The notes beneath the pieces are model-generated. The model was not told the DNA's origin, ran no database searches, and was given only the letters and a program-made list of their open reading frames with translations. Both the position numbers and the translations under genes were made by a program. This document shows, piece by piece, positions 1 to 24,000 of a DNA stretch of 24,000 bases. The stretch comes from Bacillales bacterium UBA7476 (GTDB lineage: Bacteria > Bacillota_I > Bacilli_A > RF39 > UBA660), in NCBI GenBank assembly GCA_002477275.1, contig DLOU01000020.1, positions 21,781-45,780 on the forward strand, written 5' to 3'. Each line of letters begins with the position of its first letter. Positions within the stretch are counted from its first letter, which is position 1.

Positions 1-672
1 TATGAGAATGTTAATTTTTTAGAAGAAGATGGAAAAATAGAAGTTGCTCCACCAATAGATTTTGAGTTTTCTAATTTCTTTTTATATCCAGATGATATAT
101 CAAGATATGAATATGAGAAGCAAAAGTATACTAATGATATAGCAATTCCAGAACAAGAAGAGCCTGATAAAGATCTTTTTAAAAAGTTGTGTGAACAAAT
201 TGGTATGGATTTTATTACTTATAATAAAAAGAATATCTCCTGTATAGTAAAAAAATATCCAGATGTAGTTATGAAATTTATTGGTAATTTAGATAAGTTT
301 ATTAATGAGTTAAAAGATATAAAACTTGAAGATGAGTTTAATTATATTGGAAAGATGAATAGTGATTATTGGACTGTATATTATTCTTTGTATAAGGAAA
401 ATGATAGTGATAAATATAATCAATTAAAAAATAGTATGAAACTTCATGATATTGATAAAGAAGAGACCTTTAATAAAATTACTTCAGATATATATGAATT
501 TGCCGTTAAGTTTAGATCAACTCTTAGAACTTATTTATTTGCACACCAGAAGGGTATACAAAATTTAGAGGAGTTAACTCTAAAGGATTTACTAAATGTT
601 ATCTCTAAAGAAGATTCAGAAGAGATAAAAAAATTAGATTTAGATAATTTAAGTTTAATATTAAAAAAGTAG
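1..672 (+). CDS. Hypothetical protein, 5' end off-window
   Basis: Frame 1 is open from nt 1 (YENVNFLEEDGKIEVAPP...) with no stop before TAG at 670-672. The TTG at 187 used by the ORF track is therefore probably internal. No motif recognised. Confidence 0.6.
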   Translation, partial: YENVNFLEEDGKIEVAPPIDFEFSNFFLYPDDISRYEYEKQKYTNDIAIPEQEEPDKDLFKKLCEQIGMDFITYNKKNISCIVKKYPDVVMKFIGNLDKFINELKDIKLEDEFNYIGKMNSDYWTVYYSLYKENDSDKYNQLKNSMKLHDIDKEETFNKITSDIYEFAVKFRSTLRTYLFAHQKGIQNLEELTLKDLLNVISKEDSEEIKKLDLDNLSLILKK

Positions 673-681
673 TGCCACGAA

Positions 682-710
682 TTGACAAAAATACTATTAT
701 TTGTAATAAT
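682..710 (+). promoter_or_regulatory. Sigma-A type promoter upstream of gpsB
   Basis: TTGACA at 682-687, a 17-nt spacer, then AATAAT at 705-710 preceded by TG at 702-703 (extended -10 geometry). Confidence 0.45.
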
Positions 711-736
711 AGTATCGTAAGGGATTGGTGATAAAA

Positions 737-1105
737 ATGTATCAAAATAAGATAAAACTTACACCACAGGAGATACTTGAGAAATCATTTAAAATTGATA
801 CGAGAGGTTATAGACTTAAAGAAGTTGATCAATTTTTGGATGATATTATTACTGACTATGAACAATTTTATAGAATTATTGGAGCTCTTGAACAAGATAA
901 GAGCGAACTAATGGCTGAAAACATGAGATTAAAACAAGATCTTAGAAATGCTAAAATGAATGTTGAAATTGTTAAAAATAATGATACTCCAGAAGTTACT
1001 AATGTTGATATTATTAGAAGACTTTCTAGACTTGAGAAGTTAGTATACGGAACAGGTAGCTCTGAAAGAAGTAATTATAGTTCAGAATTTAATAGTGAAG
1101 AATAA
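737..1105 (+). CDS. gpsB: Cell-cycle protein GpsB (DivIVA-domain protein)
   Basis: The N-terminus LTPQEILEKSFKIDTRGYRLKEVDQFLDDIITDYEQF and the C-terminus NVDIIRRLSRLEKLVYG match the B. subtilis GpsB pattern (ILEKEFK..RGY..DVDKFLD...DYE; FDILKRLSNLEKHVFG). The ATG at 737 follows GGTGA at 727-731. The TTG at 725 in the track is less likely. The position next to rnpB matches B. subtilis. Confidence 0.85.
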   Translation: MYQNKIKLTPQEILEKSFKIDTRGYRLKEVDQFLDDIITDYEQFYRIIGALEQDKSELMAENMRLKQDLRNAKMNVEIVKNNDTPEVTNVDIIRRLSRLEKLVYGTGSSERSNYSSEFNSEE

Positions 1106-1470
1106 TATTTGACAAACGCGGTTTTTCCACATTTATGTGTCTGAAAAGCTGAGGAAAGTCCATGCTCACACAGACTGTGATGTCTGTAGTGTTTGTGCTT
1201 AGGAAAAAAATAACCTAAGGTAGAGAAATCTAACGACAAAAAAGAAGTCTAAGTCATTTGATATGACTTCTTTTTATAAAGTGCCACAGAGACGAATAAG
1301 GCGAAAGCTGGAAATGAAACGAGGTAAACTCCACAAGTGAGAAACCCAAATTTTGGTAGGGGAGCTTTAACGAGGTAATTAAGAACTAAGTTAGGGACCG
1401 ATTTTTCGGTAGATAAATGTTTGTCACTCATAATATGAGAACAGAACATGGCTTACGAATATTATTTTTA
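1098..1470 (+). ncRNA. rnpB: RNase P RNA, bacterial type B (Bacillus-like)
   Basis: GAGGAAAGTCCATGCTCACAC starts at 1151. AAAGTGCCACAGAGACGAA, GAGAAACCCAAATTTTGGTAGGGGAGC and ACAGAACATGGCTTAC (1441-1456) are near-identical to universally conserved and type-B blocks of B. subtilis rnpB. A candidate P1 helix pairs 1101-1111 with 1456-1466. The ends are approximate. Confidence 0.9.
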
Positions 1471-1489
1471 TTAATAAAGAGGTGTTAGA

Positions 1490-1987
1490 ATGAAAGAGTT
1501 GGGCAGTTATTTGAGACGCACCAGAATAGAAAATGGTGTTAGTTTAGAGGAAGCCGCACAAGATATGAATATTCCAGTAACACTACTTGAAAATATAGAA
1601 GATGGTAATACACGTGCTTTTAAAGATGTGTATAAATTAAAACAACACATTAAATTTTATGCTAAATATTTAGGACTTGATTCTGAAAAAGTAGTCGACG
1701 AATTTAATGATTTTTTATTTGAACATACATCAAAAATATCTTTAGAAGATATTAAGAAAGCTAGATTAAAAGCTGAAAGTAGTGAAGGAAAAGGTAAGAT
1801 AAAATCACCTTATACAATAGAGCATAAAACAAAAGTTAATATTTTACCTTTATTAATTCCTATCGGAATAATTATACTTATATTAATAGTTTTTATATTT
1901 GTACTATTAGGTAGAGCATCCAAAACTTCACCACGTACAAGTGAATTAAAAGTAAATAAGGAGAGTGTTTATGAATTTACCTACTAA
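1490..1987 (+). CDS. rodZ: RodZ/YmfM-like HTH membrane protein (short form)
   Basis: It has an N-terminal XRE-type HTH (LGSYLRRTRIENGVSLEEAAQDMNIPVTLLENIEDGN...FYAKYLGLD) and a single TM (VNILPLLIPIGIIILILIVFIFVLLG). The SD AAAGAGGTG precedes the ATG. It lies directly upstream of pgsA, as ymfM does in B. subtilis. Confidence 0.7.
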   Translation: MKELGSYLRRTRIENGVSLEEAAQDMNIPVTLLENIEDGNTRAFKDVYKLKQHIKFYAKYLGLDSEKVVDEFNDFLFEHTSKISLEDIKKARLKAESSEGKGKIKSPYTIEHKTKVNILPLLIPIGIIILILIVFIFVLLGRASKTSPRTSELKVNKESVYEFTY

Positions 1988-2588
1988 ATTAACAGTGCTT
2001 AGAATTATTATGACTTTTATAATCATAATACTTTTGCTTTTCCCTTTTTATTATGTTGGAATTAATTTTCCAATGTATAAAGTAGGAAATGTTATAATAA
2101 GTTTACAATATATTATAAGTGGAATATTATTTGTTCTTGCTAGTGTTACAGATTTCTTTGATGGATATTTAGCTAGAAAAAATGGACAAGTAACTGATCT
2201 TGGTAAAATGCTTGATGCAATTGCTGATAAGATTTTAGTTAATACTGTTCTTATAATATTAGCATATAAAGGAATGATTCCAATTATTGTACCTGTTGTT
2301 ACAGTTTTAAGAGATACTTTTGTAGATGCAATTAAAATGCAAGCTGCTTCTCATGGAAAAGTAGTTGCTGCTATTAAAAGTGGAAAATTAAAGACAGCAA
2401 CATTAATGATAGGGACAACACTCGCATTTTTCTATAATTTACCGTTCGAATTATGGTCAGTTAATGTTTCTGATTTATTACTTATTGTTGCCACAGCTTT
2501 ATCAATAGTAAGTGGTATACAATATTATGTATTAAATAAAGATTTATTATTTATGGATGATGTTATTCCACCCAATGCAGTTAAGTAA
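1971..2588 (+). CDS. pgsA: CDP-diacylglycerol--glycerol-3-phosphate 3-phosphatidyltransferase
   Basis: It carries the CDP-alcohol phosphatidyltransferase motif DGYLARKNGQVTDLGKMLDAIADK and is multi-TM. The ATG at 1971 follows AAGGAGAG (1958-1965) and gives MNLPTKLTVLRI, a typical PgsA N-terminus. It overlaps the rodZ-like 3' end. Confidence 0.9.
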   Translation: MNLPTKLTVLRIIMTFIIIILLLFPFYYVGINFPMYKVGNVIISLQYIISGILFVLASVTDFFDGYLARKNGQVTDLGKMLDAIADKILVNTVLIILAYKGMIPIIVPVVTVLRDTFVDAIKMQAASHGKVVAAIKSGKLKTATLMIGTTLAFFYNLPFELWSVNVSDLLLIVATALSIVSGIQYYVLNKDLLFMDDVIPPNAVK

Positions 2589-2610
2589 ATATTTAATATT
2601 TACTTTTTTT
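2583..2610 (+). terminator. Rho-independent terminator after pgsA
   Basis: AAGTAAATA (2583-2591) pairs with TATTTACTT (2597-2605) around a 5-nt loop, followed by a T-run. The stem is AT-rich and overlaps the stop codon. Confidence 0.45.
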
Positions 2611-2683
2611 GTTGAAATAAATAACTGAATTTGTAAAAAAAGTATTATAAATAAAAGGTTTGAATATGTAAATTACAAAATTA

Positions 2684-2697
2684 CGAAAATTTGTTCG
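2684..2697 (+). promoter_or_regulatory. LexA (DinR) / Cheo box upstream of recA
   Basis: CGAAAATTTGTTCG is compared with the Firmicute consensus CGAAC-N4-GTTCG. It has one mismatch in the left half-site and lies just upstream of the recA -35. Confidence 0.6.
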
Positions 2698-2706
2698 AAA
2701 AAAGTG

Positions 2707-2735
2707 TTGCATTTTTTTTCAAAGTCAGTTACAAT
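2707..2735 (+). promoter_or_regulatory. Sigma-A type promoter of recA
   Basis: TTGCAT (2707-2712), a 17-nt spacer, then TACAAT (2730-2735), about 30 nt upstream of the recA SD AGGAGG. Confidence 0.55.
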
Positions 2736-2764
2736 TAATTTGTAGGAAAAAAGTAGGAGGCTTT

Positions 2765-3778
2765 ATGAAAAAAGTAGAAACACAATCAAAAGATTTAGAT
2801 AAAGTATTAAGTGATATTGAAAAACAATTTGGTAAAGGTTCAATTATGAAACTTGGAGAAAATACACATATGAAAGTAGATGTAGTTTCTTCTGGTTGTT
2901 TATCATTAGATATTGCTCTTGGTGTAGGTGGTTATCCAAGAGGAAGAATTGTTGAAATTTATGGACCAGAATCAAGTGGTAAAACGACATTTGCTTTGCA
3001 AGCAATTGCATCTGTTCAAAAGCAGGGAGGAAGAGCAGCTTTTATTGATGCTGAGCATGCACTTGATCCGGTTTATGCAGAAAAACTTGGAGTAGATATA
3101 AATGAATTATTACTATCTCAACCAGATACTGGTGAACAAGCTTTAGAAATATGTGATGCATTAGTTAGGAGTGAAGCAATTAGTATTATTGTTATTGATT
3201 CAGTTGCTGCACTTGTTCCTCAAGCTGAAATAGATGGTGAAATGGGAGATTCTCATGTAGGACTTCAAGCTAGACTTATGTCTCAAGCTTTAAGAAAGTT
3301 ATCTGGAACTATTAGTAAAACAAATACAATAGCAATTTTCATTAATCAATTAAGAGAAAAGGTTGGAGTTTTATTTGGTAATCCTGAAACTACTACTGGT
3401 GGACGTGCTTTAAAATTCTATTCAACTATTAGACTTGATGTAAGACGTAATGAAGCATTAAAGATGGGTGATGGAATTGTTGGTAATAGAACTACTATAA
3501 AAGTTGTTAAAAATAAGGTTGCTCCTCCATTCAAATCAGCAGTTGTTGATATAATGTATGGTGAAGGAGTAAGTCGTGAAGGTGAGCTTGTTGATTTAGG
3601 AGCCGAAGCTGGAGTACTTGAAAAATCTGGAGCTTGGTATAGTTATCAAGGAGAAAAGCTTGGACAAGGTAAAGAAAATGTTAAACTTTTACTAAAAGAA
3701 AATCCTGATTTAAGGGATGAAATAGAAGCTAAAGTAAGGGATTTCTATGGGATTTCATTAGATAATAAAGAAGAGTAA
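2765..3778 (+). CDS. recA: Recombinase RecA
   Basis: Walker [40 protein letters not shown] and [28 protein letters not shown] are all present. It is full length and has a strong SD. Confidence 0.98.
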
Positions 3779-3791
3779 TCTTCTTTTTTTT
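3768..3791 (+). terminator. Weak rho-independent terminator after recA
   Basis: AAGAAGA (3768-3774) pairs with TCTTCTT (3779-3785) around a GTAA loop, followed by a T-run. The stem is short and AT-rich and overlaps the stop codon. Confidence 0.45.
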
Positions 3792-3823
3792 GTCAATTTT
3801 TTGTTTTTTTCATACTTTATAGT

Positions 3824-5239
3824 ATGAAGAGATTAAATAAGTTAATTAAATGTAAATATAAAACACCAATATATGGTATTAAAACTAATTCAAATGAAGT
3901 AGTTTATGGAGATCTTTTTGTTGCTGTTCATGGTATGAATTATGATCATCATGATTATATTTTCGATGCTATAGAAAAAGGAGCTGTAGCGATTATTAGT
4001 GAGAAAAAGATAAATACTGATGTACCTGTTGTTATAGTTAAAAATACTAATAAAGTACTTAATAGAATTCTTAAAAAGTTTTATGAAAATATAGAAGAAG
4101 AATTTTCATTTATTGGTATTACTGGTACTGATGGAAAAACAACTACTTCAACCTTTATTTCTTATATTTTATCAGATATACTTAATTGTTCTAATATTGG
4201 TACAAATGGACTTTATTATAAGGATTATTATGAATGTTTAGATAATACAACTCCATCTATTGAAGAACTATCTAATTGTCTATTAAAACTAAACATTTTG
4301 GGGTGTAAATATGTTTCTATGGAAGTGTCTAGTGAAGCACTATTACACAAAAGATTAGATAACATTAAATATAATGTCGGAATATTGACAAATATTACAG
4401 AAGATCATTTAAATGTTCATCATAATATTAATAATTATGTTCTTTCTAAATCATTACTTTTTAGTAAAATTGATAAAAATGGTTTTGCATTGTTAAATAA
4501 AGATGATAAATATTTTGATACTATTTTTTCAAAATGTAATTGCAAAATCTTTACATATGGTTTTGATGTAAATTCTGATTTTGTTATCTGTAAAACTGAT
4601 GACAACATAAAGTCAAATTGCTTTAATATTTTACATGATGAAACAGTATATGAAATAGAAACAAATTTTATGGAAGAATACAATTTATATAATATTACAG
4701 CTGCTTTTGCTTGTTCTTTTTTACTTGGTGTTGATTCCACATATATTATTACTAAAATAAAAAGTTTAAATACTATTCCTGGTAGAGGAGAAAAACTTAA
4801 TTTTGGACAAGATTATACAATCATACTTGATTATGCTCATACTGAAAATGCTATTAAAAATATTTTATCCACATGTTCTGTTAATAAAAAAAATAAAATA
4901 ATTACTTTAACTGGAAGTGCTGGTGGAAGAGAAAAAGAAAAAAGAAGTAAGATTGGAAAAATGGTTACTGATTTATCTGATTTAGTTATTTTTACAGAAG
5001 ATGATCCAAGAGATGAAGATGTTTTTGATATTATTGATGATATGCTTTCTTTTGTTAAAAAAAATAATTATGAAATAATTGAGGATAGAAAAGAAGCTAT
5101 TTATTATGCTTTATCTATTGCTGAAAAAGATGATATTGTTTTAATTTTAGGTAAGGGAAGAGATAATTATATGGCTATTGGTAATAAAAAAATTTATTAT
5201 TGCGATTACGATGTTATTAGTTCTTATTTTATAGACTGA
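3824..5239 (+). CDS. murE: MurE-type Mur ligase (UDP-MurNAc-L-Ala-D-Glu:diamino-acid ligase)
   Basis: GDLFVAVHG..DHHDYIFDAIEKGAVAII is the MurE N-terminal domain and GITGTDGKTTT is the P-loop. NTTPS, EVSSEAL, NITEDHLNVHH and a C-terminal EDDPRDED (DNPR-type) motif are also present. No SD precedes the ATG. Confidence 0.8.
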   Translation: MKRLNKLIKCKYKTPIYGIKTNSNEVVYGDLFVAVHGMNYDHHDYIFDAIEKGAVAIISEKKINTDVPVVIVKNTNKVLNRILKKFYENIEEEFSFIGITGTDGKTTTSTFISYILSDILNCSNIGTNGLYYKDYYECLDNTTPSIEELSNCLLKLNILGCKYVSMEVSSEALLHKRLDNIKYNVGILTNITEDHLNVHHNINNYVLSKSLLFSKIDKNGFALLNKDDKYFDTIFSKCNCKIFTYGFDVNSDFVICKTDDNIKSNCFNILHDETVYEIETNFMEEYNLYNITAAFACSFLLGVDSTYIITKIKSLNTIPGRGEKLNFGQDYTIILDYAHTENAIKNILSTCSVNKKNKIITLTGSAGGREKEKRSKIGKMVTDLSDLVIFTEDDPRDEDVFDIIDDMLSFVKKNNYEIIEDRKEAIYYALSIAEKDDIVLILGKGRDNYMAIGNKKIYYCDYDVISSYFID

Positions 5240-5262
5240 GTCTTCTACTGCTCATATTTACC

Positions 5263-5291
5263 TTGACACTTTTTTAAATCAACACTAAAAT
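5263..5291 (+). promoter_or_regulatory. Sigma-A type promoter of rny
   Basis: TTGACA (5263-5268), a 17-nt spacer, then TAAAAT (5286-5291). Confidence 0.55.
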
Positions 5292-5353
5292 AGAATTAGA
5301 TTATGATTTAAATATTTTATATTTTAAATATATTCTAGAAAGTGGAGGAAAAG

Positions 5354-6910
5354 ATGAATAATAATGTAGTTTTCTTTTCTTTGCTTTTTCTTATTGGATT
5401 AGTTGTTGGTTTTATACTAAGTATAGTTGTTAACTATATTAGAAAGAATTTAACTTCTAAAGTTGTAAAAGATATGATTGATAAGGCACGTAAAGATGCT
5501 GAAAAAACAAAAAGAGAGATTATTCTTGAACAAAAAGAAGAATCTCATAGATTAAAACTTGAACTTGACAAAGAAATTAAAGAGAAAAAACAAGAAATTA
5601 AAGATAATGAAGATCGTCTTCTTCAGAGAGAGAAGAGTATTGATAAAAGAGATGAATTATATCAAAAAAGAGAACTTTTATTAGATGAAAAAGAAGAAAA
5701 ATTAAATGTTAAGTTAAGTGAAATTCAAGATGAGAAGAGTAAAGTAGAAGAAATAAAAAATGAACAATTAGAGAAATTAGAAAAAATTTCAAAATTAAGT
5801 AGAGATAAAGCTAAAGAAGTTTTAATGGAACAAGTTAAAGCTAATATGAGTAAAGAAGTTTCTGCTTATATTAAAGAACAAGAGCAAGAAGCAAAGATGG
5901 TTGCTGATAAACAAGCTAAAGAATATATTGTTACAGCAATGCAAAGATATGCCGCTGATATAGCTAATGAACAAACTATAACAGTAGTTGATTTACCTAA
6001 TGATGAAATGAAAGGTAGAATAATAGGACGTGAAGGTAGAAATATTCGTACTATTGAGGCTATTACTGGTGTTGATTTAATAATTGATGATACTCCAGAA
6101 GCAGTAGTACTTTCAAGTTTTGATCCTTTACGTAGAGAGATTGCACGTATTACACTAGAAACTTTAATTAAGGATGGTAGAATTCATCCTACTAGAATTG
6201 AAGAAATCTATGATAAGACTTGCAAAGATATGAATAAGAAGATAATTGAATTAGGAAATGAAGCTCTATTTACTTTAGGTCTTACTAAGATGGATAGTAA
6301 TTTAATTGAACTTGTTGGTAAATTACATTTTAGAACAAGTTTTGGACAGAATGTTTTATCTCATTCAATTGAAGTAGCAGAACTTTCTGGACTTCTTGCT
6401 AGTGAGTTTAATGAAGACGTAAATCTTGCTAAGAGAGCTGGACTTTTACATGATATTGGTAAAGCTATTGATCATGATGTAGAGGGAAGTCATGTTGAAC
6501 TTGGAGCTGATCTTGCTCGTAAGTATCATGAAAATGATGTTGTTATAAACACAATTGAATCTCATCATGGGGATAAACCTGCTACTAGTGTTATAGCAAG
6601 TATAGTAGCTATTAGTGATGCTTTAAGTGCATCTCGTCCTGGTGCTAGAAATGATTCTATTGAAAACTATGTACAAAGACTTTCACAACTTGAAAGTGTA
6701 GGAAATGATGTAGAAGGTGTTGAAAAAACATTTGCAGTTCAAGCAGGAAGAGAACTTCGCGTTATTGTTAAACCAGAAGAAATAGATGATTTACAAGCAC
6801 ATGTTGTTGCTCGTGAAATAAAAGAAAAAATTGAAAGTACTATGAAATATCCTGGTACAATCAAGATTACTGTTGTTAGAGAAACAAGAGCATTAGAAGA
6901 AGCAAAATAA
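5354..6910 (+). CDS. rny: Ribonuclease Y
   Basis: It has an N-terminal TM (VVFFSLLFLIGLVVGFILSIVV), a long K/E coiled coil, a KH domain (GRIIGREGRNIRTIEAITGVDLIID) and an HD domain (LLHDIGKA...SHHG). The ATG at 5354 follows GGAGG (5344-5348). The GTG at 5342 in the track is unlikely. Confidence 0.95.
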   Translation: MNNNVVFFSLLFLIGLVVGFILSIVVNYIRKNLTSKVVKDMIDKARKDAEKTKREIILEQKEESHRLKLELDKEIKEKKQEIKDNEDRLLQREKSIDKRDELYQKRELLLDEKEEKLNVKLSEIQDEKSKVEEIKNEQLEKLEKISKLSRDKAKEVLMEQVKANMSKEVSAYIKEQEQEAKMVADKQAKEYIVTAMQRYAADIANEQTITVVDLPNDEMKGRIIGREGRNIRTIEAITGVDLIIDDTPEAVVLSSFDPLRREIARITLETLIKDGRIHPTRIEEIYDKTCKDMNKKIIELGNEALFTLGLTKMDSNLIELVGKLHFRTSFGQNVLSHSIEVAELSGLLASEFNEDVNLAKRAGLLHDIGKAIDHDVEGSHVELGADLARKYHENDVVINTIESHHGDKPATSVIASIVAISDALSASRPGARNDSIENYVQRLSQLESVGNDVEGVEKTFAVQAGRELRVIVKPEEIDDLQAHVVAREIKEKIESTMKYPGTIKITVVRETRALEEAK

Positions 6911-6952
6911 AAAGAAGCTTATTGGTTAACTTCAATCTTAGCTTCTTTTTTT
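6911..6952. terminator. Putative bidirectional terminator shared by convergent rny and rnj
   Basis: AAAGAAGCT (6911-6919) pairs with AGCTTCTTT (6940-6948) around a 20-nt loop. A T-run follows on the + strand and an A-run precedes it, which reads as a T-run on the - strand. The hairpin overlaps the last codons of rnj. Confidence 0.45.
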
Positions 6953-8616
6953 ATGTCTAAAATAATTGGTAAAATAATAGGTTTTCGACCTGTTAATTCA
7001 TTTATAAATGGAATTAAATCTGCCATCAATTCATTTTTTATACTAGCAAATGTAGAAGTTTGTTCTTTTAGTTGTTCTTTTACGACTTTTTCAGCTTCTG
7101 TTTCAATTTTTTTGATAAGTTCTTCATTTTCATTTACTTGTATAAATCCTCTTGTTGTAATGTTTGGTTTAATTAATAATTCATGTTTTTTCATATCGAC
7201 ATTTACAATAACAACTAAAATTCCATCTCCAGCCATTATTTTTCTATCACGAATAACTGCACCACCAATTTCACCAATTCTATTTCCGTCTACATATATA
7301 TCTGCTCCTGGTTTACTTTCTCCTCTTGTTAACTCATGGTCAACTAAATCTAAAGTATCACCATTTTTTAATATAAATGTATTTTCTTTTGGAATACCGC
7401 ATTCAATTCCTAAATTTGCATGTCTTTTTAACATTCTATAATCACCATGGAATGGCATTAGATACTTAGGTTGTAGTAATCTAATCATTAATTTTAATTC
7501 TTCTTGATTAGCATGTCCTGATGTATGTAATCCACTTAATGATTTATTTGTATATACTGACACACCGTTTAAGCATAGTTTATTAATTATTTTTGAAATA
7601 CTTAATGCATTTCCTGGAATAGCACTTGAAGAGAATATAACTATGTCATCTGGTCTTAATTTTACATATTTATGACTACCATTAGACATACGTGATAAAG
7701 CAGCAAGTGGTTCTCCTTGAGTTCCTGTACAAAGTATTGCAACTTCACTTGGTTTATAATTGTTTAACTCTTCTGGTTGAATAAGAATTTCTTTGTGATT
7801 TATATAACCACCTTCAATTGATATTCTTATGTTGTTTTCCATACTTCTACCAAATAGACATACTTTTCTACCGTGTTTAAAGCAAGTATCAAAAATATGT
7901 TTAACTCTATATACGTTTGATGCAAAAGTAGCAATAATAATTCTTTGTTGTGGATATTTTTCAAACATACTATTTAAGGCATTATCAACTTTAGATTCAC
8001 TTGTTGAAAAACCTTCACTAAGAGCATTAGTTGATTCACTTATTAACACATCTACACCTTCATGCCCTAAAGTAGCAATTTTGTATAAATCTGCCATAGG
8101 TCCAATAGGAGTTAAGTCAAATTTAAAGTCTCCAGTAGTTACTATTCTTCCATCTGGAGTAGTAAGTGATATTCCATGTGAATCTGGAACAGAGTGTGTT
8201 ACTAAGAAGAATTCTACTTCAATTTCTCCAAATTTTAATTTTGTATCACCATCGTAAGCATAAAGATTGTCATAACGAATGTTACGATCAGCTAGTTTTA
8301 CAGCAATTAATTCTTTAGCATGTCTTGGAGCATATATAGCAGGTATTTCTAAACTTTGTATTAAGAATGGAATACTACCAATATGATCTTCATGACCATG
8401 AGTAATTAATAAAGCTTTAATTTTATCTTGGTTTTCTTTTAAAAAAGTAAAGTCTGGAAGAACATAATCAACTCCCATTAGTTCACTTTCAGGAAAACTA
8501 ACACCGGCATCAATAATAACAATAGAGTCGTTATGCATTACACAATACATATTTTTTCCGACTTCTCCTAAACCACCTAAAACAATTATTTTTGTTCCGT
8601 TTGGTTTTTTATTCAT
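6919..8616 (-). CDS. rnj: Ribonuclease J (metallo-beta-lactamase / beta-CASP)
   Basis: The N-terminus is IIVLGGLGEVGKNMY and the motif is LITHGHEDHIG. The beta-CASP and C-terminal domains cover the full length (565 aa). A strong SD (AAAGGAGAAA on the - strand) lies upstream of the ATG. Confidence 0.95.
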   Translation of the reverse strand: MNKKPNGTKIIVLGGLGEVGKNMYCVMHNDSIVIIDAGVSFPESELMGVDYVLPDFTFLKENQDKIKALLITHGHEDHIGSIPFLIQSLEIPAIYAPRHAKELIAVKLADRNIRYDNLYAYDGDTKLKFGEIEVEFFLVTHSVPDSHGISLTTPDGRIVTTGDFKFDLTPIGPMADLYKIATLGHEGVDVLISESTNALSEGFSTSESKVDNALNSMFEKYPQQRIIIATFASNVYRVKHIFDTCFKHGRKVCLFGRSMENNIRISIEGGYINHKEILIQPEELNNYKPSEVAILCTGTQGEPLAALSRMSNGSHKYVKLRPDDIVIFSSSAIPGNALSISKIINKLCLNGVSVYTNKSLSGLHTSGHANQEELKLMIRLLQPKYLMPFHGDYRMLKRHANLGIECGIPKENTFILKNGDTLDLVDHELTRGESKPGADIYVDGNRIGEIGGAVIRDRKIMAGDGILVVIVNVDMKKHELLIKPNITTRGFIQVNENEELIKKIETEAEKVVKEQLKEQTSTFASIKNELMADLIPFINELTGRKPIILPIILDIKKEAKIEVNQ

Positions 8617-8728
8617 ATATTATTTTTTTCTCCTTTCTTGTTAAATAACTCGTAAAAGAACTAACGCTAACATTATACAATATAAAACTTTTTTTGTCTA
8701 TATTTCTTTAATACTATAATTATTTTTA

Positions 8729-8757
8729 TAGACTATTTTTTTATTTGATTGTATAAT
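8729..8757 (+). promoter_or_regulatory. Candidate sigma-A promoter for the 8779 and 9005 genes
   Basis: TAGACT (8729-8734), a 17-nt spacer, then a perfect TATAAT (8752-8757). The predicted TSS lies downstream of the track start at 8749, which supports the ATG at 8779. Confidence 0.4.
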
Positions 8758-8778
8758 TTTATTAGAATAGGAGTGCTT

Positions 8779-9003
8779 ATGAATAGTATTTATATTTATG
8801 ATGATGAAAATAATAAAATAGAGATGGAAGTAGTGACTATTTTCAAGTTTGCTAATAATATTTTTAATTATGTTATTTATTCTGATAAAAATCGTGATAA
8901 TTATTATGTAGCTAAATATATTTATGAAATAGATGAACTAATTACTGAATTTACGGAAAAAGAACTTGAACTTTGCAATACTATTTTAGAGGGGGTAATT
9001 TAA
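8779..9003 (+). CDS. Small DUF1292-like protein
   Basis: The ATG at 8779 follows AGGAG (8769-8773). The pattern IYIYDDENNKIEMEVVTIFKF....YVIYSD......YVAKYIYE..ELITEFTEKELELCNTILE resembles the DUF1292/UPF0473 layout. This call is from memory only. Confidence 0.55.
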   Translation: MNSIYIYDDENNKIEMEVVTIFKFANNIFNYVIYSDKNRDNYYVAKYIYEIDELITEFTEKELELCNTILEGVI

Positions 9004-9004
9004 T

Positions 9005-10729
9005 ATGAAAGAATTAAAGGTAGATAAAAATCATAAAAGAGTTGATGCAAGTAAAATTGGTAGTCCTTTAAAAAGAATATCTTCAGGTCTTTTAGGAACG
9101 GTAATGGCTTTATCGATGTATTCAGGTACAGTTCCAAAAGTTGCTGCTGATGAAATACAGAGTGATAGAAGTATTGTTTCTTATGATGAGGACGAAACAA
9201 GAGAACTTAGTTTAGGAACTGGTACACATCTTCTTGCACCATCAACTAAAGAACCTTATACACCTCAATCTGTAAGCGATTATAAAGATTCAATAAATGT
9301 TTCTTTTTATAGTTCTGGGTATGATTTAACTGATTTAAAATATTTTAAGAATGCTAGTAAGATATATTTTAATTATAATGATGTATTTGAACAATATGAT
9401 TTTATAGATTCTCTTCCTGTAATGCCAAGTATAGAAAGTGTTAATTTTATGTCTACCTTTGGAATGGAATTTACACAGGAAGATGCAGACAGGTTATTAG
9501 AAAAATTTCCAAATATGAAAAAACTAAATTTAGGTGATGCAACATATGATCCTTCAATAGTTGAAAATATGACATTTTTGGAAGAATTAACTATCAATGA
9601 TGCGTTTAATTGTGATATTGATTTTACTAAACTTACTTTTTTGAAAAAAATAGTATTCAATGTTAAACCTTATAATTTAGCTATATTTTTAAATTCTAAT
9701 GAATATGCCACTCTTATAAAAAATGGTGTTGAAATTGAATTTCCTGAAGGAACTAAAGAAACTTATTTAGAAACTTCAAAGAAACTTGATGATATTGTAG
9801 AATCCCTTGGGTTATCAGAAGATAGTACTGAAAAAGAAAAATTTGATGCTGTTCTAATTTATATTCTTGAAAACTATGAGTATGATCCTACTGTTCAAAA
9901 AAATACCGAGTTAGGCGTTAGGGATGATAAATTAACTTCTTCATTTTATAAAGATGGTAGGTTATATGCTATTTTTAATGAAGATACAGCAATATGTGGA
10001 AACTATACAGCTTTATTTGAAGCACTTTATGATAGATTGTTTCCACCAAAAAAATCATATTTTTTATATAATGAAGATCATGCATGGAACTTAGTTAATA
10101 TAGGAGGAACATGCTATTATGTTGATTCTACTTGGTTAGATGGAGAAAAAATAACAGAACAAATAGAGGAATCCTATGAGGAAGATGGAATGTTACACAC
10201 TAGTATTAGTTTTGAGACAATTTCTTCTGAAGAAGCAATTAAAAAGGGTAAGACTGATGATTTGATATGGTATATGAATGATGATGCTGATTATGATAGA
10301 GAATATCATGTTCCAATGATTATGCCTAGCTATATGTTTTCACAAGATGTTGAAGATGAATATGTTGGACATGTTGAAGATGTTTCAAGCAGTAAATCTT
10401 CATCTGAATTTGTAAGTGAACATGAGGAAGTAGTTGATTCTTCTCAGAAGAAAGTAAAACTAAATATAAATGGTAAGGTAATTGTTTGTAGTTTTGGAGC
10501 ACTTGTTGGAGTTATGTCTGCAATAGGACTAGCTGTTCATGTTAATAAGAAAAAACAACGTGAACTTAAGAGAAAAAGACAGTTGCAAGCTCAATTAGAT
10601 GATGCAGATTATGATTATTCTGGATATGATTATTCTGGCTATTCGTCTGATTATGGGCAAACAGAAACTACTTCTTATGGTATAGATTATGGTTATTATA
10701 ATGATTCATCTTCAGGTTATAAAAAATAA
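9005..10729 (+). CDS. Surface-anchored transglutaminase-like (papain-fold Cys-His-Asp) protein
   Basis: The SD GGGGGT precedes the ATG. There is an N-terminal signal-like segment (GLLGTVMALSMYSGTVPKVAADE). The transglutaminase core triad context is ICGNYTALFEALYDR (Cys codon 9995-9997), DHAWNLV (His 10079-10081) and YYVDSTW (Asp 10124-10126). A C-terminal TM (VIVCSFGALVGVMSAIGLAVHV) is followed by a basic stretch and a Tyr-rich tail. Confidence 0.75.
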   Translation: MKELKVDKNHKRVDASKIGSPLKRISSGLLGTVMALSMYSGTVPKVAADEIQSDRSIVSYDEDETRELSLGTGTHLLAPSTKEPYTPQSVSDYKDSINVSFYSSGYDLTDLKYFKNASKIYFNYNDVFEQYDFIDSLPVMPSIESVNFMSTFGMEFTQEDADRLLEKFPNMKKLNLGDATYDPSIVENMTFLEELTINDAFNCDIDFTKLTFLKKIVFNVKPYNLAIFLNSNEYATLIKNGVEIEFPEGTKETYLETSKKLDDIVESLGLSEDSTEKEKFDAVLIYILENYEYDPTVQKNTELGVRDDKLTSSFYKDGRLYAIFNEDTAICGNYTALFEALYDRLFPPKKSYFLYNEDHAWNLVNIGGTCYYVDSTWLDGEKITEQIEESYEEDGMLHTSISFETISSEEAIKKGKTDDLIWYMNDDADYDREYHVPMIMPSYMFSQDVEDEYVGHVEDVSSSKSSSEFVSEHEEVVDSSQKKVKLNINGKVIVCSFGALVGVMSAIGLAVHVNKKKQRELKRKRQLQAQLDDADYDYSGYDYSGYSSDYGQTETTSYGIDYGYYNDSSSGYKK

Positions 10730-10756
10730 TCCACAATAATTGTGGATTTTTTTTTT
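10729..10756 (+). terminator. Rho-independent terminator
   Basis: ATCCACAA (10729-10736) pairs with TTGTGGAT (10740-10747) around a 3-nt loop, followed by a 9-10 nt T-run. Confidence 0.75.
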
Positions 10757-10784
10757 GAATTTTATTCTTTTTCTAAATCCTTTA

Positions 10785-10793
10785 TGATACAAT
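10785..10793 (+). promoter_or_regulatory. Extended -10 promoter element upstream of ftsY
   Basis: TGATACAAT has the TGnTACAAT form. The -35 is only weak (TTCTTT at 10765-10770). Confidence 0.4.
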
Positions 10794-10820
10794 AATATCG
10801 TATATTAAGGAGATGAAATA

Positions 10821-12173
10821 ATGGGATTATTTAGTAAGATAAAAAAGATGTTTTCTTCTAACGAGGAAGAAATCGAAGAAGAAGAATTGAATGAAGAGGA
10901 AGAATTAGAAGAAATTGAAGAAGATTCTGAAGAAACCCAAGAAGTAGAAGATGAATTTGAAGAAAGCGATGAAGATTCTGAAGATGCCCAAGAAATAGAA
11001 GAAGATTCTGAAGAAATCAAAGAAGAAATAATTAATGATGATGAATTAGAAGAATTTGAAGATGAGATTAAAGAAGAGGATTCTGAAGTTCTAGAGGTTG
11101 AAGAAGAATTAGATAATTCTGAAACTGAATTAGAAGATAGTAAAAAAGAAGAACATTCTTTATCAAAAAAAGAATTAAAAAAGAAGAAAAAAGAAGAAAA
11201 AATATTAAAAAAACAACAAAAGAAGGAAGAAAAAAGAAAGAAACAGTTAGAAGAAGTTCAAATATATGAAAAGGGATTAACAAAATCTAGAGAGGGATTT
11301 GTTAGTAAACTTGCTTCTCTTACAAATAAGTATAAAAAAATTACTGATGATTATTTTGATGAACTTGAGGAAACGTTAATCATGGCAGATATTGGTGTTA
11401 ATACTGTTATGAATTTTATGGATAGATTAAGAGATAGAGTTAAACATGAAAAAATAGAAAATACTGAAGATTTAAAAGAAATAATAATAGATGAACTTTT
11501 TATAATTTATGTTAATGATGATGTCTTAGTAAATAAAATTAATTTTAACGATAATGGACCTACAGTTGTTTTGTTTGTTGGTGTTAATGGAGTAGGAAAA
11601 ACTACTACAATTGCTAAAATAGCTTCTAAGATGAAGAAAGAAGGAAAAAAAGTACTTCTTGTTGGTGGAGATACATTTAGAGCTGGTGCAGTACTACAGC
11701 TTGAGGATTGGGGTAAAAAAATTAATGTTGATTTCTATGGAAAAGAACAAGGTGCTGATCCAGCAAGTGTTGTTTTTGATGGATTAGTTAAAGCAAAAGA
11801 AGAAGATTATGATTTAGTATTAATTGATACAGCTGGTAGACTTCAAAATAAAGTTAATCTTATGAAAGAACTTGAAAAAATAAATAGAGTAATTGGTCAG
11901 CAAATTGAAGGAGGACCACATGAAACACTTCTTGTTGTAGATGCAACAACAGGACAAAATGGTATTAGTCAAGCTAAGAGTTTTAAGGAGATTACTAATA
12001 TTACAGGTATTGTACTTACAAAACTTGATGGAACTGCTAAAGGTGGAATTGTACTTGCTATTAAAGATGAAGTTAATATTCCTGTTAAATACATAGGTCT
12101 TGGAGAAAGAGAAGATGACCTTCAAGTATTTGATATAGAAAAGTACATATATGGATTATTTAAAGATTTATAG
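10821..12173 (+). CDS. ftsY: Signal recognition particle receptor FtsY
   Basis: The N-terminus MGLFSKIKKMFSS is amphipathic and is followed by an acidic low-complexity region of about 100 aa. The NG domain shows GVNGVGKTTTIAK, DTAGRL, TKLDGTAKGG and GLGEREDDL. The SD is AAGGAG. Confidence 0.95.
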   Translation: MGLFSKIKKMFSSNEEEIEEEELNEEEELEEIEEDSEETQEVEDEFEESDEDSEDAQEIEEDSEEIKEEIINDDELEEFEDEIKEEDSEVLEVEEELDNSETELEDSKKEEHSLSKKELKKKKKEEKILKKQQKKEEKRKKQLEEVQIYEKGLTKSREGFVSKLASLTNKYKKITDDYFDELEETLIMADIGVNTVMNFMDRLRDRVKHEKIENTEDLKEIIIDELFIIYVNDDVLVNKINFNDNGPTVVLFVGVNGVGKTTTIAKIASKMKKEGKKVLLVGGDTFRAGAVLQLEDWGKKINVDFYGKEQGADPASVVFDGLVKAKEEDYDLVLIDTAGRLQNKVNLMKELEKINRVIGQQIEGGPHETLLVVDATTGQNGISQAKSFKEITNITGIVLTKLDGTAKGGIVLAIKDEVNIPVKYIGLGEREDDLQVFDIEKYIYGLFKDL

Positions 12174-12182
12174 GAGTTTATT

Positions 12183-12725
12183 ATGAGTAAAAAGAAAAAA
12201 GAAGAAGAAAAACTTGAAGAAGAATTAAAAGAATCAGAAAAGAAACCTGAGAAGAAAAAAGAAGTTAAAAATACAAAAGAAAAAGATAATGTTTCTTCTA
12301 ATGAAGAAAATAAAGATAAAAAAGACAATAAAAAAAGAACTAAAACAGATGATTATTATGATGAATTAACTAAGGAAAATAAAATTGTAGATATAATTAA
12401 AGAAAAAGATGGGGAAGAGAAAGAAGAAATTGAAACAGAAGAAGAAAAAGAAAAAGTTTTAAAAGCTCAAAAGAAAATAACAAAATCTGATATGTTTTTT
12501 CTAAATATCCAATTATTTTTTTCGATTGGTACTTTTGTTTTAGCTATTATATATTTCTTTAATAAGAATTTGATGTTTGTATTACAGATAGTACTTGGTT
12601 TAACAATGATTGTTACTGGAGTTAATAATATAAAAGTATATAAAAGAAAATCGTTAACTGTATTTTATTTTGCTTTAGGTATAGCGCTTCTTGTTCTTTC
12701 TGTTATTACTATGTTAGGAAAATAA
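12183..12725 (+). CDS. Lys/Glu-rich membrane protein (about 100 aa charged N-terminus plus 3 predicted TM)
   Basis: The ATG lies 6 nt after an AGGAG that overlaps the ftsY TAG stop (TAGGAG). The TM segments are FFLNIQLFFSIGTFVLAIIYFF, MFVLQIVLGLTMIVTGV and VFYFALGIALLVLSVITMLG. No family recognised. Confidence 0.7.
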   Translation: MSKKKKEEEKLEEELKESEKKPEKKKEVKNTKEKDNVSSNEENKDKKDNKKRTKTDDYYDELTKENKIVDIIKEKDGEEKEEIETEEEKEKVLKAQKKITKSDMFFLNIQLFFSIGTFVLAIIYFFNKNLMFVLQIVLGLTMIVTGVNNIKVYKRKSLTVFYFALGIALLVLSVITMLGK

Positions 12726-12726
12726 T

Positions 12727-13017
12727 ATGGAAGAAATTGTTTATTATTCTGAATTATATGATTTATATAAAAAATTATTAACTGATAAACAGCAAGAATA
12801 TTTTGAGGAATACTATTTTAATAATTTATCGCTTAGTGAAATATCAAATGATTTTGATATAAGTCGTAATGCTGTTTCAAAACAACTTGCTGTTATTAGA
12901 GAAAAACTTGATGAATATGAATTAAAACTAGGTTTATATAAGAAGTTAGAACAAATAAAAAAATCTGTTGATGATGAGAGATTAAAAGATAAGATTATTG
13001 ATATATTGTTATCATAA
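12727..13017 (+). CDS. ylxM: YlxM/UPF0122 putative HTH protein (SRP-operon associated)
   Basis: LYDLYKKLLTDKQQEYFEEYYFNNLSLSEISNDFDISRNAVSKQL matches the B. subtilis YlxM pattern (LFDFYQSLLT.KQ..Y..LYY..D.SLGEIAEE..VSRQAV). It starts 1 nt after the upstream stop. Confidence 0.85.
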   Translation: MEEIVYYSELYDLYKKLLTDKQQEYFEEYYFNNLSLSEISNDFDISRNAVSKQLAVIREKLDEYELKLGLYKKLEQIKKSVDDERLKDKIIDILLS

Positions 13018-13058
13018 TTTTACCTTTTTTTATTTAGTTTTTTATACTTAACTTTTAC

Positions 13059-13087
13059 TTGCAAGTTTACTATATCAATAGTATAAT
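13059..13087 (+). promoter_or_regulatory. Strong sigma-A type promoter of the HerA-like gene
   Basis: TTGCAA (13059-13064), a 17-nt spacer, then a perfect TATAAT (13082-13087). Confidence 0.6.
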
Positions 13088-13123
13088 TGATATGATAGGG
13101 AAAGAGTAGAAAGAGGGACAATT

Positions 13124-15604
13124 ATGTTTGATAAGATAGTCTATATTAGTGATAAGGGTGCTAATGTAAAATTAAAAGCAGATGCTGATTTAACATTTAA
13201 CTTAATGAATTTACATGTAATTTTTGAAGATGCGGAAAAAACAGTTTTAGGAGAAGTAGATGATCTTGATGGAGATTTAGTTAAGATCAGGTTTTTGGGT
13301 GAAATAAAAAATAATAGGTTATATGGTGGTACTTTAAGAAAACCTACTCTTGATGCAAGTTGTCGTGTTATTAATGAAGAAGAAATTCCTCTTGTTACTG
13401 GTAAAGATGAATCAGGTTTTATGCTTCTTGGAAATAGCCCTTTCTATAATGATAGAGAAGTTTTCATGAATGTAAATGGATTCTTTAGTAATCACTTTGC
13501 TATTATGGGAAACAGTGGTTCTGGTAAAAGTTGTGGTGTTAGTAGAGTATTCCAAAATATGTTTGAAGACCAAAGATTGTTCCCTTATAAATCAAATATA
13601 ATTATGTTTGATTCTTCTGCTGAGTACTATAATGCTTTTAAAGATTTGTCTAGTATTAATTCTAATTATAACTATAGATTTATTTCCACAAATGAAATAG
13701 ATCCGTTTGCTGAAAAACTAAGATTACCTATTTACCTTTTAAATGAACAGGATTTAGCATTATTACTTAATGTTACAAGTCATTCCCAATTGCCAATTAT
13801 TGAGAGAATGTTAAAACTTGCTAGAATTTTTTCTCAGACAGAAGTAGATGCAAATGCTTATAAGAATCACTTAATAGCTAAAGCTATAATGACTATTCTA
13901 TATACTAATGAAACTTCTCCAAATAAGAGAAATGAAATATTTTCAATTATAGCTTCTTGTTCAACACCAGAGTTTACTTTAGAGTCAGTAATTCAAGGTG
14001 CTGGTTATACAAGAAAATTTAGAGAGTGTTTCTTAATAGATCAGTTTGGTAACTTTACTGAAAGTGTACTTATGACTGAGTATTTAAATAAATTTATTAA
14101 TCCAGATTTTGATAATTATGAGCCTGAAGGAAGTGTTTTCTTTGATTTAGATACATTAGAAAAGGCATTAAACTTTACTTTAATTAGTGAAGGTTGGTTA
14201 AGAAATCAAAATACTTATGGAGATTCTGTTACAATTAGAGTTAGACTTCATTCATTAATTGTTGGTCCTAATGCTAAATATTTTGAATATCCTGATTTTG
14301 TTACTCTTGAACAATTTATTTCTTCATTGTTAATTACTAATGGTAGAAAATACCAATTTGTTAATATTAATTTAGATGATGTTGATGATGTTTTTGCAAA
14401 AGTTATTGTTAAAATTTATTCAAGATTAATATTTAGTTTTGCTAAAGGATTATCTAATAGAGCTAGTATTCCTTTCCATCTAATTGTAGAAGAAGCTCAT
14501 AGATATATTCAGAACGATACCGATACATTCTTAATTGGATATAATATATTTGACCGTATTGCAAAAGAAGGACGTAAGTATGGTGTAATTCTTGGTTTAA
14601 TTACTCAAAGACCAGTGGAAATGAGTGATACTGTTATTTCTCAGTGTTCTAATTTCTTAATATTTAAGATGAATCACCCTGCTGATGTTGAATATATTCG
14701 TAAGATGGTCCCAAATATTAGTGATGAAATTGTTGAAAAACAAAAAACACTTCAATCTGGTACTTGTTTAGCATTTGGTATGGCATTTACTATTCCATTA
14801 ATAGTTAGGTTAAAAATGCCTAATCCAGAGCCTAAGAGTGGAAACTGTGATGTTGTTAGAATTTGGGATGGTAATGCTGGTGGCGGAGGAAATAGTATTC
14901 AAACTCCACAACAACCTCAAGCACCTCAAAAGAATGAAGAACCTGTACAACCTCAGATTCCTCAAATTCCTCAAGGATTACAACCTATACAGAATCCTAA
15001 TGATTTTAATCCAAGTAATCCCTTTACTTTGGGACAACCAACTGATGCTCCTCAATTAATGGGAAATACTAATAATCAAGGGAAAGAAAGTAATGGATTA
15101 AATTTGATGGGAATGAATAATAACGGATTAAATTTAATGAGTCAACCGGAAAACAATGAAAATAATAATCCAAATAATGATGGTAATAATGGATTTAATT
15201 TGATGAGTCAACCAGAAAATAGTAATAATACTAGTAGTGATGGTGGCAATGGATTTAATCTAATGAGTCAGCCAGAAGATAATAGTTCTTCTAATGGTCT
15301 TATAAAGAGTGCTACTCCTGCTTCTGATGATAATGGTTCAAACCCATTGATGCAGCCATATAATAGTGTTCAAAATTATAATTCTAATGTTGATGATGGT
15401 GCATTAAATCCTAATAACTTAGAAGTTCCTAATCCTGGAAATATTCCATTAGGTTCTCAGAATTTTATTAATACGACGGATAGTTTATCTCCTAATATTG
15501 AATTACCTAAACAACAACCTCAAATTATAATTCCAGGTGGTCAAAATTTCTCACCTAGTTTAATGGAAGGTTTTGGAGATGCTGCTGTTTCTACAGGAGA
15601 ATAG
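13124..15604 (+). CDS. HerA/FtsK-superfamily (DUF87-like) ATPase with a long disordered P/Q/N-rich C-terminal tail
   Basis: Walker A is HFAIMGNSGSGKS (13508-13531) and Walker B is PFHLIVEEAHRY (about 14480-14506). IAKEGRKYGVILGLITQRPVEMSDTVISQCSNFLIFKMNHPADVEYI is typical of HerA. The N-terminus is barrel-like (VKLKAD...LGEVDDLDGDLVKIRFLGEI). The tail starts near nt 14870. Confidence 0.85.
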   Translation: MFDKIVYISDKGANVKLKADADLTFNLMNLHVIFEDAEKTVLGEVDDLDGDLVKIRFLGEIKNNRLYGGTLRKPTLDASCRVINEEEIPLVTGKDESGFMLLGNSPFYNDREVFMNVNGFFSNHFAIMGNSGSGKSCGVSRVFQNMFEDQRLFPYKSNIIMFDSSAEYYNAFKDLSSINSNYNYRFISTNEIDPFAEKLRLPIYLLNEQDLALLLNVTSHSQLPIIERMLKLARIFSQTEVDANAYKNHLIAKAIMTILYTNETSPNKRNEIFSIIASCSTPEFTLESVIQGAGYTRKFRECFLIDQFGNFTESVLMTEYLNKFINPDFDNYEPEGSVFFDLDTLEKALNFTLISEGWLRNQNTYGDSVTIRVRLHSLIVGPNAKYFEYPDFVTLEQFISSLLITNGRKYQFVNINLDDVDDVFAKVIVKIYSRLIFSFAKGLSNRASIPFHLIVEEAHRYIQNDTDTFLIGYNIFDRIAKEGRKYGVILGLITQRPVEMSDTVISQCSNFLIFKMNHPADVEYIRKMVPNISDEIVEKQKTLQSGTCLAFGMAFTIPLIVRLKMPNPEPKSGNCDVVRIWDGNAGGGGNSIQTPQQPQAPQKNEEPVQPQIPQIPQGLQPIQNPNDFNPSNPFTLGQPTDAPQLMGNTNNQGKESNGLNLMGMNNNGLNLMSQPENNENNNPNNDGNNGFNLMSQPENSNNTSSDGGNGFNLMSQPEDNSSSNGLIKSATPASDDNGSNPLMQPYNSVQNYNSNVDDGALNPNNLEVPNPGNIPLGSQNFINTTDSLSPNIELPKQQPQIIIPGGQNFSPSLMEGFGDAAVSTGE
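15092..15310 (+). repeat. In-frame tandem motif repeats inside the HerA-like tail
   Basis: The copies are NGLNLMG (15092), NGLNLMSQPEN (15122), NGFNLMSQPEN (15188), NGFNLMSQPED (15248) and a degenerate NGLIKS (15293). The nucleotide spacing between full copies is 66 and 60 nt. Confidence 0.8.
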
Positions 15605-15623
15605 TTTATCTATTCTCTTTTTT
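15597..15623 (+). terminator. Rho-independent terminator after the HerA-like gene
   Basis: GAGAATAG (15597-15604) pairs perfectly with CTATTCTC (15610-15617) around a 5-nt loop, followed by TTTTTT. Confidence 0.75.
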
Positions 15624-15627
15624 AGGG

Positions 15628-15657
15628 TTGTTTTTTAAGTACAAATTACTTTATAAT
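15628..15657 (+). promoter_or_regulatory. Candidate promoter of ffh
   Basis: TTGTTT (15628-15633), an 18-nt spacer, then a perfect TATAAT (15652-15657), just after the upstream terminator. Confidence 0.35.
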
Positions 15658-15673
15658 GGTATTGGTGATATAT

Positions 15674-16981
15674 ATGTTTGAAAACTTAGGTGACAGATTA
15701 CAAAATGCAATACATAAAATAAAAGGTTATGGAAAAATTACCGAAGAAAACATTAGTGAGGTAATGAGGGAGATACGTCTTGCATTATTAGAAGCTGATG
15801 TTAACTATAAAGTTGTAAAAGAATTTACTAATACAGTAAAAGAAAAAGCACTAGGTGAAGAAGTAAAAAAGAGTATTAATCCTGGTGATATGTTCGTAAA
15901 AATTGTAAATGATGAATTAACAGAACTTCTTGGTGGAGAAAGTGCTCCTTTGAATTTATCTGGTAATCCAGCAGTACTTATGCTTGTTGGACTTCAGGGT
16001 AGTGGTAAAACTACTACAATTGGTAAACTTGCTAATTTTTTAAGAAAAAAACATGCTAAAAAACCATTATTAGTTGCTTGTGATGTTTATAGACCAGCAG
16101 CTATAGATCAGTTAAAACAAATTGGTAAACAACTTAATATAGAAGTTTATGAAGAAGGTAAAAATAATCCTGTTGAGATTAGTAAAAATGCAATTAAATA
16201 TGCAAAAGAAAATGGTTATGATTATGTTTTGATAGATACTGCTGGTAGACTTCATATTGATACTGAGTTAATGGAAGAGTTACAAAATATTTATAGTGAG
16301 ATTTTACCTAAAGAAGTATTACTTGTAATTGATTCTATGATGGGTCAAGATGCTATCAATGTTATTGAAGGATTTAATGAATCATTAAGTCTTACAGGTG
16401 TAATCCTTACAAAACTAGATGGAGACACAAGAGGTGGTGTTGCTCTTTCTGTTAGACATCTTACTAATGTACCAATTAAGTTTATTGGTGTTTCTGAAAA
16501 ATTAGATGGACTTGAGAATTTTGATCCTGAAAGGATGGCTGGAAGAATTCTTGGAATGGGTGATATTGTATCACTTGTTGAAAAGGCAGAAGAAGCTATA
16601 GATGAAAAGGAAGCAGAAAAAACTGTTAAGAGACTTCAAGCAGGTAAATTTGATTTAGAAGACTTTCTATCTACTATGAAACAGATGAAAAAATTAGGAC
16701 CTTTAGAATCTTTAATTAAGATGATACCTGGAGCTAAAAAAATGGGTCTTAATAATGTTAAAGTTGATCCTAAACAAATGGCTCATGTTGAAGCAATTGT
16801 TCTTTCTATGACACCAGAAGAAAGGCGTAATCCTGATATAATAAAAGCAAGTCGTAAAACAAGAATTGCTAAAGGATGTGGACTTTCTGTTCAAGAGGTA
16901 AATAAATTATTGACACAGTTTGAACAAATGAAAAAAATGATGAAACAAATGAAGAATGGCAATTTTAAAATGCCTTTTTAG
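15674..16981 (+). CDS. ffh: Signal recognition particle protein Ffh
   Basis: The ATG at 15674 gives the canonical MFENLGDRLQ. GLQGSGKTTTIGK, DTAGRLH, TKLDGDTRGG and a Met-rich M domain (MKQMKKLGPLESLIKMIPG...) are present. GGTGA acts as the SD. The track start at 15656 is unlikely. Confidence 0.97.
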   Translation: MFENLGDRLQNAIHKIKGYGKITEENISEVMREIRLALLEADVNYKVVKEFTNTVKEKALGEEVKKSINPGDMFVKIVNDELTELLGGESAPLNLSGNPAVLMLVGLQGSGKTTTIGKLANFLRKKHAKKPLLVACDVYRPAAIDQLKQIGKQLNIEVYEEGKNNPVEISKNAIKYAKENGYDYVLIDTAGRLHIDTELMEELQNIYSEILPKEVLLVIDSMMGQDAINVIEGFNESLSLTGVILTKLDGDTRGGVALSVRHLTNVPIKFIGVSEKLDGLENFDPERMAGRILGMGDIVSLVEKAEEAIDEKEAEKTVKRLQAGKFDLEDFLSTMKQMKKLGPLESLIKMIPGAKKMGLNNVKVDPKQMAHVEAIVLSMTPEERRNPDIIKASRKTRIAKGCGLSVQEVNKLLTQFEQMKKMMKQMKNGNFKMPF

Positions 16982-16990
16982 GAGAACTTT

Positions 16991-17497
16991 ATGGATGATA
17001 AAAAAATTGCATTTATATTTGGAAGTAGTAAGGAAAATTCCGAAGTTTATGAAGGAAACATAGAAGAAATTGGAGATATACGAGATGGATATTTTCATTC
17101 TACTTATTTATTAAATTTTTCAAAAGAAAAGTATCCAGAAACTACTGTGTTTAGGAAACTCTCAAATAGGCATAGTCCAGAAGCAATTTCATTCTTCTAT
17201 ACAAAATTATTTAATCATATTGTATTTCTAAATACTACTAAATATTTGGAAGATGGTAGAATGAGTAAACATGGAAAAACTGGTGTTTTCTTGTTACCAG
17301 AAAGTATTACTGAAAAACAAAAAGATGGATTATATAGTTTTTTAGATGAAATATCTGATTATCATATAACAATTGCTTATGATATAAGAATTGAGAACGG
17401 TATTGTTTTAGATAATGAAGTTTCTTCTGTATCTAGTGAAGAACCTAGAGAATTATTTGATAAATTTTTTAATATAAAGAAAACTAAAAGCTTATAA
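16991..17497 (+). CDS. Hypothetical protein (168 aa), coupled to ffh
   Basis: The ATG lies 6 nt after an AGGAG that overlaps the ffh TAG stop (TAGGAG). No motif recognised. Confidence 0.6.
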   Translation: MDDKKIAFIFGSSKENSEVYEGNIEEIGDIRDGYFHSTYLLNFSKEKYPETTVFRKLSNRHSPEAISFFYTKLFNHIVFLNTTKYLEDGRMSKHGKTGVFLLPESITEKQKDGLYSFLDEISDYHITIAYDIRIENGIVLDNEVSSVSSEEPRELFDKFFNIKKTKSL

Positions 17498-17518
17498 TAT
17501 ATTTATAGGCTTTTATAT

Positions 17519-17527
17519 TGTTATAAT
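17519..17527 (+). promoter_or_regulatory. Extended -10 promoter element upstream of the CotD-like gene
   Basis: TGTTATAAT has the TGnTATAAT form, about 45 nt upstream of the ATG. Confidence 0.4.
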
Positions 17528-17569
17528 TATATATTCTTTCATATAATAATTTAGATAGGAGGATATATA

Positions 17570-17905
17570 ATGTTTAATGATCAGAATTTAAGTAATGTTA
17601 TGGATTTTGATTCTAATGTTAGTGGAAGTAATAATTTTTCATATAATGATGTAGATTTTAATGTTAATCAAAATATGATGAATGATGGTATGATGATGAA
17701 TAATAGTATGCCATCTACTTGTGAACAACCACGTGAAAGATGTATTCACAGAACCTTTGTACATGAAGTACCACATGTTTGTCCTATAAAAACAAGAATA
17801 ATTAATCATCATGTATATCGTCATACTTATAGACCAGAATATTCTTGTTGTGAAGAAAATGTAGTAAGTAATGTTCAATGTGGTTCTTGTTGTGATTTTA
17901 ATTAA
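17570..17905 (+). CDS. CotD-family (inner spore coat protein D-like) Cys/His-rich small protein
   Basis: The SD is AGGAGG. RCIHRTFVHEVPHVCPIKTRIINHHVYRHTYRPEYSCC...CCDFN parallels B. subtilis CotD (CCEHHTFSKTIVPHIHPQHTTNVNHQHFQHVHYFPHTFS...CCDY, recalled from memory). The N-terminal half is N/M-rich and low-complexity. Confidence 0.65.
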   Translation: MFNDQNLSNVMDFDSNVSGSNNFSYNDVDFNVNQNMMNDGMMMNNSMPSTCEQPRERCIHRTFVHEVPHVCPIKTRIINHHVYRHTYRPEYSCCEENVVSNVQCGSCCDFN

Positions 17906-17926
17906 AGGTCTTTGACCTTTTTTTTG
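17904..17926 (+). terminator. Rho-independent terminator
   Basis: AAGGTC (17905-17910) pairs with GACCTT (17914-17919) around a TTT loop, followed by a T-run. Confidence 0.7.
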
Positions 17927-17990
17927 TAAAGTATTTTCCTTTTATTATCAATTTTTTCTATTTGATGATATACCTAAAATAGGTGATAAT

Positions 17991-18725
17991 ATGTATGATG
18001 ATTTAAGAGATATGAATGTTGGAATTATTTTTAGGAGGAATGCATCAGGAGATAGATATATTTTTTATTCTCCAGTTATTCTTTCTCCTTCAAAGAGTTT
18101 TCGTGGACAAAAATATTTTTCAGTTTCATATGGAGCTTTTCAGGATAGGAGTTTTTCTAGTGATCAAGTTCTTACTTTTGATAGTAAAAAAGTTCTTTCA
18201 ACGCTTCAGAGTAAGAAGGATACTCTTGGTTTAGATGGTAAAATTGGAGATAAAAAAGATTTAATAGTACTTCTTTTAAATGATGAACTTAGAGAGTATG
18301 TATATAATGAATTAAGAAAAGGTGGTAAAGAACCATCTCCGTCAGATTTTCTTGTTAGTTTATCTGGCTTTGCATATAATGTTGGTAATTCTATTGATTA
18401 TATTATGCCTGGAAAACTTAGATCATTTACATGCTTTACTAAAGAAACTTCTGAAGTAAAGAATTTTTCACATAAGGTTTCTGAGGATGAGTACCAATTT
18501 TTAAATAATAATGTTTTTTCAAATAAGAGACAAAAGAAGACTGAAGAAGCAAAGGCTGTTGCTAGTCAATCTTCAAATGTTAGGTATACAACTCCACCAT
18601 CAACTATTTCAAAAAAGAGTGCAACCCCGGCACGTAAAATTACAGTAGAAAAAAAGAAAAAAGAAAAGGAAGAAGAAAAAGGAAGAAGTAGTATTGGAAA
18701 AAGATTTAACAACAGAGAAAATTGA
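17991..18725 (+). CDS. Hypothetical protein with a K/E-rich C-terminus, possibly the N-terminal part of a frameshifted fusion with the next ORF
   Basis: The ATG follows AGGTGA. No motif recognised. The 3' end overlaps the next ORF in the +1 frame within an A-rich tract. Confidence 0.5.
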   Translation: MYDDLRDMNVGIIFRRNASGDRYIFYSPVILSPSKSFRGQKYFSVSYGAFQDRSFSSDQVLTFDSKKVLSTLQSKKDTLGLDGKIGDKKDLIVLLLNDELREYVYNELRKGGKEPSPSDFLVSLSGFAYNVGNSIDYIMPGKLRSFTCFTKETSEVKNFSHKVSEDEYQFLNNNVFSNKRQKKTEEAKAVASQSSNVRYTTPPSTISKKSATPARKITVEKKKKEKEEEKGRSSIGKRFNNREN

Positions 18726-19536
18726 TCCAAGAGAAATAAAAAAGGAACTTAAAAAGAAAATGAATTTACCTTTTATTGTGGCACCTGCTAATAGTTTTTC
18801 AACTGTTGGATATAAAGGAGCTGATATTACTGATGTATTAGTAAAACTACTTGATCAAGCACAGGGTGATTTAGAACTTGCTGAAAGAGGAGTAATTGCT
18901 TTTGATGAGTTTGATAAAATAGGTTATTCAGGAGATGATAAAGGTTTATCTATGAATCTTGGTATTCAACAAGAACTTCTTACTTTTATTGAGGGTGCAA
19001 CATATGATGTTGAATATAATGGAAAAACTTATGAATTTGATACATCTAAACTTACTATTGTTGCGATGGGAGCCTTTACTAATTTAAGGGAAAGAAAAAT
19101 AGCTGAGAATGAAAAGAAAAATAAACCTTCTTTAGGTTTTTCTGGCAATAGTGATGATGATTATGAAAGAGTGTATACTATTACAGAAGATGACTATATA
19201 GGTGAAGGATTAGGTAGAGAACTTGTTGGACGTTTTTCTTGTCTAGCATTCACTGAAGAGTTAGGTGTGGAAGATTTAGAAAGAATATTAAAAGAAAGTG
19301 AATCAAGTCCTTTAAAATCTTTAATTTTTGATGGTAAAATTAATGGCTGTGAAATAACTGTTAGTGATGAAGTTATTCATGAAATTGCTTTAAGGGCTTA
19401 TAAATCAAATGTTGGAGTTAGAGGATTAAATCGAATTTGTAAATCAATAAGAAATATTATTTCTAATGATTTAATTGATAAAGTTCCTGAAATTGTCATT
19501 ACAAGTGAACATTTAGATAAGATAAATAGTTTTTAA
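18694..19536 (+). CDS. ClpX-family AAA+ module lacking the Walker A P-loop and the zinc-binding domain
   Basis: It aligns by eye to E. coli ClpX from LDVPFTMADAT onward. Matches are NLPFIVAPANSFSTVGYKG (pore-loop GYVG becomes GYKG), Walker B GVIAFDEFDKI, GIQQELLTFIEG, DTSKLTIVAMGAF, ELVGRFSCLAFTEEL and GVRGLNRICKSI. There is no GPTGSGKT equivalent. The start is uncertain (TTG 18694 or ATG 18760). Confidence 0.6.
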   Translation: MEKDLTTEKIDPREIKKELKKKMNLPFIVAPANSFSTVGYKGADITDVLVKLLDQAQGDLELAERGVIAFDEFDKIGYSGDDKGLSMNLGIQQELLTFIEGATYDVEYNGKTYEFDTSKLTIVAMGAFTNLRERKIAENEKKNKPSLGFSGNSDDDYERVYTITEDDYIGEGLGRELVGRFSCLAFTEELGVEDLERILKESESSPLKSLIFDGKINGCEITVSDEVIHEIALRAYKSNVGVRGLNRICKSIRNIISNDLIDKVPEIVITSEHLDKINSF

Positions 19537-19567
19537 AATAGAACTTATCATGAAAGGACAATATGAT

Positions 19568-19924
19568 ATGATGAAATTTAAAAATGTCGAAACTTTAACA
19601 GCTAAAGAGAAAGTAACAAATATTAGTATTGAAATATTAAATGAATATCCTGAAATAGGTACAGATTTATCTATTGAAATAGCTGCCTTATGTGATTCTG
19701 TTGATGATGTAGTAGATGAAGATGTGATTTTTAAAAGATATTACTACATACTTTGGAAGTTAGGAAAAAATCATCCATTATTTGATAAAGTACTTAGTGA
19801 TATGAAAAATCTTTGTGCAGGTTCCTTAAAAGATGAAATTAATAAAAGTTTATATGAAGAAATAATTAAATATGATAATAATGAAATATCAAGTTTTCCT
19901 TCTATAAGTGATTATTATGGATAA
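19568..19924 (+). CDS. Hypothetical acidic protein (about 118 aa)
   Basis: The in-frame ATGs at 19568 and 19571 lie 9-12 nt after AAAGGA (19553-19558). The track start at 19550 has no SD. No motif recognised. Confidence 0.5.
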   Translation: MMKFKNVETLTAKEKVTNISIEILNEYPEIGTDLSIEIAALCDSVDDVVDEDVIFKRYYYILWKLGKNHPLFDKVLSDMKNLCAGSLKDEINKSLYEEIIKYDNNEISSFPSISDYYG

Positions 19925-19925
19925 A

Positions 19926-19952
19926 AAGAAAATGAAAATTTTCTTTTTTTTT
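19926..19952 (+). terminator. AT-rich rho-independent terminator
   Basis: AAGAAAAT (19926-19933) pairs with ATTTTCTT (19938-19945) around a GAAA loop, followed by a T-run. Confidence 0.45.
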
Positions 19953-20026
19953 AATCTTTTTTTAATCTTTGCTTAGTATTATTTAATTGTCAGATGGAAA
20001 TAGTCTGTTTTGAAAGGAGATATTAG

Positions 20027-20710
20027 ATGAATATTCAAAATACTTTTAGAAGAGTTGAACAGAAATATGTTCTGGATAAAAAACAATATAAAATAATTAA
20101 AGATAGTATTTCTGAACATTTTGACAAAGATAAGTTTCCAACTAGTAAAATTTACAATATATATTTTGATAATGATAATAATGACTTAATTATTAACTCA
20201 TTAGAAAAACCTGTATATAAAGAAAAGTTTAGAGTAAGAAAATATGGTGATAGTGGTGAAATATTTTTAGAAATGAAACAGAAGTATAAAAGTGTTGTTT
20301 ATAAGAGAAGGGTTATTTTAACTCAAGATGAATATGATGCTTATTTAGATGATGGTATTTTTCCTTCTCATGATAAACAAATTATGAGTGAGATTGATTA
20401 TTATATGAAGTATTATAATTTAAAGCCATTTATGGTTGTTGCTTATGATAGAGAAAGTTTTTTATCAAAGGATGATTCAGATTTTAGATTAACTTTTGAT
20501 CATAATTTAAGAAGTAGAGATAATAAATTAATTTTAGAAGATGATGAAAGCGATAAAATGTATTTTTCAGATGAAAAATGGATAATGGAATTAAAAAGTA
20601 CAAATAATTTACCATTATGGTTTATTGATATTTTATCAAAAAATAAAATATATCCTGTATCATTTTCGAAGATAGGTAATATATATAAAAAGGAAAGAGG
20701 TAATGTTTAA
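20027..20710 (+). CDS. VTC-domain (triphosphate-tunnel, polyphosphate-polymerase-like) protein
   Basis: FRRVEQKYVL at the N-terminus, IYNIYFDNDNNDL, EKFRVRKYG, FLEMKQKYKSVVYKRR and WIMELKS are alternating charged beta-strand motifs typical of CYTH/VTC tunnel proteins. The SD is AAAGGAGA. Confidence 0.8.
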   Translation: MNIQNTFRRVEQKYVLDKKQYKIIKDSISEHFDKDKFPTSKIYNIYFDNDNNDLIINSLEKPVYKEKFRVRKYGDSGEIFLEMKQKYKSVVYKRRVILTQDEYDAYLDDGIFPSHDKQIMSEIDYYMKYYNLKPFMVVAYDRESFLSKDDSDFRLTFDHNLRSRDNKLILEDDESDKMYFSDEKWIMELKSTNNLPLWFIDILSKNKIYPVSFSKIGNIYKKERGNV

Positions 20711-21375
20711 TGTTAAATAGTGTTTTATCAAGTAGTGGTTTAACATTGGGAAGTTTATTAATTTGTTCACTTGCATCAATTATTTTTGGATTAATAATAG
20801 CTTTAGTTCATATGAAAACTTCAAAATATACAAAGAATTTTTTAATAACTTTAATTATTTTACCAATACTTGTTCAAACTGTAATTTTTATGGTTAATGG
20901 TAATTTAGGAACTTCAATAGCAATAGTAGGAGCATTTAGTTTAGTTAGATTTAGATCTGTAGCTGGAACAAGTCGTGAAATTGTTAGTATTTTCTTTGCA
21001 ATGGCTATTGGTCTTGCTACTGGAATGGGTCAAATTGTTTTTGCAGCAATTATTACTGTTCTTGTCAGCTTAATTTTAGTAATATTAAGTATTTCAAAAT
21101 TTGGAGAAGGAAGTAATTCTACAAAGAAATTAAAAATAACTATTCCTGACAATGTAGATTATACCGAAGTGTTTGATGATATATTTGATAAATATCTTGA
21201 AAAATCAACTTTAGATAGTGTTAAAACTGTAAATTTAGGAAGTTTATTTGAACTTACTTATACTGTTAATCTAAAGAATAATGTTAATGAGAAAAAATTT
21301 GTTGATGATTTAAGATGTAGAAATGGAAATTTAAAAATAATTTTAACTCATCCAATAAATGATGGAGAATTATAA
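20710..21375 (+). CDS. DUF4956-like membrane protein
   Basis: It has 4 predicted TM segments and SLVRFRSVAGTSREIVSIFFAMAIGLATGMG, followed by a soluble C-terminal domain. Its start overlaps the VTC gene stop (TAATG). Confidence 0.75.
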   Translation: MLNSVLSSSGLTLGSLLICSLASIIFGLIIALVHMKTSKYTKNFLITLIILPILVQTVIFMVNGNLGTSIAIVGAFSLVRFRSVAGTSREIVSIFFAMAIGLATGMGQIVFAAIITVLVSLILVILSISKFGEGSNSTKKLKITIPDNVDYTEVFDDIFDKYLEKSTLDSVKTVNLGSLFELTYTVNLKNNVNEKKFVDDLRCRNGNLKIILTHPINDGEL

Positions 21376-21376
21376 T

Positions 21377-23077
21377 ATGAAGAAAAAACGAATAATAATT
21401 ATTTTATCAATTATTATAGTAGTTGCTTTATCTACTTGTTTGATATTCTATTTTAAAAATAAGAATAGTAAAAGTAGTAAAAATGATGTCTCAAGTATTG
21501 ATACTAATATTAAAGTAGATAATGGTGATGAAAAAATTGATTGGGATAGTATGAAAACTACTAAGGTTACTTTAAGTAAAAGTTTAAAAATTACAGAGGA
21601 AGGTGTATATATATTAACCGGTACTATAAGTAATGGTAGTATAACTGTTAATACAGATGGCAATGTAAAACTAGTTTTAAATGGTGTAAATATAACAAAT
21701 AATAGTGGTTCCGCAATATTAGTTGAGAATGCTAAAAATGTTGTTATTGAAACTAATGAAGGAACAACTAATAATTTAGAAGATGGATCTAATTATTCTG
21801 ATATTGAATATGATGGATGTATTTATTCTAAAGATGATTTAGTTTTACAAGGTAGTGGAACATTAAATGTTACAAGTAATTATTCTGATGCTATTGTATC
21901 AACTGATGATTTAAAAATTGTTAGTGGTACTTATAATATTAAGAGTCAAGATGATGGTATAAGAGGAAAAGATTCTGTATATATACTTGGTGGAACTATT
22001 AACATTGATAGTAATGCTGATGGTATTAAGTCTACAAATGATTCTGATTCTACAAAAGGATTTATTTATATAAAAAATGGTACTATTGTTATAAATAGTG
22101 TAGAAGATGCAATTCAGGCTCAAACTAAATTAATAATTGATGATGGTAATTTTGATATAACTACAAATGGTGGTAGTGGTCAAAGTGGATCGGCAGTTGA
22201 TAAATCCTTTGGAAGACAAACAACTTATGATGAAACAAGTGCTAAGGGTTTAAAAGCAGAAAGTAATTTAGTTATTAAAGGTGGTAACTTTAAGATAAAT
22301 AGTAAAGATGATGCTGTTCATTCTAATAATGATGTTGGTATTTCAAATGCTACAATGGAAATATCATCTGGTGATGATGGTATTCATGCTGATAGTAGTG
22401 TAATTATTGAAAGCGGAACAATAAATATTACTAAATCATATGAGGGAATAGAAGGTAAAAATATAACTGTTAATTCTGGTAATATTAGTTTAGTTTCAAG
22501 TGATGATGGATTTAATGTTAGTGGAGGTAATGATTCTTCAAGTATGAATGGAAGACCTGGACAAAATGGTGGTATGGATGCTGATTCTGGTGGAGTTTTA
22601 ACAATAAACGGTGGAACAATTTATGTTAGTGCCGATGGGGATGGACTTGATTCAAATGGTTCAATTACTATGACTGGAGGAATTGTTTATGTAGATGGAC
22701 CAACAAATAATGGTAATGGTGCTCTTGATTATAATGCAACATTCAATATTTCAGGAGGTAGTCTTATTGCAGTAGGAAGTAGTGGAATGGCACAAAGTAC
22801 TTCAACTTCTTCAAGTCAAATATCCATTCAATACTATTTAAGTGGTAATTATAGTGATAAGTTATCTATTGAAGATTCAAGTGGTAATGTTATTTTTGAA
22901 TATTCTCCTAAAAAATCATATCAAAATGTAGTTTATTCTTCAGGAGATTTAAAAGAAGGAGAAACGTATACTTTAAAAATAAATGGAAATAGTGTTGGAA
23001 CAGTTACAGCTAGTTCAATCGTTAATTCCAATGGAAGTGGAAATAATTATGGAATGCAAAGAGGAGGTAGAAGATAA
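21377..23077 (+). CDS. Secreted or anchored beta-helix repeat protein (carbohydrate-binding Cthe_2159-like)
   Basis: The ATG at 21377 follows GGAG (21364-21367), 1 nt after the upstream stop. There is an N-terminal signal/anchor (KKKRIIIILSIIIVVALSTC). Repeated units include DDGIRGKDSVYILGGTINI, DDAVHSNNDVGISNATMEI, DDGIHADSSVIIESGTINI and DGDGLDSNGSITMTGGIVYV. Confidence 0.7.
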   Translation: MKKKRIIIILSIIIVVALSTCLIFYFKNKNSKSSKNDVSSIDTNIKVDNGDEKIDWDSMKTTKVTLSKSLKITEEGVYILTGTISNGSITVNTDGNVKLVLNGVNITNNSGSAILVENAKNVVIETNEGTTNNLEDGSNYSDIEYDGCIYSKDDLVLQGSGTLNVTSNYSDAIVSTDDLKIVSGTYNIKSQDDGIRGKDSVYILGGTINIDSNADGIKSTNDSDSTKGFIYIKNGTIVINSVEDAIQAQTKLIIDDGNFDITTNGGSGQSGSAVDKSFGRQTTYDETSAKGLKAESNLVIKGGNFKINSKDDAVHSNNDVGISNATMEISSGDDGIHADSSVIIESGTINITKSYEGIEGKNITVNSGNISLVSSDDGFNVSGGNDSSSMNGRPGQNGGMDADSGGVLTINGGTIYVSADGDGLDSNGSITMTGGIVYVDGPTNNGNGALDYNATFNISGGSLIAVGSSGMAQSTSTSSSQISIQYYLSGNYSDKLSIEDSSGNVIFEYSPKKSYQNVVYSSGDLKEGETYTLKINGNSVGTVTASSIVNSNGSGNNYGMQRGGRR

Positions 23078-23099
23078 AGGCATAAAAATGCCTTTTTTT
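23076..23099 (+). terminator. Rho-independent terminator
   Basis: AAAGGCAT (23076-23083) pairs with ATGCCTTT (23088-23095) around an AAAA loop, followed by a T-run. Confidence 0.75.
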
Positions 23100-23194
23100 G
23101 TTTATATTAATAACGTGTAAAATGTGTAAATAATTATTTCTTTATTGTTATTATGCAGTATATTGTATGTTATATTTATGATAGAGGTGATTTT

Positions 23195-23677
23195 ATGACT
23201 TGCCCAAAATGTGGAAAAGAAAATACAAGTAATAGTTATTGTGTTTATTGTGGTTTTAGATTTGGAAGTTCAGTTGCTAAATATGTTCAATTTGATAATG
23301 CAGTACCTATTAATAAATCAAAAGAAAAAATAAGTCAAGCCGGATTAATACCTTTATTAGTTTCAATAGTAAATCTTGGTATTGTTCCTATTATAGTAAA
23401 ATTACTTGATAATTTATTGTTTTCATTTAGCTTTTTTGATTCTATTTCTGAAAAAATAGGTATTGATTCTTTTTATATTCCTTTTTCAATTATTGTCATA
23501 TATTTGATTTTTTCAGCAATTTTTTTCTTTAAGTCATATGGCACTTATTCAAAAAGGGGAGTAACTAAGTTAAGACAAATTATTCTTGTTTTATTATTTA
23601 TACTTGTTATTCTATTTATAGTATTTTATATTGCTCCTTTTGTTTGGAATTATATATCACAATATAATATTGTGTAA
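23195..23677 (+). CDS. Zinc-ribbon membrane protein
   Basis: The ATG at 23195 follows GAGGTGA. The N-terminus is CPKCGKEN...YCVYCG (CxxC...CxxC), followed by 3-4 hydrophobic TM segments. Confidence 0.7.
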   Translation: MTCPKCGKENTSNSYCVYCGFRFGSSVAKYVQFDNAVPINKSKEKISQAGLIPLLVSIVNLGIVPIIVKLLDNLLFSFSFFDSISEKIGIDSFYIPFSIIVIYLIFSAIFFFKSYGTYSKRGVTKLRQIILVLLFILVILFIVFYIAPFVWNYISQYNIV

Positions 23678-23740
23678 ATAACGTTGTTAATCTACTAAAA
23701 ATATTTTTGTAAATTAAAGTGTCTAATTTTGTCGATTTAC

Positions 23741-23769
23741 TTGAATGTGTGTAAATATTAATATACTAT
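23741..23769 (+). promoter_or_regulatory. Candidate promoter of rpoZ
   Basis: TTGAAT (23741-23746), a 17-nt spacer, then TACTAT (23764-23769). Confidence 0.4.
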
Positions 23770-23790
23770 TATTATAGGGAGTGTGATACC

Positions 23791-24000
23791 ATGATTTATC
23801 CATCTATAGATAAATTGCTTAATATCGTCGATTCAAAATATGAACTTGTACATATAGCGGCCAGACGAAGTAAGGAGATTTCTAAAACAGATTACTATCA
23901 AATGCCAGAAGGGGAATATAAATCAAAAAAGAATATTGGAAGAGCACTTGAAGAAGTAGAAAAGGGACTCCTTAAAGTTACGAAAAGCACTAATAATTAG
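23791..24000 (+). CDS. rpoZ: DNA-directed RNA polymerase subunit omega
   Basis: MIYPSIDKLLNIVDSKYELVHIAARRSKEI matches the Firmicute RpoZ N-terminus (M.YPSID.LL..VDSKY.LV..AAKRAR). The SD is GGGAG. The TAG stop falls at the window end. Confidence 0.85.
   Translation: MIYPSIDKLLNIVDSKYELVHIAARRSKEISKTDYYQMPEGEYKSKKNIGRALEEVEKGLLKVTKSTNN

Follow-up and report, generated by a model that had tools for sequence, protein, structure and literature searches.

In the prevailing view, HerA is one half of a two-gene module, of which the other half is NurA, SIR2 or DUF4297. Defence HerAs work on DNA; DNA ends stimulate their ATPase activity, and strand unwinding or nicking by them has been described (PMC13434337, PMC11472057). 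In the two-gene modules the output comes from the partner. In the SIR2-HerA systems the partner also switches the ATPase on, and HerA by itself is barely active, or inactive, as an ATPase or helicase (PMC13434337, PMC11472057).

The gene discussed here, herA, encodes a HerA-type ATPase without such a partner. The first-pass annotation of the window (the whole 24-kb stretch of DNA that was analysed) had placed an 826-aa HerA-type ORF between ylxM and ffh, and this was borne out by the ORF itself and by profile assignment of both neighbours (Table 1). The likely true start of ffh is the later of the two positions listed, 15674, where the product begins MFENLG; its relatives begin MFESLGE. The annotation had also seen neither a nuclease or other effector as a partner nor a mobile-element gene near herA. 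This held: Pfam scans of the 20 ORFs in the 24-kb window (nine of them without a Pfam match) detected no effector or mobile-element gene, and no integrase or transposase lies beside herA. The recA, Mur ligase, rny and rnj genes in the window were assigned by synteny to Pfam-marked loci.

Table 1. Features of the herA locus. Positions refer to the window, amino acid (aa) numbers to the herA product.
Feature	Position	Strand	Details
ftsY	10821..12173		upstream of ylxM in the window
ylxM	12727..13017	+	upstream neighbour of herA; Pfam UPF0122, 4e-21; NCBIfam YlxM, 84 bits (cutoff 80)
Sigma-70-type promoter of herA	13059..13087	+	TTGCAA (13059-13064), 17-nt spacer, TATAAT (13082-13087)
Shine-Dalgarno (SD) sequence AGAGGG	13112..13117	+	6 nt upstream of the herA ATG
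herA	13124..15604	+	ORF of 826 aa; HerA-family ATPase; between ylxM and ffh
N-terminal beta-barrel, HAS-barrel-like	13124..13414	+	aa 1 to ~97; predicted (AF2)
Walker A GNSGSGKS	13508..13531	+	aa 129-136
Alpha-helical bundle within the RecA-like core	13784..14335	+	aa ~221-404; predicted (AF2 secondary structure)
Walker B block LIVEEAHRY	14480..14506	+	aa 453-461; IVEEAHRY, aa 454-461
GRKYGV...ITQRP...SQC block	14570..14647	+	aa 483-508
Low-complexity C-terminal tail	14870..15601	+	aa 583-826 (~245 aa)
60-nt tandem repeat	15118..15284	+	2.7 copies, TRF score 175; encodes NGFNLMSQPEN units
Terminator-like hairpin over the herA stop codon	15597..15623	+	stem + T6
ffh	15656/15674..16981	+	downstream neighbour of herA; TIGR00959, 626 bits

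The assignment of the product to the HerA superfamily, with a barrel-like N-terminus, held in both sequence and predicted structure. Pfam PF01935 (DUF87, "Helicase HerA central domain") matches with 56.5 bits (cutoff 23.2; 5e-15) and the PADLOC HerA profile with 1.5e-102, and the closest solved sequences are the HerA of HerA-DUF4297, the HerA of SIR2-HerA and Sulfolobus HerA. The AF2 monomer model (pLDDT 86.6, pTM 0.84) has only HerA proteins as its top Foldseek matches (TM 0.6-0.72), and the alignments with HerA chains extend over ~600-680 columns. The model predicts a beta-barrel at the N-terminus and a RecA-like core into which a helical bundle is inserted; such an insertion fits the domain plan of SIR2-associated HerA (PMC11472057). 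Within aa 2-82 the predicted barrel comprises seven strands; block pLDDT values there are 83-89, except for a single block of 10 residues at 66. Few parts of the core are less conserved than this barrel (column conservation 0.49-0.50), the best PADLOC HerA profile aligns from aa 98 on and thus without it, and Pfam gave no HAS-barrel match at E <= 0.01, so that the HAS-type barrel expected of the HerA family is seen here on the predicted structure only. No membrane segment was found in the product. The annotation had named a conjugative VirB4/TraC-type family as an example of an identity that would overturn its reading, and the search for one was negative: NF045971 (conjugative CD1110 family) gives 24 bits vs 325 and no significant domain, the top matches are all HerA, and Pfam scans found no T4SS genes in the window.

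The three sequence motifs named in the first-pass annotation were all found as claimed, and their residues are conserved among relatives. In Walker A, G129, G132, G134 and K135 are present in 164/164 relatives and S136 in 161/164. For Walker B, the corresponding counts are 162/164 (E456), 163/164 (E457), 164/164 (H459) and 162/164 (R460). The third block comprises GRKYGV (aa 483-488), ITQRP (aa 493-497) and SQC (aa 506-508); within it, R484 and K485 occur in 164/164 distinct sequences and Q495 is near-invariant (in the range of 162-164 of 164). This block is also the stretch that aligns best with the HerA of HerA-DUF4297 (PDB 9c1m). The (near-)invariance of the nucleotide-binding and hydrolysis residues across the family suggests that the herA product is catalytically intact.

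Compared with SIR2-HerA (Nezha; PDB 8wld, 8sub, 8j4u), the herA product has the same order of barrel, RecA-like core and helical-bundle insertion. The motifs in the C-terminal part of the core are common to both, and identity is 28-31% over ~89% of the core; the plasmid pairs of Listeria and Enterococcus fall in the sister group of the tree discussed below. However, the SIR2 gene and herA share 8 nt in the defence pairs, whereas the SIR2 gene is absent here. Moreover, the SIR2-HerA barrel is ~132-150 aa long, relative to ~97 aa for the barrel predicted here, which the defence profile leaves unaligned, and a disordered tail is predicted in place of the structured C-terminal arm domain. SIR2-HerA is carried on plasmids or in islands; the herA gene discussed here is core-genome and vertically inherited. 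HerA-DUF4297 (PDB 9c1m, 8xau, 8ziq) gives the best PDB match both in sequence (2.9e-45) and in fold (E 5e-30), and its GRKYG...QRP...SQC...PNPEP block is nearly identical to that of the herA product, but the gene for the DUF4297 (Cap4-like) nuclease is absent from all ~170 loci surveyed here. With the HerA-NurA helicase of the archaeal/Deinococcus type (PDB 4d2i, 9x1m), which resects DNA ends, the product shares the fold and the ring-ATPase motifs. Sequence similarity to this type is weaker, there is no NurA, Mre11 or Rad50 neighbour, and the NCBIfam HerA equivalogs NF040937 (101 vs 800) and NF040819 (84 vs 970) score below cutoff. FtsK/SpoIIIE belong to the same ASCE-fold superfamily, and FtsK, like the herA product with its tail, has a low-complexity, P/Q-rich linker attached to its ring motor.

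The solitary state of herA extends to its relatives. For ~170 loci, neighbouring genes were grouped into clusters, and Pfam was run on cluster representatives or singletons from the flanks; none of these loci has a SIR2, DUF4297 or NurA neighbour, while in the positive controls SIR2 was found directly upstream of herA. The possibility, raised in the first-pass annotation, that orthologues sit beside a NurA-like or other effector gene was thus not borne out. Relatives linked to an effector first appear at 28-31% identity, as SIR2-HerA pairs. In a neighbour-joining (NJ) tree, the solitary proteins form one clade in 169/169 bootstraps, and their sister group includes the SIR2-linked plasmid proteins of Enterococcus and Listeria. 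The view that the gene fits no described HerA system stands as far as could be judged from profile libraries and from a search of the literature in full text. This search found no paper in which HerA and ylxM occur together and none on this clade, including under orphan or solitary HerA or HerA/DUF87 in Mollicutes, Tenericutes or Erysipelotrichia. The RF39/RFN20 genome paper makes no mention of FtsK or SpoIIIE.

Conserved synteny was observed in 80 species-level genomes and 80 metagenome loci, and also in several distant representatives. The order ftsY-(membrane gene)-ylxM-herA-[ffh] was found in ~55 species-level gut MAGs, with one relative at 44% identity. In these ~55 loci ylxM lies directly upstream of herA, and no other feature of the locus is as well conserved as the ylxM-herA linkage. 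Approximately 120 further relatives stand alone in other core-gene settings (gatCAB/xerD/rarA, rnj, dnaE, sepF-divIVA, dnaA), where the neighbouring products include DnaE, RarA, a XerC/D-type recombinase, ThiF, TrpRS, PrsA, RNase J/Y and SepF/DivIVA. The SRP operon is just one among several places in the core genome where the clade is found. Pairwise identities of HerA and FtsY correlate (Mantel r = 0.56; 0/2000 permutations as high), and single herA variants occur on hundreds of contigs. A second protein-database profile search added only further relatives at 72-88% identity and left the diversity unchanged. These data indicate that herA is a core gene, ancient and passed on vertically, of a large group of uncultured gut Bacilli with low GC.

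The first-pass annotation had described herA as a cassette inserted between ylxM and ffh. The position is correct, and comparison of the ylxM-ffh interval across related genomes showed the insertion to be lineage-wide; what does not stand is the sense of a recent or mobile event. A recent or mobile insertion was rejected, as the GC content of herA resembles that of its flanks in a window that is AT-rich as a whole (27% GC), no mobile genes lie nearby and the synteny is lineage-wide. A phage origin was also rejected, with two weak partial matches among 50,697 phage records. No close relatives were found in phage or IMG/VR collections, where the best IMG/VR match has 36% identity.

The description of herA as a self-contained transcription unit needs to be refined. 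The promoter, the SD sequence and the terminator are present as described, and the refinement is that the independent unit is a derived feature of close relatives. Promoter-like sites are not enriched in the window (37 found vs 46 expected), and because such in-window statistics alone are uninformative in 27%-GC DNA, a comparative test was needed. With a score of at least 10/12 and a 17-nt spacer as criterion, a promoter is found in 14/14 non-redundant ylxM-herA spacers of relatives, compared with 1.2 expected from shuffles, and it sits 19-49 nt upstream of the ATG. The relatives' spacers also hold similar purine-rich SD-like sites. At the other end of the gene, the terminator stem is formed by GAGAATAG and CTATTCTC (15597-15604 and 15610-15617), after which T6 runs to 15623. 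This segment folds at -12.7 kcal/mol (z = -3.0); a simple terminator scan of the window did not pick up the herA hairpin. Most close relatives have a hairpin and a T-run after the herA stop codon, and promoter and terminator are both kept in position among them. An apparent ffh promoter, read from the sequence as TTGTTT-18-TATAAT (15628-15657), precedes the likely ffh start. In the sister group of compact proteins (~584 aa), herA starts 4-23 nt after ylxM, and the herA-to-ffh gap is 5-26 nt in the four loci with ffh directly downstream. Gaps of this size imply an operon.

The C-terminal tail is rich in N, P, G, Q and S and carries seven xLM motifs, and the herA product ends in IIIPGGQNFSPSLMEGFG. 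In the AF2 model, pLDDT is below 50 from aa 581 onward, and the tail, which is repeat-bearing and variable, is predicted to be disordered. Variation is seen even between close relatives: P0002 has a core that is 99% identical and a total length that is 30 aa shorter. Short tail motifs nevertheless recur in the otherwise variable tails of relatives. Many clade members are tail-less forms of 583-586 aa, and the tail is for this reason not considered essential to the basic function. The tails of some subclades terminate in LxDLTLDDDD..DF, and on this ground one may speculate that the tail tips are clamp-binding or SSB-tip-like peptides.

What might such a protein do? The reading to which we give somewhat better than even chances is that the solitary proteins are a distinct, monophyletic, effector-less HerA subfamily, encoded by a core gene, that acts as a housekeeping DNA-dependent motor and recruits its partners in trans. 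By analogy with the solved HerAs, the herA product would be a hexamer with DNA in its central channel, and ATP hydrolysis at the subunit interfaces would result in movement on, or remodelling of, DNA. That DNA is the substrate is itself assumed by analogy. The docked effector would have been lost, or would never have been present, and the motor may have a constitutive role in genome maintenance, for example in the processing of DNA ends, in recombination or in connection with replication, with partner proteins encoded elsewhere in the genome. In the sub-lineage of the window, the tail, with its NLM-type repeats and conserved C-terminal peptide, might be a flexible tether through which partners are recruited or the motor is brought to its site. 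As HerA alone is nearly inactive in SIR2-HerA, a solitary motor would need a different activation logic. The functional model adopted is the housekeeping DNA-repair role of HerA-NurA. The varied neighbourhoods of the clade are simply "core genome" and give no specific functional pointer. Its solitary state, ancient fixation and vertical inheritance give herA the appearance of a defence motor in housekeeping form. A more specific history, in which a motor of the SIR2-/DUF4297-HerA branch turned into, or ancestrally was, an indispensable housekeeping enzyme throughout a lineage of gut Bacilli with reduced genomes, effector-free and in some sub-lineages docked onto genome-maintenance partners through a C-terminal peptide on its disordered tail, whose repeats can expand, is put forward tentatively and is the less probable part of the proposal.

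The nearest characterised relatives, by sequence and by fold, are all defence HerAs, SIR2-linked proteins occur within the sister group, and one published HerA type has its own intrinsic nickase activity (PMC13434337). It could therefore be argued that herA is an anti-phage HerA whose effector lies elsewhere, was lost or is unnecessary, i.e., a degenerate or split SIR2-HerA-type system. We consider this unlikely. Defence genes are typically patchy and lie in variable islands, whereas the positions of herA are fixed across ~170 loci; the synteny is kept and herA co-diverges with FtsY, so that the patchy distribution in mobile or variable islands that marks anti-phage genes is not seen. Moreover, the NCBIfam anti-phage HerA equivalogs score far under cutoff (NF042944, 159 vs 850; NF042943, 148 vs 800), and the barrel, which docks SIR2 in the solved complexes (PMC11472057), is little conserved and unaligned to the best defence profile. 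A tie to the SRP pathway or to YlxM, for example in assisting membrane-protein targeting or secretion, is quite improbable. VirB4, VirD4 and EssC, members of the FtsK/HerA superfamily, do power transport, the ylxM-herA adjacency is kept in ~55 loci, and the 4-23 nt gaps of the compact group imply co-translation with ylxM. However, ~120 clade members lie far from SRP genes, beside gatCAB, dnaE, trpS, sepF or dnaA, and in the sub-lineage of the window the terminator insulates herA from ffh, with the apparent ffh promoter following it; in addition, the protein lacks a membrane segment and no secretion-system genes are nearby.

The neighbourhood bears on two further proposals. In 11 loci herA is directly beside rnj, rnj or rny lies two to four genes away in the window and in most group-1 loci, and three different local arrangements of the same recA-rny-rnj-ftsY-ylxM-ffh block were found. 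This might point to a role in RNA decay, e.g., in driving substrate into RNase J or RNase Y, which would make the protein a translocase of RNA instead of DNA. Such proximity may, however, be inherited block synteny only, many clade members have no RNase neighbour, and all characterised HerAs act on DNA (PMC13434337, PMC11472057). We consider a role in RNA decay very unlikely. The idea that herA takes over chromosome segregation, as a DNA pump, in reduced genomes that lack FtsK/SpoIIIE would suit the occasional division and replication neighbours (sepF-divIVA, xerC/D-rarA, dnaA). The herA product, however, has no membrane anchor, gamma domain or Pfam FtsK_SpoIIIE match, and where FtsK is seen the idea is contradicted, because canonical FtsK (alpha, motor, gamma) co-occurs with herA in L035 and L161. 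A full-length FtsK is encoded ~2.6 kb from herA on a group-1 chromosome (L035) and another adjoins herA relatives in L161; in a third locus, L098, an ORF that clusters with them carries the same motor motif. We regard the replacement as extremely unlikely.

The existence of an effector-less clade means that the HerA motor can be selected on its own. The clade also offers a comparative handle on effector-specific HerA surfaces, through its divergent barrel and missing arm domain, and its compact operon-embedded and tail-bearing self-promoted forms illustrate how a gene within an operon acquires regulation of its own. Its hosts are many abundant, uncultured gut Bacilli, and it points to an uncharacterised housekeeping activity in genomes of ~1-1.4 Mb, where retained genes are usually important. 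If the tentative history of a motor from the SIR2-/DUF4297-HerA branch in indispensable, effector-free housekeeping use is true, it would be a clear case of immune-housekeeping exchange for HerA and would provide a natural "effector-free" HerA for dissecting ring activation.

The protein encoded by herA belongs to the HerA family, as the first-pass annotation had proposed, and profile, fold, and motifs agree on this point. The profile search that it had called for gives DUF87 ("Helicase HerA, central domain"; 5e-15, above cutoff) as the sole Pfam match, while PADLOC HerA models match strongly (best 1.5e-102), with coverage limited to residues 98-582. The closest solved sequence is the HerA of HerA-DUF4297 (9c1m, 2.9e-45; bioRxiv 10.1101/2024.10.24.620088), followed by other DUF4297- and SIR2-associated HerAs and Sulfolobus HerA. 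The AlphaFold2 model of residues 1-590 (pLDDT 86.6, pTM 0.84) contains the expected N-terminal barrel (seven strands, residues 2-82), a RecA-like core, and a helical insertion (residues ~221-404), with confidence collapsing from residue 581 on; all 50 of the top 50 Foldseek matches in the PDB are HerA chains (TM 0.56-0.72). The motifs read from the sequence are present at residues 129-136, 454-461, 483-488, 493-497, and 506-508, and the catalytic site is intact. Next to no variation is seen among 164 distinct relatives at the Walker A lysine, the Walker B glutamates, R484/K485, or Q495, and the barrel ranks among the least conserved parts of a core under purifying selection. Membership in FtsK/SpoIIIE was rejected, and so was the conjugative VirB4/TraC identity named earlier as the competing assignment, since the protein reaches no more than 24 bits against the VirB4-like CD1110 model.

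HerA partners in described systems are encoded next to the ATPase, and the claim that this copy lacks one held on testing. Ten unclustered same-strand ORFs close beside herA genes were scanned; they encode a serpin, DacA, an MFS transporter, a DUF5684 protein and the like, with a UvrD-like helicase once, and none of the ten is SIR2, DUF4297, or NurA. Matches to the NCBIfam HerA equivalogs, whether antiphage or archaeal, fall well short of the cutoffs. Membership in the SIR2-HerA and DUF4297-HerA anti-phage systems or the HerA-NurA end-resection module was accordingly rejected. The closest partnered relatives are SIR2-HerA pairs, found on Listeria and Enterococcus plasmids (28-30% identity) and in an integrase/ArdC island (31%), where SIR2 overlaps herA by 8 nt. 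The window HerA shares the domain plan of SIR2-associated HerA but lacks the structured C-terminal arm domain that the published plan includes (PMC11472057). Phage and IMG/VR collections yielded no close relative.

Thousands of close relatives are present in the protein database, from gut metagenomes, with single variants on up to 316 contigs. Scanning one genome per species gave 80 loci, all in MAGs of uncultured Bacilli, "Tenericutes" or "Erysipelotrichaceae" (including Candidatus Onthousia, Coprobacillus sp. CAG:605, and Firmicutes bacterium CAG:460), which split into two synteny groups. Group 1 (~50 of the 80, with HerA 51-82% identical to that of the window) runs rnj(-), ftsY, (small membrane gene), ylxM, herA, then usually ffh, and a 943-aa relative at 44% identity has the same order. 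A three- or four-gene block including fmt follows herA in five group-1 loci and separates it from ffh in the three with long enough flanks. Group 2 (~30 loci, 49-55% identity) has herA flanked by gatCAB and a ThiF-like gene, with gpsA, rarA (MgsA), and an XerC/D-type recombinase gene next. The insertion noted after ylxM is hence lineage-wide in group 1, whereas the group 2 loci place herA elsewhere. More distant members, taken from representative proteins and from 80 loci in metagenomes, are again single genes, near prsA/dnaE, trpS-walRK, rnj, rny, sepF-divIVA, relA, or rpsD, and in one case between rpmH-rnpA-yidC-jag and dnaA-dnaN. One MAG locus (L040, ~4100-7760) carries two tandem herA copies (616 and 584 aa) right after ylxM, 15 nt apart, the sole duplication seen in ~170 loci. 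In one subclade (L129, L131, L134, L143, L163) a TraG/VirD4-type coupling protein gene (T4SS-DNA_transf, TrwB_AAD_bind) stands ~4 genes downstream of herA, after trpS-walRK; it probably marks the border of an integrated conjugative element unrelated to herA.

herA is inherited with the core genome. Pairwise identities of the HerA core and FtsY in 49 group-1 loci are correlated (Mantel r 0.56, reached by 0 of 2000 permutations), consistent with vertical co-inheritance, HerA diverging somewhat faster (mean identity 63% vs 73%). A neighbour-joining tree took in three SIR2-linked proteins, 48 solitary proteins of known context, and 55 further full-length representatives. In it the solitary proteins make up a single clade to the exclusion of all else (169/169 bootstrap replicates), whose sister group comprises the two plasmid SIR2-linked proteins and two uncharacterised representatives. 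On this evidence the subfamily split off, as a distinct group without effectors, from the branch to which defence HerAs belong; the change could have run either way, as domestication or as recruitment into defence.

Features of the window around herA
Feature	Position	Strand	Description
ORF, 574 aa	9005-10729		no Pfam match
ftsY	10821-12173		upstream of herA
Membrane protein gene, 180 aa	12183-12725		between ftsY and ylxM
ylxM	12727-13017		Pfam UPF0122 4e-21; NCBIfam YlxM above cutoff
herA promoter	13059-13064, 13082-13087		TTGCAA, 17-nt spacer, TATAAT
herA SD			AGAGGG, 6 nt before ATG
herA	13124-15604	+	ORF, 826 aa
Tandem repeat	15118-15284		60 nt, 2.7 copies; encodes part of the tail xLM motifs
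herA terminator	ends 15623		8-bp stem GAGAATAG/CTATTCTC over the stop codon, then T6
ffh			downstream of herA; TIGR00959, 626 bits
ORF, 111 aa	17570-17905		Cys/His-rich; no Pfam match
ORF pair, 244 and 280 aa	17991-19536		overlapping; possibly a ClpX-like gene
Gene trio	20027-23077		co-directional; VTC-domain, DUF4956, and Cthe_2159 carbohydrate-binding-domain proteins

GC content is ~22-34% throughout the window, and herA shows no compositional break. The membrane protein (K/E-rich N-terminus, three hydrophobic segments) is kept between ftsY and ylxM in ~26 loci and adds a second lineage-specific gene to the SRP operon. The 574-aa ORF, found in the window alone among the loci compared, has a Y/S/D-rich tail and hydrophobic stretches at its N-terminus and near its C-terminus that, by eye, look like a signal peptide and membrane anchor. 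The Cys/His-rich ORF is kept just downstream of ffh in ~17 related loci. Further on, the 280-aa ORF (AAA_2, ClpB_D2-small) aligns like the C-terminal two-thirds of ClpX, without the Walker A region, and overlaps the end of the 244-aa ORF, which has no Pfam match; the pair may represent a ClpX-like gene that has been frameshifted or has degenerated.

The promoter, SD, and terminator described in the first-pass annotation were all found in place, and the hairpin-containing segment folds at -12.7 kcal/mol (z = -3.0). In-window statistics lend the promoter no support, because such sites are as common there as by chance; comparison does. Closer group-1 relatives (at least ~70% identical to the window, together with L092, the relative at 44%; most tailed, with few exceptions) have 47-188 nt between ylxM and herA. 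Of the 24 such spacers listed, 23 contain a promoter of at least 10/12 with 17-nt spacing and a perfect TATAAT, placed 19-49 nt ahead of the start codon in 22. Shuffles would lead one to expect 1.2 of the 14 non-redundant spacers to reach 10/12, and all 14 do. Several of these spacers have a hairpin and T-run directly after ylxM, and most of the loci have one after the herA stop codon. Where ffh comes next, a TATAAT, often preceded by TG, follows this terminator, at the same position in L006, L019, and L020-L024. In the window (15628-15673) it stands only ~16 nt before the ffh start codon and is followed by a GGTGA SD; thus ffh appears to have its own promoter and a very short leader. By comparison with relatives, ffh likely starts at the MFENLG codon at 15674, not 15656. 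Members of the compact (~584 aa) sister group have herA beginning 4-23 nt past ylxM, and in the four loci with ffh directly next, ffh begins 5-26 nt after herA; these herA genes are therefore ordinary operon members. The claim of a self-contained unit is thus real for the window without being general: the independent unit is derived and specific to its sub-lineage.

Residues 583-826 form a low-complexity tail (19% N, 12% P, 11% G, 10% Q) with seven xLM motifs, four of them G(L/F)NLM. Tails of relatives differ in sequence and length (median ~200 aa, maximum 423 aa) and keep short blocks: PNLM(E/D) repeats, YNSVQNYNANVDDG, SFINT..LTPNI, and a C-terminal IIIPGGQNVxxxLMEGFG. Other subclades end in G(T/S)PL(V/I)S(I/L)TP(D/E), SPIPEININ, or an acidic LxDLTLDDDD...DF(A/D/S) tip. 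The acidic end with near-terminal Phe (…LDLTLDDDDxD…DFA/DFS), seen in the relatives P0121, P0034, L020, L022, and L024, is reminiscent of the acidic tip in which SSB ends. Overall, the tails have the layout of a flexible linker that bears docking peptides. As many clade members lack one altogether, the tail is an accessory.

By analogy with solved HerAs, the protein would form a hexamer with DNA in its central channel, moved by ATP hydrolysis. HerAs of defence systems respond to DNA ends and have DNA-unwinding or nicking activity, and in the SIR2-HerA systems of the papers cited the partner is needed for robust ATPase activity (PMC13434337, PMC11472057). The solitary HerA may be a housekeeping DNA-dependent motor for end processing, recombination, or replication-linked work, its partners being encoded elsewhere and, in the window's sub-lineage, recruited through the tail. 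As a whole this reading falls just on the probable side; its identity and core-gene parts are far more secure.

A split or degenerate defence system is unlikely, given the fixed synteny and the co-divergence of HerA with FtsY. Slightly less likely again is a function linked to SRP or YlxM, as many contexts are non-SRP and a terminator precedes ffh. The recurrent proximity to rnj and rny is the sole basis for an RNA-decay motor, which we regard as improbable. That HerA replaces FtsK is very improbable and is contradicted by canonical FtsK/SpoIIIE genes, complete with alpha, motor, and gamma domains, within a few kb of solitary herA (L035:10354-12567, L161:242-2467), so that both ring ATPases coexist; an ORF of the same FtsK cluster with the same motor motif occurs at L098:30-1724. 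The housekeeping motor is the reading we favor.

Full-text literature searches found no account of solitary HerAs forming a core-genome clade in these Bacilli, in keeping with the earlier statement that the gene fits no described HerA system. No long-standing question is as yet made directly testable by the clade. The HerA family itself is already known; the new part is a core-genome sister clade of defence HerAs, whose vertical inheritance and lack of an effector would make it noteworthy to specialists.

Follow-up and report, generated by a model that had tools for sequence, protein, structure and literature searches.

Organization of the locus

The window, by which we refer to the entire analysed stretch of 24,000 nucleotides, contains between a small upstream gene and an intact small downstream gene two overlapping open reading frames whose combined features resemble those of a single, longer gene encoding a ClpX-like AAA+ protein. 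The features of this region, all on the forward (+) strand, are as follows:

17904..17920, +, terminator-like hairpin at the end of the gene upstream, which encodes a 111-aa His/Cys-rich protein (consensus scan)
17962..17990, +, weak promoter-like site and Shine-Dalgarno sequence AGGTGA located 5 nt before the ATG at 17991 (inferred from pattern)
17991..18725, +, ORF of 244 aa with the family N-terminal domain (about residues 1-150) and a K/E/S-rich linker (homologue alignment)
18649..18725, +, frameshift zone, open in both frames, where the ORFs can be joined only by a +1 shift (sequence; homologues are single ORFs across the linker)
18694..19536, +, ORF of 280 aa with a TTG start, encoding the remnant of a ClpX-like AAA+ protein without Walker A (profile and structure-sequence matches)
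18721..18759, +, conserved motif IDPREIKKELKKK, left flank of the deletion (homologue alignments)
18759..18760, +, deletion junction, 56 codons (168 nt) missing in frame (homologue alignments)
18808..18819, +, pore-1 loop GYKG, GYVG in ClpX (invariant in the family alignment)
18892..18918, +, Walker B strand VIAFDEFDK (family and ClpX alignments)
19129..19146, +, SLGFSG, IGF-like loop located where ClpX carries its ClpP-docking loop (aligned with ClpX GIGFGA/RGLGFGA)
19219..19233, +, ELVGR, arginine-finger region, EFIGR in ClpX (family and ClpX alignments)
19414..19428, +, GVRGL, sensor-2 motif, GARGL in ClpX and the family (family and ClpX alignments)
19534..19566, +, premature TAA (19534-19536; CAA, Gln, in relatives) followed by the ancestral tail NRTYHERTI and the stop TGA (19564-19566) (alignment of relatives)
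19550..19924, +, intact partner gene 'o124', whose true start is probably the ATG at 19568 with the Shine-Dalgarno sequence AAAGGA before it (conserved neighbour)

The hairpin at 17904..17920 would mark the beginning of a new transcription unit, as judged from a pattern match in a scan that returned one site versus 0.4 expected. The promoter-like site that follows at 17962..17990 shows 9 of 12 matches in a scan that overall does not exceed shuffled sequences. A CotD-like identity of the His/Cys-rich neighbour found no support in Pfam, even at E-values up to 1.

Relationship of the AAA+ module to ClpX

The 280-residue ORF matches the Pfam family AAA_2 from profile position 24 on and in addition ClpB_D2-small, it covers positions 127-400 of the 418 positions of the NCBIfam ClpX equivalog (E 6e-37), and its residues 17-274 are matched by solved ClpX structures (phmmer, E 1e-26). 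These results support the proposal, made in a preliminary description of the sequence, that the ORF aligns with ClpX all the way from the LDVPF-type strand to its end. In phmmer alignments with 8yd0 and 6wr2, GYKG, FDEFDK, ELVGR and GVRGL fall in register with the equivalent motifs of ClpX. The pore-1 loop, Walker B, arginine finger, sensor-2 and small domain are retained, and the motifs occupy the places where they had been described. The IGF-like loop SLGFSG had escaped attention in that description; in its alignment to ClpX GIGFGA, the first residue of the IGF-equivalent in this predicted loop is Leu. RBS-like AGGA sequences are located 5' of the TTG at 18694.

Among known families, ClpX (PDB 6vfs, 8yd0, 3hws) scores best for the remnant as well as for intact homologues, and it shares the same order of elements, leading from the TPxEI..L/VIGQ helix to Walker A, an LDVPF-type strand, GY(V/K)G and Walker B and continuing with the IGF-like loop, the arginine finger, the sensor-2 motif GxRGL and the small domain. 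Nonetheless, the scores of the remnant (127.5 and 114.3 bits) are far below the cut-offs of the ClpX equivalogs NF003745 (359 bits) and TIGR00382 (370.75 bits), and the intact homologues P0023 and P0077 reach about 165 bits. HslU (ClpY), the second-best known family and, like ClpX, part of the ClpX/HslU clade of AAA+ unfoldases, gives fragmented matches with a score of 62.5 bits for the remnant compared to a cut-off of 362, and its I-domain insertion is absent from the remnant, which instead contains an IGF-type loop.

The relatives of the remnant were defined by 223 database matches (best E-values 1e-111 to 1e-40), and the AAA+ module is 40-80% identical to members of a family of unnamed ClpX-like proteins of about 450-600 aa, which originate from MAGs of uncultured low-GC Bacilli. 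In this family, a GxTGTGKT motif precedes Walker B by 64 residues in every full-length member examined, and the gene constitutes a single intact ORF in 47 of 50 loci from GTDB representative genomes. The remnant has kept all 22 invariant columns of a family alignment of 36 sequences. Several features set the family apart from ClpX. In place of the C4 zinc-binding domain of ClpX, the family carries an N-domain of alpha/beta type that is unrelated to it and measures about 130-300 aa, and NCBIfam scans of P0023, P0077 and P0010 detected only AAA+-type matches that start beyond the N-terminal domains. The family also contains a downstream partner of about 118 aa that is absent from ClpX operons. 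The IGF loop, which is present in ClpX, is found in the clade of the window and some subfamilies, whereas it is missing in others such as P0009, P0012 and P0023, and the family may thus mix protease-coupled and stand-alone unfoldases, as judged by the presence or absence of this loop. On sequence grounds, the gene is a member of a separate ClpX-like family with its own N-domain and not a ClpX devoid of its zinc finger. The zinc-binding domain that was previously listed as lost is not a property of this family, a different N-domain residing in the upstream ORF 17991-18725, and no C4 zinc-binding domain was detected in the ORFs of the window with Pfam and NCBIfam.

A defence-system or phage origin finds no support in PADLOC, where only generic weak AAA matches were obtained for the ATPase (IetA, E 1e-4 to 1e-6), and PHROGs matched with nothing but an unannotated ClpX-like family. 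A literature search on Walker-A-less paralogues or pseudogenes of ClpX found nothing relevant.

Deletion of the Walker A segment

In intact homologues, the motif IDPREIKKELKKK (IDPxEIxxxIKxKV), which aligns with TPxEI...L of ClpX through homologue P0023, directly precedes V-I-G-Q-D. In the window it passes straight into MNLPFIV (18760-), and the span from KIDP to GYKG encompasses 34 residues compared to 90 in the intact homologue P0009, corresponding to a loss of 56. The direct junction of a PREIKKEL-type linker with MNLPFIV and the resulting absence of the Walker A segment (GPTGSGKT in ClpX) were recognized correctly before, and the number of missing residues is now defined as exactly 56. The extent of the damage was understated in the view that everything except the P-loop is preserved: besides GxTGTGKT, the deletion comprises the VIGQD helix, the central strand beta-1 and helix alpha-1.

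A scan of all six frames from 16013 to the end of the window at 24000, including the remnant ORF, revealed no Walker A motif, in line with the earlier statement that no nearby frame encodes a P-loop, and it rules out a split gene whose Walker A has moved nearby. In the relative L003, both breakpoints of the deletion are flanked by the microhomology AAGAAA / GAAAAA of about 6 nt, and no repeat of at least 16 nt that could cause an assembly collapse is found near the junction at 18759/18760.

The N-terminal reading frame and the C-terminal end

The ORF at 17991-18725 aligns with the N-termini of full-length homologues, including P0006, P0010 and P0009, and is 33% identical (tblastn) to the region at the same position in L002. 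Judged by these alignments, this ORF and the AAA+ ORF stem from a single ancestral gene, of which it makes up the 5' part, and its interpretation as an unrelated gene is ruled out. AlphaFold2 predicts residues 1-160 to form an alpha/beta domain (pLDDT 82, pTM 0.78) for which neither Pfam nor NCBIfam, PADLOC or a fold search of the PDB (best E 0.15) returned a significant match. Between both ORFs, the frameshift zone contains three A-runs, A7 at 18649-18655, A6 at 18657-18662 and A5 at 18676-18680.

At the other end, the sequence of the window reads INSF*NRTYHERTI*, where the closely related contigs L120 and L121 read INSFQNRIYHERTK*, and the same tail of 10-11 residues is present in L001, L002 and L003. 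The premature TAA thus strips the ATPase of its conserved last 10 residues. Two residues have changed in the 9 codons following the premature stop, compared to two window-specific changes in the 79 codons preceding it, which hints at drift past this position. The frameshift and the premature stop constitute two lesions that were overlooked in the proposal that exactly the Walker A and the zinc-binding domain were lost.

The partner gene, which encodes a protein of about 118 aa, is the only conserved neighbour of the family and is located directly 3' of the ATPase gene in 43 of 54 loci. Its alignment contains 421 database homologues, none of which is functionally named or carries a Pfam domain, and matches in NCBIfam and PADLOC are equally absent. 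The AlphaFold2 model (pLDDT 84) is a helical bundle without a significant match in the PDB (best E 2.8). The copy in the window is 92% identical to that of L120, with a dN/dS of 0.14 (NG86) or 0.06 (ML).

Lesions in related lineages

The nearest lineages are each damaged in a different way. The gene of L001 (80% amino acid identity) is truncated upstream of GDLELAERG, where it abuts a Ser_hydrolase gene, and has kept an open C-terminal ORF of 244 aa that covers the C-terminal approximately 225 codons of the ATPase; L119, a second contig of the same species, begins 15 nt from this breakpoint. In L002 the frame is shifted by +1 within a T6 run, a lesion that recurs in the separate assembly L084, which differs by one residue, and in L003 a TAA replaces the Glu of GR-E-L. 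The 56-codon deletion of the window was found in no relative examined. The preliminary description had associated an intact Walker A in close relatives, together with relaxed selection on this copy, with a pseudogene or an artefact, and the motif is in fact intact in L002 and L003 (about 60% identity to the window) and throughout the wider family. L002 shows the same gene order as the window, with ffh and an unrelated ORF (about 170 aa) ahead of the small His/Cys-rich protein, which is followed by the ATPase and the partner; both ATPases are therefore orthologues, and the term paralogue, which had been used in relation to ClpX, does not apply to this member of a separate family.

A conserved subfamily without Walker A was ruled out, since such database matches turned out to be fragments at contig edges, a scaffold gap or 5' truncations: the apparent truncation of L122 (P0114) is a scaffold-gap artefact, and in the 5'-truncated L123 the Walker A is still in frame. 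Elsewhere in the family, the gene of L010 is interrupted at an A9 run and that of L048 by a similar frameshift. L120 and L121, contigs of 746 nt, are closer to the window and contain no more of the ATPase than its last 89 codons. The exact remnant protein has no record in the databases searched, and a search for a second assembly of the organism had a best match of 45% identity in GTDB and yielded only L084, from the species of L002, in metagenomes.

Selection on the retained part

In a comparison with L001 over 224 codons, the remnant shows a dN/dS of 0.33 (NG86) or 0.09 (ML), and an intact neighbouring gene in the same comparison is similar at 0.23 (NG86) or 0.10 (ML). Across methods and partners, values for the remnant range from 0.09 to 0.36 and are slightly above those of the neighbouring gene. 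At the 67 columns where 78 intact members show a conservation of at least 85%, only four substitutions are present in the window, all of them conservative and three shared with L001; the remaining one, the exchange of Ala by Val in sensor-2 (GARGL to GVRGL), is the sole window-specific change at a conserved column. The low dN/dS and the nearly intact columns are compatible with either recent inactivation or retained constraint.

Discussion

We consider the region 17991-19566 to represent a single ancestral gene in a broken state and 18694-19536 to be best read as a fragment of a young pseudogene, an interpretation to which we assign a probability of roughly 0.7. The ancestral product would have been a protein of about 530 aa, in which a linker rich in K and E connected the family N-domain to a ClpX-like AAA+ unfoldase module with an IGF-like loop, with the small partner gene tightly linked behind. 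Three independent lesions would have disrupted it: a change of one base in a poly-A stretch of the linker, by which the ORFs of the N-domain and the ATPase were parted, the in-frame deletion of 168 nt between short A-rich microhomologies, presumably by slippage, and the nonsense mutation of CAA to TAA that removes the conserved last residues. We observe these lesions directly, as we do the intact state of the family and the damage in relatives, and infer their order and age as well as the loss of function that would result.

In AAA+ proteins, the strands of the central sheet are arranged in the order 5-1-4-3-2 with beta-1 in the middle. Because of this central location, a product devoid of beta-1 would be unable to bind ATP and probably to fold, and based on the known AAA+ fold, the ability to form hexamers would most likely be lost as well. 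The retained part has barely eroded, and the inactivation would thus be recent, with too little time having passed for the remaining ORF to lose its preservation. The three types of lesions, a homopolymer frameshift, a microhomology deletion and a nonsense mutation, are those of ordinary pseudogenes, as is the coexistence of intact orthologues with independently damaged relatives. The window differs from such cases in the low divergence of the sequence between the lesions, and if it is a pseudogene it would be a very young one. Several observations argue against decay. The retained part is hardly eroded, with a dN/dS that resembles that of the intact neighbouring gene, the sister lineages represented by the window and L001 keep the same part after different 5' lesions, and the species of the window is known from one contig, in which the poly-A frameshift could be a sequencing error, similar frameshifts being present in L010 and L048.

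Of the three readings that had been offered for the lack of the P-loop, a decayed gene is thus the one that is favoured, given the three lesions, the unshared deletion, the intact Walker A of every full-length family member examined and the separate damage in relatives, and a poisoning or regulatory subunit and a repurposed scaffold are disfavoured. The strongest of the alternatives, which we still regard as unlikely, is that the remnant is expressed and functional without catalysis, either by binding the partner or by joining intact AAA+ hexamers to regulate or poison them. Such a role would agree with the low dN/dS and the almost untouched conserved columns, with the ORF that L001 has independently kept open over the same C-terminal 225 codons, with the intact and conserved partner gene and with the RBS-like AGGA upstream of the TTG. 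However, a low dN/dS is equally expected under recent inactivation, because the divergence from the relatives compared corresponds to a dS of 0.4-1.3, and the native fold of the large domain is unlikely to form without beta-1 and alpha-1. The conserved C-terminal tail is gone too, each lineage is broken at another place and does not share the deletion, and a subfamily lacking Walker A is absent from about 220 database matches and 50 representative genomes. A model for a regulatory subunit is provided by nucleotide-free proteins of the type of the clamp-loader subunit delta-prime (HolB), a AAA+ module that does not bind ATP and that works inside an ATPase assembly. Subunits of this type keep beta-1 and alpha-1, with only degenerate motifs, and they are conserved across species, whereas in the window these structural elements are deleted, in a state that is unique to one contig. 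Decay is favoured over a new regulatory subunit since the missing loop is one of three separate lesions. A more specific proposal, in which the C-terminal two-thirds of the ATPase, from the Walker B strand to the small domain, are kept under purifying selection in the lineages of the window and L001 after each had independently lost the nucleotide-binding N-terminal part, and serve as an ATP-free adaptor, for example in docking or stabilising the partner of about 118 aa, appears improbable, and it would, if true, make the retained fragment a natural case of a AAA+ piece that is re-used as a non-catalytic adaptor.

Similarly improbable is an origin of part or all of the pattern in sequencing or assembly, with the frameshift and the nonsense mutation as consensus errors and the gap of 168 nt as a mis-join or a minority deletion variant picked by the assembler. 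The restriction of the organism to one contig and of its exact protein to this record would be consistent with such errors, as would the homopolymer frameshifts in L010 and L048, the scaffold gap in L122 and the start of L119 close to the breakpoint of L001, which suggests a branching of the assembly graph there. Yet, the deletion is in frame and bounded exactly by conserved motifs with only about 6 nt of microhomology, and a repeat of sufficient length for a k-mer collapse is not found nearby. Moreover, three unrelated types of error in a single gene of 1.6 kb would be unusual, the other large ORFs of the window are of full length with recognizable domains, and the analogous frameshift of L002 recurs in a separate assembly. 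A conditional fusion of the N-domain to the Walker-A-deleted ATPase by phase variation or transcriptional slippage, for which the A7 and A6 runs located exactly at the overlap of frames and the split of L010 at a comparable run could be invoked, is very improbable, since the frame-restored protein would still lack beta-1, the P-loop, alpha-1 and the C-terminal tail. In a genome with a GC content of about 27%, chance alone would be expected to produce A-runs in a linker rich in K and E, and the tract is not conserved among relatives.

If regarded as ordinary gene decay, the loss of Walker A itself carries little weight. Of broader relevance is the cassette of two genes, a ClpX-like unfoldase with a novel N-domain and a helical partner of about 118 aa, which is widespread in uncultured Bacilli and wholly uncharacterised. 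In one of its clades, the ATPase gene has been disrupted in all sampled lineages, each time in another way, and the partner was kept. This amounts to a natural experiment on whether the ATPase is dispensable, and the repeated breakage could guide work on the function of the cassette. The Bacilli carrying it were recovered mostly from animal-gut metagenomes.

The ATPase remnant and its family

The ORF at 18694–19536 is best explained as a recently inactivated copy of a ClpX-like gene, in a clade that would have lost this ATPase repeatedly while keeping the adjacent partner gene, a reading to which we assign a probability of about 0.7. The features concerned are:

17904–17920, + strand, terminator-like hairpin (pattern match)
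17991–18725, + strand, N-domain ORF of 244 aa, aligning with the N-termini of the homologous database proteins P0006, P0010, P0009 and others
18694–19536, + strand, ClpX-like AAA+ ORF of 280 aa with a TTG start (ORF call)
19550–19924, + strand, intact partner gene (neighbour clustering, 54 loci)

The preliminary description of a ClpX-family module that has retained its other motifs upon loss of Walker A is borne out by profile and structure alignments. The NCBIfam ClpX equivalog is matched at profile positions 127–400 of 418 (E 6e-37) with 127 bits, for a curated cut-off of 359 bits; Pfam detects AAA_2 only from profile position 24 on, together with the ClpB_D2-small domain. In a search against solved structures, residues 17–274 align with ClpX residues 131–381 (E. 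coli numbering), beginning just after the P-loop helix, and GYKG pairs with the pore-1 loop GYVG, VIAFDEFDK with Walker B, SLGFSG (19129–19146) with the IGF loop, ELVGR with the arginine-finger motif EFIGR and GVRGL with the sensor-2 motif GARGL. No Walker A motif is found in any frame from 16013 to the window end, and the P-loops of the window are confined to RecA, FtsY, a HerA-like ATPase and Ffh.

The homologues of this ORF, 223 in a search of 5.8 billion proteins, are about 450–600 aa long and are not ClpX; their sources leave them unnamed or call them 'AAA family ATPase'. On the ClpX model, intact members score no more than about 165 bits, and an NCBIfam scan found no zinc-binding domain in them. 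The supposed loss of this domain was thus a misreading, since the family is devoid of it and the window copy has its own N-domain in the adjoining upstream ORF. As judged from sequence, ORF 17991–18725 encodes this family N-domain, sharing with the homologues the pattern phi-G-I-I-F-x-K-x-x-x-G-x-Y-x-Y and, after it, two helices. AlphaFold2 models its first 160 residues with confidence (pLDDT 82, pTM 0.78), and a fold search found no significant PDB neighbour (best E 0.15). GxTGTGKT is present in every full-length homologue, 64 residues before Walker B and 33 before the pore loop, and 47 of 50 GTDB representatives contain a single intact ORF, with Walker A in all. With one genome scanned per GTDB species, the family occurs in uncultured Bacilli MAGs, many from animal-gut samples, under record titles such as Ca. 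Coprovivens, Ca. Aphodocola, Ca. Onthousia, 'uncultured Tenericutes' and 'uncultured Erysipelotrichaceae'.

The motif order of the window module resembles that of ClpX/HslU-type unfoldases. From ClpX it differs in score, zinc finger and Walker A, the lack of the latter being specific to the window copy. In the family alignment, an IGF-like loop (S/L-I/L-G-F) occupies the ClpP-docking position in the window clade, P0077, P0101 and P0120 and is cleanly missing in P0009, P0012, P0017 and P0023, and the family may thus hold both ClpP-coupled and stand-alone forms. It is an uncharacterised variant of ClpX/HslU-type unfoldases with an N-domain of its own, an optional IGF loop and a small partner.

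Lesions in the window copy

Three lesions distinguish this copy. The N-domain and ATPase ORFs overlap in different frames at 18649–18725, in a K/E-rich linker that contains A7, A6 and A5 runs; joining them would take a +1 shift. Further downstream, IDPREIKKELKKK at 18721–18759, the motif preceding V-I-G-Q-D in homologues, is directly followed by MNLPFIV, and 34 residues separate KIDP from GYKG compared to 90 in P0009, hence 56 codons (168 nt) are missing. The related locus L003 reads AAG AAA/GTA and GAA AAA/ATG at the two breakpoints, a microhomology that would be typical of slippage deletions. At the 3' end, INSF-TAA is followed by NRTYHERTI-TGA. In L120 and L121, the closest contigs, the sequence is INSFQNRIYHERTK-stop, and L001, L002 and L003 share this tail; the last 10 residues, which are conserved, have hence been lost through a CAA-to-TAA change.

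Lost with the 56 codons are the helix before beta-1, beta-1, the P-loop and alpha-1. As beta-1 is a central strand of the AAA+ fold (strand order 5-1-4-3-2), the product would lack more than the ATP site. Nucleotide-free AAA+ subunits such as clamp-loader delta-prime retain the entire fold and are themselves conserved in that state, unlike the window remnant.

Relatives and partner gene

Besides the window copy, the window clade, defined by about 60–80% identity and a ENEKKNKPSLGFSG insertion, is represented by four samples. In L001 (80% identity) the coding region is cut short at its 5' end (777–930) and sets in abruptly at GDLELAERG, preceded by an unrelated Ser_hydrolase gene; L119, a second contig of the same species, begins 15 nt from that breakpoint. 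L002 retains Walker A but is shifted by +1 in a T6 run that directly follows ELVGRF (4150–4300); the identical frameshift in L084 (1220–1350), a separate assembly differing by one residue, rules out a random error. In L003, also with intact Walker A, TAA replaces Glu of GR-E-L (1560–1570), and the next 39 codons are still in frame and conserved. The gene order of L002 (ffh, an unrelated ORF of about 170 aa, a His/Cys-rich small protein, ATPase, partner gene) is that of the window, making the two orthologues. A search for orthologues sharing the 56-codon deletion found it in no relative. Each sampled lineage thus has its own, different ATPase lesion next to an intact partner gene, which suggests a clade-wide loss of the need for the ATPase.

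Elsewhere in the family roughly 3 of 50 members are damaged (L010, L048 and L123). These sporadic splits in public MAGs comprise a frameshift in an A9 run (L010, 4895–4915), another frameshift (L048, 5440–5580) and a 5' truncation before VIAQDD (L123, 1–340); L122 is interrupted by a scaffold gap of 100 N whose flanks are duplicated. Caution is needed with short 'Walker-A-less' database entries from this family.

Clustering of all ORFs identified a single conserved neighbour, the partner ORF (about 118 aa), which immediately follows the ATPase gene at 43 of 54 loci and often overlaps or abuts its stop codon. Its true start in the window is likely ATG 19568, preceded by the Shine-Dalgarno sequence AAAGGA. 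The family alignment holds at least 421 homologues, none with a functional name or Pfam domain, and its conserved motifs include M-x-F-E-Y-N-G-N-L, A-x-L-E-G-x-I-S, F-x-R-x-Y-N-I and a C-terminal F-P-x-L-x-D-Y/F. AlphaFold2 predicts a confident five-helix bundle (pLDDT 84) without PDB fold match; the protein has no NCBIfam or PADLOC match either, and PADLOC and PHROGs searches returned nothing specific. N-domain ORF, ATPase remnant and partner gene may form one transcription unit, as suggested by the hairpin at 17904–17920 and a good Shine-Dalgarno sequence ahead of ATG 17991.

Selection and alternative explanations

dN/dS of ATPase and partner gene in pairwise comparisons
ATPase, window vs L001: 224 codons; 0.33 (NG86), 0.09 (ML)
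Partner gene, window vs L001: 123 codons; 0.23 (NG86), 0.10 (ML)
ATPase C-terminus, window vs L120: 79 codons; 0.36 (NG86), 0.09 (ML)
Partner gene, window vs L120: 124 codons; 0.14 (NG86), 0.06 (ML)

The ratios of 0.09–0.36 on the ATPase fit a young remnant and retained constraint alike. Of 67 columns conserved in 85% or more of 78 intact members, 16 are gaps in the window owing to the deletion and only 4 carry conservative substitutions, 3 of them common to L001. Of the 9 codons after the premature stop, 2 are changed, compared to 2 window-specific changes in the 79 codons before it. The remnant is either young or still constrained, both of which fit these data. If decayed, it must have been inactivated recently relative to its divergence from L001 (dS 0.4–1.3), since an old pseudogene would be expected to show further indels.

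A functional, non-catalytic remnant finds support in the low dN/dS and in L001, which has kept its own remnant in parallel; we nevertheless regard this reading as unlikely, since the fold core and the C-terminal tail are gone and the lesions are not common to relatives. Slightly less probable still is a sequencing or assembly artefact: only one contig covers the organism, and data of this kind do contain homopolymer errors, but three error types within one gene are unlikely, a deletion that removes 168 nt cleanly and in frame, with nothing but microhomology at its borders, does not resemble an assembler error, and no long repeat able to cause assembly collapse is found near it. A poly-A slippage switch is highly improbable, as the protein would remain crippled even with its frame restored. 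With recent inactivation as the preferred reading, the loss of Walker A would reflect ordinary decay.

Other features of the window

The window (GC about 27%) has positive GC skew throughout, except over its single large minus-strand gene (6919–8616), presumably RNase J; the plus strand carries almost every other large ORF. Its content, which we take to include recA, murE-like, RNase Y-like, ftsY and ffh genes, suggests core chromosome from a Bacilli lineage with a small genome. A HerA/DUF87-type ATPase of 826 aa (13124–15604), with a Q/P/N-rich C-terminal tail of about 250 aa containing repeated 'GFNLMSQPE' units, lies between a ylxM-like gene (12727–13017) and ffh (15656–16981), which are usually neighbours in Bacillota. 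The protein of 111 aa at 17570–17905 is rich in N and M at its N-terminus and in His and Cys in its C-terminal half (HRTFVHEVPHVCPIKTRIINHHVYRHTYRPEYSCCEENV...); it is 67% conserved at the same position in L002, and a resemblance to spore-coat CotD gets no support from Pfam, which reports no hit even at E up to 1. Genes for a VTC-domain protein (20027–20710) and a DUF4956 membrane protein (20710–21375) overlap end to end; the gene after them encodes a protein of 572 aa that has a hydrophobic segment at its N-terminus and a Cthe_2159 carbohydrate-binding-like domain, and the three look like one operon (20027–23077).
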